From Planctomycetota bacterium (GTDB lineage Bacteria; Planctomycetota; SZUA-567; H5-PLA8): a DNA stretch of 64,000 bases. The stretch spans positions 160,001-224,000 of the forward strand of contig JBBRPR010000004.1 of the NCBI GenBank assembly GCA_038227875.1, given 5' to 3'. Of this stretch, positions 1 through 64,000 are shown piece by piece; the stretch's first letter is position 1; each line of letters starts with the position of its first letter. Position numbers and translations under genes: made by a program. A model generated the notes under the pieces. The model was not told where the DNA came from and did no database searches. It saw only the letters and a program-made list of their open reading frames with translations.

Positions 1-2
1 CC

Positions 3-1736
3 GGCTGCATCGATCTGTGCTCGATCTTGAACGTCGAGCCCGACAAGACCGGCGTCGCCGCGTTTGCGCATACATACATCTATTCGCCGTCGGGCCAGCC
101 AGTCGCATACAATCTCATGTTCCAGGGACAAGGCATGCATCGCGTCTGGCTCAATGGCGCCGTGGTGCTCACCAGTCCGCAGAACGAGGACATCGGCACA
201 GGAGCGCGGTTGTCGCTGCCGCTGAAAAAAGGCTGGAATCGCCTGCTGGTGTTGAATGCCCGCACGCTGAACTTCCGCAAGAGCTGGTGGATCAACGGCA
301 GCCTGTTTGGCGACAAGAATCCGGAGTACAACTCGCGCGGCATTGCCTGGCGCACGCCGCTTCCGGCTTCGGGAAGCAGCGCGCCGGTGATTCTCGGCGA
401 CCGCATCTACTGCACCCTGGAAAATGGCTGCGTGATGTGTCTCAACAAGGCCGACGGCAAGCCGCTCTGGTGCCGCACGCTGACGTACTACGACCTGGCA
501 ACAGAGGAAGAGCGAAAGGAGAACGCGCCGGCCTTCGCCGAAATGGCGCCGTTCGCCGAGAAGCTGAAGAAGCTCGATGAGACGGATCTGATTGTCCCGT
601 GGAAGATGCCCCCGCTGGAGGCCGAATTCCGCTGGAGCGTCGAAGCGGCCTTGTACCGCGGCATGGCGAAAATCTCCCGCGAGAAATACGAAGGCGTCTT
701 TTCGCTCTGCGAAGTTGGCGTAAGCGCTCCGGCGCCGATCACGGACGGTGAATCCATTTACGCGGTGTTCGGCACCGGAGTCTGCGTCTGTTATGACCGC
801 GACGGCAACCGAAAATGGATGCGCCTGCTGAATCACAAGGCCGTTGAGCATGGATACACGGCCTCGCCGCTGCTGGTAGACGGAAAGCTGATCGTCTACT
901 TCAACAACCTCACGATCATGAATGCGAAGACCGGCGACGTGATCGTGGATCGTCCGCACTTTCTGGCGCCCGGCACGCAATTCAACTGGTACACCCACTT
1001 TCACGGCGTGGGCTCGGTCATGACCGCTGGAACAGAGAAAGTGCTCTACTTTCTGAACGGAGAGTTTGTGCGGCTCTCCGACGGCAAAACGCTGACGCTT
1101 GACGACAAGAAGCTGGCGGTGCTGGGTCCGGTCAACCATACCGAAGGCGGTGCGAACCGCATTGCGCAGACGTTGGTGGAGAATGGCATCGGCTACAAAA
1201 TCGCGAACAAGTCGAAGCTGGTCACGTTCAAGCTGCCGCCACTCGATGGCGACAAAATCGAACCCGAGATCATTCGCGAGATTCCGTTCAACATCGACAA
1301 GTTCCCGTACTACTACGAAAACTTTTTCGATGCCTCGCCGCTGCTCCTTGACGGCCTGATCTACCTCGTCACCGACTTTGGCGCGCTCACGGTAATCGAC
1401 GTCAACACCGGCGCGACCGTGTACCAGAAGCAGCTCGATCTGGAGGTCTACATGCCGTACAACGCGCCGGACAACCGCTTGAAGGGCGGCGTCTCGGCGA
1501 GCCCAACGCTCGGCGGTAAGTACATCTACCTCTTCGGCAACCAGGGTGCCGTGCTGGTGATCGAACCCGGCCGCACGTACAAACAGGTCGCCAAGCTGCG
1601 CCTGGAAAATCTGCCCGAGAACCAGGCGCCGTGGAGTTTCCAGCATCAGGACGTGACGATGACCGAGCCTGTGTTCGAAGGCGAGCGCATGTACTACCGC
1701 TCCGAAAACGCGTTGTTCTGCATCGGAGCCAAGTGA
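3..1736 (+). CDS. PQQ-like beta-propeller (BamB-like) repeat protein, 5' truncated by the window edge
   Basis: Frame is open from base 3. Repeats such as W..PLP..GSSAPVILGDRIY, ASPLLVDGKL and ASPTLGGKYIY, and a C-terminal YYRSENALFCIG typical of planctomycete PQQ-like proteins. Confidence 0.75.
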   Translation, partial: GCIDLCSILNVEPDKTGVAAFAHTYIYSPSGQPVAYNLMFQGQGMHRVWLNGAVVLTSPQNEDIGTGARLSLPLKKGWNRLLVLNARTLNFRKSWWINGSLFGDKNPEYNSRGIAWRTPLPASGSSAPVILGDRIYCTLENGCVMCLNKADGKPLWCRTLTYYDLATEEERKENAPAFAEMAPFAEKLKKLDETDLIVPWKMPPLEAEFRWSVEAALYRGMAKISREKYEGVFSLCEVGVSAPAPITDGESIYAVFGTGVCVCYDRDGNRKWMRLLNHKAVEHGYTASPLLVDGKLIVYFNNLTIMNAKTGDVIVDRPHFLAPGTQFNWYTHFHGVGSVMTAGTEKVLYFLNGEFVRLSDGKTLTLDDKKLAVLGPVNHTEGGANRIAQTLVENGIGYKIANKSKLVTFKLPPLDGDKIEPEIIREIPFNIDKFPYYYENFFDASPLLLDGLIYLVTDFGALTVIDVNTGATVYQKQLDLEVYMPYNAPDNRLKGGVSASPTLGGKYIYLFGNQGAVLVIEPGRTYKQVAKLRLENLPENQAPWSFQHQDVTMTEPVFEGERMYYRSENALFCIGAK

Positions 1737-1789
1737 CGGCAAGTGTGATCTGCAGTGGTCCGCCGAGCGGCGCATTTTAGCATGAGGTC

Positions 1790-2659
1790 ATGCCCGCTCC
1801 GCAATCCAACCTGGTCTTCAAACATTCGCCGGGCCTGGATTCTGGCGCGACACTGGGTGTGCGGCCGCAGCTGACCTCAATCGCATTGATTACCGTGCGC
1901 GGCGAATACGTTTACGATTGGCATCGTCATGAAAATTATGAATTGATCGTCGTCGCCCGCGCGCCCTACGCGTGTGAACTCAACGACGCCACGTTGAATC
2001 TCAACACCGGCGATGTGCTGGTGGTCAAGCCCGGCGATCGCCACCGCGATCTGTTGAAGGCTCCGGTGAGCTACTACGCGCTGAACCTCTCGTTGCCGAC
2101 GCCGCGCCGAAGCGAGCTCTCGTTTTTCGCCGATGCCATCTCACCGGCGCAACAAGTCTGTGCGCTGCCGGTCGCCATCAAGCTCTGCAAGAAACTCTAC
2201 CGCGAAGGCTTGCGCAATGACGCGGTCTCCGGTCCGCTGCAGAGCGCAATGATCACGCAACTGGTCTGGCGTTTGGTGCGCGCGTTCGATCCGGCCTTGG
2301 TCTCCCCCTATTTGATCCGCCGTTCCGCACAGCAGGAATTCCGCGCCGCGATCGAGCGCTATTTCCTGCAGCACATTTCCGATACGCCCAGTCTCGAAGA
2401 AATCGCCGAAGCCATGCAGATGGGCTCGCGCTCGCTGACCCTGAAATGCAAAGCGTTGCTCCAGACCTCGCCAGTGCGCGCGTTCAAACAATTCAAGCTG
2501 AACCACGCCATGGAACTGCTCCAGCATTCGGCGATGCCGATCAAAGAAATCAGCCGCTACTTCGGCTTCAGCAACCCTTTCCATTTCTCCCGCGAGTTCA
2601 AACGCTGCCACGGAAAGTCCCCATCGGAATTTCGTTCCAGAGATTTGGCCGATGGATAG
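1790..2659 (+). CDS. AraC-family transcriptional regulator
   Basis: N-terminal cupin (WHRHENYE) and C-terminal HTH signature IKEISRYFGFSNPFHFSREFKR..GKSPSEFR. Confidence 0.93.
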   Translation: MPAPQSNLVFKHSPGLDSGATLGVRPQLTSIALITVRGEYVYDWHRHENYELIVVARAPYACELNDATLNLNTGDVLVVKPGDRHRDLLKAPVSYYALNLSLPTPRRSELSFFADAISPAQQVCALPVAIKLCKKLYREGLRNDAVSGPLQSAMITQLVWRLVRAFDPALVSPYLIRRSAQQEFRAAIERYFLQHISDTPSLEEIAEAMQMGSRSLTLKCKALLQTSPVRAFKQFKLNHAMELLQHSAMPIKEISRYFGFSNPFHFSREFKRCHGKSPSEFRSRDLADG

Positions 2660-2737
2660 CGCTCGCGCGAGTTTCATTCGACATTCAACCGTTCCACCGC
2701 AACCAGCGCACGCTTCCACCTGCGCACTCACCCACTT

Positions 2738-2779
2738 CTGGCCCCTGGCCCCTGACCCCTGACCCCTGACCCCTGACCC
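2738..2779. repeat. Tandem heptamer repeat (CTGRCCC)x6
   Basis: ctggccc ctggccc ctgaccc ctgaccc ctgaccc ctgaccc, intergenic. Confidence 0.9.
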
Positions 2780-2892
2780 CTTGGCGCGTCAGCGCCATGC
2801 GCAAACGGATATCTCTTTGCGTTTTCAGCCATGGTGACGGCGCGGTTCCGCGGGGTATGGTTCGTGAGGACACCTCAAGGAGCCAATCCCAC

Positions 2893-3639
2893 GTGAAATC
2901 GATCCCCTACCGTTTGGGCGTAGAGACGTACTGTTTTCGGGAATTCAAAGACAACCGCGAAGTCATCCGCCAGATGAAAGCGGCGGAGCTATCGCACGTC
3001 GAACTCTGCGGCATGCACGCGGACTACTCGAGCACCGCGGCCTTCGATCCGACGCTCAAGCTCTACCGCGACGCCGAGATCAGCATCGACGCGATTTTTC
3101 CGTGGGGCATGAGCAACGATGCCGCCAAGGAGGAATCCTACTACGCCTGCGCGAAAGCCGCGGGCGCGCAAGCGATCTGCGCCCACTTCGGGCCGGTGGA
3201 AATCGAATCCTTCCGCGTCGCCGAACGCCTCGCGGAAAAGTACGACGTCAAGGTCGCACTCCACAATCACGGCGGCTACCACTGGCTGGGCTCGTCGGAG
3301 ATGCTCGACTACGTCTTCAAGCGCACCAGCCCGCGCATCGGCTTGTGTCTCGACACCGCGTGGGCGATGGCCGCCGGGGAAGACTGGCTGCGCATGGCCG
3401 AGAAATTCGCCGATCGGCTTTACGGCATCCACATCAAGGATTTTGTGTTCGACCGTCAGGGCAAGACTACCGACATCGTCTGCGGCAAGGGCAATCTCGA
3501 TCTGGCGAAGCTCGACGCCACACTCACCAAAATCGGATTCACCGGCTACGCCATGCTCGAATACGAAGGCGACGCTGATAACCCGCTGCCCGCAATCAAG
3601 GAATGCGCGGCGGCCGTGCGAAAGGAATTCAAGTCATGA
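2893..3639 (+). CDS. Sugar phosphate isomerase/epimerase (xylose isomerase-like TIM barrel)
   Basis: Motifs ALHNH, CLDTAW, IHIKD, G.GNLD and LEYE. GTG start preceded by AAGGAG. Confidence 0.88.
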   Translation: MKSIPYRLGVETYCFREFKDNREVIRQMKAAELSHVELCGMHADYSSTAAFDPTLKLYRDAEISIDAIFPWGMSNDAAKEESYYACAKAAGAQAICAHFGPVEIESFRVAERLAEKYDVKVALHNHGGYHWLGSSEMLDYVFKRTSPRIGLCLDTAWAMAAGEDWLRMAEKFADRLYGIHIKDFVFDRQGKTTDIVCGKGNLDLAKLDATLTKIGFTGYAMLEYEGDADNPLPAIKECAAAVRKEFKS

Positions 3640-4838
3640 GCAGTAAAATCAAGCTGGCCCTGATCGGCTGCGGAATGATCTCGGGCAATCACGTCGAAGG
3701 TTATCGCGCCTTGAAGCAGGGCGGCTGCGACGAATTCGATGTCGTCGCCGTCTGCGACATGAAACTGGACCTCGCGCAGAAGACCGCCAACACCATCGGC
3801 GCGTTCCAGGGGACAACGCCACGCGTTTTCAAAACACAGACGGAGATGATTCAGAGCAAAATCGCCGACGCCGTCGACATCTGCCTGCCGCACTGCTTCC
3901 ACCACTCCGTGGCGATTCAGTGTCTCGACGCGGGCCTGCATGTCCTGCTGGAAAAACCACTGGGCATCACAGCGTTGGCCAGCCGGCGCATCATCGACGC
4001 CGCCGAACGCAACAAGCGCACGCTCGCCACGGCCGAAAACGTGCGCCGTGATCTTCCCGCGCGCGCGTGTACGTGGGCGTTGCGCGACGCGAAGTTGCTC
4101 GGCGAACTGATCTCCGGCGCCGTCCACGGCGTCCAGAGCACGGGAATCAATATCGACGATCCGGCGTGGCGCTGGCGCGGCGTGCGGCTCCTGACCGGCG
4201 GCGGCATGATCTTCGACAGCGGCGCGCACTTCGCCGACATGATGCTGGTGCTCTTCGGTGAGCCCGACGAGATCTACGCGCGCACGCGGACGTTCGACAC
4301 GCGCGAGGTCAACGACATCCCGCGCCTGGGTAAAGCGAATCTGGACGTGGAAGACAACTGGAACGCCGTGCTGAAATTCAAGAGCGGCGTGGAAGTGAAC
4401 TGGTCGTTCGCGAATCTGGTTCAGCCCGTGCAGAACAATAGCGCCGTCTACTACGGCAGCAAAGGCACGATCCGCGATCTCGGCTGGCCCTTCCATCCAT
4501 TCCAGGGCGGCGGCGAGATGACGCTGAAGGACGGCGCAAAGTTGAGCAGCGATCAGATCCAGAACAAATTCCTGCTGAGTCTGAAGCCCGGCGAAAAGGA
4601 ACGCTTCTTCCCCTACGGCGTCACCGACGGCTTCGGAGTGGAAATCTGGGATTTCGTCAACGCCATCGCAACGAATCGCGCGCCGGAAATGGATGGTTGG
4701 GCCGGGCTGAAGGCCAAGGCACTCTGCCTGTCCTGCTACGAATCCGCGACGTCGGGTCAGGTCGTGAAGTATCAGGATGTGCTCAACGGAAAGGTCGACG
4801 CGTACCAGCAGCCGATCAATCGCTTCTGGGAAATTTAA
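3636..4838 (+). CDS. Gfo/Idh/MocA oxidoreductase
   Basis: IGCGMIS Rossmann motif, HVLLEKP, GGG...DSGAH. ATGA overlap with the upstream gene. Confidence 0.92.
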
Positions 4839-4949
4839 GCGTGGCGGCAACGCGCGCTGCATAGAGCGCGCGAGTGGCCAGAAGGTGGTGTCGGTTGGCC
4901 GTCCGGGTTGGCGAGCACTTTCCGGACCGCTGCTGCGGCTGCAGTCTGC

Positions 4950-5975
4950 CTACTTGGCTATTACTTCGTCCGTCTTCCACGCGCTCTGGCCGGCGAAATG
5001 GCAGGCGGCACAATGGCCGGCATGGTGCTCGGCCAGCGGCGGTTCCTTCGCGCAGACGTCGGCGGCGAGCGGGCAGCGCGTGCGGAAGCGACAGTCGTCT
5101 TTGAATAGTGTGGCTGCGGGAACGATGCCGGGAATCACGGCCAGTTTGTGGCGGCCGCGCTGGCTGGATCCGGGTTCCGGGCGCGCGCGCAGCAGACCCT
5201 GCGTGTACGGATGCAGCGGCTTGCTGAAGATTTCCGTAGTCCGCGACTGCTCAATGATTTTTCCGGCGTACATCACGAACGTCCGTTCGGCCATCTCCGC
5301 GACGACGCCCAAGTCGTGCGTGATCAGCAGCAGCGAGAGGCGGCGTTCCTGCTGCAGTTTGCGGAGCAGGTCGAGAATCTGTGCCTGGATCGTGACGTCC
5401 AGCGCCGTGGTCGGTTCGTCAGCGATCAGTACTTTCGGATTGCAGATCAGCGCCATGGCGATGCAGATGCGCTGCTTCATGCCGCCGGAAAGCTGATGCG
5501 GATAATCGTGCGCGCGCCGCTGCGGATCGGGAATGCCGACCTGCTTCATCGCATCAAGCGTGCGGTCCCACGCGTCTTTCGAGGACGTTTTCGGATTGTG
5601 CGTCAGCCAGGCTTCGGCGATCTGGCTGCCGACGGTGAAGACCGGATTGAGCGCGCTCTGGGGTTCCTGAAAGATCATCGCGATCTCGCGGCCGCGCACG
5701 CTGCACATCTCGCTTTCGGGCAGGTTGAGCAGGTTGCGGCCGTCGAGCAGAATCTCGCCGGACGGAATCCGCGCCGGCGGCATCGGCAGCAGTCGCATCA
5801 GGGTGAGACTGGTGACCGACTTTCCGCACCCCGATTCGCCAACCAGCGCCACGCATTCTCCCGCGCGGATATTGAACGTGATCCCGTCGACCGCGCGAGC
5901 GATCCCCGCGTCGGTGTAAAAGTGCGTGCGCAGATCCTTGACGTCGAGCAGAATTTTGGATTCGGAGTCAGCCAT
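4950..5975 (-). CDS. Oligopeptide/dipeptide ABC transporter ATP-binding protein (OppD/DppD-like)
   Basis: Walker [29 protein letters not shown] and C-terminal C.F..RC...C...C. Confidence 0.95.
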
Positions 5976-5987
5976 AATCAGGCAGCA

Positions 5988-7307
5988 TCACTTTCTCAAC
6001 TTCGGGTCCATGGCATCGCGGAGACCTTCGCCGACCAGATTCATCAATGTTACGCTCAGGAAAATCATGAAGCCGGGATAGAGCATCAGCCACCAGAGGC
6101 GCACGGGATCCTGGCGGGCCTGGTTGAGCAGTTCGCCCCAGCTGGGCGTGGGCGGTTCGACGCCGAGACCCAAAAAGCCGAGTCCGGTTTCGGAGAGAAT
6201 CGCGCCGGCGACGCCAAACGTCGCAGCCACCAGGACGGGTGCCAGCGCGTTGGGCAGAATATGACGGAAGATGATGCGCGAATCGGAGACACCCAGCGCC
6301 CGCGCCGCGGCGATGTATTCCAGCTGCCTGACTTTCAGCACTTCTCCGCGGATCAATCGCGCGATGCCCATCCAGCCGGTCAGGCCAATGGCGAACATCA
6401 CCCAGAAAATGCTGCGCTGCGGCACGATCGCAATGATCGTCAGAATCAAAAAGAAGGATGGAAAGCAGATGAAGATTTCGATGATGCGCGAGGCAATGAT
6501 GTCGACCCAGCCGCCAAAATATCCAGCGAGACTGCCGAAGAGAATGCCGATCGAGACGGCCAGTCCGATCGCCAGGAATCCGACCGCCAGCGAAATGCGC
6601 GAGCCGTGAATCAACCGCGCGAGAACGTCGTGTCCGTCGGTGTCACTGCCGAACAGATGGCGTTTGTCGGGACCGTTGCTGTTGGTTGACGTCTCAAGTT
6701 CGAGCGAACCCCAAGGCACAACCGTGAATAGCACAGAGTTCCCGGGCACGTCAGCCAGTGCGCGGTAATCGGTTTCATCGTTTTTGCCGCCGAGGAAAAG
6801 CGAGGCGACGAAGAAGATCACGAAAAGTCCCAGCAGCGGGCGGTACCACGTGCCGGAGAAGCTCACCGCGTCGGCCCTTTCAACTCGAACTACGATACGC
6901 GGTACGATGAAATAAAATGCGAGTCCCACCACCAGCGTCATCAATACACAATTGTAAAAACGGTCGAGATGCGAAAGCGGCGAAATGAATTCGCGGATCA
7001 GCGGGAAAGACATGCCAGCCGGCGAGTGGATATACCACGGGAGGCGATTGGCCAGCAGCGGCGCCGTGAGCGCTACGAGGAATAGCAGCCCGAGCACGTA
7101 TAAGGCGAAATAGGCATCGCGGCGTTTGCGGAATTGCTGCCACGTGAGTACCCAGAATCCCCGCGACGAGGGCGGCATCTCGAGGCTCATGACGCCCGGC
7201 GCGGGAGACTCGGCAACTGCCACGGCGGCGACACTGGGCGAATCGGTTGCAGCCATTTTGGGCGCAGTGTCGTCCTGCCCCTGAGGTCCGCGCTCGCCGG
7301 TGCTCAT
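5988..7307 (-). CDS. Oligopeptide ABC transporter permease (OppC/DppC-like)
   Basis: HLFGSD..GHDVLARLIHGSRISL, EAA loop AARALG, and LGFLGLG..PP.PSWG. Confidence 0.93.
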   Translation of the reverse strand: MSTGERGPQGQDDTAPKMAATDSPSVAAVAVAESPAPGVMSLEMPPSSRGFWVLTWQQFRKRRDAYFALYVLGLLFLVALTAPLLANRLPWYIHSPAGMSFPLIREFISPLSHLDRFYNCVLMTLVVGLAFYFIVPRIVVRVERADAVSFSGTWYRPLLGLFVIFFVASLFLGGKNDETDYRALADVPGNSVLFTVVPWGSLELETSTNSNGPDKRHLFGSDTDGHDVLARLIHGSRISLAVGFLAIGLAVSIGILFGSLAGYFGGWVDIIASRIIEIFICFPSFFLILTIIAIVPQRSIFWVMFAIGLTGWMGIARLIRGEVLKVRQLEYIAAARALGVSDSRIIFRHILPNALAPVLVAATFGVAGAILSETGLGFLGLGVEPPTPSWGELLNQARQDPVRLWWLMLYPGFMIFLSVTLMNLVGEGLRDAMDPKLRK

Positions 7308-8614
7308 GATTCCTGCGCCTCAAAGGTGACGCGCGGATCGAGCGTGGGCAGCAGTAAGTCGGAAATCAGAGTGCCGAAGAGCACGAGAATCGCGCCCATG
7401 AATGTTTCAGCCATGACCAAGTTGTAGTCGCGGGCTTCGACGGCTTCGAAAAAGAGCAATCCCATGCCGGGGATGCTGAAGATGGTTTCCACAATCACGG
7501 CGCCACCGATCAGCGCGGGGAAAATCCCGGCGATTTGTACGATCACCGGGGTTAGCGCGTTGGGCAGCGCGTGACGCACGATCACCTGCCAGCCTTTCAA
7601 GCCCTTGGCGCGCGCTGTACGGATGTAATCCTGGCGCATGATTTCCAGCAGACCGACGCGAATGAAACGGCTTTCACCCGCAAGGCTGGCATACGTCAGG
7701 CAGAGCACGGGCATGATGTAATAGGGGACGCACGCTTTGAGCAGATCCAGGTAATGCATCTGCGAAGCGTTTTCGGGTTCGAGGCCGGCGATGGGGAAAC
7801 CGGCGTTGCGAACGGTAAGGTGCGCGGGGTATTGGCCGCTGGCGATGAGTGTTGCCATTTCGCCAATGCTCAGGTTGTTGCCAATCCAGATGGAAATCAA
7901 TGCCAGCGTGCCGAAGAGCAGGATCATCACGCCGGTCCACGAGGCCGAACCCAGAAAGACCGAACCCGCCCGTGAGAGCGCACTGCGTTGCGGGCCTTCG
8001 CCCTTGGACAGATTCTTCTTTGGATAGATGAACATGTTGAGGGCGAATGCAATACAGACGAAAAGTGCGGTCTGTTTTAGTACGGAGATGCCAATGGGCA
8101 GCCAGCTTAAGAAGTAGCCGCCATGTCCAAACGCCACGACAAACACCAATCCCACCCAGAAGGCAGGCAACGAGTAGAGCAGAAAGAGCATCACGGTGAT
8201 GACGCGTTCGCGGATGGTCAGCGACTTCACAGCGCTGTCAACACCCAGAGGCAGGCCTACAAGGTACGCCAGAATGATCGAGAAGATGTTCAGTACGATC
8301 GTGTTGGGCAGACGCTGGAAGATCACGTCAAAGACGAACACTTTGTACTTGGATGAGACGTTGAGTTTCGGGCGGAAGAAATCGTTTACCCAATAAAAAT
8401 ATGCAATGGGTGCGGGCTTGTCGAGATGGAGCAGCTTTTTGTAATCGCCTTGATCGCCGGAAGTCAGAGTCTGGCGCTGCGGGCCTTTCTCAAGGTCGCC
8501 TTTCATGGCGGTCGGATTGCCAGGCGCCAGCCGGATGATCACATACGTCAAAAACGTAATCCCGATCAGCGTCGGGATCATCAACAGCAGGCGTTTTATG
8601 ATGTAGGTCGTCAT
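7304..8614 (-). CDS. Oligopeptide ABC transporter permease (OppB/DppB-like)
   Basis: YIIKRLLLMIPTL...APGNP, DYIRTARAKGL, ETIFSIPGMG, LDPRV. Confidence 0.93.
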   Translation of the reverse strand: MTTYIIKRLLLMIPTLIGITFLTYVIIRLAPGNPTAMKGDLEKGPQRQTLTSGDQGDYKKLLHLDKPAPIAYFYWVNDFFRPKLNVSSKYKVFVFDVIFQRLPNTIVLNIFSIILAYLVGLPLGVDSAVKSLTIRERVITVMLFLLYSLPAFWVGLVFVVAFGHGGYFLSWLPIGISVLKQTALFVCIAFALNMFIYPKKNLSKGEGPQRSALSRAGSVFLGSASWTGVMILLFGTLALISIWIGNNLSIGEMATLIASGQYPAHLTVRNAGFPIAGLEPENASQMHYLDLLKACVPYYIMPVLCLTYASLAGESRFIRVGLLEIMRQDYIRTARAKGLKGWQVIVRHALPNALTPVIVQIAGIFPALIGGAVIVETIFSIPGMGLLFFEAVEARDYNLVMAETFMGAILVLFGTLISDLLLPTLDPRVTFEAQES

Positions 8615-8700
8615 CGACTTCTTAGTTGAGCGCTCGCGGGTTGCGCGGGCCAATTGGTCCGCGTTTTGGCTCGTACAGGCGATTGGCCCGCACGTTTAGG

Positions 8701-11097
8701 CTAGTCTTTCATGCGTTGGTACTGACGTGGCATCCACCAGTATCGGGAGAAAATCTGATCCTTGGCGCCGAACGGAACATATTGAATGCGCTCCTCACCC
8801 GGCTTCAGCGGCAGGTAATTGTTGCGCAGATCGGCGTTGTGCGCGGCCAGCGCCATGGTGTTGAACATGAACGTGTACGGTTCTTCGTCGTGCTGGATTT
8901 CGTGGAAGCGCCAGCAGAGCTTCTGGCGTTCCGAGAAATCGAACGTGCGCCGCAGCTTTTCGATGATCTGATCGGCTTCCGCGTTGACGAAATAACTGTG
9001 GTTGCTGCCCTCGCCGGCGGCCTGCGACGAATGCCAGAGCTGATAAGGGTCGGGATCCCAGCCCAGCGACCAGCCGAGCATGATCGCGTCGAATTCGCGC
9101 TTCTTGATGCGGTTGAGGAAGACGGCCCATTCAATGGGATCGAGTTCGCAATCGACGCCGACTTTTTTCAGATCGGCCTGGACGGAAACGAGAATCTTCT
9201 TGCCGGTTTCCGAAGCGGCCGGGAACAGGATGCGCAACTTGAGCCGCTCGCCGTCCTTGTCCAGGAAACCGTCGCCGTCGTGGTCGGTCCAGCCGGCTTC
9301 GGCAAACAACTTCTTCGCGGCTTCGGGATCGTAGGGCCAGGGCTTGATGTTGGGGTTGTTGTACGGCCCGTTGGAATAGAACGTGCCGCTCACCACTTTG
9401 CCCAGATCGTAAAGAAGCTCGTGTAGAATCTTCTCGCGGTTGATCGACATGGTCAGCGCCTTGCGAACGCGCTTATCGGCCAGTTTTGGCAGGCGGGCGT
9501 TCCAGCCGATGTAGTTGTAATAAAGGTCGTACTGCTTGAACGACTTCAATCCGTGCTCTTCCCCAAACGGCGGCTTGGTCGCGTCTTCTTTCCATTGGGG
9601 AGGCGTCAACCCGCTCATGTCGAGTTTCTTGTTCTTCAACATCTGCAGACGCACGGCGCTTTCTTTAATGATGTGGAAATAGACGATCTTGAAATTTGGC
9701 TTCGTGCCCCAGTAGTTTTCATTACGCTCCAGGACAATGCGCTGCTGCGGGAGCCACTCTTTCAATTTGTAGGGGCCGGTGCCAAAGGCTTCCTTGTTGT
9801 GCGCGCTGGTGTTGAAATCATTGGGGCTTGCGTATTTGTAAATGTGTTCGGGCAACAGCGTCAGACCGGCAGAGGACTCGAACGCACCATTGAACAGTTT
9901 GCGCCAGGTAAAGCGCAGCGTGCTGTCGTCGAGGGCTTCCAGCTTCTCGCAGTCGATGTAATAATTGCGCGCCGGCTGGCAGTCGATGCCCGGATCCTTA
10001 AGCGTATTGAAGGAGAACGCAAAGTCCTTCGTTGTCAGCGGCGTGCCGTCGTGCCATTTGACGCCTTGGCGGAGATGAAACGTATAGTAAAGCTTATCTT
10101 CAAAACTGTAGGTCTCGGTTTTGTCGATCAGCCAGACCTGTCCCTTCGGGCCAAGTTGCTCTTTCTGCGCGAGAAAATCCTTTACCAGTGCCTCTGCCGA
10201 TTCCTTCGTTCCGGGAAGTCGGAAGACGTAACCCGATTCACCTTCCCAGACCTGAGTGCCCACCAGCTTCAATTCCGGTTTGGAAGCAACCAGTGCCACG
10301 AATCGTTCCATGACTTTTCGCGCGTCGGGCAAGTCCTTCTCGCCGGCATCCGGAGCAAACTTGGTGATCACCCACTGGACCGGAACAAATGAATCCAGCG
10401 AAACCACCTTGGCCACTTCAGCCAGGTAGGCGTCGCCGAGCTTCGAAATATCGAGCTTCACTCGGCCATCGGCATCCGCGGAGACCTTGATCCACCGTTT
10501 CGCGTCGGCGGAGAGTCCCGCGTTCAGTTTCTCCGCAAGGTCCTTGCCGGCGCCTTTCGCTGGAATGCCCCAGGAACTCTGAGCCTGCTCCCAATTTGTC
10601 GCCAACTCCGGCACCCAGATGTCCAGGTTCTTGTAATCGCGGCTGGCCAAGCTCTCGCTGATGTACGAATGTACGTCGGAAACCGTGGCGTCGTTTTCCG
10701 TCAGCGGGTTGAGCGTGCCGGGATCGGATCCAAAGGCGCGATAGAGCGTGCCGCCTTCTTCCGCCTTAGGGTCGATGTACTGCTTTTCGGCCTCTTCGAG
10801 TGTCGGAATGATATTGGAATCGGCCGATATAACCGTGCTGGTCGCAGTTCCCGTCGACGTCCCTGTGGCATTTTCCGTTGACGTGTTAGGACCGACGACT
10901 ACGGCGCGGCCGGGTTTCTTCAACTCGGCGAGAATATCGCGAAGTACATTCTCGTGTTCATCCTGCTTCTTGGAAATTTGGTCCATGCGGCCGGCAACAT
11001 CGTGCTCGTTCTGCCGCATGATGATGAACAATTCGATCACGACAATGATCAGCAGAGTACTGAAAACAATATCACGAAAGACACTTCGTTCGCCCAT
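8701..11097 (-). CDS. Family 5 ABC substrate-binding protein (OppA-like) with N-terminal membrane anchor and internal insertion
   Basis: DPGTLNP, YTFHLRQGVKWHDG, GTGPYKL, DKRVRKAL, YDPEAAKKL. Hydrophobic N-terminal helix. Confidence 0.9.
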   Translation of the reverse strand: MGERSVFRDIVFSTLLIIVVIELFIIMRQNEHDVAGRMDQISKKQDEHENVLRDILAELKKPGRAVVVGPNTSTENATGTSTGTATSTVISADSNIIPTLEEAEKQYIDPKAEEGGTLYRAFGSDPGTLNPLTENDATVSDVHSYISESLASRDYKNLDIWVPELATNWEQAQSSWGIPAKGAGKDLAEKLNAGLSADAKRWIKVSADADGRVKLDISKLGDAYLAEVAKVVSLDSFVPVQWVITKFAPDAGEKDLPDARKVMERFVALVASKPELKLVGTQVWEGESGYVFRLPGTKESAEALVKDFLAQKEQLGPKGQVWLIDKTETYSFEDKLYYTFHLRQGVKWHDGTPLTTKDFAFSFNTLKDPGIDCQPARNYYIDCEKLEALDDSTLRFTWRKLFNGAFESSAGLTLLPEHIYKYASPNDFNTSAHNKEAFGTGPYKLKEWLPQQRIVLERNENYWGTKPNFKIVYFHIIKESAVRLQMLKNKKLDMSGLTPPQWKEDATKPPFGEEHGLKSFKQYDLYYNYIGWNARLPKLADKRVRKALTMSINREKILHELLYDLGKVVSGTFYSNGPYNNPNIKPWPYDPEAAKKLFAEAGWTDHDGDGFLDKDGERLKLRILFPAASETGKKILVSVQADLKKVGVDCELDPIEWAVFLNRIKKREFDAIMLGWSLGWDPDPYQLWHSSQAAGEGSNHSYFVNAEADQIIEKLRRTFDFSERQKLCWRFHEIQHDEEPYTFMFNTMALAAHNADLRNNYLPLKPGEERIQYVPFGAKDQIFSRYWWMPRQYQRMKD

Positions 11098-11301
11098 GAA
11101 GCCCTCGCTGGAAGGGAACCCACCGGTGAACTTCTCCGGGGTACGTATTGCTACACACTAGTCGCCGGTCAGACGATGGGTGTGATGGTAGCATGCCCTG
11201 AAATAATTAAAAAGCGCATCCGCGCGCCGTTGCGCGTGCCTGCCGGCGAGAAACGTCGGGGACGCGCGTAGTCTCGCAGGCGTTCACGCCAACCCCAGGC
11301 A

Positions 11302-12564
11302 TCACAGCAAATACGGAATCGTCTGCGGGCCTTCCGGGAGGACGGCGATGGGGGCGTCGGTGCCGATATTCTTCAGCTCCTCGCTGATGCGCGCGGCGAT
11401 GTCGGTGATAGGCTCCAGGTGCGCGGCGCGGACTTCGTCGGGCGGGATCTCGCTGTAGAGCGCCACGCGCGCTTTTACCTGGATCATCGCCAGCAACTGC
11501 GCTTCCCACTGGTCGTACATCGAAAATCCCGGCGCGAGAATCGTGTCGAGGATCGCTTGCGGGGATTTGCCTTCGATCATCAGTTTTTTGAAATTGCCGT
11601 GCGTCGGGAAGCCATCGTTGCAGCGCGCGGCCGCGGCGATCAGGCCGCCGGGCACGACGACCTGTGCGGCCGCCGACATGCCTTTCACGGTCTGGTAGAG
11701 ATTCTGGTCGAGCGGGTAGCCGGCGTTGGTCGTGAGCACGATCGGAAAGGGCTTGGGGCAGCCGACCATCGCGGTTTTCTTCGCGAAGGCGCAGCCTTCT
11801 TCGTGAGCTTTGATGACATGTCCGCAGAAATAGCGCGTGATCTCGCGCTTGCGGTTCTGCGTGACGTTGACGAGGAAATCGACGGGCAGCAGCGAACCGT
11901 TGGCGCGGACTTGTTCCTGCGTGGGATTGTCTTTGAGTTCGCCCCAGGCGCTCTTGGGGCTGCCGATCACTTCGGCGCGGTGATAATGCATGATCGCGGC
12001 GATGTCGGCGACGGCCGGGAAGACGCCCTTGTAACCGCCGGAGAATCCCGCCATGAAATGCGGCTCGATGAAGCCCAGGACGATGCGCTTGTCGGCTTCG
12101 ACGGCTTCTTTGTTCATGTAGACGGCCCGGCCGTCGGGCGTTTTGCCGGCGAGCGCCAGGGTTTTCGGGTCGTGAGCATTGTGGTTGACGACGCGGTACT
12201 TTTTCGCCACGTTCTCGCCGACCATCACCGACAGTTCCTGCGGCGTGTTGACGCGGTGCGAACCCGTGCCGTTGACGATCGTGAAATTTCCGGCCGGGAC
12301 GTAGCTGAGCTCTTCGAAAATCCACGGCAGCAGCCGGTCGGTCGGCAGCGGGCGCGTGATGTCGGGGATGATGATCGCGACCCGGTCGGTCGCTTTGACG
12401 ATCTCTTTGAGCGGCTTAGAGCCGATCGGCGAGCGCACGGCGTCGCGAAAACCGGCGGCTTCGTCGGCCAGCCCGCTCAGGAATTTCGGCTCCAGCAGCG
12501 TGACATTCGAGCCGGGAACGTCCACGGAGAGACCGGTGGTGCCGTACTGAAGATGAACTTTCAT
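11302..12564 (-). CDS. larA: Nickel-pincer-dependent lactate racemase superfamily protein (LarA-like)
   Basis: DITRP, GSHR, PHFMAGFSGGYK, DQNLYQTVK, DQW and LPEG motifs. Confidence 0.88.
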   Translation of the reverse strand: MKVHLQYGTTGLSVDVPGSNVTLLEPKFLSGLADEAAGFRDAVRSPIGSKPLKEIVKATDRVAIIIPDITRPLPTDRLLPWIFEELSYVPAGNFTIVNGTGSHRVNTPQELSVMVGENVAKKYRVVNHNAHDPKTLALAGKTPDGRAVYMNKEAVEADKRIVLGFIEPHFMAGFSGGYKGVFPAVADIAAIMHYHRAEVIGSPKSAWGELKDNPTQEQVRANGSLLPVDFLVNVTQNRKREITRYFCGHVIKAHEEGCAFAKKTAMVGCPKPFPIVLTTNAGYPLDQNLYQTVKGMSAAAQVVVPGGLIAAAARCNDGFPTHGNFKKLMIEGKSPQAILDTILAPGFSMYDQWEAQLLAMIQVKARVALYSEIPPDEVRAAHLEPITDIAARISEELKNIGTDAPIAVLPEGPQTIPYLL

Positions 12565-12604
12565 GCGTGTCTCGCTTTTCTGGAACCCAAGAGCTTTAAA
12601 ACAA

Positions 12605-12634
12605 GAATGCCGGTTTAAGAATAAACCGGCATTC
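12605..12634 (-). terminator. Probable intrinsic terminator hairpin
   Basis: gaatgccggttta-agaa-taaaccggcattc, a 13-bp stem followed by TTGTTT on the minus strand, downstream of 12688..13542. Confidence 0.7.
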
Positions 12635-12687
12635 CGTTGAATCCAGGATAGGGACTACAGCCCCTATGTTGGCTTTTGACCACTTAC

Positions 12688-13542
12688 CTATTCCGTCGGC
12701 TTCGCCTTGGTCAGCGGCTTGAGGTACTTCGCGTACATCGGCAGCGTTTCATCGGGATCGGAATTTTCCTGAAGCGCTTCCAGCGAGAGGTAACCGCGGA
12801 AGTTGCCCGACTTGAGCAGATCGGCGACGCGGCCCATCGGCACGAAGCCTTCGCCCGGTTCGCACGGAATCAACTTGGTGCGGTCGTCGTTGAAGGAGCA
12901 ATCGTGAACGTGGACGTGGCGAACGTGATCGCAGATCGAATCGTAGGTGTCTTCGACCGTTTCCAGGACGCGGATCGGGTGGAGCACATCCCAGAGCACG
13001 CCCAGCTTCTTCGAGAAGACCTGGCTCAAGACTTCGCTGACGTACTTCGAGTGGCTGAAGGCATCGTGCGTTTCCATCAGGATCATGGAGCGCATCTTTT
13101 CCTTCTCGGCGTACTCGGTGCATTCGTCCAGCGATTCGGCGATGTAGTCGATCACGCCGGTCGTTTCCATGCCGTGCGGGATGTCGCCGCCGAAAATTCG
13201 GATGTACGGCGCGCCAACGGCGTCGGCCAGGCGCAGGCACTGCTTCACGTTTTCAATCGTCTTCAGGCGTTCCGCCGGATCGGGATTGGAGAAGGTGAAG
13301 GACGTCGAGATGCAGGAGACGGCCATGTTGGCGGCGTCGAACTGCTTGCGGACGTCGGCGAGGTAATCGGCCGGGCTGTCCAGCTCAACGCCGTGCAGAT
13401 GCCCCTTGCCGATGCGCAGCTCCACACCATCGTAGCCGTAGGTCTGCATGCCGTCGACGATTGCGGCGACAGTCCATTCCGGACAAACCCACGTGCTGAA
13501 GCTCAACTTCAAATTATACGTCGTTGCGTACGCTGTCGCCAT
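12688..13542 (-). CDS. Sugar phosphate isomerase/epimerase (TIM barrel)
   Basis: GYDGVEL, IRIFGG, METHD, WDVLH, HVHVHD, GEG, SLE. Confidence 0.88.
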   Translation of the reverse strand: MATAYATTYNLKLSFSTWVCPEWTVAAIVDGMQTYGYDGVELRIGKGHLHGVELDSPADYLADVRKQFDAANMAVSCISTSFTFSNPDPAERLKTIENVKQCLRLADAVGAPYIRIFGGDIPHGMETTGVIDYIAESLDECTEYAEKEKMRSMILMETHDAFSHSKYVSEVLSQVFSKKLGVLWDVLHPIRVLETVEDTYDSICDHVRHVHVHDCSFNDDRTKLIPCEPGEGFVPMGRVADLLKSGNFRGYLSLEALQENSDPDETLPMYAKYLKPLTKAKPTE

Positions 13543-13759
13543 GAAACCTGAAACTCCGCGCTAGAAAACAAAATGACCACCGCCGGGGGCTCGCGTTCCC
13601 ACGGGGGCTCACGATACCTTGGACTACAGGATGGAAGAGTCTAGAAACGGACAGGGTTTAAGTCAAGGCAAAGCGACGGTTGTTATTGGGAAGTTTGAAG
13701 TTAAGCTTCCGCAATCAACACGAACACCCTCCGCCTGCGCCCTCCAGGAGACACCTCCT

Positions 13760-16700
13760 ATGACCTATTTGCACCTCCCCAGTTCGCGCGAGGAGGCTCA
13801 AAATTGGAATTTCACACTCGGCGTTCCTGGATTCCGCTTCGCCGACCTCAACCGTGTCCGCCGCCTGATGGCGCTCGATGCGCTGTTCCTCGAAGACCTC
13901 ACCCAGAAAAATCCCGAGCTCGCTCAATGCTTCAAAAAACTGCGTGAAACGGCTGGCGAGGGTGCCGATCCCGTCAAGCTCAGCAATACGCTCATCCAGG
14001 TCGGCAAACACGTCGGCCCGTTCATCGCCAGAATTTTCCACATCGAAGCGCAGGCCGCGGAGCTCAACCAGCGCGCGCTGAATGAGAAAATAATCTTCCG
14101 CTGCCGCCGCGAATTTTTCGAACGCCGCGTCTACCGCACAACCGTGACGCCCGATGACGTCGCCGCGATGGATCTGCCGAAACTCGAACGCGCCTACCGC
14201 AACGCCAGCGAATCGATCCTGTGGGGGCGCCTGGCCGCCGATCCGGAACGCGAACTGGCCGAAACCGCGCTGGCGCTGCTCGACCGCGAAGCGCACGCGA
14301 AAGGCGCGGAGAAGGAAGCGGCCACGCGGCAGCTCGACGATGTCGTGAACTGGTCGCGCGCGCTGGCGTTCCATCCGAAGCTCAAGCACAAGTCGCGCGA
14401 GTGGGCGCTCTTTTTCCGGCCGGAGAAACTCGATTACGAGAACCTGGTCGAACGCCACTTCGACGATGAAAACGTGCCGACGCATTTTCACGGACCGGAA
14501 GAAACGCGCCGCCACCGCGACGGTTTCGACCTGACCGACCGCCGTGCCACGCCGCGCCAGGCGCTGGGCGAGATGGACTACTGCATTATTTGTCACGACC
14601 GCAAAAAAGATTCCTGTTCGCACGGCTTCCCGGAAGCCGACGGCAGCTTCAAGAAAAACCCGCTCGGCATCCCCATGACCGGCTGCCCGCTGGACGAACG
14701 CATCTCCGAAGCGCATTACCTGAAGCGCGAAGGCCATGCGCTCGCCGCGCTGGCGATGGTGATGATCGACAACCCACTCTGCGCCGGCACCGGCCACCGC
14801 ATCTGCAACGATTGCATGAAGGGTTGCATCTACCAGAAGCAGACGCCGGTCAACATTCCGCAGGCCGAGACCAACATCCTCACCGACGTGCTGAAGCTGC
14901 CGTACGGTTTCGAAATCTACTCGCTGCTCACGCGCTGGAATCCGCTCAACGTCCGCCGGCCCTACCCGCTCCCTTATAATGGGAAGAAGGTGCTGGTCGT
15001 CGGGATGGGTCCTGCCGGGTACACGCTCTCCCATTATCTGCTCAACGAAGGCTTCGGCGTCGTCGGTATCGAAGGGATGAAAGTCGAGCCGCTCTCCAAG
15101 CGCATGCGCGGCGCGAAGCGGCGAGTGCCTCAGCCCATTCAAGAAATCACGGCCATCGTCGGACCTCTCGATGAACGCACGATTCTCGGCTTCGGCGGCG
15201 TCTCGGAATACGGCATCACCGTGCGTTGGGACAAGAATTTTCTCGACATCAATTACATCGTGCTGATGCGCCGCAAGAAATTCCGCCTCTTCGACGGTGT
15301 GCGCTTCGGCGGCACGCTGACGATCGACGATTGCTGGCGGCTGGGCTTCGATCACATCGCGCTGGCGACGGGCGCGGGCCGGCCGACGCTGCTCTCGGCG
15401 AAAAACAATCTCCTCCGCGGCGTGCGCGCGGCGTCCGATTTTCTGATGGGCCTGCAGGGCACCGGCATCTACCGCAAGAACAGCCTCGGCAATCTGCAGG
15501 TCCAGCTTCCCGCCATCGTGATCGGCGGCGGACTGACGGCGATCGACACGGCGACGGAATTGCAGGCCTACTACGCCGTGCAGGTGGAGAAGACGCTGGA
15601 ACGCTACGAGCGCCTCGCCACGAAAATTTCCGAAGTGAAAATCCGTGCGCGTTTCGACGCCGAAGAGCTGAAGATTCTCGACACGTGGCTGGAACACGGC
15701 AAGGTCATCCGCGCGGAGCGCGCGACGGCCGCGGTGCAAAAGCGCGCGCCGAATTTTAACCAGCACATCCGCGCGTGGGGCGGCGTCTCGATCGCATACC
15801 GCAAACGCGTCCAGGATGCGCCCGCGTACCGCTTGAATCACGAAGAAGTGGTCAAGGCGCTGGAAGAAGGCATCGGTTTCGCCGAATGCCTGAACCCCGT
15901 CGAATTTGTGCCGGGCCCCAACGGCGAAGTGTCGGCCGTGCGCTTTGAACGGCAGATCGTCGAGAACGGCAAGTGGCGCAACGCCGGCGAATTTTTCGAG
16001 ATGCCCGCCAAGGCCGTGATGGTCGCCGCCGGCACGCACCCCAATGCGATCTACGAGAAGGAATTCCCCGGCACGTTCAAGATGGATAAGTGGGGCGAAT
16101 TTTTCGTCGGCCACAAGCTCGTCGAAGAAAACGGCGCGCAGAAACTCGAAGCGGTGAAGCCCGGCGAGACCGGATTTTTCACCTCTTATAATAAAAACGG
16201 CAAGCTGATCAGCTTCTACGGCGACAACCACCCCATCTACGCCGGCAACGTGGTGAAAGCGATGGCCTCCGCCAAGCATGGCTACCGCGCTGTCGCCGCC
16301 GCGTTCGAAAAGGAAGTCGAGAAACTCGATCCGACCGTTCAGTCGGACCGCGAATTGGATTGGGTGAAGTTCGTCGAAGTCCTCGACATGGAAATCAAAG
16401 CCACGGTCGTCGACGTGATCCGCCTGACGAAGAACATCGTCGAAGTCGTCGTCCGCGCGCCGCTGGCCGCACGCAATTTCAAGCCGGGGCAATTCTACCG
16501 GCTGCAGAATTACGAAAACTACGCCGAACGCGTCTCCGGATTCATGCTTGGCATGGAAGGCATCGCGCTGACCGGCGCGTGGGTCGACCGTGAGCGTGGA
16601 TTGCTGGCGATGATCGTGCTGGAGATGGGCGGCAGCAGCCGCCTCTGCGCGCTGCTGGAGCCCGGCGAAGAAGTCGTGGTGATGGGCCCGACTGGCGCGC

Positions 16701-17368
16701 CCACGGAAATTCCCGAGAACGAAACCGTGCTGCTGGCCGGCGGCGGTTTGGGCAACGCAGTGCTCTTCTCGATTGCCGCGGCGCTGAAGGAGAAGAACAA
16801 TCGCGTCGTCTATTTCGCCGCGTACAAAACCGCCGCCGACGTCTACAAGCGTTCCGAAATCGAGAAGTCGTGCGACCTGGTCATCTGGAGCACCGACTCC
16901 GGTCCGGAAATTCCTGTGCGCCGGCCCAACGACCGCACGTTCGTCGGCAACATCGTTCAAGCCATGGAGGCCTACGCCACGGGCAAGCTCGGCGCGATCG
17001 ATATTCCCATCAGCGCCGTGAACCGCATCATCACCATCGGGTCCGACCGCATGATGAACGCGGTGAAAACCGCCCGGCGCAGCACGCTGGCCTGCCACAT
17101 TCCCGAAAACGCCGTGGCCTTCGGTTCGATCAATTCACCCATGCAGTGCATGATGAAGGAAATCTGCGCGCAGTGTCTGCAGCGCCACGTCGATCCGAAA
17201 TCGGGAGCCGAATCGTTCGTCTTCTCCTGCTTCAATCAGGATCAGGAACTCGATCATGTCGACTTCAAGCATCTCTCCGAGCGCCTGCGGCAGAACAGCA
17301 CCGCCGAGAAGCTGACGTCGCTGTGGATCGACTACCTCTTCGAAGCCCGCATGGTTCAGGAAGTATGA
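13760..17368 (+). CDS. Fused GltD/NfnB-like plus NfnA/PyrK-like Fe-S flavoprotein oxidoreductase
   Basis: CIICH...C...GCP and RICNDCMKGC Fe-S motifs, GMGPAG, IGGGLTAIDTA. C-terminal FNR-like GPTG, GGGLG and PMQCMMKEICAQC. RBS AGGAG. Confidence 0.85.
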   Translation: MTYLHLPSSREEAQNWNFTLGVPGFRFADLNRVRRLMALDALFLEDLTQKNPELAQCFKKLRETAGEGADPVKLSNTLIQVGKHVGPFIARIFHIEAQAAELNQRALNEKIIFRCRREFFERRVYRTTVTPDDVAAMDLPKLERAYRNASESILWGRLAADPERELAETALALLDREAHAKGAEKEAATRQLDDVVNWSRALAFHPKLKHKSREWALFFRPEKLDYENLVERHFDDENVPTHFHGPEETRRHRDGFDLTDRRATPRQALGEMDYCIICHDRKKDSCSHGFPEADGSFKKNPLGIPMTGCPLDERISEAHYLKREGHALAALAMVMIDNPLCAGTGHRICNDCMKGCIYQKQTPVNIPQAETNILTDVLKLPYGFEIYSLLTRWNPLNVRRPYPLPYNGKKVLVVGMGPAGYTLSHYLLNEGFGVVGIEGMKVEPLSKRMRGAKRRVPQPIQEITAIVGPLDERTILGFGGVSEYGITVRWDKNFLDINYIVLMRRKKFRLFDGVRFGGTLTIDDCWRLGFDHIALATGAGRPTLLSAKNNLLRGVRAASDFLMGLQGTGIYRKNSLGNLQVQLPAIVIGGGLTAIDTATELQAYYAVQVEKTLERYERLATKISEVKIRARFDAEELKILDTWLEHGKVIRAERATAAVQKRAPNFNQHIRAWGGVSIAYRKRVQDAPAYRLNHEEVVKALEEGIGFAECLNPVEFVPGPNGEVSAVRFERQIVENGKWRNAGEFFEMPAKAVMVAAGTHPNAIYEKEFPGTFKMDKWGEFFVGHKLVEENGAQKLEAVKPGETGFFTSYNKNGKLISFYGDNHPIYAGNVVKAMASAKHGYRAVAAAFEKEVEKLDPTVQSDRELDWVKFVEVLDMEIKATVVDVIRLTKNIVEVVVRAPLAARNFKPGQFYRLQNYENYAERVSGFMLGMEGIALTGAWVDRERGLLAMIVLEMGGSSRLCALLEPGEEVVVMGPTGAPTEIPENETVLLAGGGLGNAVLFSIAAALKEKNNRVVYFAAYKTAADVYKRSEIEKSCDLVIWSTDSGPEIPVRRPNDRTFVGNIVQAMEAYATGKLGAIDIPISAVNRIITIGSDRMMNAVKTARRSTLACHIPENAVAFGSINSPMQCMMKEICAQCLQRHVDPKSGAESFVFSCFNQDQELDHVDFKHLSERLRQNSTAEKLTSLWIDYLFEARMVQEV

Positions 17369-19215
17369 TTCCCGTTCGACCAGCTCCGGGAATTCGGCGT
17401 CGCGTCGCCTGCATTGTTGCCGCGCTCGCCCTGGTCGCATTCCGCGCGCAGGGAGCGGAAATTCACGACGCCGTCGGCGACAACGATCTGCCGCGGGTGA
17501 AAGCGCTGCTCGCGAAAAATCCGGAGCTGGCCAATGCCATCGACGAACGCCGCGGCGCGCCGCCGCTGCAGTTCGCCACGAGCAAAGAGATGGCCGAACT
17601 GTTGCTCGCCAGCAAAGCGAACGTTAACGCAACCCGCGCCTCGGATGGCCGCACCGCGCTCTTCAGCGCCGCCAACGCGGTCTCATCGTATGTGTTGCGC
17701 AAGATCGGCCAGGATATTTTCTCGGAAGACATCGAGCAGATGGACCGGCTGCGCGGACACGGCAACGCGGAGCTCACGGAGTTTCTGCTGACGCACGGCG
17801 CGGAAGCCGACAAGGCCGATCACGATGGCATGACGCCACTGATGATCGCCGGCGACCGCGCCACCGCCGAAGCACTGCTCGCCCACGGCGCATCGCTTCA
17901 AGCGCGTGATAAGAAGGGGCGAACGGCGTTGCACAGTGCCACGTCCGCCGACATGGCCGAATTACTGCTCGATAAGAAACTCGACGTGGACATCCGCGAC
18001 ACCGAGGGCCTCACCCCGCTGCACACCTGCTGGGACTCGACAGTCGCGATGGTGCTGATCAAGCACCACGCCGACGTCAACGCCAAGAGCAAGAGCGGAC
18101 GCACGCCGATCTATTTTCAGGCCGGAGAGCGCGGCGTGCAGATCGCCAAGCTGCTGATCGCCAACGACGCGCGCCTGGATCTCACCGACGATGCCGGCAT
18201 CCCACCTTTAAAGGCAGTGCTGGAGCGCGGAGAATTCGACGTCGCGCAGGTCATCGCCGCCAACCGCGTCAAGACCGATGTCTTCGATGCCGCTACGCTG
18301 GGCCTGACGCAGCAGCTGGCCGAGCTGTTGAAGGCCGATCCCAAGTCCGCCAACGCCCGCGACAAGACGCAGCGCACGCCGCTGCACTGGGCCGCGCGGC
18401 GCGAGCACGCCGATGCCGTCGCGCTCCTGCTGAAAAGCAATGCCGACGTCGACGCGCGCGACGTGAACGGCCGCACGCCGCTGATCGATGCCGGCCGCTC
18501 GAAACCGGAGATCGCAAAACTGTTGCTGGAGCACAAAGCCGACATCGACGCCGTCGACGTCCAGGGCCACTGCGTGCTGGAAGAAGCAATGAGCTCCAAG
18601 TACGGCCGCGAAGAACTGGATCTGCTCGAAAAGTTCCGGCGCAAAGGCAGCAACGAACTAATCGAAGCGATCGCGCAAAAAGACGCGCCGAAAGTCCAGC
18701 AACTGCTCGACGGCGATCCGAAGCTGGTCAGCATCCGGGATTTTTCCGCCGCGACGCCGCTGCACTGGGCCGCGGTGAAAGGTTCGCCGGAAGTCGCGCG
18801 CATCCTGCTGCAGTACCGTGCTGATGTTAACGCGCTCTCCGTTGACGAAGGCACGCCGCTGCTCGACGCCGCATTGCTTCACGATAAGGCGATGGCCAAG
18901 CTGTTGATCGAAAACGGCGCGAACGTCGACGTCTTCGCCGCCGCCGCGCTGGGATTGAAGGACAACTTGCGCGACCTCCTCAAAGCCGATCCCTCGCGCG
19001 TCTGGCTGGCGATGTCCGAAGGCCAGACCGCGCTCCATCTGGCCGCGCGAACGGGAGAACTCACGTCCATCGACCTGCTGCTCGACGGCAAAGCCAACAT
19101 CAACGCCACCGACCGCAGTGGCCGCACGCCCCTCGACTACGCCCTCGCCGCACACCAGAAAGAGGTGGCGCAGATGCTGTTGAGCCACCAGGCGAAAGTG
19201 GGGAAGTTGGAGTGA
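17365..19215 (+). CDS. Ankyrin-repeat protein with signal peptide
   Basis: Many G.TPLH.AA...GADVNA repeats and an N-terminal RRR-hydrophobic-AQG signal. ATGA overlap with the upstream gene. Confidence 0.88.
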   Translation: MIPVRPAPGIRRRVACIVAALALVAFRAQGAEIHDAVGDNDLPRVKALLAKNPELANAIDERRGAPPLQFATSKEMAELLLASKANVNATRASDGRTALFSAANAVSSYVLRKIGQDIFSEDIEQMDRLRGHGNAELTEFLLTHGAEADKADHDGMTPLMIAGDRATAEALLAHGASLQARDKKGRTALHSATSADMAELLLDKKLDVDIRDTEGLTPLHTCWDSTVAMVLIKHHADVNAKSKSGRTPIYFQAGERGVQIAKLLIANDARLDLTDDAGIPPLKAVLERGEFDVAQVIAANRVKTDVFDAATLGLTQQLAELLKADPKSANARDKTQRTPLHWAARREHADAVALLLKSNADVDARDVNGRTPLIDAGRSKPEIAKLLLEHKADIDAVDVQGHCVLEEAMSSKYGREELDLLEKFRRKGSNELIEAIAQKDAPKVQQLLDGDPKLVSIRDFSAATPLHWAAVKGSPEVARILLQYRADVNALSVDEGTPLLDAALLHDKAMAKLLIENGANVDVFAAAALGLKDNLRDLLKADPSRVWLAMSEGQTALHLAARTGELTSIDLLLDGKANINATDRSGRTPLDYALAAHQKEVAQMLLSHQAKVGKLE

Positions 19216-19249
19216 GGAGTAGGTCCGAGGACGGGAGAAGGAAGAAGAT

Positions 19250-19315
19250 AATTTTGAGTTTTCAATTCTTAATTTTGAATTGCTGCCGCCGCGAAGTAAT
19301 TCAAAATTAAAAATT
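19250..19315. repeat. AT-rich heptamer array forming an inverted repeat between convergent genes
   Basis: AATT-initiated 7-mers. 19264-19281 and 19298-19315 are a 17/18 inverted repeat. Confidence 0.7.
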
Positions 19316-19349
19316 GCCGGGCGGTCGCGCCGCATAAAGCCGCAGCGCT

Positions 19350-19706
19350 CTAGTTAATCTTATCCATGATCTTCTCCGACGGCGTACGCGGCAGCTCGCC
19401 TTCGAGGATCTTGATCACGATGCCTTTCACGTCATGCAGCAGGCATGTCGAGGCCACGCCGATCAGCACGCGCGACCAGTGGTTCTCGCCATACCAGAGA
19501 TCCGGCGGCGGGTTTTTCAGCAGCGAATGCTTGATGATGTCTTCCAGCGAATCGGAGCTCGCCAGCATTTCCTGAAGCTGCGTGGCCAGCTCGGGGATCA
19601 GCTCTTCGACCTCCGTGGGCGTAAGCTCGCCGCCGCGGGGCGAATTGCGTTCGATGAACAGGTTGGCTTCGCGATACACCATCGTCAGCCATTGCGCGCG
19701 ATCCAT
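19350..19706 (-). CDS. Hypothetical protein
   Basis: 118-aa ORF with GAGG RBS and normal composition. No recognised motif. Confidence 0.65.
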   Translation of the reverse strand: MDRAQWLTMVYREANLFIERNSPRGGELTPTEVEELIPELATQLQEMLASSDSLEDIIKHSLLKNPPPDLWYGENHWSRVLIGVASTCLLHDVKGIVIKILEGELPRTPSEKIMDKIN

Positions 19707-19842
19707 GAAAACCTCTGCACTTTTCCGCGCGCCCCGTTCGTCCGCACTGGCGGCTGGGCAGGGCGCTCTTATGCTTTCCTGAAGCGGAATGTAGAGCAGC
19801 CGCGGACGAATTGCGAGTTTCGAACCCGGGACAGACTACGGG

Positions 19843-19868
19843 ACCCTGTTGCAAATTTGCAACAGGGT
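19843..19868. promoter_or_regulatory. Perfect 26-bp palindrome
   Basis: accctgttgcaaa|tttgcaacagggt in a divergent intergenic region. Confidence 0.55.
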
Positions 19869-19901
19869 GTACGCGGACGACGAATTTCAGGAGATGAACT
19901 C

Positions 19902-20459
19902 ATGGCCGTTGAAAAGCTGGACCTCAAAGCGATCTGGGAAGCCGGCGAGACCTGGGAGCAGTGGCTGACTCACACCACCGACGCCAAGCGCCGCGACGAT
20001 ATCGACAAGAATTTCAAAGACGTGACGCTCACGCCCGATGACGTGCAGCTGCTGAAAATGATCGACCGGCCCGTGCACGTGCTCGCGCTGGCGGAAGACT
20101 GGTGCGGCGATGTCCGCCGCAACGTCCCGGTGCTCGCGCGGATCGTCGCTGAAAATCCGGAGAAGCTCCGCCTGCGCCTGGTCGACAAGGAGACCAAGCC
20201 GCAGTTGATGGTTCGCTACCTTACCAACGCCGCCGAAGCGATTCCGATCATCGTCTTCCTCAACGACCAGTTCGTGGAAGTCGGCTTCTGGGGCCCGCGC
20301 CCCGCGGAATGCAAACGCCTGATGGCGCGCGGCAAAGCGGCCGGAAAAATCGACATCGCCCGCGAACGCATCGGCGCGTTCTACACCAATGACAAACACC
20401 AGAGCACCGTCCGCGAACTGCGTGGCCTGTTCACGCTCGCCGCGGCCAAAGACGTTTGA
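19902..20459 (+). CDS. Thioredoxin-fold protein (single-Cys WCGD type)
   Basis: AEDWCGD, AIP cis-Pro motif, WGPRP. RBS AGGAG. Confidence 0.85.
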   Translation: MAVEKLDLKAIWEAGETWEQWLTHTTDAKRRDDIDKNFKDVTLTPDDVQLLKMIDRPVHVLALAEDWCGDVRRNVPVLARIVAENPEKLRLRLVDKETKPQLMVRYLTNAAEAIPIIVFLNDQFVEVGFWGPRPAECKRLMARGKAAGKIDIARERIGAFYTNDKHQSTVRELRGLFTLAAAKDV

Positions 20460-20468
20460 ACTGCATTT

Positions 20469-20601
20469 CGGATTGCGGATTGCGGATTGCGGATTGGTTA
20501 AGCAGGCGCAAGGACAGGATGAGATCTTCCCGCGGTGGGGCATCACTCAGTCCTCAGTCCTCAGTCCTTCCGTTCGTCGTTTCGACATTCGACATTCGAC
20601 A
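20469..20601. repeat. Cluster of three different tandem heptamer repeats
   Basis: (CGGATTG)x4 at 20469-20496, (CTCAGTC)x3 at 20546-20566, (TTCGACA)x3 at 20581-20601. Confidence 0.9.
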
Positions 20602-20657
20602 TTTTAATCTTCTCCCTTCAACGTTCATAACCCATCACTTAACCACGAGGGCCCACC

Positions 20658-21752
20658 ATGCCGCTGCCGTCACAGGAATCCATGGAACTGCTGGAAGCGA
20701 TGCTCGCGACGCCGTCGCCGTCGGGGTTTGAAGCGAAAATTCAGGCGGTCATCCGCGAACGCATGAAGCCCTTCGCGCATGAAGTTCACCGCGATGTCCA
20801 CGGCAACCAGTGGTTCGTGGTCAATCCCAAGGGCTCCGTGCGCCTGATGCTCTCCGGCCACGTCGACGAAATCGGGCTGATGGTCCGCTATGTCGACGGC
20901 GAAGGTTTCATCTGGGTCACGCGCATCGGCGGTCCGGATCCTGTGCAGCATTGGGGACAGCGCGTCCACATTCACACCAAGAACGGCCCGGTCCTCGGAG
21001 TGATCGGCAAACGCCCGATCCACAACACGCCGCCGGAAGACCGCGCCAAGGGCGCGAAGCTCGAAGACCTGTTCATCGACATCGGTTCGAAAGACAAGGC
21101 CGAAACCCTGAAGCGCGTGCGCATCGGCGATCCGATCACGTTCACGGCCGGGTTTGAACGGATGAGCAACGATCTGGCCATCGCCCGCGCGATGGACGAC
21201 CGCATCGGGGCGTTCGTCGTGCTGGAAGCCTGCCGCAAGGTCTACGAATACACCAAGCGCAAGAAAGCCCGCGCGATCCACACGGCGCTTTTCGCTGCCT
21301 GTACCGTGCAGGAGGAAGTCGGCCTGCGCGGCGCGCAGACGGCCGCGTATCAGATCGAACCGCACGCCGGCATCGCCGTCGACGTGGGCTTCGCCACGGA
21401 TTACCCGTCGGAAAACAAAAAGGTGATCGGCGAATACAAACTCGGCGCCGGCCCGATCCTGCACCGCGGCGCGAACATCAATCCGCGCCTGGCCGAACTG
21501 ATGGAGAATCTCTGCGAGAAGCACAGCATTCCCTTCCAGATGTCCGGCGACGGCGGCGTGACCGGCACGGACGCCGGTGCGATCCAGGTTTCCCGCGGCG
21601 GCGTCGCGGCGGCGCTGATCTCGATCCCCAATCGCTACATGCATTCGCCGATCGAAATGGTCAGCCTGCAGGACGTCGAGAATTCGTCGGAACTGCTGGC
21701 GCAGGTGGCGATCCACATGCCGGCGAATCAGTCGTTCATTCCCGAAGCGTAG
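20658..21752 (+). CDS. M42-family metallo-aminopeptidase
   Basis: PSPSGFE, HVDEIG, DDRIG, QEEVGLRGA, DV, GTDAG, RYMHSP. Confidence 0.93.
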   Translation: MPLPSQESMELLEAMLATPSPSGFEAKIQAVIRERMKPFAHEVHRDVHGNQWFVVNPKGSVRLMLSGHVDEIGLMVRYVDGEGFIWVTRIGGPDPVQHWGQRVHIHTKNGPVLGVIGKRPIHNTPPEDRAKGAKLEDLFIDIGSKDKAETLKRVRIGDPITFTAGFERMSNDLAIARAMDDRIGAFVVLEACRKVYEYTKRKKARAIHTALFAACTVQEEVGLRGAQTAAYQIEPHAGIAVDVGFATDYPSENKKVIGEYKLGAGPILHRGANINPRLAELMENLCEKHSIPFQMSGDGGVTGTDAGAIQVSRGGVAAALISIPNRYMHSPIEMVSLQDVENSSELLAQVAIHMPANQSFIPEA

Positions 21753-21904
21753 CGCCGCAAGCGGCGAGGGGCCAGGGGTCAGGGGTCAGAGATGGGTGGG
21801 GGCGCGTGCGGGGCGGGCGCGCTCCTCGCGACGGGCGTTAGAAGGCAGTCGGCAGTCGCTGTTTTATTCGCTATTCGCCATTCCAACATTCCCAACATTT
21901 GCAA

Positions 21905-22675
21905 CTACGCGAGAGCGCGGACAATCGCGGTTTCGACGGGGGAGTAGTCGTCGGGATTGGGGCGCTGCAGGTTCAGGTTTTCGTGCAGCGTTACGCACGG
22001 ATTGCAGATGAAGCGCACCGATTGGCCCACATTGGGACTGCGGGCGTGGAGCATGAAGGGGTGGAGCAGCACGACGTCGCCGGCGCGGCCGTTCATCTCG
22101 ATCGGACGCTGCGGCGGCTCGACGACCATTTTTTGCGTGAGCTCCCCGGCGGACAGACCTTTGGGCTCCGATGCGGCGAGGATGCGCGCGGTGCGGAAGT
22201 GCGAGCCAGCATCGACAGCAGTGCCGCCGTCGCCGGGGCCGATGTCGGAGAAAATGAAAATCGGCAGCAGTCCCTGCTCGCGGCTGTTGACGTGGTGGTG
22301 AAACTGGATGCCGTCCACGTGCCAGCCGCCGACGGGAGTCTGCCACGGCGGCGCGTCGAAGCCGGGAAAGGAGATCGGCCACCAGCCCAGCGAGGTGTGG
22401 CGGCGGTACCGGCCTTCGCCGACGACATCGTCGTAACCATCCCAGAGGCGCTGTGTGAATGCATCCGCGAAGGGTGAGACGCCGAAGTCTTCCTGCAGAT
22501 GAATCACCGCTTTGTTCCACGTGGAGCGGTCGGTGGGATGGACGCCGATTTTCGCGAAGAGAAATTCACGCACGCCGCGGGCGACGTCCGGAGAAAAAAC
22601 ATCACGCAGCAGCACGTAGCCGTCGGTGATGAACTGCTCGACTTCGGCGGGCTTCAGGACTTTCAGCTTGCTCAT
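21905..22675 (-). CDS. Phytanoyl-CoA dioxygenase family Fe(II)/2OG dioxygenase
   Basis: QFITDGY, WHVDG (HxD), GSH, GDVVLLH...LHARSPN...R. Confidence 0.88.
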   Translation of the reverse strand: MSKLKVLKPAEVEQFITDGYVLLRDVFSPDVARGVREFLFAKIGVHPTDRSTWNKAVIHLQEDFGVSPFADAFTQRLWDGYDDVVGEGRYRRHTSLGWWPISFPGFDAPPWQTPVGGWHVDGIQFHHHVNSREQGLLPIFIFSDIGPGDGGTAVDAGSHFRTARILAASEPKGLSAGELTQKMVVEPPQRPIEMNGRAGDVVLLHPFMLHARSPNVGQSVRFICNPCVTLHENLNLQRPNPDDYSPVETAIVRALA

Positions 22676-22690
22676 GATGGGTGGTCCTTG

Positions 22691-22716
22691 ACCAGGTAAC
22701 GAATTTGTTACCTGGT
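22691..22716. promoter_or_regulatory. 26-bp inverted repeat, candidate operator
   Basis: accaggtaac-gaattt-gttacctggt, immediately upstream of the RBS of 21905..22675. Confidence 0.55.
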
Positions 22717-22739
22717 TAGAGTGCAACATTGTTGGTGGA

Positions 22740-23132
22740 TTATTCGCCCGCTTCGATCGGGACGCGTTCGGGGCTGGTCGTCAGGTACGTCACGGCCTCG
22801 GCTTCACTGCCGCAGACCAGCACATTCAGCCCGCGGTTGCGCGCGACGTTCTGCCAGAAACGATCGGGCAGAATCCGTTCCGGGCGTTCGACCAGCGCCA
22901 GGTGCGAAAGCGCCGCACCCAGCTCCGCGACCTTCACACCCATCTCGAACAAGGTGAGCACGCTGATCTCGCCCTCGACGTTCACAAAGTCGATCATGAC
23001 GCGCGGCTGCCTATGACGGACGCTGGCTTCAACGACCTGCTTAAACAGATCCAGCGCCACAGCGGGGGTAAATTTTCCACCGCCACGAACGACCAGGAAA
23101 TGTTCGGTCACAACCAGGCTGCTGATCTGCAT
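22740..23132 (-). CDS. Hypothetical small alpha/beta protein (possibly STAS/SpoIIAA-like)
   Basis: VMIDF...FWQNVARNRG.NV....EAEA..YL pattern. RBS AAGGA. Confidence 0.6.
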   Translation of the reverse strand: MQISSLVVTEHFLVVRGGGKFTPAVALDLFKQVVEASVRHRQPRVMIDFVNVEGEISVLTLFEMGVKVAELGAALSHLALVERPERILPDRFWQNVARNRGLNVLVCGSEAEAVTYLTTSPERVPIEAGE

Positions 23133-23216
23133 AGCAATCAATTCCTTGAGTTATGGATACAAAGTCACAATAATGCCTCCTGCGCATAATTCAATAGGGC
23201 CGCTATAAGAAGGTAG

Positions 23217-23242
23217 ACCTCATGGCCACGTGGCGACAAGGT
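23217..23242. promoter_or_regulatory. Palindromic site ACCT-N4-GCCACGTGGC-N4-AGGT, copy 1
   Basis: acct catg gccacgtggc gaca aggt. Same architecture at 44071-44096. Confidence 0.6.
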
Positions 23243-23328
23243 CACACAGGTACCACAGCGCGACTTGCTGCCATTGCAATTCAGACTCATTCTCCGATAG
23301 TAAGGTCAATTCAGGAGCGCGATCCACC

Positions 23329-24321
23329 ATGAGCGCCGCGAAAACGTTAGGCGTCGGAATCATCGGGCTGGGCATGGGCCACGAATGCGGCAAGTGGGTG
23401 CGCAATTCGAAGAATTGTAAAGTGACGTGCGTGTGCGACATGGACGATGCGAAGATCAAGCGCAGCGTCGATGAATTCGGTTGCGCCGGCGAGAAAAGCT
23501 TCGACGCGATGATCGCGCGCACGGACGTCGACATCGTCTACATCGTCACGCCCAGCGGCACGCACGCGGAGTTGGGCATCAAAGCCGCGAACGCCGGCAA
23601 GCATGTGCTCGTCGCCAAGCCGATGGACGTCACGGTCGAAAACTGCGACCGGCTGATCGACGCCTGCGCGCGCAAGAGTGTCCTCTGTGCGGTGGACTTC
23701 AACGGCCGCCTGACCGACCTGATGCAGCAGATCCGCTACGCCATCGACACGAAGATGTTCGGCAAACTGATCATGGGCGAAGCGCGCCTCAAGTGGTACC
23801 GCAGCAACCAGTACTACGCGGCCGGCGGCTGGCGCGGGACGTGGAAGATGGACGGCGGCGGCTCGCTGGCCAACCAGACGATCCACCAGATCGACCAGTT
23901 GCAATGGTTCATGGGTGATGTGGAAGCGGTGGTTGCAGCGGAAGTCGGCATCTTTGCTCACGATGCAATCGAGACCGAAGACCTCGGCATGGCGCTGCTG
24001 CGCTTCAAGAACGGCGCGGTGGGCAGCATCACCGGGACGACCACGTTTCCGAAGGACTTCTACGCGGGCTTGGAAATTCACGGCACCGAAGGCGCGATTT
24101 CCGCGGTGCGCGGCGACCCGGTCTGGCTCTTCCACGACGAGACTCGCAAAGAGAAGCTGAAACGCGCGGTGAATTTTACGACTCACGTGGAGAACATGGC
24201 CGCGGTGCTCAACGGCGAATGCAAGGACTTGGTCTGCGACGGCGCGGAAGGCCGGAAGTCGATCGCCGTGCTGACGGGCGTGTACCGCAGCGCCAAGGAA
24301 CACCGCGAGATCAAGCTGTAA
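23329..24321 (+). CDS. Gfo/Idh/MocA oxidoreductase
   Basis: IIGLGMG, TPSGTH, HVLVAKP, WRGTW..DGGG...NQ.IH.ID. Confidence 0.92.
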   Translation: MSAAKTLGVGIIGLGMGHECGKWVRNSKNCKVTCVCDMDDAKIKRSVDEFGCAGEKSFDAMIARTDVDIVYIVTPSGTHAELGIKAANAGKHVLVAKPMDVTVENCDRLIDACARKSVLCAVDFNGRLTDLMQQIRYAIDTKMFGKLIMGEARLKWYRSNQYYAAGGWRGTWKMDGGGSLANQTIHQIDQLQWFMGDVEAVVAAEVGIFAHDAIETEDLGMALLRFKNGAVGSITGTTTFPKDFYAGLEIHGTEGAISAVRGDPVWLFHDETRKEKLKRAVNFTTHVENMAAVLNGECKDLVCDGAEGRKSIAVLTGVYRSAKEHREIKL

Positions 24322-24325
24322 CGAT

Positions 24326-24350
24326 TGCAGGCGGGACGCCTGCACTACAA
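24326..24350 (-). repeat. GTAG-type REP element
   Basis: Minus strand reads GTAG-tgcaggcg-tcc-cgcctgca, just after a stop codon. Confidence 0.65.
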
Positions 24351-24420
24351 TGATATTGCAGTCCCCGGCGAGTGACGTGGTGGTCGAGCCGGCGGTTAAA
24401 AGCAATGAGGGAGAGTCTCT

Positions 24421-24879
24421 GTGCCACGCGGACCGGTTATCATTCTACTGATTGTGATCGCGCTGGGTTCCGGCGTGTATTTTGCCATCCCGGCGCTGAA
24501 GCGCTCGTTCCTCGGCAATTCGCTGCAGACCCGCGTCAAGATTCTCGCCGCGGAAGACGATCCGAACTGCCAGAAGGGCGACGAGAAAATCCCCAAGACT
24601 GTGCTCGATCTGGAAATTTTCTTCCCGATGGGCGCCGCTCCGGAGAATACCGACGCGCTCAATGTCACCGACGACAGCAACCAGCCGATCGAAGTCTTCT
24701 GGTCGCCCGTCGAGAAGGAAGACCTGCCCGACCAGGCGCTGACGCGCTGGCACATCCACGAAGCGTATTTCCCGATCGGCTTCCGCCAGGGCACGCTGCG
24801 CGAAAAGACCAAGGACCTGACGTACTTCAAAGTGCCGCAGGTTCCGTTCAACGTGACGCCCCCGCCGCAAAATCAATAG
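24421..24879 (+). CDS. Hypothetical membrane-anchored protein
   Basis: N-terminal hydrophobic helix. GTG start with GGGAG RBS. Confidence 0.7.
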   Translation: MPRGPVIILLIVIALGSGVYFAIPALKRSFLGNSLQTRVKILAAEDDPNCQKGDEKIPKTVLDLEIFFPMGAAPENTDALNVTDDSNQPIEVFWSPVEKEDLPDQALTRWHIHEAYFPIGFRQGTLREKTKDLTYFKVPQVPFNVTPPPQNQ

Positions 24880-24961
24880 GCCTTCTGCCTACTGGCGAGT
24901 CAGCACTCGCAAGTTTTCAAGCAGCCGCTAAGCTTCAGGAAACCTCAACTGAAGCGGTGGC

Positions 24962-27196
24962 ATGAAACCAAAATTTGCGCTGGTCCATGGGCATCCTCGT
25001 CTCTGGCTCCGTCCCACGGAGCTTCAAAAGTTCAAGCGCGACAGTCTTCACGCGCGTAAACCGTTCCGACAGAAAATCCTGCGGCGACTCGAGTCGGTGC
25101 TCGCCGATCTCCCAGCTGATGAGTACGTAAAAAGCGCGCCGCAGCACATGGCGCTGGCGCTCGGTCAGGCTTGGCGTCTGACCGGCGATGAGAAATACGC
25201 GCGCGCCGCGTGGCGACTGCTGGAAGAGTTGGAAGTCTACGCGGGTAATTCCGGCGGGTATTCGGCGTGGGGCCTGGCCGCCGAAGCCGCGGCGATCCTC
25301 TACGACTGGCTGCATGATTATTGGAAGAAGATCGGCCGCGAACAGGATGTCGCGCAGGCGGCGTTGATCTTCGGCCGCCGGGCGCTCGAAGATCTCCTGC
25401 GCCGCTACATTCTCGACGACTGGCACAACTACGGACTCGCGCTGCAATCCGGCGTGCTGGCGGTGGCGCTGGCGGTCGGGCACGACCATCCGAAACTCGA
25501 AGACGGCTCGTTGCTGAAAACCATCGAACAGATCCACCTCACCGGGTACGCGTACGAAGGGCTGCGCATCCAGGACATGTTCTACACGCCGCCCACGACG
25601 ATGAATCTGTCGGCGGCGCTGGCGGCGCGCGATTTCGCCGGCTCCGATTGTCTGCACGAAGCCACCGGCTACCACATCATCGACGTGCGCGCGATCGTCA
25701 ACATGGCCGAACTGTGGACGCGCGCGCAGGCCGGAAAATCGCGCGCCGTGGTCTGGCCGGAATTGACACGCGCCGGACACGCCTTGCTGCAGACGTTGCG
25801 GCCCGACGGCAAGACCGTGACCTTCGGCGATTCAACGCCGGGCCGGCTCCATTGGCGCAATGCCGACGTGTTGTCCATGCTGCACGCGCGGACGCCAGAG
25901 CCGGTTTTTGCCGAGCGGCTGCGGGCGTACGACATGGTGAAGAATCATCCGCTGCCGATTTTTCAGCTGCTCTACGCCACGCCTGAAATGATGCCACGCG
26001 GAAAATCCAAACGCCCGGCCGATCCGCTGCCGCCATCGTGGCAGGCGGGCCGCTTGACGCTGATGCGCTCGGGCTGGAAGCCGACGGATACGTTCGTCAG
26101 CTTTTCGTGCGGCGATTTCGGCGGCTGGCACAACCACCATGATTGGAACACGTTCACGCTCTTCCGCGGCGGGGAACTCGCAATCGATCCGCCCGGCGCA
26201 TTCTATACAGGTTCGCACCGCCAGGAATGGCACATGCGGACGGCGGCGCACAACGGCATCCTTGTGCGCGACCCGAAGGAGAAATTCTGGAAAGGCCGCC
26301 ACGGCAAGAACGTGCCCAACGACGGCGGGCAGCGCTTTGTCAGTCTCAGTTATTCCCCGCCCCACACGAGGACCGGCGCGCCCAATCCGGTGCTCACAGA
26401 AGAACGCCGCGCGCGCCTGCACGACGAATTTTCGATGGGCAAAGTCATCGTCTTCGAACCGGGCGATAGCTTCGATTACGTCGCCGGCGACGCGACGCGC
26501 GCGTACACCTACCCGTGGTCGGGAATCGGCGACAACCCATCGCGGCGCGTCGAAGAGGCCGTCCGGCAGATCGTATTCTTGAAGCCCGACTGGATCGTGA
26601 TCTTCGACCGCGTGGAATCGACGCGGCCGGAATTCATCAAGCAGTGGCTGCTGCACACGTATGCGCCCGCGGCGTGGACGGTCCGGCGCGCGCGCAAACG
26701 CGCGGGGCCGGGCATCGTCGCGCTGCCGGAAAACGGGCCGTTCACCTTTGAGCACGAGGCCGGCCGCATGACGCTCTGGCCCCTTCTTCCCGCGGCGCGC
26801 GCGGTCCGCTCGATTGGCGGACCCGGCTACGAATGCTGGATCGATGGCGCCGGTGCCGACGGAAAAGGCAAAAACTTTCCACCCGAGGACGCCGACAAGC
26901 GTCCGACGCATTACCGCTTCGACGTTTCACCAACGCAGCCGGGCACCCGGCACTGCTTCCTCACCGTGCTTCATGCGGGATTGAAGAAGGATGCGCCCGC
27001 GTCGGGAAAGTTTGGCTGCACGGTGATTGCCCACGACGGCTTCTCCGATTGCCGCATCACGCGTGCGAACGGGGACGAACTGGCCAGCGTGAAATTCCGC
27101 GACTCCGGTCCGATCGAAGTGGAAGTGAACATCCCCGGCGAATGCGCGTACCACCGCAACACCGCGCCGGAACGCGTGCCGGTCGCCCCACATTAA
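24962..27196 (+). CDS. Heparinase II/III-like oligosaccharide lyase
   Basis: HPRLW N-terminus, MRSGW, HNHHDWNTF, AHNGI, VIFDRV. No signal peptide. Confidence 0.8.
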   Translation: MKPKFALVHGHPRLWLRPTELQKFKRDSLHARKPFRQKILRRLESVLADLPADEYVKSAPQHMALALGQAWRLTGDEKYARAAWRLLEELEVYAGNSGGYSAWGLAAEAAAILYDWLHDYWKKIGREQDVAQAALIFGRRALEDLLRRYILDDWHNYGLALQSGVLAVALAVGHDHPKLEDGSLLKTIEQIHLTGYAYEGLRIQDMFYTPPTTMNLSAALAARDFAGSDCLHEATGYHIIDVRAIVNMAELWTRAQAGKSRAVVWPELTRAGHALLQTLRPDGKTVTFGDSTPGRLHWRNADVLSMLHARTPEPVFAERLRAYDMVKNHPLPIFQLLYATPEMMPRGKSKRPADPLPPSWQAGRLTLMRSGWKPTDTFVSFSCGDFGGWHNHHDWNTFTLFRGGELAIDPPGAFYTGSHRQEWHMRTAAHNGILVRDPKEKFWKGRHGKNVPNDGGQRFVSLSYSPPHTRTGAPNPVLTEERRARLHDEFSMGKVIVFEPGDSFDYVAGDATRAYTYPWSGIGDNPSRRVEEAVRQIVFLKPDWIVIFDRVESTRPEFIKQWLLHTYAPAAWTVRRARKRAGPGIVALPENGPFTFEHEAGRMTLWPLLPAARAVRSIGGPGYECWIDGAGADGKGKNFPPEDADKRPTHYRFDVSPTQPGTRHCFLTVLHAGLKKDAPASGKFGCTVIAHDGFSDCRITRANGDELASVKFRDSGPIEVEVNIPGECAYHRNTAPERVPVAPH

Positions 27197-27966
27197 TCGC
27201 CGGCGTCGGGACGCTTGTTGTCGGGGTTGGGGTTCTTGAGTTCCAGTTCTTCCCACGTCGGCATGCCGTCGCGTTTGAGCTTCACCAGGTCGTCGCGGTG
27301 GTATTCGATCGCGCCTTTCTCGTTCTGGTGTGAACGAATGTCTTTGCGCGCGGTGATGGCCTTCAAGTAATCCATGTTGCGGTCTTTGAGAATTTTCAAT
27401 GCGTCGTCGGCGTTGACCCACATCGGCGGCGGCGCGTTGGGATTCGGCTTCGCGGGATCGTTCTCGTTCGTCGCCGTCTCCACGGGGTCGGGAGTTGCCG
27501 GCGTCGAACGCGATTTGGGCAGATGCGAATAAATGTAAGCGCAGACGGCGAACGCGACGGCCAGTTCCGCGAGCGTCGTCAGAATTCCCGCGATCATCGC
27601 GCCGCGGCTGGCCTTCGAGCCGGGCGCTTCGCTTTCGTAGGCGGCGCGGCAGATCCACGCGCGCGCAATGTTGGCGATGCAGAACAGCGAGAATCCGACC
27701 GCGACGGCCGGGATGCCCCACGGCACGGTCCCCAGTTGTTTGATGCGCCCCCAAATTTTGATCAGGCCGGCGAACATGACGATGATCGCGACGGTCTCGC
27801 CGGTCTTCCAGAAGATGGCGTTTTTGACTTCGCGCGCGATGATCCGGTTGAGCACCGGGCGCTCCAGTTCCAGCACGCCCTTGCCGATCAGCGATTCGCC
27901 GAACGACGTGATCACGTGAGCGACCATGAGGCCGCCGAAGACGATTATTAGTAGGGTCATGCTCAT
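27193..27966 (-). CDS. Hypothetical membrane protein (about 4 TM) with soluble C-terminal domain
   Basis: Four hydrophobic segments, a Pro-rich linker and a short helical C-terminal domain. Confidence 0.7.
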   Translation of the reverse strand: MSMTLLIIVFGGLMVAHVITSFGESLIGKGVLELERPVLNRIIAREVKNAIFWKTGETVAIIVMFAGLIKIWGRIKQLGTVPWGIPAVAVGFSLFCIANIARAWICRAAYESEAPGSKASRGAMIAGILTTLAELAVAFAVCAYIYSHLPKSRSTPATPDPVETATNENDPAKPNPNAPPPMWVNADDALKILKDRNMDYLKAITARKDIRSHQNEKGAIEYHRDDLVKLKRDGMPTWEELELKNPNPDNKRPDAGD

Positions 27967-28036
27967 AAGTATTTTTTTAACCGGAAGGCAATCTACGAGT
28001 CACACGAATCGGCCGCAACTTTATCCGCCGAAAAAG

Positions 28037-28064
28037 AAACCCGGACGCTCGTGCATCCGGGTTT
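28037..28064 (-). terminator. Intrinsic terminator after ilvE
   Basis: aaacccgga-N10-tccgggttt, followed by a T-run on the minus strand. Confidence 0.7.
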
Positions 28065-28094
28065 TGTAAGGCCTTGGAAAATGAGCAGATACGC

Positions 28095-29171
28095 TCAGCC
28101 GAGATCGATCTTCTGCCGCCAGCCGTACGGGTCAGGCAGCACACCGAATTGAATATCAAGCAACTGCTGGCGCAATTGCATCGTGAACGTGCCGGGCTTG
28201 TCGCCGGCGTTGCGGTACATCACTTCGCCGTTGTGAAGAATTTCGCGGATCGGCGTGATCGCCGCAGCGGTCCCGCAGGCGAAGGCTTCCTTCAACGCGC
28301 CGGATTTGAAGGCCGCGGTCAGTTCATCGGTGGATATCGCGCGTTCTTCGACCTTGCGCCCGGCCGCGCGCGCCAGCTTCAGCAGCGAATCGCGCGTGAC
28401 GCCCGGCAGGATCGTGCCCGACGAAATCGCGGGCGTGACCAGCGTCTCGCCGATCACGAACATGATGTTCATGCCGCCCATCTCTTCGATGTGCTTGTGT
28501 TCCTTGGCGTCGAGCCACACGACCTGGTCGAAGCCTTCCTTGTTGGCCTTGCCCTGCGCCGCCAGCGACGCGGCATAATTTCCGCCGCACTTCGCCGCGC
28601 CGGTTCCGCCGGGGGCCGCGCGGGTGTATTCCGTCTCGGTGCGCAGCCGCACGCCGCGCGGATCGCTGGCGCCAAAATAATCGCCGACCAGGGAGACGAT
28701 GGTGAAGAAAATGTACGTCGACGACGGATTGACCTTGATCACCGCGTCGGTGCCGATCATGCAGGGACGGACGTAGAGCGTCATTGGGCGCGCCGGCAGT
28801 TCGGCCTTGTCGGTCTTGATCAGCCGCGCGATCTCCGCGATGGTCTTGGCGCTGTCGACCTGCGGCATGCACAGCCGCGTGGCCGATGAATTCAAACGCG
28901 CGATGTTGGCGTCGGGGCGGAACATCGCCGCGGAGCCGTCGGGCTGGCGGTAGACTTTGAACCCTTCGAAAATCTCCTGACCGTAGTGAAATACAACGGC
29001 CGACGGCGGCAGCGTGAACGCGCCATACGGAATGATTTCCGACGGCCCCCACGCGCTGTCCTGATAGCGCTGCACCAGCATGTGCGGCGTAAACACTGCT
29101 CCAAAACCAGGGTTGGATTTGTCTGCCATTGCTACGGTCTCCGTTTCGGTGTCCCACGTCTTCCAGTTCAC
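28095..29171 (-). CDS. ilvE: Branched-chain amino acid aminotransferase
   Basis: FHYGQEIFEGFK, FRP..N..R, AKCGGNYAAS, EEMGGMN, ILPGVTR, GTAA. Confidence 0.95.
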   Translation of the reverse strand: MNWKTWDTETETVAMADKSNPGFGAVFTPHMLVQRYQDSAWGPSEIIPYGAFTLPPSAVVFHYGQEIFEGFKVYRQPDGSAAMFRPDANIARLNSSATRLCMPQVDSAKTIAEIARLIKTDKAELPARPMTLYVRPCMIGTDAVIKVNPSSTYIFFTIVSLVGDYFGASDPRGVRLRTETEYTRAAPGGTGAAKCGGNYAASLAAQGKANKEGFDQVVWLDAKEHKHIEEMGGMNIMFVIGETLVTPAISSGTILPGVTRDSLLKLARAAGRKVEERAISTDELTAAFKSGALKEAFACGTAAAITPIREILHNGEVMYRNAGDKPGTFTMQLRQQLLDIQFGVLPDPYGWRQKIDLG

Positions 29172-29263
29172 AATTTACCACACGCTTTCCCATGCAGCAC
29201 GGACTTTCTGAGCCGCCGTGGGGCGAACGCATTTTCTGCGCGGAAAATCCGCGCGCAGCGTTC

Positions 29264-30358
29264 TCACCACTGATGTTTCGGATTCTGCCGGTGCATCTTG
29301 TTGATCTTGCGCCAGCGCTCCTTTTCGGCGCGCGCGGCACTGGCGTCGACGCGGCGGTTCTGCCAGGCCAGTTCGCGTTTCTGCTTGATGTAGCTCTCGT
29401 AACGCCCGGCATCCAGAGTGCCGGCATCGAGCGCCGCCTTAATCGCGCAACCGGGTTCGGTTCTGTGGAGGCAATCGCCGAAGCGGCACGCGCTGATCAG
29501 CCGTTCGATTTCCTCAAACGTCTGCACGACCGATTCGCCGCCTGTACTTGCGGTGGCCGCGAGCCCCAGTTCGCGCATCCCGGGCGTGTCGATGATCATC
29601 GCTCCGCCGGGAAGCTGGACGAGCTGGCGATGCGTAGTGGTGTGTTTGCCGGTGTCGTCGTCGCCGATCGCGCGCGTAACCAGCAGTTGTTCTCCGGCCA
29701 GGCGGTTGACGAGCGTGGATTTGCCGACGCCCGAGGACCCGAGCAGTACGCACGTTTTTCCCGGGACGAGGTAGGGACTCAGCGCGTCCAGACCCATGTT
29801 GGCCTGCGCGCTGAGCGTCAGAATTTTCACCGCGTGAGCGATCGCGGCGACATCCGCCATCGCCGCGGCCGCTTGACTGGCGTCGGCGCAGAGATCGGCC
29901 TTGGTGAGCAGCACGACCGGCTCCGCGCCGCTCTCCCAGGCCATCGTCAGGTAGCGCTCGATGCGCCGCGGATTGAAATCGCGGTTGAGCGAACTGACGA
30001 TGAACGCCGTGTCGACATTCGCCGCGACGATCTGATCGCGGGCGGTGTTGCCGACTTCCTTGCGCCGGAATGCAGTCATGCGTTTCAGACAGCGCTGAAT
30101 CGTGGCGCGGCGTTCATCGAGTCGTGCGGAGATGCCGACCCAGTCGCCGACCGCCGGAGGTTCAGCGCCGAGTTCCACTTCATGGCGCATGCGCCCGGAA
30201 AGTTCGGCGAACAATTCGCCGCTCTCTCCGAGGACGCGGTAGCTGTTGCGGTGGCCTTCACTGACCCGCGCGAAGGAAAGCGTGCGGTGTTCTTCGGGTT
30301 CGACTTGATTGGCAAAAAAATCGATCCAGCCCAGCGCGTTCAATGTTTCGGAATGCAA
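29264..30358 (-). CDS. rsgA: Ribosome small subunit-dependent GTPase A
   Basis: Circularly permuted GTPase TKAD, GSSGVGKST, GKHTTT, DTPGMR, with Zn motif CRFGDCLHRTEPGC. TTG start with GGAGG RBS. Confidence 0.93.
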   Translation of the reverse strand: MHSETLNALGWIDFFANQVEPEEHRTLSFARVSEGHRNSYRVLGESGELFAELSGRMRHEVELGAEPPAVGDWVGISARLDERRATIQRCLKRMTAFRRKEVGNTARDQIVAANVDTAFIVSSLNRDFNPRRIERYLTMAWESGAEPVVLLTKADLCADASQAAAAMADVAAIAHAVKILTLSAQANMGLDALSPYLVPGKTCVLLGSSGVGKSTLVNRLAGEQLLVTRAIGDDDTGKHTTTHRQLVQLPGGAMIIDTPGMRELGLAATASTGGESVVQTFEEIERLISACRFGDCLHRTEPGCAIKAALDAGTLDAGRYESYIKQKRELAWQNRRVDASAARAEKERWRKINKMHRQNPKHQW

Positions 30359-30395
30359 AGTGAAATCCTCCGGCGCGAGGCTTCGTGACGAAGCG

Positions 30396-30428
30396 TCAGC
30401 GCAGCGAATCACGACGCAGGCGGGACAT
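30396..30428 (-). CDS. Putative leader peptide MSRLRRDSLR upstream of rsgA
   Basis: atg tcc cgc ctg cgt cgt gat tcg ctg cgc tga, inside a hairpin-rich leader. Confidence 0.5.
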   Translation of the reverse strand: MSRLRRDSLR

Positions 30429-30668
30429 GGCATCATGTCCACGCGCCAGTGCGCGTGTTACGGTGACCGGGTAGCCGGTGCCGGAGGCGTTAAAAACTAT
30501 CGCGGGAAATTGGGGCGGATCTAGCGATACGTCTGAACGCGGACGGCACCGGTGGTAACGAAATCAAGATTGCTCATATCTGGGCCCTCCGCGCTGCGAA
30601 GCGGGTCATCCGTTCGCTTAAGGTCCAATCAATCACGTGAAAGAGGGGTTGTCAAATTTTTTGGCCGA

Positions 30669-30699
30669 CCAATTGTCGCGACAGTGTCGCGACAATTGG
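30669..30699. repeat. 31-bp palindrome
   Basis: ccaattgtcgcgaca-g-tgtcgcgacaattgg. Confidence 0.75.
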
Positions 30700-30730
30700 G
30701 GATCCTCGTGATTTTTTCAAACACTGATGA

Positions 30731-30885
30731 TGGTGCCACGGATGCACGAAGCCCAGAGCGTAGCGAAGGGCTTCGTTCATCCGTGCGTTGCGCATAGCCA
30801 AGCGCGGTTTCGGCATGCTCGGGTCCAACGCACGGATGAACGGATGCTTTCGCTACGCTCAAGCCTCCGCGCATCCGTGGCACCA
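30731..30885. repeat. Inverted doublet (REPIN-like) of a 56-nt structured repeat
   Basis: Copies at 30731-30786 (+) and 30830-30885 (-), with 15-bp perfect terminal IR tggtgccacggatgc. Confidence 0.85.
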
Positions 30886-31010
30886 GGAAAACAAATGTTC
30901 AAGCTCTATCCGCAAAATGCCGATGAAAGCATGTGCGGAGGTCCTGTCGGTGGGACGTGGGGGCGTCCAGACGCTTCGCACTGCGGCTTTGCTTGACGCT
31001 TTGGATCACC

Positions 31011-32399
31011 ATGGCTCAACTTTCGATCAAACTCCTCTGCATCCCGTGTGTGCTGGCCGCGGTGTTGTTCATGTCGCGCGCCAGTGGCGCGGATCTTGGC
31101 GCGGAAGTCGTCGACACACCGAGCGCTGAAAGTACGTCGGTCAGCGCATTGCCCAACGAACCGGCGCCGCCTCCGCCCGCTCCGGAAGAACCGCCGGCGG
31201 AAATCATTCCGCTGCCGCCGTCCAAACGCAGTCTCGAGCAATCCAAGCCCAGCCCCGCGCCGAAAGTTGAGAAAGCGGAGAAGGCCAAGAGCACTCCGAC
31301 TGAAACCAAGACGGACCCGAAGTCCGAGATCAAGCCAGAGAAGATGGAGCCGGCTACTCCAAACAAAACCATCGCCAGCGAAGCGCGCAAGCCGTCCGCA
31401 AATTCCTGCTACTTGAAGCCCGCGGAGCCGGGATATCCGACGGTGCTCTCGGGAACGCTCACAGAAGATCTGGAACTCACGCCGCAAATGTCGCCGGTGC
31501 TGATCAGCGGGACGTTCATCGTGCCGGAAAAGATCAAGCTTACGATCCAGGGCGGCACGCTGATCCGGCTACGCGGCGATCCGCAGGGCGTGAAGGCTCC
31601 CGGCGCGCCGGACCCGACGCAGAGCGCCGTGGTGTGGATCTGGGGCACGCTCACGACCAGCGGCGCGACGGGCAATCCCGTTGAGTTCGTGAATCTGGAG
31701 AAGGCCGACGGTTCGCTGCTGCTTTACGGCACGAACGACTGCAAGCTCGATGGAGTCCGCCTCAAAGGCATGAACGTCGCGCAGAGCGGCGGAACGGCGC
31801 TGTGGACGAACTGCGAATTCGTGGGCAGCGGCTCGTACGCGATGGCGGCCGGCGCGGGCGTTTTCACGCAGTGTACGTTCCGGCGCTTCGGCGGCATCTT
31901 CGCGACGTACGATGTCGCGCCGTGGTCGCTGCTGGTGCGCAAGAGCTTGTTTGAGCGCTGCCGCGAAGGCATCATCCTCGGCAGCAACCCCGGCGAAGCG
32001 CGGCTGATCGTCGAGAAGAACCATTTCATCGGCACGCAGGGCGCTCACATCCGCGCGCTGCCGCTGTCAAAAGGCAAGGCCACGGCCAGTGCCGCCGACG
32101 GCAAGAAGCCCGAAGACATGGAAGTGCTGATCGGCGAGAACTGGTACGGCACGTCGATCCCAGAAGAGACCGACCTGCGCATCGTCGACCGCCGCAACGA
32201 CCCATCGATCCACGCGCGCCTGAACACACGCCCGCCCGCGAACGCGCCGTACGGGAACATCGGCGCGGGGATGAAGGTGGCGGTGCTGGAAGCGACGGCG
32301 AAGGAACAGCAGAGCGCCGTACAGAAACTGCTGCAGGCGCAGGCCGCCAAGCAGAAGCTGAACGCTCCGGCGCGGCAGGTGGCGAAGAAGGGTACGTAG
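31011..32399 (+). CDS. Exported protein with Pro/Lys-rich linker and probable right-handed beta-helix
   Basis: Signal peptide, low-complexity region, LTIQGGTLI..., G.L...GA.GNPVEF and ENWYG motifs. Confidence 0.7.
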   Translation: MAQLSIKLLCIPCVLAAVLFMSRASGADLGAEVVDTPSAESTSVSALPNEPAPPPPAPEEPPAEIIPLPPSKRSLEQSKPSPAPKVEKAEKAKSTPTETKTDPKSEIKPEKMEPATPNKTIASEARKPSANSCYLKPAEPGYPTVLSGTLTEDLELTPQMSPVLISGTFIVPEKIKLTIQGGTLIRLRGDPQGVKAPGAPDPTQSAVVWIWGTLTTSGATGNPVEFVNLEKADGSLLLYGTNDCKLDGVRLKGMNVAQSGGTALWTNCEFVGSGSYAMAAGAGVFTQCTFRRFGGIFATYDVAPWSLLVRKSLFERCREGIILGSNPGEARLIVEKNHFIGTQGAHIRALPLSKGKATASAADGKKPEDMEVLIGENWYGTSIPEETDLRIVDRRNDPSIHARLNTRPPANAPYGNIGAGMKVAVLEATAKEQQSAVQKLLQAQAAKQKLNAPARQVAKKGT

Positions 32400-32586
32400 C
32401 GGCGGTTGGCTCTTCACTATGCCATGGGCGTCATTTTTTCCCCAGTAGGCGCACACCAAACTCAAAAACTACCGTTAACACCTTAAAGACTACGCTCAAT
32501 TCGGCTTCGCGATTTGTGCAGCAAATTCCGGCTTCCTCCGTCATCCGTTCGGCGTTAACGTTGGCGGTGGGTCGGACGGGGGCGGT

Positions 32587-33453
32587 ATGACATTTCGTGT
32601 GGCAATTCCAGTCCTGGTCGTGGCGTTTTCCTGCGGCGGAGCGTGGTGTGCCAGCGCGGGCAGTTCGGCGACCGACGAAGGTGAAATCGGGCTGAGCTCC
32701 GACGCGAAAAAAGCGGCGCACGAGTGGCTGAAAAAAGATCTGTCGCCGGCGGCGCTCAACGAAGACGCGGCGCAGGCGGCGCTGAAACTGTCGCAGGAGA
32801 AACTCGACGCCCGCGAACTGGAGTCGATCACCGACGCGATCAAACGCGATCCGGTGCGCGCGGCGTTTGCCTTTGCGGAATGTTTGAATCCCAAAAACTG
32901 CCCCGATCCGCACGTGCGATTAGGCGCGGTGAAGGGCATCGGCTACGCGAACATCAAACCCAGCTTGGTGAGCAAGGCGCTGGCGGCGGTGGTGATCGCG
33001 GAGAGCGATCAGCCCACGCGCACGGCAGCGGCGGACTTGCTGAAGGCCCGCAAAGATCCCGTCGCCAACAAAGTGCTGGTCGATTACTACCTCGACGCGT
33101 TCGACTCCGATGGCGTGCTGCTAAAGGCCGATCACGAACGCGCCGCGATCGCTGCATTGCGTGACGTCGGCGGCCGCCAGATTTACGAAGCGCTGATGGC
33201 CTACGTCACGATGGAAGTCAGCGCCGGCGCGGCCACCGAAGCCGCACCGCCTCAGACCGTTTACATCACCAACAGCGGCAACATCAATACCGGCGGCGGC
33301 TCGATCAATCTGCCGATCGAACTCCCCAACCTCGAATTGAAGGGCTACCACGGCACGCTTGTCGTCCCCGCGCTCGGTGCGCTGAAGCAGGTCACCGGGC
33401 AGAACTTCGGCCGCAATCTCGATCGCTGGCAAAACTGGATCGCGAAACAGTAA
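32587..33453 (+). CDS. Exported HEAT-repeat-like hypothetical protein
   Basis: Signal peptide, DPHVRLGAVKGIG, and C-terminal ALKQVTGQNFG.....WQNW. Confidence 0.7.
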   Translation: MTFRVAIPVLVVAFSCGGAWCASAGSSATDEGEIGLSSDAKKAAHEWLKKDLSPAALNEDAAQAALKLSQEKLDARELESITDAIKRDPVRAAFAFAECLNPKNCPDPHVRLGAVKGIGYANIKPSLVSKALAAVVIAESDQPTRTAAADLLKARKDPVANKVLVDYYLDAFDSDGVLLKADHERAAIAALRDVGGRQIYEALMAYVTMEVSAGAATEAAPPQTVYITNSGNINTGGGSINLPIELPNLELKGYHGTLVVPALGALKQVTGQNFGRNLDRWQNWIAKQ

Positions 33454-33645
33454 CTCTTGAACGACTACCGAGAGGATTCATCGCTCCGCAAGATCACATC
33501 CCTCCGCATAAAATAGTCTTTCCCTCTTCTGTATCACATATAAAATAGTTTTTGATTGTGTTGAGACACTTTCGAGTGACTCGGGCCAATTGGTCCACGT
33601 CACTCGGCTATGCGTTGTGTTTCCGTGAACTACCGGAGAACACCT

Positions 33646-36600
33646 ATGCCCGTGAAATGCAGTCACTGCAACCGGCTGACGCCCGAGGGCGTGCTCTGTC
33701 AGTTTTGCGGAGAACGGTTGGCGGCGCCGGTGGACTGTCCCGGGTGCAAACGCAAGCTCCCGGCGGGTACACAGAAATGCCAATACTGCGGTGCGCAGGT
33801 CGTCGCGGTCAAGCCACCGGATTTGATTCCCTGCCCGAAATGCGGCAAGAAAATGGGTCCGCATCTCAGCGCGTGTGTAATGTGCGGCGCGGCGCTGCCG
33901 CGGCGGCAGCCTCAAGCGGCACAACCCGCACAGGCCGCACAGCCGGAGCAGGCAGCGCGGCCTCCGCAACCGGTGGCGCCTGCGTCACAATCTCCGCAGG
34001 CGGCGCTCATGGCGGAAATTCAAGGGATGCTGCAGGACGCCAACAAGCTCATGCACGCCGGAAAATTTTCCGACGCGCTGCCGCTGCTCGAGCACGTGCT
34101 GATCCTGAATCCGGCGCTGGCCAACATCTGGCACGTCAAGGCGACGTGTTTGCTCAATCTCGCCCGCTACGCGGAAGCGGAGAGCGATTACCGCCACGCG
34201 TTGAAGTTGAATCCCGATAGTTTCGACAGCACGCACGGCTTCGCGCTGTGCCTGCGCGAACTGGGGAAATACGACGAGGCGCTCCCCGCGGCGCTGGTGT
34301 TGATGATGAGCAAGCCTAACGTACCGGACTTCGCCAACCTCGCCGGATTCTGCTACCTGAAGCAGGGGCGCATCGACGAAGCGTTGCGTTTTCTAAAACA
34401 GGCGATCGATGCCCAGCCCAATCGAATCTCCTATTGCATCGACTACGGGCTGGCTCTGCAGATCGCGCGAAAGCAGAGCGACGCGGATGCGTGCTTTGAG
34501 CGCGCTTCGAATCTCGACCCGATCAGCGCCCGGCCAAATTTCTATCGCGCGACGCGGCTGGAACGCGCCGGCAAGTTGCCGGACGCGGCGGAATTTTACT
34601 ACCGCGCCTCCGTGGGCTTCATGATCGAGCAGCGCAAAGCTCCGCTCGGCGCGCAGATCGCCAGCGAATGCGCGCAGGCGCGTGACGGCATGAAGCGTTT
34701 GAAGGCGCATCTCCCGCGCATCGCCGAGGCGGGGCCGATGTTCGCCGAAGCGGTGAAAGCGGAAGGCAGCGGCGAGATCAATGAAGCACTCGCGATGTAC
34801 GAGGAAGCCGCGGTGCTCGACCCGGACAATGCCAAAGCGCTGGAGGGTGTCGTCCGCATGCGCAAAGCACGAGCGGAAGCAGGCCGCGCGCCCCAGCCGC
34901 AAGCGCCTCGCCCCGCGCCGACGCCGGCTCAAGCCGCGGCACCCGTTCAGCCCGCACCGTTTGAGCCGGAGGGTTTGCTGCGCGAGGGCCTCGAATTTGA
35001 ACTCGCGGGCCAGAAAGAGAAGGCGCTCGACTGCTACGGCCGTTATCTCGCCAACCCGCCGATGCAACGCGAAGCACTCAACTTTGCGCGGCAGCATCTG
35101 GCGCAGATGATCGAAAGCCTGCGTCCGCCGCGCGTGAAGCCGCCGCCATCGCCGGCCTCGGCATTGCTGGATCGCGCGTCGGGCCTCATTGGCAAGCAGC
35201 AGTACCAACAGGCGGTCAGTGTTTACGACGAAGCGCTGGAACTGGATCCCAACAGCATCGTCGCGTGGCTGAACATGGGCGCGTGCCTGGATCAGCTCGG
35301 CAGGCCTGAAGACGCGATCAAGTCCTTTGATCGCGCGACGGTGATTCTCCCAAAGATGGCCGGCGTGTGGCTGATGCGGGCGACCAGTCTGAGCGCGCTC
35401 AGGCGCCACGAGGAGGCGCTGCGCGATCTGGACAAGGCATTACAGCTCGATCCGTACGAAAGCCCGGCGTGGTGCAACAAGGGCAGCTGCCTCAATGCGC
35501 TCCACCGTACCGACGAAGCGCTGAAATGCCTGGAACGCGCCGTGATCCTGGAGCCGTTTAATCTGATCGCCTGGTTCAACAAAGGCTGCTCGGAACGGAC
35601 GCTGGGAAAGCGGGACGCGGCGATGGCGTCGTTCAAGCGTTTCCTCGCGCTCGCGCCGCAGGGCGTGGAAGACATGGTCGAAGATGCGCGGCGCATGCTC
35701 AAAGAGCTGGAAAGCGGCGAGTCCCGCCCCACGCACCGCGAACAGACGTTGAAGCTTCCCGCCAAGCCGCAGGAAATCATCGGCAACTACGAGATCTACA
35801 AGGAGCTCGGTCGCGGCGGCATGGGCGTCGTCTACCTCGCGGTGACCCGCGACCACGAAGAAGTCTGCGCGCTGAAGACGTTCCTCAACCCGACGGATAC
35901 CGCTGCCGTCGAAGCCTTCAAGCGTGAAGCAAAAACGTGGATCGATCTCGACCGCCATCCGAACCTGGTCAGCGCGTTTTACGTCGATGAACTCCGCGGC
36001 CGGCTGTACGTGGCGGTGGAATTTGTGATGCCCGGCCCGGAAGGATTGAACTCGCTAGAAGGATATCTGCGCTCCAGTCCGCCGGGTGTCAACCAGGCGC
36101 TGCGCTGGTCGATCCAATTCTGCCACGGCATGGAATACGCGTACACCAAGGGCATTCGCTGCCACCGCGATATCAAGCCGGCGAACATCATGATCGACTG
36201 GCAGAAGAATCTGAAGATCACGGACTTTGGACTCGCCGCGGCGATGTCCTCCTCGGCCGACGGCCAGACGCAGCTCAACTGCCGCGGCGGCGCGGTGGGG
36301 CTTTCCGTGCACACGGAAGGCGGCGGCGCCGGCACGCCGACGCACATGCCGCCGGAACAGTGGCGCAGCGGGAGCGCCTGCGACGAGCGCAGCGACATCT
36401 ACGCCTTCGGCATCACGCTCTACCAGATGGCGGCGAAGGGCAAGCTGCCGTTCCTGGCGCCGATGCCGAAGGACGATTCGCCGCAGGAATACCAGCGCTT
36501 CATGGTTCAGATGTACCAGTTGCATTGCGCTGAGACGCCGAAGCAGCTGGACTCGATCCTCTGGCCGCTGATCGAACGCTGCACGCAGAAGGATCCGGCG

Positions 36601-38289
36601 AAGCGCTTCCAGAGTTTCCGGCAACTGCGCTACGAACTGGAAACGCTCTTGAAAGGCCAGGCGCAGGGCGAGACCGTCGCCGCACCCACCGTCGGAAAAC
36701 TCGATCTCAGCGAACGCGTCAACAAGGCGTTGAGCTTCGAGGCGCTCAACCGGTTCGACGACGCGATGAAGCTTCTGGAGGAAGCGCTGAGCGAGGAACC
36801 GAATCATGGCCCCGCGTGGGAGGCCAGGGCGCACACGCTCGACGGCATGGGTCGGACCGACGAGGCGTTGAAAGCGTGGGATAAGGCGGTGGCGCTTGAT
36901 CCCCGGTCGGCCAACGCGCAGATGAACAAAGGCAGTGCGCTGCTCCGGGCCGGGCGCGTGCCGGAGGCGCTGGCGTGCTACGACCAGGCGCTGGCGGTGC
37001 GGCCGAATTTCGCCGTGGCGTGGCGCAACAAGGCGCGCGCGTTCCTTAAGCTCAACCGCGACACCGATGCACTGGCGTGCAACGAAAAAGCGCTGTCGCT
37101 GGAACCGGAGATCGCCATCAACTGGAAGGAGAAGGGCGACACGCTGCGGCTGCTGGGCCGCCACGCCGAGGCGGTGGAGTGCCTGGCGCACGCCGTGAAA
37201 CTCGATCCGGCCAACGCCGACGCGTGGAACCTGCTGGGCGAATCGCAGATCGCGCTGCAGCAATTCGAGGCGGCGCTGCAGAGCCTCAACACGGCCGTGC
37301 GCCTGGATCCGCGCAACTATGCCGCGTGCGTCAATCGCGGCGGATGCCTGACGCGCGCCGGACGCCTGGCCGACGCGATGGCCTGCTTCGACACGGCCAC
37401 CACGTTGATCGATAAGCCGGCGATGGCGTGGAACAACAAGGGCGATCTGTATGTGCGCCAGAAACAGTTCGACAAGGCGCTGGAATGCTTCGACCGCGCG
37501 CTGGAGTGCGATCCGGATCTGGAACTGGCGCTGCATAACAAAGCCCAGCGCCTGCGCGATCTGGGGCGGCTCGACGAGGGACTCGCCTTGCTGGAGCGAG
37601 GCCTGACCGTGCATCCGAAGTCGTCGATGCTCTGGTATTTCAAAGCCGAATTCCTCAAACAACAGCAGCAATTCTCATCCGCGATCCTGGCGTACAAAAA
37701 GGTGATCGAATTCGAGAAAATCAACACGCGGGCCATCGGACTGGCGTGGAGCCACAGCGGCGAATGCAGCGAGAAGATGGGCCAGTTCGGCGACGCGCTG
37801 GTGGCGTACGGCAAGGCGCTGCAAATCATTCCGAATTCCATCGACGCGGCGGAAGGCGCCGAGCGCTGCCGGCGCAAAGTTCAGGGCGGAGCGGCCGGCA
37901 CCGTCGCGACGACGAAGCATTCGCCATCGGTCGACGCGTGGTTGCAGAAGGGGCGGAAATTCGTCGACGAAAAACGATGGATGGACGCGGTTACCTGTTA
38001 CACCGAAGCGCTCGATGAGGATTCCAACTGCGCCGAGGCGTGGTGTGAGCTGGGGCGGGCGCTGGGTGTGCTGAAGGAGTATCCCAAGTCGATCATCTGC
38101 CTGAAGAAGGCCCTGGTATACGCACCGAATTCGCCGGCGATCTGGCTGAACAAGGCGATGGCCGAAGATGCCTCGGGCCTGCACGCCGACGCAGTGGCCT
38201 CGTACAAAAAGTTTGTGTCGGTGGCGACGCCCGATCTGGCGCGGCACGTGGAACACGCAAAGACGCGGCTTGCCGCGCTCGCGCGTTAA
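33646..38289 (+). CDS. Zinc-ribbon / TPR / Ser-Thr kinase / TPR multidomain protein
   Basis: Six CxxC at the N-terminus, kinase motifs GRGGMG, ALK, HRDIKPAN, DFG, GTPTHMPPE, and many TPRs on both sides. RBS GGAGA. Confidence 0.92.
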   Translation: MPVKCSHCNRLTPEGVLCQFCGERLAAPVDCPGCKRKLPAGTQKCQYCGAQVVAVKPPDLIPCPKCGKKMGPHLSACVMCGAALPRRQPQAAQPAQAAQPEQAARPPQPVAPASQSPQAALMAEIQGMLQDANKLMHAGKFSDALPLLEHVLILNPALANIWHVKATCLLNLARYAEAESDYRHALKLNPDSFDSTHGFALCLRELGKYDEALPAALVLMMSKPNVPDFANLAGFCYLKQGRIDEALRFLKQAIDAQPNRISYCIDYGLALQIARKQSDADACFERASNLDPISARPNFYRATRLERAGKLPDAAEFYYRASVGFMIEQRKAPLGAQIASECAQARDGMKRLKAHLPRIAEAGPMFAEAVKAEGSGEINEALAMYEEAAVLDPDNAKALEGVVRMRKARAEAGRAPQPQAPRPAPTPAQAAAPVQPAPFEPEGLLREGLEFELAGQKEKALDCYGRYLANPPMQREALNFARQHLAQMIESLRPPRVKPPPSPASALLDRASGLIGKQQYQQAVSVYDEALELDPNSIVAWLNMGACLDQLGRPEDAIKSFDRATVILPKMAGVWLMRATSLSALRRHEEALRDLDKALQLDPYESPAWCNKGSCLNALHRTDEALKCLERAVILEPFNLIAWFNKGCSERTLGKRDAAMASFKRFLALAPQGVEDMVEDARRMLKELESGESRPTHREQTLKLPAKPQEIIGNYEIYKELGRGGMGVVYLAVTRDHEEVCALKTFLNPTDTAAVEAFKREAKTWIDLDRHPNLVSAFYVDELRGRLYVAVEFVMPGPEGLNSLEGYLRSSPPGVNQALRWSIQFCHGMEYAYTKGIRCHRDIKPANIMIDWQKNLKITDFGLAAAMSSSADGQTQLNCRGGAVGLSVHTEGGGAGTPTHMPPEQWRSGSACDERSDIYAFGITLYQMAAKGKLPFLAPMPKDDSPQEYQRFMVQMYQLHCAETPKQLDSILWPLIERCTQKDPAKRFQSFRQLRYELETLLKGQAQGETVAAPTVGKLDLSERVNKALSFEALNRFDDAMKLLEEALSEEPNHGPAWEARAHTLDGMGRTDEALKAWDKAVALDPRSANAQMNKGSALLRAGRVPEALACYDQALAVRPNFAVAWRNKARAFLKLNRDTDALACNEKALSLEPEIAINWKEKGDTLRLLGRHAEAVECLAHAVKLDPANADAWNLLGESQIALQQFEAALQSLNTAVRLDPRNYAACVNRGGCLTRAGRLADAMACFDTATTLIDKPAMAWNNKGDLYVRQKQFDKALECFDRALECDPDLELALHNKAQRLRDLGRLDEGLALLERGLTVHPKSSMLWYFKAEFLKQQQQFSSAILAYKKVIEFEKINTRAIGLAWSHSGECSEKMGQFGDALVAYGKALQIIPNSIDAAEGAERCRRKVQGGAAGTVATTKHSPSVDAWLQKGRKFVDEKRWMDAVTCYTEALDEDSNCAEAWCELGRALGVLKEYPKSIICLKKALVYAPNSPAIWLNKAMAEDASGLHADAVASYKKFVSVATPDLARHVEHAKTRLAALAR

Positions 38290-38507
38290 CTGCGGCTGCT
38301 ATTTCCGCAGCCCGGGCATTGCAGGCCCGTGCCGCTGTCGTCGAGCAGCACGCGGGCGTCACAGACCGGGCAGATACTCTCCCGATGTTCCATGTAGGCG
38401 CGCATCAGCCAGGTGCGCTCGTCGACCGTCCATTTTCGGAACGTGGCATGGTGTTGAGTGAACGAGCGCATTCGTTCGCGCCGCATGGGATTAATAAGCG
38501 TGGGCAT
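38286..38507 (-). CDS. Small zinc-ribbon protein
   Basis: CPVC...CPGC and a strong RBS GAGGAG. Confidence 0.6.
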   Translation of the reverse strand: MPTLINPMRRERMRSFTQHHATFRKWTVDERTWLMRAYMEHRESICPVCDARVLLDDSGTGLQCPGCGNSSRS

Positions 38508-38614
38508 AAAGTCTCCTCATACAGTCCGCTCATCGGTCGGAAAAGGCATTGCTGTAGCCGGAAATTGCATTAATGACACGCTGGCGAGGCATCATCTTTC
38601 CAGGAGCACGTGTG

Positions 38615-40279
38615 ATGACCACCAATCCGGACGACCAGGTTCACATTCGTCCGCTTCCCCATCCTTTCCCGGATGGCGAAGAACAGTGCGAAACGTTGCG
38701 GCAATGGCAGCCGCTGGAATTGATTTTCACCGCGGCCATCACGTGCGCTCAGCCGCTCGACGCGTGGGATTTTCGCGCGGTTTTTACCGGGCCGGATGGC
38801 AGTCGTCTGGATGTCTCCGGCTTCTGCGACGGCCAACGGCGCTGGGTGATTCGCTTCCGGCCGGACCAGCCTGGCGCGTGGCGCTTTGAGACGCGTTGCT
38901 TGTCGGTCGAGAGCACGTTGAACGGACTCAGCGGCGCGTTCACCATTGAGCCGCGCCTTGCGGATGAAGCGAATCCGCTTTTCTTTCATGGCGGAATTCC
39001 ACGCGTCGGCGCGACCGGGCGGCATCTCACTTACAGCGACGGCACGCCCTTTTTCTGGCTCGGCGACACGTGGTGGTTCGCGCCGTCGAAGCTGGTGCCG
39101 TGGAATGGGTCGAGCAAGCCGGGCGTGGCGTCGACCTTTCGGCTGCTCGTGGAGACGCGTGCGTCGCAGGGATTCAATACCGTGCAGATGGCATTTCTCG
39201 GCGGCGCTGAAGCTGACGCGGGTGGCGGCGACTGGCAACTGGCGCTCGAGGGGAAACTCGACGCGGCATACTGGCGGCGCATCGATACGTGCCTGGATTT
39301 TGCCAACCGCTGCGGGCTGATGCCGGTGATCGGTTTCGGGTTCCATCAATCACTGAACGCGCCGACAGCCGGACAACTCCAGCGTCTCTGGCGCTACGTG
39401 CTGGCGCGGTACGGAGCGCTGGCGGTCACATTTCTGATCTGCGGCGAATACAATCAAGGCGGCGGAACGGACGCGGCCGGCAAGGTCAATCATTCGTTCA
39501 CGGAGACCGATGCCGCGCGCACGCAGAAGATGATCGAACTCGGAGCGTACATCAAAGCGCACGATCCGTGGAAACGCGCGATGACCGTGCATCCGTGGGC
39601 GTACAGCGTGGAAGGGCGCCACGCGTGGGGCGCGCCGTGGCTGGACTTCACGTTGATCCAGGGAGGCCACGGTAAGGACGGTCCGCCGGCGTCGTACTAC
39701 CGAGAAATCTGGGATCGCTCGCCGAGCCGTCCGCTGCTCGAAGGCGAAGTGACGTACGAGGGCATTTTCGGATTTTCAGATTCGATCGTCCGCTGCAATG
39801 CGTGGAAAGCGGTCTGCTCCGGCTCATGCGGATTTACCTATGGCGCGCAAGGGTTGTGGTACCCGAACCAGAATGCCGAGGACACGAAATTCAGCGAGTG
39901 GGGACCGACGCTGCCCTGGTGGGAAGCGCTGGCGCGACCCGGCGGCGTGCAGATGGGCATCTTGCGGAGCATCGTGGAAAGCGTGACATGGTCGCGGCTG
40001 GAACCCGTACCGCCGATCCGCGCCGAGGGCACGGACGCGGACGTATTCGTGACCCGTGATCGCGGGCGCGCGATACTGGCGTACGTGCCGGAAGGCGTGC
40101 CACGATCCGCAAAGATCGTGTTACCCGAAAAAGACGCGACGAAATGGCGCGCCACGCTCGCCGATCCGCGGACCGGCGAACGGCACGCCGCCGTGTTCCC
40201 TGCGTCAGTCCCGGACGGCGGGATCGCGTTGCCAGACCGTCCCGACGAGCGCGATTGGGTCTTCGTGCTCGAAACCTGA
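38615..40279 (+). CDS. DUF5060/DUF4038 apiosidase-like glycoside hydrolase
   Basis: DGTPFFWLGDTWW, QGFNTVQ, TVHP, QGGH, EGE..YE, GFTYGA. Confidence 0.82.
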   Translation: MTTNPDDQVHIRPLPHPFPDGEEQCETLRQWQPLELIFTAAITCAQPLDAWDFRAVFTGPDGSRLDVSGFCDGQRRWVIRFRPDQPGAWRFETRCLSVESTLNGLSGAFTIEPRLADEANPLFFHGGIPRVGATGRHLTYSDGTPFFWLGDTWWFAPSKLVPWNGSSKPGVASTFRLLVETRASQGFNTVQMAFLGGAEADAGGGDWQLALEGKLDAAYWRRIDTCLDFANRCGLMPVIGFGFHQSLNAPTAGQLQRLWRYVLARYGALAVTFLICGEYNQGGGTDAAGKVNHSFTETDAARTQKMIELGAYIKAHDPWKRAMTVHPWAYSVEGRHAWGAPWLDFTLIQGGHGKDGPPASYYREIWDRSPSRPLLEGEVTYEGIFGFSDSIVRCNAWKAVCSGSCGFTYGAQGLWYPNQNAEDTKFSEWGPTLPWWEALARPGGVQMGILRSIVESVTWSRLEPVPPIRAEGTDADVFVTRDRGRAILAYVPEGVPRSAKIVLPEKDATKWRATLADPRTGERHAAVFPASVPDGGIALPDRPDERDWVFVLET

Positions 40280-41026
40280 TCAGACGGCCGGCGGTTCCTG
40301 ATAGCTGTTGAGTCGGTGGTGATCGGTGCCGCGCACGAGAATCGCGCGGTGGCCGGCGTGGAGCTTTTCGTGGTTGATTTCCACGAACGGTACGGTGAAG
40401 CGGCAGGTCATTCCCAGGCGGCGTTTGTTGGAGACGTTGGCGTTGGACTGATGTAACGTGCGCTCGCTGAAGATGAAAAACTGACCCGGCTTCAATTCCA
40501 TCGGGACGATCTTCTGCTTTTCGGGCACAACGCCTTCGGCCATTTCCTGAAAGGCCATCTCGTCTCCGGCTTTGACGTGGCGGAGCACTTTTTTGTGCGA
40601 GCCGGGGATGAGATTCACGCAGGAATTTTCGACGGTCACTTCATCGATCGCGATCCACGCAGAAAGATTGATCGGCGGGTCGATGGGCCAGTAGTTGAGG
40701 TCCTGGTGCCACGGAATTTCCTTGTCGCCGGGATGCTTGACCCAAAAGTACGTCGCCCAGAGCACCAGGTCGGGTCCCATCAGGCTGTTGATCCGATCGA
40801 CGATCGCAGGGTGCGAGGCAAGATCGTAAACGGTCCGCTGGTCCATGTGGCGCGACTGGATATTTTTGGCGCCCGTTGCGCTCTTTTGATTCATGATCGC
40901 ATCAATCCTGTCGCGGATCACGGCCATCTCTTCCGGGGAACAGAGCGTGTACGGTCCGAGATAGCCGTCGGCGTGGAACCGCGTGATCTCTTCCTTGCTT
41001 AAAGCGCACTCAGTGGACGTCTGCAT
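40280..41026 (-). CDS. Phytanoyl-CoA dioxygenase family Fe(II)/2OG dioxygenase
   Basis: FHADGY, PWHQD, IPGSH, TLHQS..N.S..RR. RBS AAGGAG. Confidence 0.9.
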   Translation of the reverse strand: MQTSTECALSKEEITRFHADGYLGPYTLCSPEEMAVIRDRIDAIMNQKSATGAKNIQSRHMDQRTVYDLASHPAIVDRINSLMGPDLVLWATYFWVKHPGDKEIPWHQDLNYWPIDPPINLSAWIAIDEVTVENSCVNLIPGSHKKVLRHVKAGDEMAFQEMAEGVVPEKQKIVPMELKPGQFFIFSERTLHQSNANVSNKRRLGMTCRFTVPFVEINHEKLHAGHRAILVRGTDHHRLNSYQEPPAV

Positions 41027-41158
41027 TTTCAGTCTCTCCTTAAGTTTTAGCTCAAACCGGAATTGTCGCCGCGAATGACGTGCGAAGATTACACGGGATT
41101 CCAGTGGCCCACAATGGACCGGGGTGTAGACTTTTTGCACTAAACCGGTGGTCTGCCC

Positions 41159-42025
41159 ATGAGCACAAAAACTCAAACCCCTGCCGTGAAGCACCAGACC
41201 GTCACACGCGAGGAGTGGCTGACGGCGCTGGGCGACCCGCGCTGCGCGATTCAATTCCCCGCCGGCGGCGTCTCGACCGTCGGTCCGGGATGGGGCGCGG
41301 CGCAGCGGACGATGGTCGAACACCTGCTCTACTTTGTGACGAAGAGCGCTTTTGAAATCACGCTGAACGACAGTCCGGTTCGGATCAACGCCGGCACGCT
41401 GCTGTGGGTCATTCCCGGTACGCCGCATGCGCTGCGGGTGCCCAAAGGCGTCTCCGGATTTTCCGTACATTGGATCCGCGTGCGTTTGCGCGCACGCGCG
41501 GGATCCACGGAATTGCGTCCGGATGTGAAAACACTCGTGCTGCCCGACGCGTGGGCGCTGAAAACGGTCTGCGAACTCTGCAGCGAGGAGTTGCAGCGCG
41601 CGCGGCCGTTCCGCGAGCAGCGACTGCGGGCATTGCTGGCGCTGATCTGCAGCCACGCCTTCCGCGCCAGCGAGGCGCCACGCTCGGGCGAACAGCTCCT
41701 GACGCCCGCGCAACGCACGCGCGTGCAGGAACTGGCCGACGCGAATATCGGCGGGCGGCTGAATCCGGCGGAAATCGCAACGGAAATCGGCCTCTCGCAC
41801 GATTACTTCACGCGCGTTTTTCGACGCTCGGAAGGCGTGGCGCCGCGCCAGTGGCTGATGCAGGAGCGCATCCGGCGCGCAGCGCTGCGGCTGCGGACGT
41901 CGGTGCTCAATGTTTCCGCCGTGGCGTACGAATTCGGATACGCCGACGTCTATTTGTTCAGCCGCCAGTTTAAGCAGGTGATGGGTCTGAGCCCACTGGC
42001 GTACCGGCGGCAGGCGAAACCGTAA
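41159..42025 (+). CDS. AraC-family transcriptional regulator
   Basis: VAYEFGYADVYLFSRQFKQVMGLSPLAYR. Confidence 0.92.
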   Translation: MSTKTQTPAVKHQTVTREEWLTALGDPRCAIQFPAGGVSTVGPGWGAAQRTMVEHLLYFVTKSAFEITLNDSPVRINAGTLLWVIPGTPHALRVPKGVSGFSVHWIRVRLRARAGSTELRPDVKTLVLPDAWALKTVCELCSEELQRARPFREQRLRALLALICSHAFRASEAPRSGEQLLTPAQRTRVQELADANIGGRLNPAEIATEIGLSHDYFTRVFRRSEGVAPRQWLMQERIRRAALRLRTSVLNVSAVAYEFGYADVYLFSRQFKQVMGLSPLAYRRQAKP

Positions 42026-42121
42026 GCTTACGTTCTTGCTACAAATGCGACAAGACTGCTATAGCGCTTCACCCCCAGGCGGGGTTTGATTATCCGAATT
42101 GCAAGGCCGAAGGAGTTAAGC

Positions 42122-43999
42122 ATGAATGCTGCGCAGACGTACGATCTTGTGGTGTACGGCGGGACACCGGGCGGACTAGCCTGCGCGATTCGCGCGGCGC
42201 GCGAGGGGCTGAGCGGCTTGTTGGTTACGCACACCCCGCATCTCGGCGGGATGCTGACCAGCGGATTGTGCGTGTGGGATACGATTCACGAAGGCCGCCG
42301 CGCGCCGATTTACGACGAGCTTCGCGCCGCGATTCTCGAGCACTACCGCGAGACCTACGGCGAGACCTCCGAACAGTACCGCGCGGCTGTTCCCGGCGCG
42401 GTGTCTCACAGCAACGGCAATTTCGAACCGCGCGTGGCGCAGGCGATGGTGGAAAAACTCGTCGCCGCTGAACCCTCAATTCACGTCGTACGCCAGCATA
42501 TTCCAAGTGCCGTGAGTACCGACGACCGCGCGCTCTGCAGTGTCACATTCAAAGAGTTTTCCGGCGCGGCGACGTTCGATGTGAGCGCGGCGATCTTCGC
42601 CGATTGCAGCTACGAAGGCGATCTGATGGCGCTGGCCGGCGAGCCGTACGCGGTCGGCCGCGAATCGCGTGCGGCCTTCAACGAACCGCACGCGGGCCGG
42701 ATTTTCATGACCTATCAGCAGGAGCAGCAGGATCCGGAATCGCAGCGGCTGTTGACCTTGCAGCGTGCGTTGAAGCTGCGCCAGTTGCCTGGCCACTACG
42801 GTGTCATCGAGACGGAAGGCTCCGGCCGCGGCGACGATTTGGTCCAGGCCTACAACTGGCGCACGATGCTGACGGCTGACCCGGACAATCGCGTACCGCT
42901 TCCACCCGCGCCAGCGGTGCCCGGAGTGGACCTTACAAAATTGGACCGGCCGTGGGATTTTGAATTCTTGCCGAATCAAAAATTCCGCATCAACCGGCCG
43001 CAACTGCTCGAACGCCAGACAGAATATGTGGAAGGTGATTGGGCCGCGCGGCAGCGCGTGATGGACGAGCATTGGAATGCGTTCCTGGGGATCGTCCACG
43101 CGATGCAAAATGATCCGGCTCTTAAGCCGGCGGACCGTGAACGCTGGCAAAGTTACGGATTGCCCAAGGACGAATTCGCGGACAACGGGCATCGGCCGTA
43201 CGAAATTTACGCGCGCGAAACGCGGCGGCTTTCGGGGCGCTACGTCTTTACCGAACACGACGCGCTGCTCGCGCCGGGGCTTGAACGCACGCCGGTCCAC
43301 GGCGACAGCATCGCCGCGACGGAATGGCCGATCGACATTCACGCATGCACCGATCAGCGCGAAGGGCACTCGCTGCAGGAAGGGAAAACGATTCTCTACC
43401 TGGAGACATTTCCCGGCCAGTTGTCGCTGCGCACGATTCTGCCGCCGCGGCTCGACAACCTGCTCGTCCCGGTCTGCTGTTCGTGCACGCACGTCGGCTG
43501 GGGGACGATCCGGCTGGAACCGACATGGATGAACATCGGCGAATCGGCCGGACAGCTCGCGGCGTTCGCGGTTAAAGCGAAGACCCCTCCAGCTCGCGTC
43601 GACGCCGACCGGTTGCAGCGCCACCTCACGAAAAGCGGCGTGATGCTTTCGTATTTCAGCGACGTACCCGTAACGGGCGACGACGGCTGGGAAGCGGCGA
43701 TGAATTACTTCGGCACAAAGGGCTTCTTCGCCGAATACGCCGCGCGTCCGCGCGAGTTGCTCACGGTGGAAACCGGTACGATCTGGGCCGAAGCCAGCGC
43801 CGCGTTGCTGGCCGGCAAACTGGAGCCGATGGCCGTCGCCAAACGCATTTTCGCCGCGGGCAAATCCGGAGCGCCGATGAACCTCAACGCGTTCCGTCGC
43901 GTTCTTCCGCCGGAGCTCGCGGCACGCTTTCCAACCGGAGAGCAGGCGCTCGCGCGAGGGCGCGCGTGCCAATGGCTCTTCGAAAGTCTGCCGGCTTAG
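42122..43999 (+). CDS. FAD-dependent oxidoreductase (FAD_oxidored family)
   Basis: VVYGGTPGG, DCSYEGDL, GRE, YARETRR, IRLEPTWM. RBS AAGGAG. Confidence 0.9.
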   Translation: MNAAQTYDLVVYGGTPGGLACAIRAAREGLSGLLVTHTPHLGGMLTSGLCVWDTIHEGRRAPIYDELRAAILEHYRETYGETSEQYRAAVPGAVSHSNGNFEPRVAQAMVEKLVAAEPSIHVVRQHIPSAVSTDDRALCSVTFKEFSGAATFDVSAAIFADCSYEGDLMALAGEPYAVGRESRAAFNEPHAGRIFMTYQQEQQDPESQRLLTLQRALKLRQLPGHYGVIETEGSGRGDDLVQAYNWRTMLTADPDNRVPLPPAPAVPGVDLTKLDRPWDFEFLPNQKFRINRPQLLERQTEYVEGDWAARQRVMDEHWNAFLGIVHAMQNDPALKPADRERWQSYGLPKDEFADNGHRPYEIYARETRRLSGRYVFTEHDALLAPGLERTPVHGDSIAATEWPIDIHACTDQREGHSLQEGKTILYLETFPGQLSLRTILPPRLDNLLVPVCCSCTHVGWGTIRLEPTWMNIGESAGQLAAFAVKAKTPPARVDADRLQRHLTKSGVMLSYFSDVPVTGDDGWEAAMNYFGTKGFFAEYAARPRELLTVETGTIWAEASAALLAGKLEPMAVAKRIFAAGKSGAPMNLNAFRRVLPPELAARFPTGEQALARGRACQWLFESLPA

Positions 44000-44070
44000 A
44001 TACATTACATATTTACCATTAATCGTATTTCATTACCGTAGAACGCTCTCAATCGACAGCGTACATTTCT

Positions 44071-44096
44071 ACCTGTGGGCCACGTGGCCCGAAGGT
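44071..44096. promoter_or_regulatory. Palindromic site ACCT-N4-GCCACGTGGC-N4-AGGT, copy 2
   Basis: acct gtgg gccacgtggc ccga aggt, 22 bp before the start codon at 44119. Confidence 0.6.
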
Positions 44097-44118
44097 ATCT
44101 ACATCTGGAGAACGAACG

Positions 44119-45549
44119 ATGAACCCCACTCCAACAAAGAGCCTGAGTTTCACCCGATCGATCCGCGAATCCGAACCTTACGATCTTGCCGTCTGCGGCG
44201 GCGGGCCGTCGGGGATTCCCGCGGCCGTTGCGGCGGCGCGCGCGGGCTTGCGCGTGCTGCTGATCGAACAGACCGGGCAACTCGGCGGCGTCGGCGTGTC
44301 GGCGGGCGTCAGCCATCTGCTCGGCGGACGAGCGCCGGATAATTCGGCCTGGTGTGTCGGCGGTATCTTTCAAGAAATGGTCGAGGGCCTTTCGAAACGC
44401 GGCGGCGCGATCCACCCCGCGGACATCAAGGGCGAAGATTTCAGCCCGCACGGTTGGACCGGCAAAGTTTCGTGCCTGACGTACGGCGTGCCGTTCGACC
44501 CGATGGCGATGGCCGGATATCTCGATGAGCTGCTGCTCGACGCCGGCGTCGACGTGCTGTTCTTCACCAGCGTCGTCGATGTGATCAAGGATACGACGAA
44601 GCCGGAACGCATTTCGCACGTCGTTGTCTTCAACAAGAGCGGATTGCAAGCGATCCCGGTCGGCGCGGTGGTGGATGCGACCGGCGACGGCGACGTCGCA
44701 GCGCGCAGCGGCTGTCAATTCGTTAAAGGCCGGCCCGAAGATGGCTTGATGACGCCGGCGACGCTGATGTTCCACGTCGACCGCGTCGATCAGGATGCGC
44801 TGTCGTCGGAGATTTACCGCTCGGGCTCCAACCGTTTCCGCGAACTGATCCAGCGTCTGCGCGCGTCGGGCGAATGGACGTTTCCCTATGATATTTTCAT
44901 CAGCGTTCAGCTGAACGAAAAAGGCACGCTGATGATCAACACCACGCGAATCTGCGATGTCGACGGCACCGATGGCCGTTCCGTATCGCGCGGCATGATG
45001 CAGGGACGGCGCGAAGTTCATCGCCTGTTCGAGCTGATGAAAAAGCATTTTCCGGGCTTCGCAGACGCGCGCATCAAACTCGTCGCGCCAGTGCTGGGCG
45101 TGCGCGAAACGCGGCGGATCGTGGGAACGTTTGTCTACACGGTCGCCGACATTCTCGCGGCGCGGGACTTCGACGACACGATCGGCTTCTCGGCCTATCC
45201 GTGGGATCTCCCGGACCCGAAGCGGCCGAGTTTCCAGCCCATGCACGAAGCCAAGCGCCACGCGCCGCGCGCGATCACGCCGATTCCGTATCGCGTGCTG
45301 GTGCCGCGGCCGGTCGAGAATCTGATCTGCCCCGGCCGCGCGATCAGTGTCGAACGCGATGTCCTGGGGCCGCTGCGCGAAATGGCGCCGTGCTACGCGA
45401 TGGGCCACGCGGCCGGGCTGGCGTCGGTGCAGGTCATCCGCGACGGCGTTTCGTTCGCGAACGTCGACGTGCCACGACTGCGCGAAAATCTGCGCGCCCA
45501 AAACGGCGTGGTGGAATGGAATCCGCAGCCGGTCGCGGCTGCGCGCTGA
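44119..45549 (+). CDS. FAD-dependent oxidoreductase (FAD_oxidored family)
   Basis: VCGGGPSG, DATGDGDVA, GVRETRRI, IPYRVLVP, MGHAAG. Confidence 0.9.
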   Translation: MNPTPTKSLSFTRSIRESEPYDLAVCGGGPSGIPAAVAAARAGLRVLLIEQTGQLGGVGVSAGVSHLLGGRAPDNSAWCVGGIFQEMVEGLSKRGGAIHPADIKGEDFSPHGWTGKVSCLTYGVPFDPMAMAGYLDELLLDAGVDVLFFTSVVDVIKDTTKPERISHVVVFNKSGLQAIPVGAVVDATGDGDVAARSGCQFVKGRPEDGLMTPATLMFHVDRVDQDALSSEIYRSGSNRFRELIQRLRASGEWTFPYDIFISVQLNEKGTLMINTTRICDVDGTDGRSVSRGMMQGRREVHRLFELMKKHFPGFADARIKLVAPVLGVRETRRIVGTFVYTVADILAARDFDDTIGFSAYPWDLPDPKRPSFQPMHEAKRHAPRAITPIPYRVLVPRPVENLICPGRAISVERDVLGPLREMAPCYAMGHAAGLASVQVIRDGVSFANVDVPRLRENLRAQNGVVEWNPQPVAAAR

Positions 45550-45563
45550 GTTACTTCAAGATG

Positions 45564-45603
45564 GGAGCAGACCGTCGAAGATGTCGTGACGGCGGTCTGC
45601 TCC
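45564..45603. terminator. Hairpin between convergent genes
   Basis: ggagcagaccg ... cggtctgctcc, 11-bp stem. Confidence 0.5.
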
Positions 45604-45641
45604 AGCTAAGTCATGCCGACAAATTCCCATTCGAATTTAAT

Positions 45642-46445
45642 TTACGCCAGCGCCGCCCTCCCCCTTGCTTTTCGTAATTCCGATGGCGGACTCCCAAACA
45701 CTTTTCGCACCGTTTTATTGAACAGATGCGGGTCGGGGATGCCGACTTCGGCGGCGATGGATTTGATCGGGAGCGTCGAGTAGCGCAGCAGATGGCGCGC
45801 GCGTTCCAGACGGCGCGTGCGGATGTATTCGGAGACCGTCTGTCCGGCGGCCTGGCGGAACAAGCGGTTGAGGTGGGTCTGCGAAATATCGGCGCTCTTC
45901 GCGAGGTCCTCAATGCTGAGCGGTTCGGCCAGTCGCGCGTGGATCTGGCCGAAGACCAGGCTGAGCGCCGGGTGAAGCGCGGCGTGGGGCGGCGCGCTGA
46001 CGTCGCCGAGTTCCGTGATTTCCCAGAGGACCTCCCACACTCGCGCGGCAGCGCGTTCGGGCCTTTCGGCGAGGACGGCAGCGGCGTGCTGAATCGACAG
46101 CCGGAGGCGGTCGAAGTCGCCGGCGAGGTCGAGCATCGCGGGGATCGGCTGCGTGCCGGCGCCGCGCACAGGGATAAAGTGCGCCCACGTCAGTGTCGCG
46201 GGACCATCGAAGCGGTAATCCATATCGTGATCGGGCACCGTGATGCTCGCGTAGCCGGGCCGGATCGGCAGCACGTGTCCGGCGATGCGCAGTTCGCCGG
46301 TGCCTTCGTAGAGATTCAGACACCAGATCTGGTTGAGCCGGTAGTGCTCGATGCCACGATGTCCGTGCTGCGACCGGCCGTTCATCTGCGCGATCATCGG
46401 GCAGCTCTTGAGCGGCAGGTCCCATGTCAAGTTATCGGTTATCAT
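45642..46445 (-). CDS. AraC-family transcriptional regulator
   Basis: IKSIAAEVGIPDPHLFNKTVRKVFGSPPSELR. Divergent from the dehydrogenase operon. Confidence 0.9.
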   Translation of the reverse strand: MITDNLTWDLPLKSCPMIAQMNGRSQHGHRGIEHYRLNQIWCLNLYEGTGELRIAGHVLPIRPGYASITVPDHDMDYRFDGPATLTWAHFIPVRGAGTQPIPAMLDLAGDFDRLRLSIQHAAAVLAERPERAAARVWEVLWEITELGDVSAPPHAALHPALSLVFGQIHARLAEPLSIEDLAKSADISQTHLNRLFRQAAGQTVSEYIRTRRLERARHLLRYSTLPIKSIAAEVGIPDPHLFNKTVRKVFGSPPSELRKARGRAALA

Positions 46446-46594
46446 GTTGATTATATACCAATGATGGTCGATTGGGGCCATTGCGGAGTAGGCCGATACA
46501 TAGAATAATCCCTCTCACGCAGCCGAAGTCAAGAGTTTGAGTGTTGAATCCGTACCAATAGTGTCCCGCTAATGAGAAATGGGAGTTCGCCACC

Positions 46595-47590
46595 GTGAAA
46601 ACGCGCGCCGTAGTCTTCACCGCACCCGGAGAGGTATCCTTCGACACGATCGAGATGCCGCCACCGCTGCCGGGGCAGGTGCAGATCGAGACGCATTTCT
46701 CGACCATCAGCGCCGGAACGGAAGGATGGGCGTTGCAGGATCGCTTCACGTGGCAGAAGACGCCGTTTCCGTGCGTGCCGGGTTACCAGCGCGTGGGCGT
46801 GGTGCGGGAGCTGGGTGAAGGCGTCACGGATTTTCGCGTCGGCGAGCGCGTCTTCGCGACCGTCGGCGTCTGGGATGGACCGGTGAAACCGCAGTGGGGT
46901 TCACACGCGGCCGTGGCGAACACCTGGGCGGGCGAAGTATACAAACTTAGTCCCGAGATCGATGCGCTCGACGCGGCCGGCACGGTCGTCGCGCAGGTCG
47001 GCTACAACGCGGCGTACCGCGCGGTGTTGAAGCCCGGACAGTGGGTCATCGTCTACGGCGACGGCATCATCGGGCAGTCGGCGGCTCAGGCGGCGCGTTC
47101 GCGGGGCGCGAAAGTGATTCTCGTCGGCCACCGCAGCGAGCGGCTGGATCTCGGCCGGCGCTTCAGCGCGGATGTTGCGATCGACAATAAAAAGGAAGAC
47201 GTCGCAGCCGTGGTCAAGTCGCACACCGGCGGCATGAACGTCACGGCGGTCCTCGATTCGGTGCAGCACGAATCGGCGCAGCGCGAATACGTTCCGCTGC
47301 TCGACCACGGCGCCGGACAGATCGTTTACTGCGGCTTCACGCCCGGCAACACGTGGGCCGACATGGCGCTGCTGCAGCAGCGGGAACTCACCACGCACTA
47401 CATTTCAGGCTGGTCGCGGGCGCGCATGGAAGCGACGTTGAAGCTGTTTGCGACGAAGGCGATGAGCCTCAAGCCGCTGACGACGCATCTGGCTCCGTGT
47501 GCCACCGGACCGGAGCTGTACCGGAAAATTCTGACCAAGAGCGATTTCTTTTTGGGCCTCACATTGGATTGGACTGGAGAACACCGATGA
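46595..47590 (+). CDS. Medium-chain (zinc-binding ADH-like) dehydrogenase
   Basis: STISAGTE, PGY..VG.V...GEGV..F.VGERV, YGDGIIG. Confidence 0.88.
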   Translation: MKTRAVVFTAPGEVSFDTIEMPPPLPGQVQIETHFSTISAGTEGWALQDRFTWQKTPFPCVPGYQRVGVVRELGEGVTDFRVGERVFATVGVWDGPVKPQWGSHAAVANTWAGEVYKLSPEIDALDAAGTVVAQVGYNAAYRAVLKPGQWVIVYGDGIIGQSAAQAARSRGAKVILVGHRSERLDLGRRFSADVAIDNKKEDVAAVVKSHTGGMNVTAVLDSVQHESAQREYVPLLDHGAGQIVYCGFTPGNTWADMALLQQRELTTHYISGWSRARMEATLKLFATKAMSLKPLTTHLAPCATGPELYRKILTKSDFFLGLTLDWTGEHR

Positions 47591-48483
47591 ACGTTTTGAT
47601 CACAGGCGGACTGGGCTTCGTCGCGCGGCACGTCACGGCCGCGCTGGAAAAATCCGGGCATACGATCCGCCTGCTCGACCGCGTCAACCCGGAAGACGCG
47701 ACGGTCTTCGTGCCGGGAAAGGCCGAGCGGCAGCACTCACCGTTCAAATCGAAGTGGCCGTACGTCAAGGCGGAGATCACGGACCTCAACGCGATGCGCG
47801 CGGCGTGCGAAGGCGTCGACGCGGTAATCCATCTCGCCGCCGCGACCACCGGTCTGCCCGAGCACGGTAAAGCGATCATGGAAGCCAATGTGATCGGCAC
47901 CTACGTGACGCTGGACGCCGCGCGTCTGTCCGGCGTGAAGCGCTTCCTGTGTGCGTCGAGCATCAACGCCTTCGGAACGATTTACTGGCGGCTGAGCGGC
48001 AAGGCACCGGTCTACGACCGCATGCCTCTGGACGAAACATTTCACTGCGTGCCGGAAGATCCGTACAGCCTCAGCAAGCTGGTGAACGAAGAAACCTGCG
48101 CCGCGTTCCACCGCGCGTACGGGATCATCACGGCGGCGTTCCGCTTCTCCGGCGTGCGCACGAACGAAGATTACGAATGGCTGCGCAAGAACATGAAGCC
48201 GACGACACAGTGGCACGACGATCTGTACACGTGGGTTCACGTCGAAGACATCGCGTCCGGCGTTCTGGCCGCTCTGGAAGCGGAGACGTTGCCGGGATTC
48301 GGCGCTTACACGCTCGCCTCGCCGGACACGTATTGCCCCGAGCCGACGATGGAAATCCTGCGCAAGTTCCGCCCGGACCTCGCGAAGACCGTGATCGAAC
48401 CGCTGGAAGGCCGCGAGACGTTGATGTCCATCCGCCGCGCGCAGCGGACGTTTGGGTACGCGCCGAAATACCGACTCGACTGA
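47587..48483 (+). CDS. NAD-dependent epimerase/dehydratase
   Basis: TGGLGFVA, HLAA, ASS, YSLSK. ATGA overlap. Confidence 0.9.
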   Translation: MNVLITGGLGFVARHVTAALEKSGHTIRLLDRVNPEDATVFVPGKAERQHSPFKSKWPYVKAEITDLNAMRAACEGVDAVIHLAAATTGLPEHGKAIMEANVIGTYVTLDAARLSGVKRFLCASSINAFGTIYWRLSGKAPVYDRMPLDETFHCVPEDPYSLSKLVNEETCAAFHRAYGIITAAFRFSGVRTNEDYEWLRKNMKPTTQWHDDLYTWVHVEDIASGVLAALEAETLPGFGAYTLASPDTYCPEPTMEILRKFRPDLAKTVIEPLEGRETLMSIRRAQRTFGYAPKYRLD

Positions 48484-48541
48484 AGGGAATGTCGCGAATG
48501 TCGAAATTCGCGAATGTCGAATAGCCGCGTGGACTGCGCGG

Positions 48542-49213
48542 CTATTGCGAGATGAAGCTTTCCATGTTCATCCAATCTGCGTCCTGGATGTCGCCATCGG
48601 TGGTGATGTCGTTGTCTTGAACTGATGGATGGCTCTTGTCGCTTGTCGCCACGACGTTGACGACACTGTCGAACCACTCCACGCGTCCCGACCCGCGCAG
48701 ACAATTCTGCCCGGCGGCGGAGCCGTGGTTGTCGGAGTTTCTTCCTGCGGCGGTGAAATCGGCGACGACGATGGCCATCGCGTCATTGGGCGAGTGCGGT
48801 TGGTAGTCCGTACCTTTGTTGCCGGAGTCGTAGCCGTAGTGGGTCATCGATGCCGTCAGTGGTTTGGATGACGCCGCCGCGCCAATGGTCGGTCCTAAAC
48901 CAGCAAGCGCCGGAATTGTTGGTTTCGAGGCGCACGAAAAGATTCGGTAGTCGGAAACATAATCACGATACAAGATGCCGAGTGACGGCAGCGGATCGCC
49001 TCGGCCCTTCAGCTTGTTCGTTGGAAATGTGGCATAAGTTGGAACGTCAGAATACATGATCAACGCTTTACCCATCTGACTGAGATTATTGGCGCACGAC
49101 GCGTTTCGCGCATACTCATGGTTTCGGCCAAACAAGGGCAGTATCAACGCCGCCAACAGCCCTAGGATTGCAATGACGACGATCAACTCCAATAACGTAA
49201 ATCCACGTTTCAT
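48542..49213 (-). CDS. Prepilin-type N-terminal cleavage/methylation protein (DUF1559-like), paralog 1
   Basis: MKRG|FTLLELIVVIAIL, CANNLSQMG, NHG...GQN.. Confidence 0.85.
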   Translation of the reverse strand: MKRGFTLLELIVVIAILGLLAALILPLFGRNHEYARNASCANNLSQMGKALIMYSDVPTYATFPTNKLKGRGDPLPSLGILYRDYVSDYRIFSCASKPTIPALAGLGPTIGAAASSKPLTASMTHYGYDSGNKGTDYQPHSPNDAMAIVVADFTAAGRNSDNHGSAAGQNCLRGSGRVEWFDSVVNVVATSDKSHPSVQDNDITTDGDIQDADWMNMESFISQ

Positions 49214-49284
49214 AGTTCACCTCGCAATCGCCGATCGGTGATGGAGTTATCTGAGAAAATTCAAGCCACATTGTGCGCGAAATC

Positions 49285-49306
49285 GTGGTCGCAAATTTGC
49301 GACCAC
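49285..49306. promoter_or_regulatory. Perfect 22-bp palindrome
   Basis: gtggtcgcaaa|tttgcgaccac between the two prepilin genes. Confidence 0.5.
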
Positions 49307-49343
49307 CAAAAACCAACGATCTCGTGGGGCCGATGTTTCACCT

Positions 49344-50015
49344 TCATTGTGAAATGTAGCTCTTCAATGTCGCCAGTTTGGGATCTGAAAACGTACCGTC
49401 GGTAGTGATATCGCTGTCTTGAATCTTCGAGTCCCCATTTGGTCCCGAAGCAAGGAGATTGACACGGTCTTCAAACCATTCCACGCTCCCCGAAGCGCGC
49501 AGGCAATTCTGCCCCACGGCTGGACCATGGTTGTCGGAATTTTTTCCGGCAGCTGTGAAATCGGCGACCACGATCGCCATGGCGTCATTCGGCGTGTGCG
49601 GCCGATAGTTCGTGCCCTGGTTGCCCGGGTCGTAGCCAAAGTGAGTCATGGTTGCATCGAGCGGAGCGGACGAAGGCGCCAGTCCCACCGTCGGACCCAG
49701 CGTCCGTAGCGCTGTTAACGTTGACTTGCCAGCGCAGGAAAAGACGCGGCTATCGGAGACATAATCGCGGTAGAGGATGCCGAGCGATGGCAGCGGATCG
49801 CCGCGTCCGGTCGGCTTATTCGTGGGAAAAGATGTATTGCTGGGAACCTCGGAATAGAGGATCAACGCTTTGCCAATCTGGCTGAGACTGTTGGCGCACG
49901 ACGCGCGACGCGCAACGCTTCGCGATTGGGTGCCTGTCGGCAATACAATCACGGCGATCAGCCCCAGGATCGCGATGCCCACCAGTACTTCAAACAACGT
50001 CAGCCCGCGATTCAT
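49344..50015 (-). CDS. Prepilin-type N-terminal cleavage/methylation protein (DUF1559-like), paralog 2
   Basis: MNRG|LTLFEVLVGIAIL. Shares long blocks such as GRGDPLPSLGILYRDYVSD with paralog 1. Confidence 0.85.
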   Translation of the reverse strand: MNRGLTLFEVLVGIAILGLIAVIVLPTGTQSRSVARRASCANSLSQIGKALILYSEVPSNTSFPTNKPTGRGDPLPSLGILYRDYVSDSRVFSCAGKSTLTALRTLGPTVGLAPSSAPLDATMTHFGYDPGNQGTNYRPHTPNDAMAIVVADFTAAGKNSDNHGPAVGQNCLRASGSVEWFEDRVNLLASGPNGDSKIQDSDITTDGTFSDPKLATLKSYISQ

Positions 50016-50091
50016 CATCCACCTCATCAGCGCGAAATCGCGCCAGCAGTAATACGCAGCGGCGGTGAATTGAGTTCGGAGTATTGCGGAA

Positions 50092-51045
50092 TTACCGCGC
50101 GCGCTGGCGTTTGTTGAGGTACGCCAACAGGGCAGTGCTGAGCGGTTCAGAAGTGGTCAGCGGGATGAAATCGATGTCGTTCTGGCGGCAGAAGCGACGG
50201 ATTTTTTCGGTGTGCTCGGCCAGCGCTTCCTTGTACGCGTCGGCGATGTAGCTGCTCTGCGTGACCAGCGTCGCCTGCGTTTCGGAATCGACGAATTCAA
50301 TGTTGTCGCGGTACGGAAAATCGCGCTCTTCCGGCGCCAGCAGCTGAAAGACGATCACTTCGTGCCGGCGGATGCGGAAGCCTTTCAAGCCGGCGATGAT
50401 CTTCTCGGGGTCGTCGAGCAGATCGCTGATCAGCACAATCAGGCCGCGTTGCGGAAAGCGCTCGGGCAATCCGGACAGGCCTTTCTCGGTATTCGTCCCG
50501 GCATCCGGCGTGGCGCGGCTGAGGGCCTGGTAGATCAGGTGCAGATGCAGATTGCTGGACTTCGCGGGGATCAGTTCCGTCAGCCCCTCGCGGAAGATCG
50601 CCAATCCCGCCGCGTCGCTCTGGTGAATCATCAGGTACGCCAGCGCGGCCGCGAGATTGCGCGCGTAGAGCCACTTCTGAATGCCTTCGGACTTTCCGTT
50701 CGGCAGCGCGTCTTCTCCGCCAAAGCGCATCGACGCGGAAGCATCGAGCAGAATGTGGCAGCGCGTGTTGGTGTTCTCTTCGAACTGCTTGATGTAAATG
50801 CGGTCGGACCGCGCGACGACTTTCCAATCGATGAACTTGAAGCTGTCGCCCTTGGCGTACTTGCGGTAGGCGCTGAATTCCGACGAGAAGCCGTGGTACG
50901 GGCTGCGGTGCAGACCGATCAGGAATCCCTGCACGATAAAACGCGCGACGAGTTCAATGTTGGAAATCCGCGCGATGACTTTCGGGTCGAGAAAGCGCGA
51001 GTCGCCGTCGAGTTTGGAGTCCTGTTTTTCGGCGAAGAGAGCCAT
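50092..51045 (-). CDS. DUF58 (vWA-like) protein
   Basis: GLHRSP..GFS.EF..YR.Y..GD....IDWK, DASASM, ISD. Confidence 0.92.
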   Translation of the reverse strand: MALFAEKQDSKLDGDSRFLDPKVIARISNIELVARFIVQGFLIGLHRSPYHGFSSEFSAYRKYAKGDSFKFIDWKVVARSDRIYIKQFEENTNTRCHILLDASASMRFGGEDALPNGKSEGIQKWLYARNLAAALAYLMIHQSDAAGLAIFREGLTELIPAKSSNLHLHLIYQALSRATPDAGTNTEKGLSGLPERFPQRGLIVLISDLLDDPEKIIAGLKGFRIRRHEVIVFQLLAPEERDFPYRDNIEFVDSETQATLVTQSSYIADAYKEALAEHTEKIRRFCRQNDIDFIPLTTSEPLSTALLAYLNKRQRAR

Positions 51046-51119
51046 GCGCGCGTGTCCGGGGGCAATGGGGACTGAACTGTCCTTACTGTATGACGAAGTG
51101 AGTGTCGCGCCAGTGGCTC

Positions 51120-51296
51120 TTTGTAGTCCGGACGTCTCGCATGTCTAACCTCGCCACACGCGAATCGGTGATTTGTTCGATGGATCACGCTGCGGAGCAA
51201 CAACCGTTTGCTCTCGCGATAGAATCCACATCAATCGAAATGCCGATTCGCCTGCCTTGGGCAAGGTTAGACCGGGCGGGACGCCCGGACCACAAA
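51120..51296. repeat. Long imperfect hairpin bounded by two GTAG/GTGG REP-like arms (REPIN-like)
   Basis: 51120-51140 pairs with 51276-51296 (18/21), 51143-51151 with 51264-51272, and 51160-51168 with 51243-51251. Confidence 0.75.
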
Positions 51297-51418
51297 AGGC
51301 ACGGGCAGTCCCGCGCATTCAATGCGTTCAAAGTTACACAGGCCCGGCACTGGAATCGCTGCTTTCATCGGGTAATCTTTTTCCACTTCAAACCAGCGGC
51401 AGGACGTGGGGATTTTTC

Positions 51419-51856
51419 ATGGCGTACAAAGTGTTCATTTCACCAACCGGCACGGGCAATGTCGTATTCGAAGGCGACGTGGTCAACGGCTATACTTCGC
51501 CCGACGGCAAGAAGGTCGTGTTGAAATTTTATTCCAACGACCGCGGCTACACCTGCGGTGCGTACAACGTCGACGCGGCCGGCGCCAAGGCGCTGCGCGA
51601 CGAACTGGCGTCGCTGATCGAGAACAATTCGTCCAACACGCTGAAGTTCAAAGCCCTCTCCAGCCAGAAGCACTTCTCCCTGGCGCGCGAGATCGAAAAT
51701 GTTCCGATGATCCTCGGCGCGATCGGCACCGACGCCATGTTCGGAACCTCGTACCACCGCGGCGACGCCGAAGCGATGAAGAAGGTGCTGGCGGAATTCG
51801 ATACGGTGATCAAGACGATCGACGATGTGATGGCAGGAAAAGGGCCGGCGGCGTAG
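51419..51856 (+). CDS. Hypothetical protein
   Basis: Host-like codon usage from MAYKV onward. No recognised motif. Confidence 0.7.
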   Translation: MAYKVFISPTGTGNVVFEGDVVNGYTSPDGKKVVLKFYSNDRGYTCGAYNVDAAGAKALRDELASLIENNSSNTLKFKALSSQKHFSLAREIENVPMILGAIGTDAMFGTSYHRGDAEAMKKVLAEFDTVIKTIDDVMAGKGPAA

Positions 51857-51920
51857 TTGCGGCGTCGGGTGCCAGTGCGATCGCAGTGGCATTGAACTTC
51901 GCCAAGCGCGTCCGGCGAAG

Positions 51921-51976
51921 GCACTGGTAAGGTTGATTCTTCGCTACGCTCTGAATCGTCCGTACCAGTGGCACCA
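51921..51976 (-). repeat. Third copy of the 56-nt structured repeat
   Basis: Aligns without gaps to 30731-30786, keeping TGGTGCCAC and the GAGCGTAGCGAA loop. Confidence 0.8.
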
Positions 51977-52042
51977 TTCCAGGCATGAAGGTTTGGCAGC
52001 GAGCCTCGTCTTACCAGAAACACACAGTCAGGAATCCACTCC

Positions 52043-54106
52043 ATGAGCAACCGGAAGGGCGAAAGCCGGCAGTTGAAGCTGGAACGCGACAACGACGTAC
52101 GCGGAGTCACTGGGCGCGTGCACGCGACCGATTCCAATCTGGCGGACGCGATTACCGGGTTGCCCGGCATGCCAATCCAGGCGCTCTCCAGCGTACCGGA
52201 ATTGACCACCGTCGAGAGCGGCATGGTCGCGGCGCGCGAATGGCTGCTGGAACAACAGAAGCCCGACGGCCACTGGTGCGCGGAACTGGAAGCCGACACC
52301 ACGCTCGAAAGTTACTTCATCGTCTTCAAGGCGCTCTTCGGCCACCGCGACGATCCGAAGATTCCGAAACTCGCAAAAGTGATCCGCCAGGAGATGCTCC
52401 CTGAAGGCGGCTGGAACATTTTTCTGGGCGGCCCGCCGGAAATTTCGATCTCGTGCCTCAGCTACTTCGCGCTGAAGGTCGCCGGTGTTCCGGCCAGCGA
52501 TCCGGGCATGATCCGCTCCCGCGACGCAATCCTGAAGATGGGCGGCGTGGTCAAGGCCAACACCTACACCAAGTACTACCTCGCGTTCTTCGATCAGTAC
52601 GATTGGGAGCACGTCCCCGCGATTCCGCCGGAGATGATGCTGATCCCCAATGTCTCGCCGTTCCACATTTACGATATGTCGAGCTGGTCGCGCACGATCT
52701 TCGTGCCGCTGTCGATCATCTACGCGCTCAAGCCGGTCTGCAAACTGCCCAAGGAATGCGACATCGACGAACTGTTCGTCGGCGGGCGTGAGCACTCCGA
52801 CCTGGCGCTGCCGCGTGACAAGGCGATGGTGACGTGGAAAAACGTCTTCCTGCTCACGGACAAGGCGCTGAAGATCGCCGAGAAGTTCCCGATCGATTCG
52901 CTGCGCGACATGGGGATCAAGCGCGCTGAAAAATGGATGATCGAACGCTTCCCGCACTCCGGCGGACTCTCGGCGATTCTGCCGGCGATGATGAATTCGA
53001 TGATCGCGCTGAAGTGCTTGGGCTATCCGGAAGACCACCCGCTGGTCAAGGAAGGCATCGCGGAGCTCGATAAGCTGGAGATCCACGACCCCAGCGACGA
53101 CACCATCCGCGTGCAGCCGTGCGTCTCGCCGGTGTGGGATACGTGCATCAGCGTCTATGCGCTGGGGCAGACGGGCCTGGATCCCGATCACGCGGCGATG
53201 AAGCAGGGCGCGTCGTGGCTGCTCTCCAAGCAGACCAAGCTTCCCGGCGACTGGCAGGTGAACAATCCGTCGCCGCCTGGCGGCTGGTTTTTCGAATACC
53301 TCAACGAATTTTATCCCGATGTCGACGACACCTGCATGACGCTGATGGCTCTCGAGCACGCGCGCGCGCACGAAGGTCCGGACGTTCAGAAAGCGGCCGT
53401 GCAGCGCGGCATCAAGTGGATGCTCGGCATGCAGAACGACGACGGCGGCTGGGCGAGTTTCGACAAGGGCAACGACAAAGAGTGGATGACGAAGGTGCCC
53501 TTCGCCGACCACAACGCGATGATCGATCCCAGCACCGCGGACATCACCAGCCGGGTGCTGGAGAGCTTGAGCTACCAGGCGGATTTCCGCAACCTTTCGC
53601 ATCCGCTCGTGGCCAAGGCCATCGAGTTCATCAAGAAAGACCAGTGCGAAGACGGTTCGTGGTTCGGCCGCTGGGGCGTGAATTACATTTACGGCACGTG
53701 GCAGGTGCTGCGCGGTCTGCGCCTGATTGGCGAAGACATGAACAAGGGCTACCTGCGCCGCGGCGTCGAATGGTTCAAGACGCACCAGAATTCCGACGGC
53801 GGCTGGGGCGAAAGCATCGCCAGCTACGAAAATCCGTCGCTCAAAGGCAAGGGCGAGAGCACCGCCAGCCAGACCTCGTGGGCATTGATGGGTTTGATCT
53901 CCGCCAACCAGGGCAATTCGGCCTCCGTGCGGCGCGGCATCCATTATCTGCTCGACACACAGACGCCCGATGGCACGTGGAGCGAAGAGATCTGGACCGG
54001 GACGGGCTTCCCCAAGGTCTTCTATCTGAAGTACCATTATTACCGGCACTACTTCCCGATGATGGCGCTGGCGCAGTACAAGAAGTTCCGCGCCGGGGCG
54101 TTGTAG
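52043..54106 (+). CDS. shc: Squalene-hopene cyclase
   Basis: Catalytic YPDVDDT (DxDD), SPVWDT, QW repeats (QKPDGHW, QNDDGGW, QNSDGGW), TGTGFP. Confidence 0.96.
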   Translation: MSNRKGESRQLKLERDNDVRGVTGRVHATDSNLADAITGLPGMPIQALSSVPELTTVESGMVAAREWLLEQQKPDGHWCAELEADTTLESYFIVFKALFGHRDDPKIPKLAKVIRQEMLPEGGWNIFLGGPPEISISCLSYFALKVAGVPASDPGMIRSRDAILKMGGVVKANTYTKYYLAFFDQYDWEHVPAIPPEMMLIPNVSPFHIYDMSSWSRTIFVPLSIIYALKPVCKLPKECDIDELFVGGREHSDLALPRDKAMVTWKNVFLLTDKALKIAEKFPIDSLRDMGIKRAEKWMIERFPHSGGLSAILPAMMNSMIALKCLGYPEDHPLVKEGIAELDKLEIHDPSDDTIRVQPCVSPVWDTCISVYALGQTGLDPDHAAMKQGASWLLSKQTKLPGDWQVNNPSPPGGWFFEYLNEFYPDVDDTCMTLMALEHARAHEGPDVQKAAVQRGIKWMLGMQNDDGGWASFDKGNDKEWMTKVPFADHNAMIDPSTADITSRVLESLSYQADFRNLSHPLVAKAIEFIKKDQCEDGSWFGRWGVNYIYGTWQVLRGLRLIGEDMNKGYLRRGVEWFKTHQNSDGGWGESIASYENPSLKGKGESTASQTSWALMGLISANQGNSASVRRGIHYLLDTQTPDGTWSEEIWTGTGFPKVFYLKYHYYRHYFPMMALAQYKKFRAGAL

Positions 54107-54144
54107 CAGTCCGTTACAAAATCTATTCCTCCAAATATCTCCCT

Positions 54145-54170
54145 GAAACGCCTGGCCGTATAGGCGTTTC
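54145..54170 (+). terminator. Hairpin after shc
   Basis: gaaacgcct-N8-aggcgtttc. No clear T-tract. Confidence 0.4.
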
Positions 54171-54447
54171 GCGGCGCAGGCCAAGGGCTTCAACGGGCTG
54201 TAGCCACTTTTAATTACCCTCCAAAAATCGGTGTTTGATTGTCGGTGAGTTGGAGCCCAATCCGACTCATTTTGATGGACTATTTCGCTTATCCGTCTGA
54301 AAATCTTTTCGCTAAATATTTCTCGATTGGCCATTCCGTTTGCTGATAGCGAATCTCCGTGGAATGCGCATTACGTTTCGCCTTCGCACGTAACAATCTT
54401 TGAGCGTGCGTGAAGGCGGCGCACTACCAAATTAGGGAGAATCGCAC

Positions 54448-55974
54448 ATGACATCTGATTACGCCGATCCTCGCTGCTCCATGGGGATCGAAGGACTCGA
54501 CGAAATCCTGGGCGGCGGTCTGCCGCGGGACCGCTTTTACCTGGTCCATGGAAATCCGGGAGTGGGCAAGACGACGCTGGCGCTTCAATTCCTGCTGGAT
54601 GGAGTTCGAAGAGGCGAGAAGTGTCTTTACATCACCCTTTCAGAAACCAAAGAAGAACTTGAATCCATCGCCCGTTCTCACAAATGGTCGCTCGATGGCA
54701 TCACGCTTTTCGAGTTGTCGGCGATGGAATACCAATTGAGCAGCGAAAATCAGAACACCGTGTTTCATCCCTCCGAATTGGAATTGAACCAGACCACCGC
54801 CGTGCTGCTCAATGAAATCGATCGCCTGAAACCGGCGCGCGTGGTCTTCGATTCCCTCTCGGAAATGCGCCTGCTGGCCCAATCGCCGCTGCGTTACCGG
54901 CGCGAAATGCTGGCGCTGAAAACGTTTTTTATCGGCCGCAAGTGCACGGCGCTGCTGCTGGACGACAACACCGGTGAAAAAAACGAGCTGCAGGTGCAGA
55001 GCATCGCGCACGGCGTGATCCAGCTCACCAAGGAACTCTCAGACTACGGCACGGTGCGCCACCAGGTCGAAGTGCTGAAAATTCGCGGCGTGGCCTTCCG
55101 CAAAGGCACGCACGACTACACCATCCAGACCGGTGGCCTCGTGGTCTATCCCCGCCTGATTTCTGCTCAGCATCGCACCGAATTTCACAAGGAAGTCTTC
55201 CCCAGCGGGCTGCCCGAGTTCGACCAGCTGCTCGGCGGCGGGTTCGACCGCGGTACCAGCAATGTCATCATGGGACCGGCGGGCACGGGAAAATCGACGC
55301 TGGCGATGCAATTCATGGCCGAGGCCGCGCGGCGCCAGGAACGCTCGGCGGTGCTCTCGTTCGATGAAAATGTCGGCGTGGCCATCGCGCGCGCCACGTC
55401 GCTGAATATCGACTTCGGACAGGGGTTGAATTCCGGCGCCATTGTCGCGCAGCAGATCGACCCGGCCGAACTTTCGCCCGGCGAATTGGCCCAGCGCGTC
55501 AAAGACCTGGTCGAAAAGCAGAACATCCGCGTGCTGGTAATCGACAGTCTCAATGGCTACATGAACGCCATGCCCGGCGAACGCTACCTGACCCTGCAAC
55601 TCCACGAAATGCTGGCGTACCTCAGCAACAAAGGCGTGCTGGCGATCATGACTCTCGCGCAGCACGGACTGGTGGGCAGCATGCACAGCCCGCTGGACCT
55701 GACCTACCTCGCCGACACGATTGTGCTGATGCGATTTTTCGAACACCACGGCGGCATCAAGAAGGCGCTCTCCGTGATCAAGAAACGCAGTGGTCTGCAC
55801 GAAAGCACCATCCGCGAATTCTCCAGCGCCAGCGGGCGGCTGGTCGTCGGTCCGGCGTTGACTGAATTTCAGGGAGTCCTGACCGGAGTACCGAACTACA
55901 CAGCCTTCACAGCCGACCAAGCCAACACTGGGTACAGGAATTCAAAGGCGGAGATCAATGAAGCCATCCATTGA
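54448..55974 (+). CDS. KaiC-like double-domain ATPase
   Basis: Two RecA-like domains with Walker A GNPGVGKT and GPAGTGKS, VFDS/VIDS, K.R and KKR fingers. Confidence 0.9.
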   Translation: MTSDYADPRCSMGIEGLDEILGGGLPRDRFYLVHGNPGVGKTTLALQFLLDGVRRGEKCLYITLSETKEELESIARSHKWSLDGITLFELSAMEYQLSSENQNTVFHPSELELNQTTAVLLNEIDRLKPARVVFDSLSEMRLLAQSPLRYRREMLALKTFFIGRKCTALLLDDNTGEKNELQVQSIAHGVIQLTKELSDYGTVRHQVEVLKIRGVAFRKGTHDYTIQTGGLVVYPRLISAQHRTEFHKEVFPSGLPEFDQLLGGGFDRGTSNVIMGPAGTGKSTLAMQFMAEAARRQERSAVLSFDENVGVAIARATSLNIDFGQGLNSGAIVAQQIDPAELSPGELAQRVKDLVEKQNIRVLVIDSLNGYMNAMPGERYLTLQLHEMLAYLSNKGVLAIMTLAQHGLVGSMHSPLDLTYLADTIVLMRFFEHHGGIKKALSVIKKRSGLHESTIREFSSASGRLVVGPALTEFQGVLTGVPNYTAFTADQANTGYRNSKAEINEAIH

Positions 55975-57604
55975 TACAGAGGACCGCGTGCTGATTTTCG
56001 CGCCGGTCGGCAAGGACGCCGGTTCGATCGCCGCCGTGCTGGCCATAGAAAAGGTGAGCACCTGCATTTGCAGCTCGGCCGGCGAGGTCTGCCGCGAATG
56101 CGCCGCGGGCGCCAGCGTGCTGTTGATCACGGAGGAAGTGTTGTCCGGCCGGGACAGTGGAGAGATCACGCGGACGCTGGAATCGCAACCGCCCTGGTCG
56201 GATCTGCCGGTCATCGTGCTGACCAGCGGCGGAGAAGAGGCCCGGGCCGACCTGCGAACGCGGCGCTTGAAATCCATCGGCAACGTCTCGCTGCTGGAGC
56301 GGCCGCTGCGCGCAATCACGCTGGTCAGCGCCGTAAAGGTGGCGCGCCGCAACCGCTCCCGCCAATACCAGACCCGGGAACTGCTCGATGAACAGATGCG
56401 GGGGCGCGAGGAGGCCGAGCGGCTCAATCGCCTCAAGGACGATTTCCTGACGACGCTCTCCCACGAATTGCGCACGCCGCTCACGCCCTTGCTGGGCTGG
56501 ACGAAACTTCTCTTAAAGGGTTCACTAAGCACCGAGGAAAGCCACCACGCGCTGACCATCATTGAACGAAACGTGAAAGCGCAAGGCCAGCTCATCGACG
56601 ACCTGCTGGATATCTCCCGCGTGGTAACGGGAAAAATGCGGCTGAATGTCTGTTCGGTCAATCTCTGCAGAGTCGTGGAAGCGGCCGTCGACGTGGTCCG
56701 TCCGGCCATGGACGCCAAGCGCCTCAATCTGGAGCTGCGCCTGCCCACCGAACCGGTTTTTGTCTACGGCGATGGTGATCGATTGCAGCAGGTGTTCTGG
56801 AATCTGCTGACCAACGCTCTCAAATTCACGCCGGCTCACGGCACGATCACCGTCGAGATTGAATCGTCTGGAGAGGTCGCGGTCGCGCGGGTGAAGGATA
56901 CCGGCATCGGCATCGCGCGCGAATTTCTGCCGCGCCTGTTCGAACGCTTCAGCCAGGCCGACAGTGCCTTCACCCGCAGTTACAACGGCCTGGGGATTGG
57001 ACTGTCGCTGGTGCGCAGCCTGCTCGAACTTCATGGCGGCACAGTGGTCGGCGACAGTGCCGGACAGAATAAGGGCGCAACCTTCAGCGTCACCTTGCCG
57101 CTGCGGCAGAGCCCCCGCGCCTATACGCAGGCGGAGCCGCTTCACACGCATGACGTTGCGGATGAAACGCGGAAAGTGCCGGAGTTGCACGGCATCCGCG
57201 TATTGATTGTGGACGACGAAGCCGACTCACGTGAACTGCTGAAGGTGGCGTTATCGCAATCGGGCGCGGACGTCGTGGCCGCGGGATCCGTGCGCGAAGC
57301 GATGCAGAAGTTTCGCCACAAGCCGCCCCACATCCTGGTCTCGGACCTGGGCATGCCAGGCGAAGACGGCTTCGATTTGATTCGCCAGATTCGTGCGCTG
57401 GAAAAATCGGATCTCGCGCACACCTTGAACGCCGATCCGCGCGCTCCGGTCCCCGCCATTGCGCTCACCGCATACGCCCGCGACGAAGACCGGTCGCGCT
57501 GCCTGGCATCGGGATTTCACAAACACATTGCCAAGCCGATCGAGCCCGCTTCGCTGATCAGCGCTGTCGCGGAGCTGACGCAACCGTCCGGCGCGGCGAA
57601 TTGA
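55958..57604 (+). CDS. Hybrid histidine kinase (pseudo-receiver, HisKA, HATPase, receiver)
   Basis: LSHELRTPL, NLLTNALKF, DTGIG, GLGIGL, and C-terminal VDDE...SDLGMP...KP. No TM segment. Confidence 0.93.
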   Translation: MKPSIDTEDRVLIFAPVGKDAGSIAAVLAIEKVSTCICSSAGEVCRECAAGASVLLITEEVLSGRDSGEITRTLESQPPWSDLPVIVLTSGGEEARADLRTRRLKSIGNVSLLERPLRAITLVSAVKVARRNRSRQYQTRELLDEQMRGREEAERLNRLKDDFLTTLSHELRTPLTPLLGWTKLLLKGSLSTEESHHALTIIERNVKAQGQLIDDLLDISRVVTGKMRLNVCSVNLCRVVEAAVDVVRPAMDAKRLNLELRLPTEPVFVYGDGDRLQQVFWNLLTNALKFTPAHGTITVEIESSGEVAVARVKDTGIGIAREFLPRLFERFSQADSAFTRSYNGLGIGLSLVRSLLELHGGTVVGDSAGQNKGATFSVTLPLRQSPRAYTQAEPLHTHDVADETRKVPELHGIRVLIVDDEADSRELLKVALSQSGADVVAAGSVREAMQKFRHKPPHILVSDLGMPGEDGFDLIRQIRALEKSDLAHTLNADPRAPVPAIALTAYARDEDRSRCLASGFHKHIAKPIEPASLISAVAELTQPSGAAN

Positions 57605-57731
57605 CGCATTGCTCAACAAGTTCAGAGATTGGTACGTCGTCTGCGCTCCAAGGAGCTGAATGACCTTTCGGACGCCGGATTGATTGAGAATCATGCGGTC
57701 CGCGTCGAAAATCAGACGAAGGAGTGCGAGT

Positions 57732-58109
57732 ATGCCACAGCCCATGAGATTTCTGGTTATCGAAGACGATCATGACAGCCGGGAGATCATGGCGTTGATC
57801 CTGCGCGTGGAAGGCCATAACGTCCAAGTCGCCGAGGACCGCGACGCAGCGCTGGAACTGCTGGCGAAAGGCGACGTGGATGTGATCGTGATGGATTACA
57901 TGATGCCGGGAACCAGCGCGTTTGAATTCTGCAAAAAAATCCGGGAGCAGGCTCCCGCCACGCGCATTATTTTGACGACAGCCGGAAACATCGCCAAAAC
58001 GCGCGCCGATTTTCTCGGAATCGCAACCTTCGTCGCCAAGCCTTTTACGCCGACCCAGTTGATCGAAGCCACCATGGCCGTCGACGCACCGCAAACCCCG
58101 TCCGTATGA
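57732..58109 (+). CDS. Single-domain response regulator
   Basis: IEDD, MDYMMP, T, KPF. Confidence 0.88.
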   Translation: MPQPMRFLVIEDDHDSREIMALILRVEGHNVQVAEDRDAALELLAKGDVDVIVMDYMMPGTSAFEFCKKIREQAPATRIILTTAGNIAKTRADFLGIATFVAKPFTPTQLIEATMAVDAPQTPSV

Positions 58110-58155
58110 ACCGCGGTTTGGCCATGCGACGGCATCAGGTTTCAGGCCGACTATA

Positions 58156-58530
58156 TCAATATGGAGCCTGCGTTCTGCCCCCGCTTAAATTCTTGAGCTT
58201 GCGCGTGAGACTGTCCGGATCAAAAGGTTTTTCGATGTAGCCGTCGGCCGAAATGTTTCGCGCCAGCAGGGATGACTTGTTTGCGGCGGTGATCAAGATC
58301 AGCCGCGTCGCCGGCCAGTGGATGCGCACGAGCTCCGAGAATTCATCGGCCGGCATTCCCGGCATCGAATAGTCCATCAGAATGACATCAAACAGCGTCG
58401 TTTCGAGATGCGCGAGCGCCGCGTCACGGGAATTGACGAGCGTGACAAGATGACCCACCAGGGTCAGCGTAAGCTTAATCAATTCGCCGATGTCAGACTC
58501 GTCTTCAATGATCAGGATGCTCTGGGACAT
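58156..58530 (-). CDS. Single-domain response regulator
   Basis: IEDE, MDYSMP, T, KPF. Confidence 0.88.
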   Translation of the reverse strand: MSQSILIIEDESDIGELIKLTLTLVGHLVTLVNSRDAALAHLETTLFDVILMDYSMPGMPADEFSELVRIHWPATRLILITAANKSSLLARNISADGYIEKPFDPDSLTRKLKNLSGGRTQAPY

Positions 58531-58655
58531 TGCAGGGATGTTCCTCCAAAAAGAACCGAAAAGGAGCAATGCAACCAGCACGCCAGTCGGAGAATTTCTG
58601 TCCGTCTTCCTCCCGCGAGTGCCACTTCATTTAGGAAGCACCCGGAGGCGCCGCC

Positions 58656-59171
58656 ATGGAAACGCTCGCACGTTATTATTCCGAAACCGCGCAGAGCCTC
58701 GTGACGCCGCTGGTTGGCGACTCCTCGATCACATTAGTGGAAAACGGACCGCGCTTTTTCGGCGCGCTGCTGGCAGAGAGCTGTTATCAGAATTCGTGGA
58801 CACCGCACCTCTACCTGGAGGGCGTGATCTGGTTCCGCGCCAGTCGCCATGGGTTCGCCTACTCGCGGATTGGCACGGTGAGCCTGTCGATGGACGACAG
58901 CGTCTCCGTCATTCAACACGTCGCGACGGGAAAGCTGCTGCCCAACCTCAGCGCCATGCCGCACCGCACGATCTTCTTCACCACGTACGAACACCACCGC
59001 CTGGAGCGCGTATTGGACCTGAACCGCGGCAGCTTCTTCTTCTCAAGCATGCAGCGGCATTTTGGAAACCTGCCCGGCTTCGCCTGCCGCGACAATGCAC
59101 TCACCTCGCCGGCCGGCTACGCCGAAATTCCGCCGGAAGAAGATCGCGCGATGGCGCTGAAGGTCGCGTAA
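58656..59171 (+). CDS. Hypothetical protein
   Basis: GGAGG RBS, 171 aa. Its 3' end is duplicated at 60127-60171. Confidence 0.7.
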   Translation: METLARYYSETAQSLVTPLVGDSSITLVENGPRFFGALLAESCYQNSWTPHLYLEGVIWFRASRHGFAYSRIGTVSLSMDDSVSVIQHVATGKLLPNLSAMPHRTIFFTTYEHHRLERVLDLNRGSFFFSSMQRHFGNLPGFACRDNALTSPAGYAEIPPEEDRAMALKVA

Positions 59172-60180
59172 CCGCCCTTTAACAACGTCACTTGCTCTTG
59201 GCTGCCGCAGACTTCAAATCAAGCATCATCATCCAATTCCATTCAGCGTCGAGAACGAGAAGATACTCTGTCTGTGGATCAAAAACTACATTCGCGCCCA
59301 TCTCTACGGGCGGAATTGAAATAACGTCGGCAACCTTTTTCTGCTCGACATCGAGCGCGACGATTTGATCAACAACATCATGACCATTGAGCTCCCTTCT
59401 CACTAAGCCGAATGCGTATCGGTATTCCGAATCCAAAGCGAGCGGAAACACGACGCTGTTCGGAGAAGGTGCTTCCCAGGTTGTCTTGAAGCTCTTGTTT
59501 CCATTCTTGTACCCAATTTCATTGCCACGCGACGTAAGAAACATTTCCGCAGGCATCACTTGCGGGACAGGTCCAGCACCGCGATCGCCGTCGCTTGATT
59601 TCACCTCAGCCACCTCGTGTGTACCCCAGTTGACTTGAAGGCCTGTATTAGCCAATCGTGCCCCCACACTTGATACCAAACCTGTGTCCGAGCGCACGGT
59701 ACTGATGTGAAGGGGCCTTGTACTCGTTCCGCTTTGCATCCGTAATAGGGGTTTATAATCAGTCAAGATGATAGGTTTGAACCGGTTGCCTGTACCGCCA
59801 TTCCATGGTTTTATTTTTATGCCAGCCCTCTGTTCGGAGGAGGCTTCCGGGATCGACGTGTTATGCTCTTCGGCTGCAGGAGCGTCGGGAATTTCAATAG
59901 TCTTGCGTGCCGGTGATTGTGCCATGGTATCCGGCGCTGCTGTAGGAAGCGTTCTAACGGTCTCTTTCTTTTCTTCCGGATGTCCGTACATAAGCACAGA
60001 CGCTCCAGCGACTAAAAACAAGACCAACACCATCCAGACTTTCTTGTTACTCATATACTCTCCTACTTTGCTGGGGTGATGACGTCTTGCCGCAAGCATA
60101 GTTGATTCGCGATTGTGTCGCGGACGATTCCGCCGGAAGAAGATCGCGCGATGGCGCTGAAAGTCGCGTAACCGCCCTTT
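59127..60180. mobile_element. Candidate small genomic islet bounded by 54-bp direct repeats
   Basis: 59127-59180 and 60127-60180 match at 53/54 and enclose one AT-richer gene. No integrase present. Confidence 0.6.
59188..60054 (-). CDS. Hypothetical exported or membrane-anchored protein with atypical codon usage
   Basis: AGGAG RBS, N-terminal hydrophobic helix and beta-rich C-terminus. Confidence 0.72.
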   Translation of the reverse strand: MSNKKVWMVLVLFLVAGASVLMYGHPEEKKETVRTLPTAAPDTMAQSPARKTIEIPDAPAAEEHNTSIPEASSEQRAGIKIKPWNGGTGNRFKPIILTDYKPLLRMQSGTSTRPLHISTVRSDTGLVSSVGARLANTGLQVNWGTHEVAEVKSSDGDRGAGPVPQVMPAEMFLTSRGNEIGYKNGNKSFKTTWEAPSPNSVVFPLALDSEYRYAFGLVRRELNGHDVVDQIVALDVEQKKVADVISIPPVEMGANVVFDPQTEYLLVLDAEWNWMMMLDLKSAAAKSK

Positions 60181-60262
60181 TGCACACGTGAGCCGTTTCC
60201 TCGTCTGATTTATTGACAGTGCTGTTCTGTTTCATCGTTATCATTCGGGAGAGGGAGCCCGC

Positions 60263-61426
60263 GTGAAACGGTATTGTTTGTTGGCGATGCTATTTTGCTT
60301 TGTGTCCTGTGCGGGCGTGACGGCTGAAACCGCAATTCTGATGGACGATCCCTCCACAGCGAATCAGGCAGAACTGGCAGCGGATCGCCGCGCTGCGATT
60401 CAAAAGAAACTGACCGAAGCCGAAAACATGCGCACCTATCCGCTCTGGGATGGCGCGGAATCCGTGGCGGATTACGCCAAGCGCATCAATATTCCACCGG
60501 CGATCACCGTACAACTGCGACCGGGTGTCAGCATCGAGATGGTGCTGATTCCGGCCGGCAATTTCATGATGGGAGTGGAAGAACCCGTCAAGCCCAGCGC
60601 ATCGCCTTATCAAACCATCGAGAGCGAAACGCTCACCGGACTGGGGTTGGCGTTGTTCATTTCCATGCTCGTTATCCCTCTCGGGCGCGCACGGCGGTTG
60701 AACCAGCGCCCCTCATTTTCACTGCGCTGGCTGATGGTTTTCACCGTGGGCTTAAGCCTGATCTCCCTCGGCGCAGCCCGGTTGATCCAAGGCGATCCAT
60801 GGGAGAAATACAAGGAGGAGATGTCTCGCTACAATGCAGTGCCCGGCGATGAGAAACCCGCCCTGTTCGAATGCGTCGGCCATCCCTTCTACATGAGCAA
60901 ATTCAAACTCACGCAGGCCGAGGCCGGTCCGAACCTTTACGCATTCATAGGAGATAAAAATCCGGCGGAGTCCAACCATATCGGGTACGCCAAAGCGTAT
61001 TGTGAGGAATTCAATCACCATCAAACCGACGAACTCGCGTGCATTCGCATCCCCACAGAAGCCGAATGGGAATTCGCCTGCCGCGCCGGATCGCGGAGCG
61101 ACTACGGCACTGGCAACCTTGAATCGGATCTGGATGCGCTCGCCTGGTATGTGAACAACAGCGGCGGTACGACGCATCCCGTCGGTCAGAAAGCTCCGAA
61201 CAAATTCGGCCTGTACGACATGCTCGGCAATCTCCCCGAATGGTGCACGTCCGACTACGGCATCATTGTCCGAGGCGGCTCCTTTGCATCGCCTCCCTAC
61301 CACTGCCGGACGCACAGCAGACGACCGGAATATGGCTACTTCTACGGCGCGGACAAAGGTCTCGTCGGCATCCGACTGGTCATGCCCTGCTGGGCCGCCA
61401 AATATCTGGAGCCGGGAACGCAGTAA
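60263..61426 (+). CDS. Formylglycine-generating enzyme (SUMF1) domain protein with inserted TM hairpin
   Basis: MVLIPAGNFMMG, RIPTEAEWEFACRAG, PNKFGLYDMLGN..EW, RGGS. Confidence 0.88.
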   Translation: MKRYCLLAMLFCFVSCAGVTAETAILMDDPSTANQAELAADRRAAIQKKLTEAENMRTYPLWDGAESVADYAKRINIPPAITVQLRPGVSIEMVLIPAGNFMMGVEEPVKPSASPYQTIESETLTGLGLALFISMLVIPLGRARRLNQRPSFSLRWLMVFTVGLSLISLGAARLIQGDPWEKYKEEMSRYNAVPGDEKPALFECVGHPFYMSKFKLTQAEAGPNLYAFIGDKNPAESNHIGYAKAYCEEFNHHQTDELACIRIPTEAEWEFACRAGSRSDYGTGNLESDLDALAWYVNNSGGTTHPVGQKAPNKFGLYDMLGNLPEWCTSDYGIIVRGGSFASPPYHCRTHSRRPEYGYFYGADKGLVGIRLVMPCWAAKYLEPGTQ

Positions 61427-61666
61427 ACCTAGTTTTAAAACTTATGTATTAAATCATTGATAAACCCTATTCTGCGGTCTATTATCACGGATTGGATGCC
61501 CCGCTCTCTGACAATCGCATAGCGGTTTCTGTACGTTCGGCCATACACGCGGAGCTATTCCACGGAGAACTACGCCTTCGTGGATTAGCTCCACCGAGCT
61601 TCTACAACCGGCCAGGCAGGTACAACAACGCTGTTGTACCGGAAAACACCAAGCACCTGAAAACGC

Positions 61667-61696
61667 GTAACATTTTGTAACATTCTGTCACATTTG
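61667..61696 (+). promoter_or_regulatory. Three 10-bp-period direct repeats upstream of ilvD
   Basis: gtaacatttt gtaacattct gtcacatttg. Confidence 0.5.
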
Positions 61697-61833
61697 CCTA
61701 TGAAGCTTGTGTGGTACTTCACCCCGTGCAAGTGACCCGAATGTTACATCGGACTGAAGGTCCGTAGGCCCGGATCATGACTTCGACTTTCGGCCTCGAT
61801 CCGCTAAAAAGGATCGCAGGAGGTAAGACCACC

Positions 61834-63516
61834 ATGCGTTCCGACATGATCAAGAAGGGCTTCGACCGGGCTCCGCACCGCAGCTTGCTGCGCGCGACGG
61901 GCAAGATTGAATCCAATGAAGATTTCAAGAAGCCCTTCATCGCCGTCTGCAACAGTTACGTCGACATCATCCCCGGCCACGCCCATCTGCAGGCGTTCGG
62001 CAAGCTCGCCCGCGACGCGGTTCGCGCGGCCGGCGGCGTGCCCTTCGAATTCAACACCATCGGCGTCGACGACGGCATCGTCATGGGCCATTCGGGCATG
62101 CGCTACAGCCTGCCCTCGCGCGAACTGATCGCCGACTGCGTCGAGACCATGGCCAAGGCCCATTGCTTCGACGGCATGATCTGCATCACCAACTGCGACA
62201 AGATCGTCCCCGGCATGCTGATGGGCGCGGCGCGCGTCAACATCCCCACCATCTTCGTCTCCGGCGGACCGATGAAAGCCGGCGTCGACAAGGACGGCAA
62301 GAAAGCCGACCTGATCACCGTCTTCGAAGCCGTCGGCCTCCAGGCCTCCGGCCGCATCGACGCCAAACAGCTCAGCGCGCTGGAAGAGATCGCCTGCCCG
62401 ACCTGCGGTTCGTGCTCCGGCATGTTCACCGCCAATTCCATGAACTGCCTCTGCGAAGCACTGGGCATCGCGCTCCCCGGCAACGGCACGCGCCTGGCGA
62501 TCACGCAGGAACGCAAGGACCTCGTCACCCAGGCCGCCACGCAGTTGATCTCACTGATCGAGAAGGATCTCAAATTCGGCGACGTGGTCACGGCCGGCAG
62601 CATCGACAACGCCGTGGCGCTCGACATGGCCATGGGCGGCTCGACCAACACCGTGCTCCACGTCCTGGCGCTCGCTGTTGAAGCCGGCGTCGATTATCCG
62701 CTCGAACGCTTCAACGAAGTCTCCGCGCGCGTGCCGCATCTGGCCAAGGTCAGCCCCGCGTGGGACGGACCCAAGCAGTGGCACATCGAAGACGTCGACC
62801 GCGCCGGCGGCATCAGCGCGATCTTGAAAGAGCTCTCGAAGAAGCCCGGCGTGCTCGACCTGACCCGCCCGACCGTGACCGGCAAGTCGCTCGGTGAAAA
62901 CCTCGCCGGTGTCGAGAACTTGAACCCGGAATGCATCCGTCCATTTGAGACGCCGCATTCGGTGCGCGGCGGACTGTGCGTGCTCTTCGGCAACCTCGCG
63001 CTGGAAGGCGCGGTGATCAAGGTCGGCGCCGTCGATCAGAAGGAAATGAAGTTCACCGGCCCCGCTCATGTTTTCGAGAGCGAAGAGCTGGCGCTCGACG
63101 CCGCGAAAGCCAACAAGATCGTCGCCGGCGATGTGGTCGTCGTGCGCAACGAAGGCCCGCGCGGCGGACCTGGCATGCGCGAAATGCTGCAGCTCACCGC
63201 GTTCGTAAAGGGCACGCCGCTGAGCGACAAGGTCGCGCTGATCACCGACGGCCGCTTCTCCGGCGGCACGCGCGGTCTGTGCATCGGCCACGTTTCTCCC
63301 GAAGCGGCCGAGGGCGGCGCGATCGGGTTGATCCAGAACGGCGACATCATCCACATCGATCTCAACGCGCGGAAGTTGAACGTGGAACTCACCGACGAAC
63401 AGCTGGCCGAGCGCAAGAAGAGCTGGCGCCATCCCGACCCGATCAGCGGCCGCGGCTGGCTGCCGCGCTACCAGAAGCTGGTCGGCAACGCCTCGCGCGG
63501 CGCAGTTCTGGGGTAG
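61834..63516 (+). CDS. ilvD: Dihydroxy-acid dehydratase
   Basis: [58 protein letters not shown]. Confidence 0.97.
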
Positions 63517-63637
63517 GCGCCTTGCGGCGCAGGGGCCAGTGTATAGACGCACACCGCAGGTGATTGGCGGTGTGGCGCGGTCGTGGCGAGAAGGTAGTCG
63601 GCACAAGCAGGTGGCAGTTACGGAAGAGCGAGAGAGT

Positions 63638-63868
63638 ATGCCCGACCCCAAACCTCAATCCCAACCCAACAACCCGCTCCACGGCCTGACGCTCGAAGCC
63701 ATCGTCACCGAGCTCGTCGCGCGGCACGGCTGGCCGGAGCTCGGCAAGCGCATCAACATCCGCTGCTTCACGTCCAACCCGAGCGTCAAGTCGAGCCTCA
63801 CCTTTCTGCGCAAAACGCCGTGGGCGCGGCAGAAGGTTGAAGATCTGTATCTGGAATCGAAGCGCTAA
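63638..63868 (+). CDS. VF530/DUF2132 family DNA-binding protein
   Basis: [10 protein letters not shown]...GW.EL...[28 protein letters not shown]. Confidence 0.9.
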
Positions 63869-63873
63869 ATAGA

Positions 63874-63917
63874 ACTGCCTCTATCCATCGGCCGTTTGAC
63901 CGACGAATAGAGGCAGT
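63874..63917. terminator. Hairpin between convergent genes
   Basis: actgcctctat ... atagaggcagt, 11-bp stem. Confidence 0.55.
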
Positions 63918-63939
63918 GACTTGTGTCGCCGTACTTCGC

Positions 63940-64000
63940 TTACTTGCCCTGCTTGCCGAAGACGAACTTGGCGCTGTTGTTCTTGAACTTCACCGGGAAC
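63940..64000 (-). CDS. 3' end of a gene extending beyond the window
   Basis: Reads ...FPVKFKNNSAKFVFGKQGK-stop with GC-rich third positions. Confidence 0.5.
   Translation of the reverse strand, partial: FPVKFKNNSAKFVFGKQGK

Follow-up and report, generated by a model that had tools for sequence, protein, structure and literature searches.

A candidate uORF-dependent attenuator in the leader of an accessory RsgA paralog from a Planctomycetota bacterium

Described attenuators and the rsgA2 leader

The attenuators of ermC/ermD, cat-86 and cmlA contain a Shine-Dalgarno (SD)-led leader ORF, a paired segment within that ORF, a sequestered gene SD, and helices that are mutually exclusive. Such uORF attenuators mark genes that are induced when translation fails, and erm, the ARE-ABCF genes, hflXr, and topAI are understood in this way. 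The leader of the accessory RsgA gene described here (rsgA2), which lies in a 64,000-nt stretch of Planctomycetota DNA (the window), had the same list of parts. The differences were in the peptide and the geometry. The motifs IFVI, IAVV, and RLR were not conserved in the rsgA2 uORF, and the strand freed from the uORF was the anti-SD itself; stalling of a ribosome on the paired codons would thus shut the SD of the gene. Induction of rsgA2 would need an arrest before codon ~5, unlike the geometry of erm/cat.

The nearest working analogue was toiL/topAI, with its short uORF, structured 5′ region, and occluded ribosome-binding site (RBS). In the available part of the report on toiL of the E. coli topAI-yjhQ leader, 5′ base-pairing occludes the main RBS, ribosomes stalled on the uORF change the pairing, tetracycline stalls ribosomes at the uORF start codon, and Rho terminates transcription as a consequence of repressed translation (PMC12121999). 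Neither leader would need a dedicated arrest motif. The two leaders are unrelated in sequence, and the gene controlled is a ribosome GTPase in one case and a toxin-antitoxin pair in the other. Rho takes part at toiL (PMC12121999) and would be a hypothetical factor at the rsgA2 leader. Unlike toiL as described in that part, the rsgA2 uORF appeared to contribute its own SD to the switch.

The rli80 leader of Listeria hflXr combines an intrinsic terminator with an RLR peptide, as given in the available part of PMC6310831, and the background that the first-pass annotation had offered on HflXr and the RLR motif matched this source, which also covers rli80. The two loci were alike in that an extra ribosome-GTPase paralog, and not the housekeeping one, stood under a uORF leader that senses ribosomes, putatively so for rsgA2. 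In contrast to rli80, RLR (+x+), the motif of conserved leader ORFs of the ErmDL/MsrD/rli80 type, was present only in a non-conserved ORF of the rsgA2 leader, and no intrinsic terminator of the rli80 or vmlR type was found between the uORF and the gene in the window (minus strand, 29900-31200). Tetracycline induces one RsgA paralog of S. coelicolor via WblC/WhiB7, according to the portion of PMC7157823 that was available. This paralog, SCO6149 (RsgA/EngC), responds to a translation inhibitor whereas the second RsgA of the species does not, a division of roles that rsgA2 may share, and it differs in being controlled by a transcription factor (PMC7157823). It is the only outside support for the antibiotic induction and the rescue function that the first-pass annotation had supposed for RsgA2. 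In the literature, supplements aside, no paper was found that connected a leader peptide, a uORF, attenuation, or Term-seq with RsgA, and our best reading of the rsgA2 leader is a so far undescribed uORF-dependent translational attenuator.

The rsgA2 gene and its conserved leader

Domain searches with the rsgA2 product gave 170.8 bits for PF03193 (cut-off 30) and 155.6 bits for TIGR00157 (cut-off 100), and RsgA chains in the PDB were matched with a best E of 1e-33; the scores with the stricter equivalog models PRK12288 and PRK12289 were far under the cut-offs of those models. The translation contained, in order, TKAD, GSSGVGKST, DTPG, and CRFGDCLHRTEPGC. The first three are presumably the permuted G4-G1-G3 motifs, and CRFGDCLHRTEPGC is taken to be the C-terminal Cys/His zinc motif. 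On these sequence matches, the product is assigned to the RsgA/YjeQ circularly permuted GTPases.

Two rsgA copies above the Pfam cut-off were present in the assembly (9.3 Mb, 88% complete). The other copy, a second rsgA that the first-pass annotation had suggested looking for, was located on contig C14 and encoded a protein of 439 aa with a basic N-terminal extension and 35% identity to the window copy. RsgA of the C14 type was found in 15 of the 16 other family genomes. The window type was found in only 6 of these 16 (and in 14 of the 62 genomes of the class, G000 included), short of the presence in nearly all family genomes that marks a core-type copy. Because of this distribution, the window RsgA is identified as an accessory paralog rather than the housekeeping core copy of the lineage, and the earlier proposal that it is not the housekeeping protein was borne out. 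Relatives of RsgA2 with 40-50% identity occurred in many phyla, including Bacillota, Acidobacteriota, Actinomycetota, Planctomycetota, Nitrospirota, and cyanobacteria. Closer orthologs were sought in metagenomes, where none of 80 loci exceeded 50% identity, and therefore no sequences were added for covariation.

The rsgA-like reading frame was open as far as 30442 and contained an in-frame ATG ATG at 30437-30432. TTG 30358 was nevertheless the best start call, since homologs aligned from residues 30-34 of the longest frame and GGAGG was placed 8 nt ahead of this codon; the TTG start of the first-pass annotation was thus retained. The coordinates of the gene and of the leader elements are listed in Table 1.

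Table 1. Position and basis of the features of the rsgA2 locus, in window coordinates
Feature	Coordinates	Strand	Basis or remark
-35 hexamer TTGACA of the putative leader promoter	30650..30655	minus	sequence; 17 nt upstream of the -10
Extended -10 TGaTTGATT, putative	30627..30635	minus	conserved in family orthologs
uORF Shine-Dalgarno GGAGGG, 7 nt ahead of the ATG	30585..30590	minus	7/7 family orthologs
18-codon uORF MSNLDFVTTGAVRVQTYR + TAG	30521..30577	minus	7/7 orthologs, 4 genera
P1 5′ strand, uORF nt 26-34 (codons 9-12), CCGGUGCCG	30544..30552	minus	register scan, covariation
Anti-SD CCUCCGGC	30480..30487	minus	exact complement of 30374-30367
P1 3′ strand CGGCACCGG	30475..30483	minus	shares 4 nt with the anti-SD and 5 nt with the first hairpin
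G+C-rich hairpin domain (four hairpins), between anti-SD and rsgA2 SD	30380..30479	minus	folding
Hairpin ACCGG-ctac-CCGGT	30479-30466	minus	sequence
Hairpin CACGCGC-actg-GCGCGTG	30457-30440	minus	sequence
Hairpin GGACATG-atgc-CATGTCC	30440-30423	minus	sequence
Hairpin GCTTCGT-c-ACGAAGC	30394-30380	minus	sequence; probably 6 bp closing a 3-nt loop
ORF MSRLRRDSLR (ATG..TGA), probably a chance ORF	30396..30428	minus	without SD, ATG within a stem
rsgA2 SD region GCCGGAGG	30367..30374	minus	sequence
rsgA2 (accessory RsgA paralog, 364 aa, TTG start)	29264..30358	minus	PF03193, TIGR00157, PDB matches

Downstream of the rsgA2 stop, the interval 29172-29263 (minus) contained an 8-bp hairpin, CTGCGCGG-atttt-CCGCGCAG, without a U-tract. 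The next gene, 28095-29171 (minus), encoded a class IV aminotransferase (PF01063, 111.6 bits). An operon of rsgA2 with this gene was considered and dropped, as the linkage was seen in none of the other 172 loci. On the other strand, 33610-38289 (+) encoded a 1559-aa protein with a Ser/Thr protein kinase domain and many TPR repeats.

An analysis of the region just 5′ of the leader revealed TGn followed by TTGATT, TTTAGT, or TTAATT in six of the seven family orthologs, and TTGACA, TTGACT, or TTGCAA was found at the -35 position. These elements point to a putative sigma-70-like promoter for the leader; a strict consensus promoter scan did not call TTGACA 30655-30650. The -35 was closely preceded, at 30669-30699, by an inverted repeat of 15 perfect bp, CCAATTGTCGCGACA c TGTCGCGACAATTGG. 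It was unique in the genome, was absent from the orthologs, and had 11 nt missing in the close natural DNA variant X4. This palindrome might serve as an operator, or it might terminate the unit that lies upstream.

The 18-codon uORF was the sole SD-led short ORF common to all seven family orthologs, so that the conserved SD-led ORF expected upstream of an attenuated gene was present in 7 of 7. It was situated ~90 nt farther upstream than the ORF MSRLRRDSLR, which the first-pass annotation had named as the leader peptide. A leader peptide before rsgA was therefore supported, but as the frame 30577-30521 and not as MSRLRRDSLR. GGAGG(G/A) preceded the uORF ATG by 6-8 nt in every ortholog, and the length was fixed at 18 codons across the four genera; the peptides diverged, and Gly10 alone was invariant. 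No known arrest motif was conserved in the 18-codon peptide, and RLR was absent from it in the seven family orthologs. The seven leaders also had in common a 5′ hairpin and a G+C-rich spacer of 121-179 nt before the rsgA2 SD. By the same uORF criteria, the core RsgA copy had such an ORF at 0 of 10 well-anchored loci and at 1 of 11 overall, and a profile of the uORF region found no second copy in the rest of the genome. An RNA-library contig from a relative (X7) spanned 30270-30509, outside the uORF, and could be DNA; contig X5 did not cover the uORF.

In a second family of the same class, L008 and L122 had a homologous uORF of 15-16 codons, MS(A/T)IV(V/L)V(A/C)G.., before rsgA2. The uORF of L122 started with TTG, and therefore scans for ATG alone undercount such leaders.

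Helix P1 and the alternative states of the leader

The first-pass annotation had listed four hairpins, a pairing of TCGTGA with TCACGA, and a complementarity of the anti-SD with the rsgA SD. All of these were found on the minus strand at the positions given, where CCTCCGGC (30487-30480) paired perfectly with GCCGGAGG (30374-30367). The GCTTCGT/ACGAAGC hairpin was read as a 6-bp stem with a 3-nt loop because a loop of 1 nt is impossible. Folding of the 147 nt from 30490 to 30344 gave a minimum free energy (MFE) of -62.5 kcal/mol; shuffles averaged -49.3 kcal/mol (z -3.5), and none of the 200 was equally stable. In this MFE structure, the anti-SD:SD helix enclosed three of the four hairpins. The whole 282-nt leader also folded with a z of -3.5, a value to be read with the unreliability of folds of 300-nt G+C-rich RNA in mind, and the anti-SD:SD helix belonged to the MFE when the uORF was absent or masked. 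An anti-SD helix of the 8 bp seen in the window was attained by 58 of 2000 shuffles. The leaders of the orthologs also had the structured domain, with different sequence.

On the earlier claim that the anti-SD helix controls rsgA, the orthologs differed. The exclusive SD-sequestering helix was strong in the window, where it formed part of the MFE, and in only one other genus (g7, represented by L012 and L010), but it was no better than chance in L006, L005, L007, and L009. The variant X4 had lost 2 nt, both from within the CACGCGC/GCGCGUG hairpin loop, and had F6L in the uORF; the deletion and the substitution were compatible with the switch model described below and are no test of it. A search of Rfam over 29000-32000 with E up to 1 gave no credible match, the two hits being chance hits to microRNA families (21 bits versus cut-offs of 70 and 81), and no match was obtained at the gathering score for 20 related loci.

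A 9-bp helix, P1, connected the uORF with a strand 19-46 nt past the uORF stop across the orthologs. When all 49 of the 9-nt windows of the uORF were scanned for their register, the peak was at nt 26, where 7 of 7 sequences had at least 8/9 pairs; the next two registers reached 6 and 5 sequences, and the others 0-4. Of the 63 cells of P1, 93.7% were paired, and in four of the nine pairs both partners had changed (C-G/G-C; U-A/C-G/A-U; G-C/U-G; G-C/U-A). Covariation scored 0.254, compared with 0.062 in shuffles (1/500). Sliding the partners by 1-3 columns left 27-53% paired and no double changes. For these statistics the stretch was trimmed before alignment with MAFFT, the whole-leader MAFFT alignment having misaligned the P1 3′ strand; they draw on 7 sequences from 4 genera, the same sequences from which the helix was derived. 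A segment of the uORF was thus one strand of a conserved helix, as in the known attenuators.

After the P1 3′ strand came the tract 30461-30474. Its equivalents in L005, L006, L007, and L009 were G-free and C/U-rich over 13-22 nt within leaders otherwise rich in G+C, and the tract was weak in the window. Its possible roles include a second anti-SD, a site for Rho loading, and a standby site for ribosomes.

The P1 3′ strand overlapped the anti-SD by 7 nt in L012/L010, whose anti-SD:SD helix was GUUCCGCUU : AAGCGGAGC. Because CGGCACCGG overlaps both the anti-SD helix and the first hairpin in the window, P1 excludes the two of them there. The free energies of the forced P1 and the forced anti-SD states were -108.7 and -104.8 kcal/mol in the window, -141.8 and -144.5 kcal/mol in L012, and -142.8 and -145.2 kcal/mol in L010. 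The states thus differed by 2.4-3.9 kcal/mol and were near-isoenergetic. In the forced anti-SD state, the uORF SD paired with nt 29-42 of the uORF, and therefore both ribosome-binding sites were predicted to be closed; in the forced P1 state, both were open. The helix between the uORF SD and the uORF was significant in no sequence other than L007, where it was marginal (38/1000), and pairwise RNA duplex scans of the leaders were too permissive to inform.

To represent a ribosome on the uORF, its footprint was masked in the folding. In six of the eight leaders, the rsgA2 SD had its lowest (or tied lowest) opening energy when the uORF was empty or when codon 3 occupied the P-site; in five of the eight, most of the tested positions from codon 6 on raised this energy by 1-8 kcal/mol. 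For the window, opening was calculated at 4.9 kcal/mol with the uORF free and at 6.0-8.8 kcal/mol with a ribosome over codons 6-18. The trend was missing or reversed in L006 and L005, and the rsgA2 SD was predicted to be paired in every state.

Since the leader was structured and contained both an SD-sequestering helix and a leader ORF that looked translated, a leader-peptide attenuator was the best reading. With moderate confidence, we propose that rsgA2 has a monocistronic mRNA with a 5′ leader of ~270 nt, that the stretch flagged by the first-pass annotation is the 3′ half of this leader, and that the leader acts as a uORF-dependent translational attenuator and ribosome-sensing switch. The idea of such an attenuator on an accessory RsgA survives, its core now being a different uORF together with a covarying helix; the structured leader, a uORF, and the SD-sequestering helix were found, and the RLR peptide was given up. 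The proposed switch would have four segments, namely the SD region of the uORF (1), uORF codons 9-14 (2), CGGCACCGG with the overlapping anti-SD CCUCCGGC (3), and the rsgA2 SD (4). Pairing of 1:2 and 3:4 would shut both ribosome-binding sites, and pairing of 2:3 (P1) would open both. A ribosome loaded but held at or near the uORF start would keep segment 1 off segment 2, P1 would form, and the rsgA2 SD would be exposed; a uORF without a ribosome would have the same outcome once 2:3 had paired. A ribosome in transit over codons ~5-16 would cover segment 2 and let the anti-SD shut the rsgA2 SD. Early arrest would thus be “ON” and read-through “OFF”, as in the classical four-segment logic, and RsgA2 synthesis would therefore rise under translation stress.

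Two competing explanations rest on what the leader encodes. The first-pass annotation had taken the 10-codon MSRLRRDSLR as the sensor, an ErmDL-like macrolide arrest peptide on which a stalled ribosome would melt the hairpins and free the rsgA SD. The ORF, its RLR motif, and the alternative pairing of TCGTGA with TCACGA do exist, and hflXr is under the control of an RLR leader according to the available part of PMC6310831. However, the ORF had no SD, its ATG lay inside a 7-bp stem, and its conservation among orthologs, which the annotation had made a test of its role, came to one of eight orthologous leaders (seven of the family and a relative from the second family). M..RLR ORFs were found at 15 of the 162 RsgA2-clade loci, but five of these proved to be the C-terminal end of a GNAT gene situated upstream, two were upstream of a putative promoter, and the leftover singletons were about as frequent as on the reverse strand (4/162). 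Moreover, Arg-rich ORFs are expected in G+C-rich DNA. Lacking an SD and most orthologs, MSRLRRDSLR is probably a chance ORF, and its action as an arrest peptide is very improbable. Harder still to credit is that the leader is coding, either because the 18-codon ORF makes a functional micropeptide or because RsgA starts upstream at ATG 30437/30434. The in-frame ATG ATG would permit such a start, but the extension had no SD and was not conserved, the orthologs showing in-frame stops or unrelated sequence, and the homolog alignments began at residues 30-34 of the longest frame. As for a micropeptide, peptide identity between genera was low, whereas the length and the RNA pairing were kept.

The other two explanations accept the uORF and differ in what it does. 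The leader might sense nothing and be constitutive, keeping the TTG-started gene low or stabilising the mRNA, with the uORF unfolding the leader and activating rsgA2 by distant translational coupling in proportion to general translation. The rsgA2 SD paired in every predicted state, the weakly conserved uORF peptide, and the non-ATG starts common in the clade (TTG 57 and GTG 27 of 162) are consistent with this. A passive structure is disfavored because a covarying helix placed exactly on the uORF and alternative states of nearly equal energy exceed its needs; in addition, a modelled ribosome in transit closed the SD rather than opening it in five of the eight leaders. We consider the constitutive leader unlikely. 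The output might instead be transcriptional, with a G-free C-rich tract after the P1 3′ strand serving as a Rho loading site whose exposure is set by the uORF and P1, as in tnaC or toiL/topAI. Such tracts, G-free and C/U-rich over 13-22 nt, followed P1 in four of the seven orthologs (by eye; 8 nt in L012/L010 and 6 in the window), the minus strand of the leader had no intrinsic terminator, and repression of the toiL system leads to Rho-dependent termination in the part of PMC12121999 at hand. The tract of the window, however, was short and contained G, and Rho control is judged quite unlikely here; it and the four-segment switch are mutually compatible rather than exclusive. If the four-segment switch works as proposed, it would give a function to the widespread “second RsgA” and link 30S quality control with the translation-stress response.

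RsgA2 leaders in other phyla

ATG uORFs of 6-30 codons with a strong SD were present at 86 of the 162 RsgA2-clade loci, which come from many phyla; the reverse complement had them at 11 loci, and 19.8 were expected from shuffles. The loci are kin and non-independent, and these figures are counts rather than probabilities. With a stop-to-stop limit, the numbers were 56 loci in the sense direction, 3 in reverse, and 10.0 in shuffles, under a filter that loses some leaders counted as real, including that of L007. The uORF peptides fell into 43 clusters, of which 14 occurred in at least two loci; one of these was an artefact, leaving 13 recurring families. Among them were MIVREVVTG-like 9-mers in Oscillospiraceae (18 loci), MTELxRxxFRxR(L/R/C) and MTTVxxASFTRGPARL in Gaiellaceae, and MTV(F/L)xSIFGxTAFxALA in Tepidisphaeraceae-like loci. 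Terminators were found in the Bacillus and Oscillospiraceae versions of the leader. In two Bacillus loci, uORF codons 13-17 showed complementarity with the uORF SD as well as with the 5′ arm of a terminator farther downstream (by eye), and the roles in the switch seem to be filled there by the uORF SD, codons 13-17, and the intrinsic terminator.

Heuristic SD-guided calls for the 162 loci gave TTG at 57, GTG at 27, and ATG at 78 as the start of rsgA2. The frequent non-ATG starts suggest that rsgA2 initiation is kept weak or IF3-sensitive across phyla. Tentatively, the RsgA2 clade might be a widespread, unrecognised translation-stress factor on the 30S subunit, gated by lineage-specific ribosome-sensing uORFs in many phyla and by WhiB7 in Streptomyces, a view we put forward as a possibility that we do not favor. 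If true, RsgA2 would be the small-subunit counterpart of HflXr and the ARE-ABCFs and possibly an intrinsic determinant of antibiotic tolerance.

The Oscillospiraceae leaders (L076, L088, L095, L098, and others) placed their 9-codon MIVREVVTG-like uORF ~170-390 nt upstream of rsgA2. A long-range helix (GCUAACUGAA.. / ..UUCAGUUAGC) included the last codons and the stop of this uORF in its 5′ strand and enclosed a terminator-like hairpin followed by UAUUUUUG.

Several ORFs resembling RLR leader peptides were set aside. MTRLRRRDYR (L047/L134) was rejected as lying outside the leader because the ORF ended within the leader promoter's putative -35. The MRLR(L/F)xx mini-ORFs before rsgA2 of Pyrinomonadaceae were the last seven codons of an upstream 147-aa GNAT gene, and the family was excluded for this reason. 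In L051, L064, L075, L079, L146, and L152 (Pyrinomonadaceae/Acidobacteriota), this 147-aa GNAT acetyltransferase ended 34-51 nt before rsgA2 (3 nt in L079), an arrangement that suggests a GNAT-rsgA2 operon in these loci, and its final codons, MRLRFED, resembled an RLR leader peptide.
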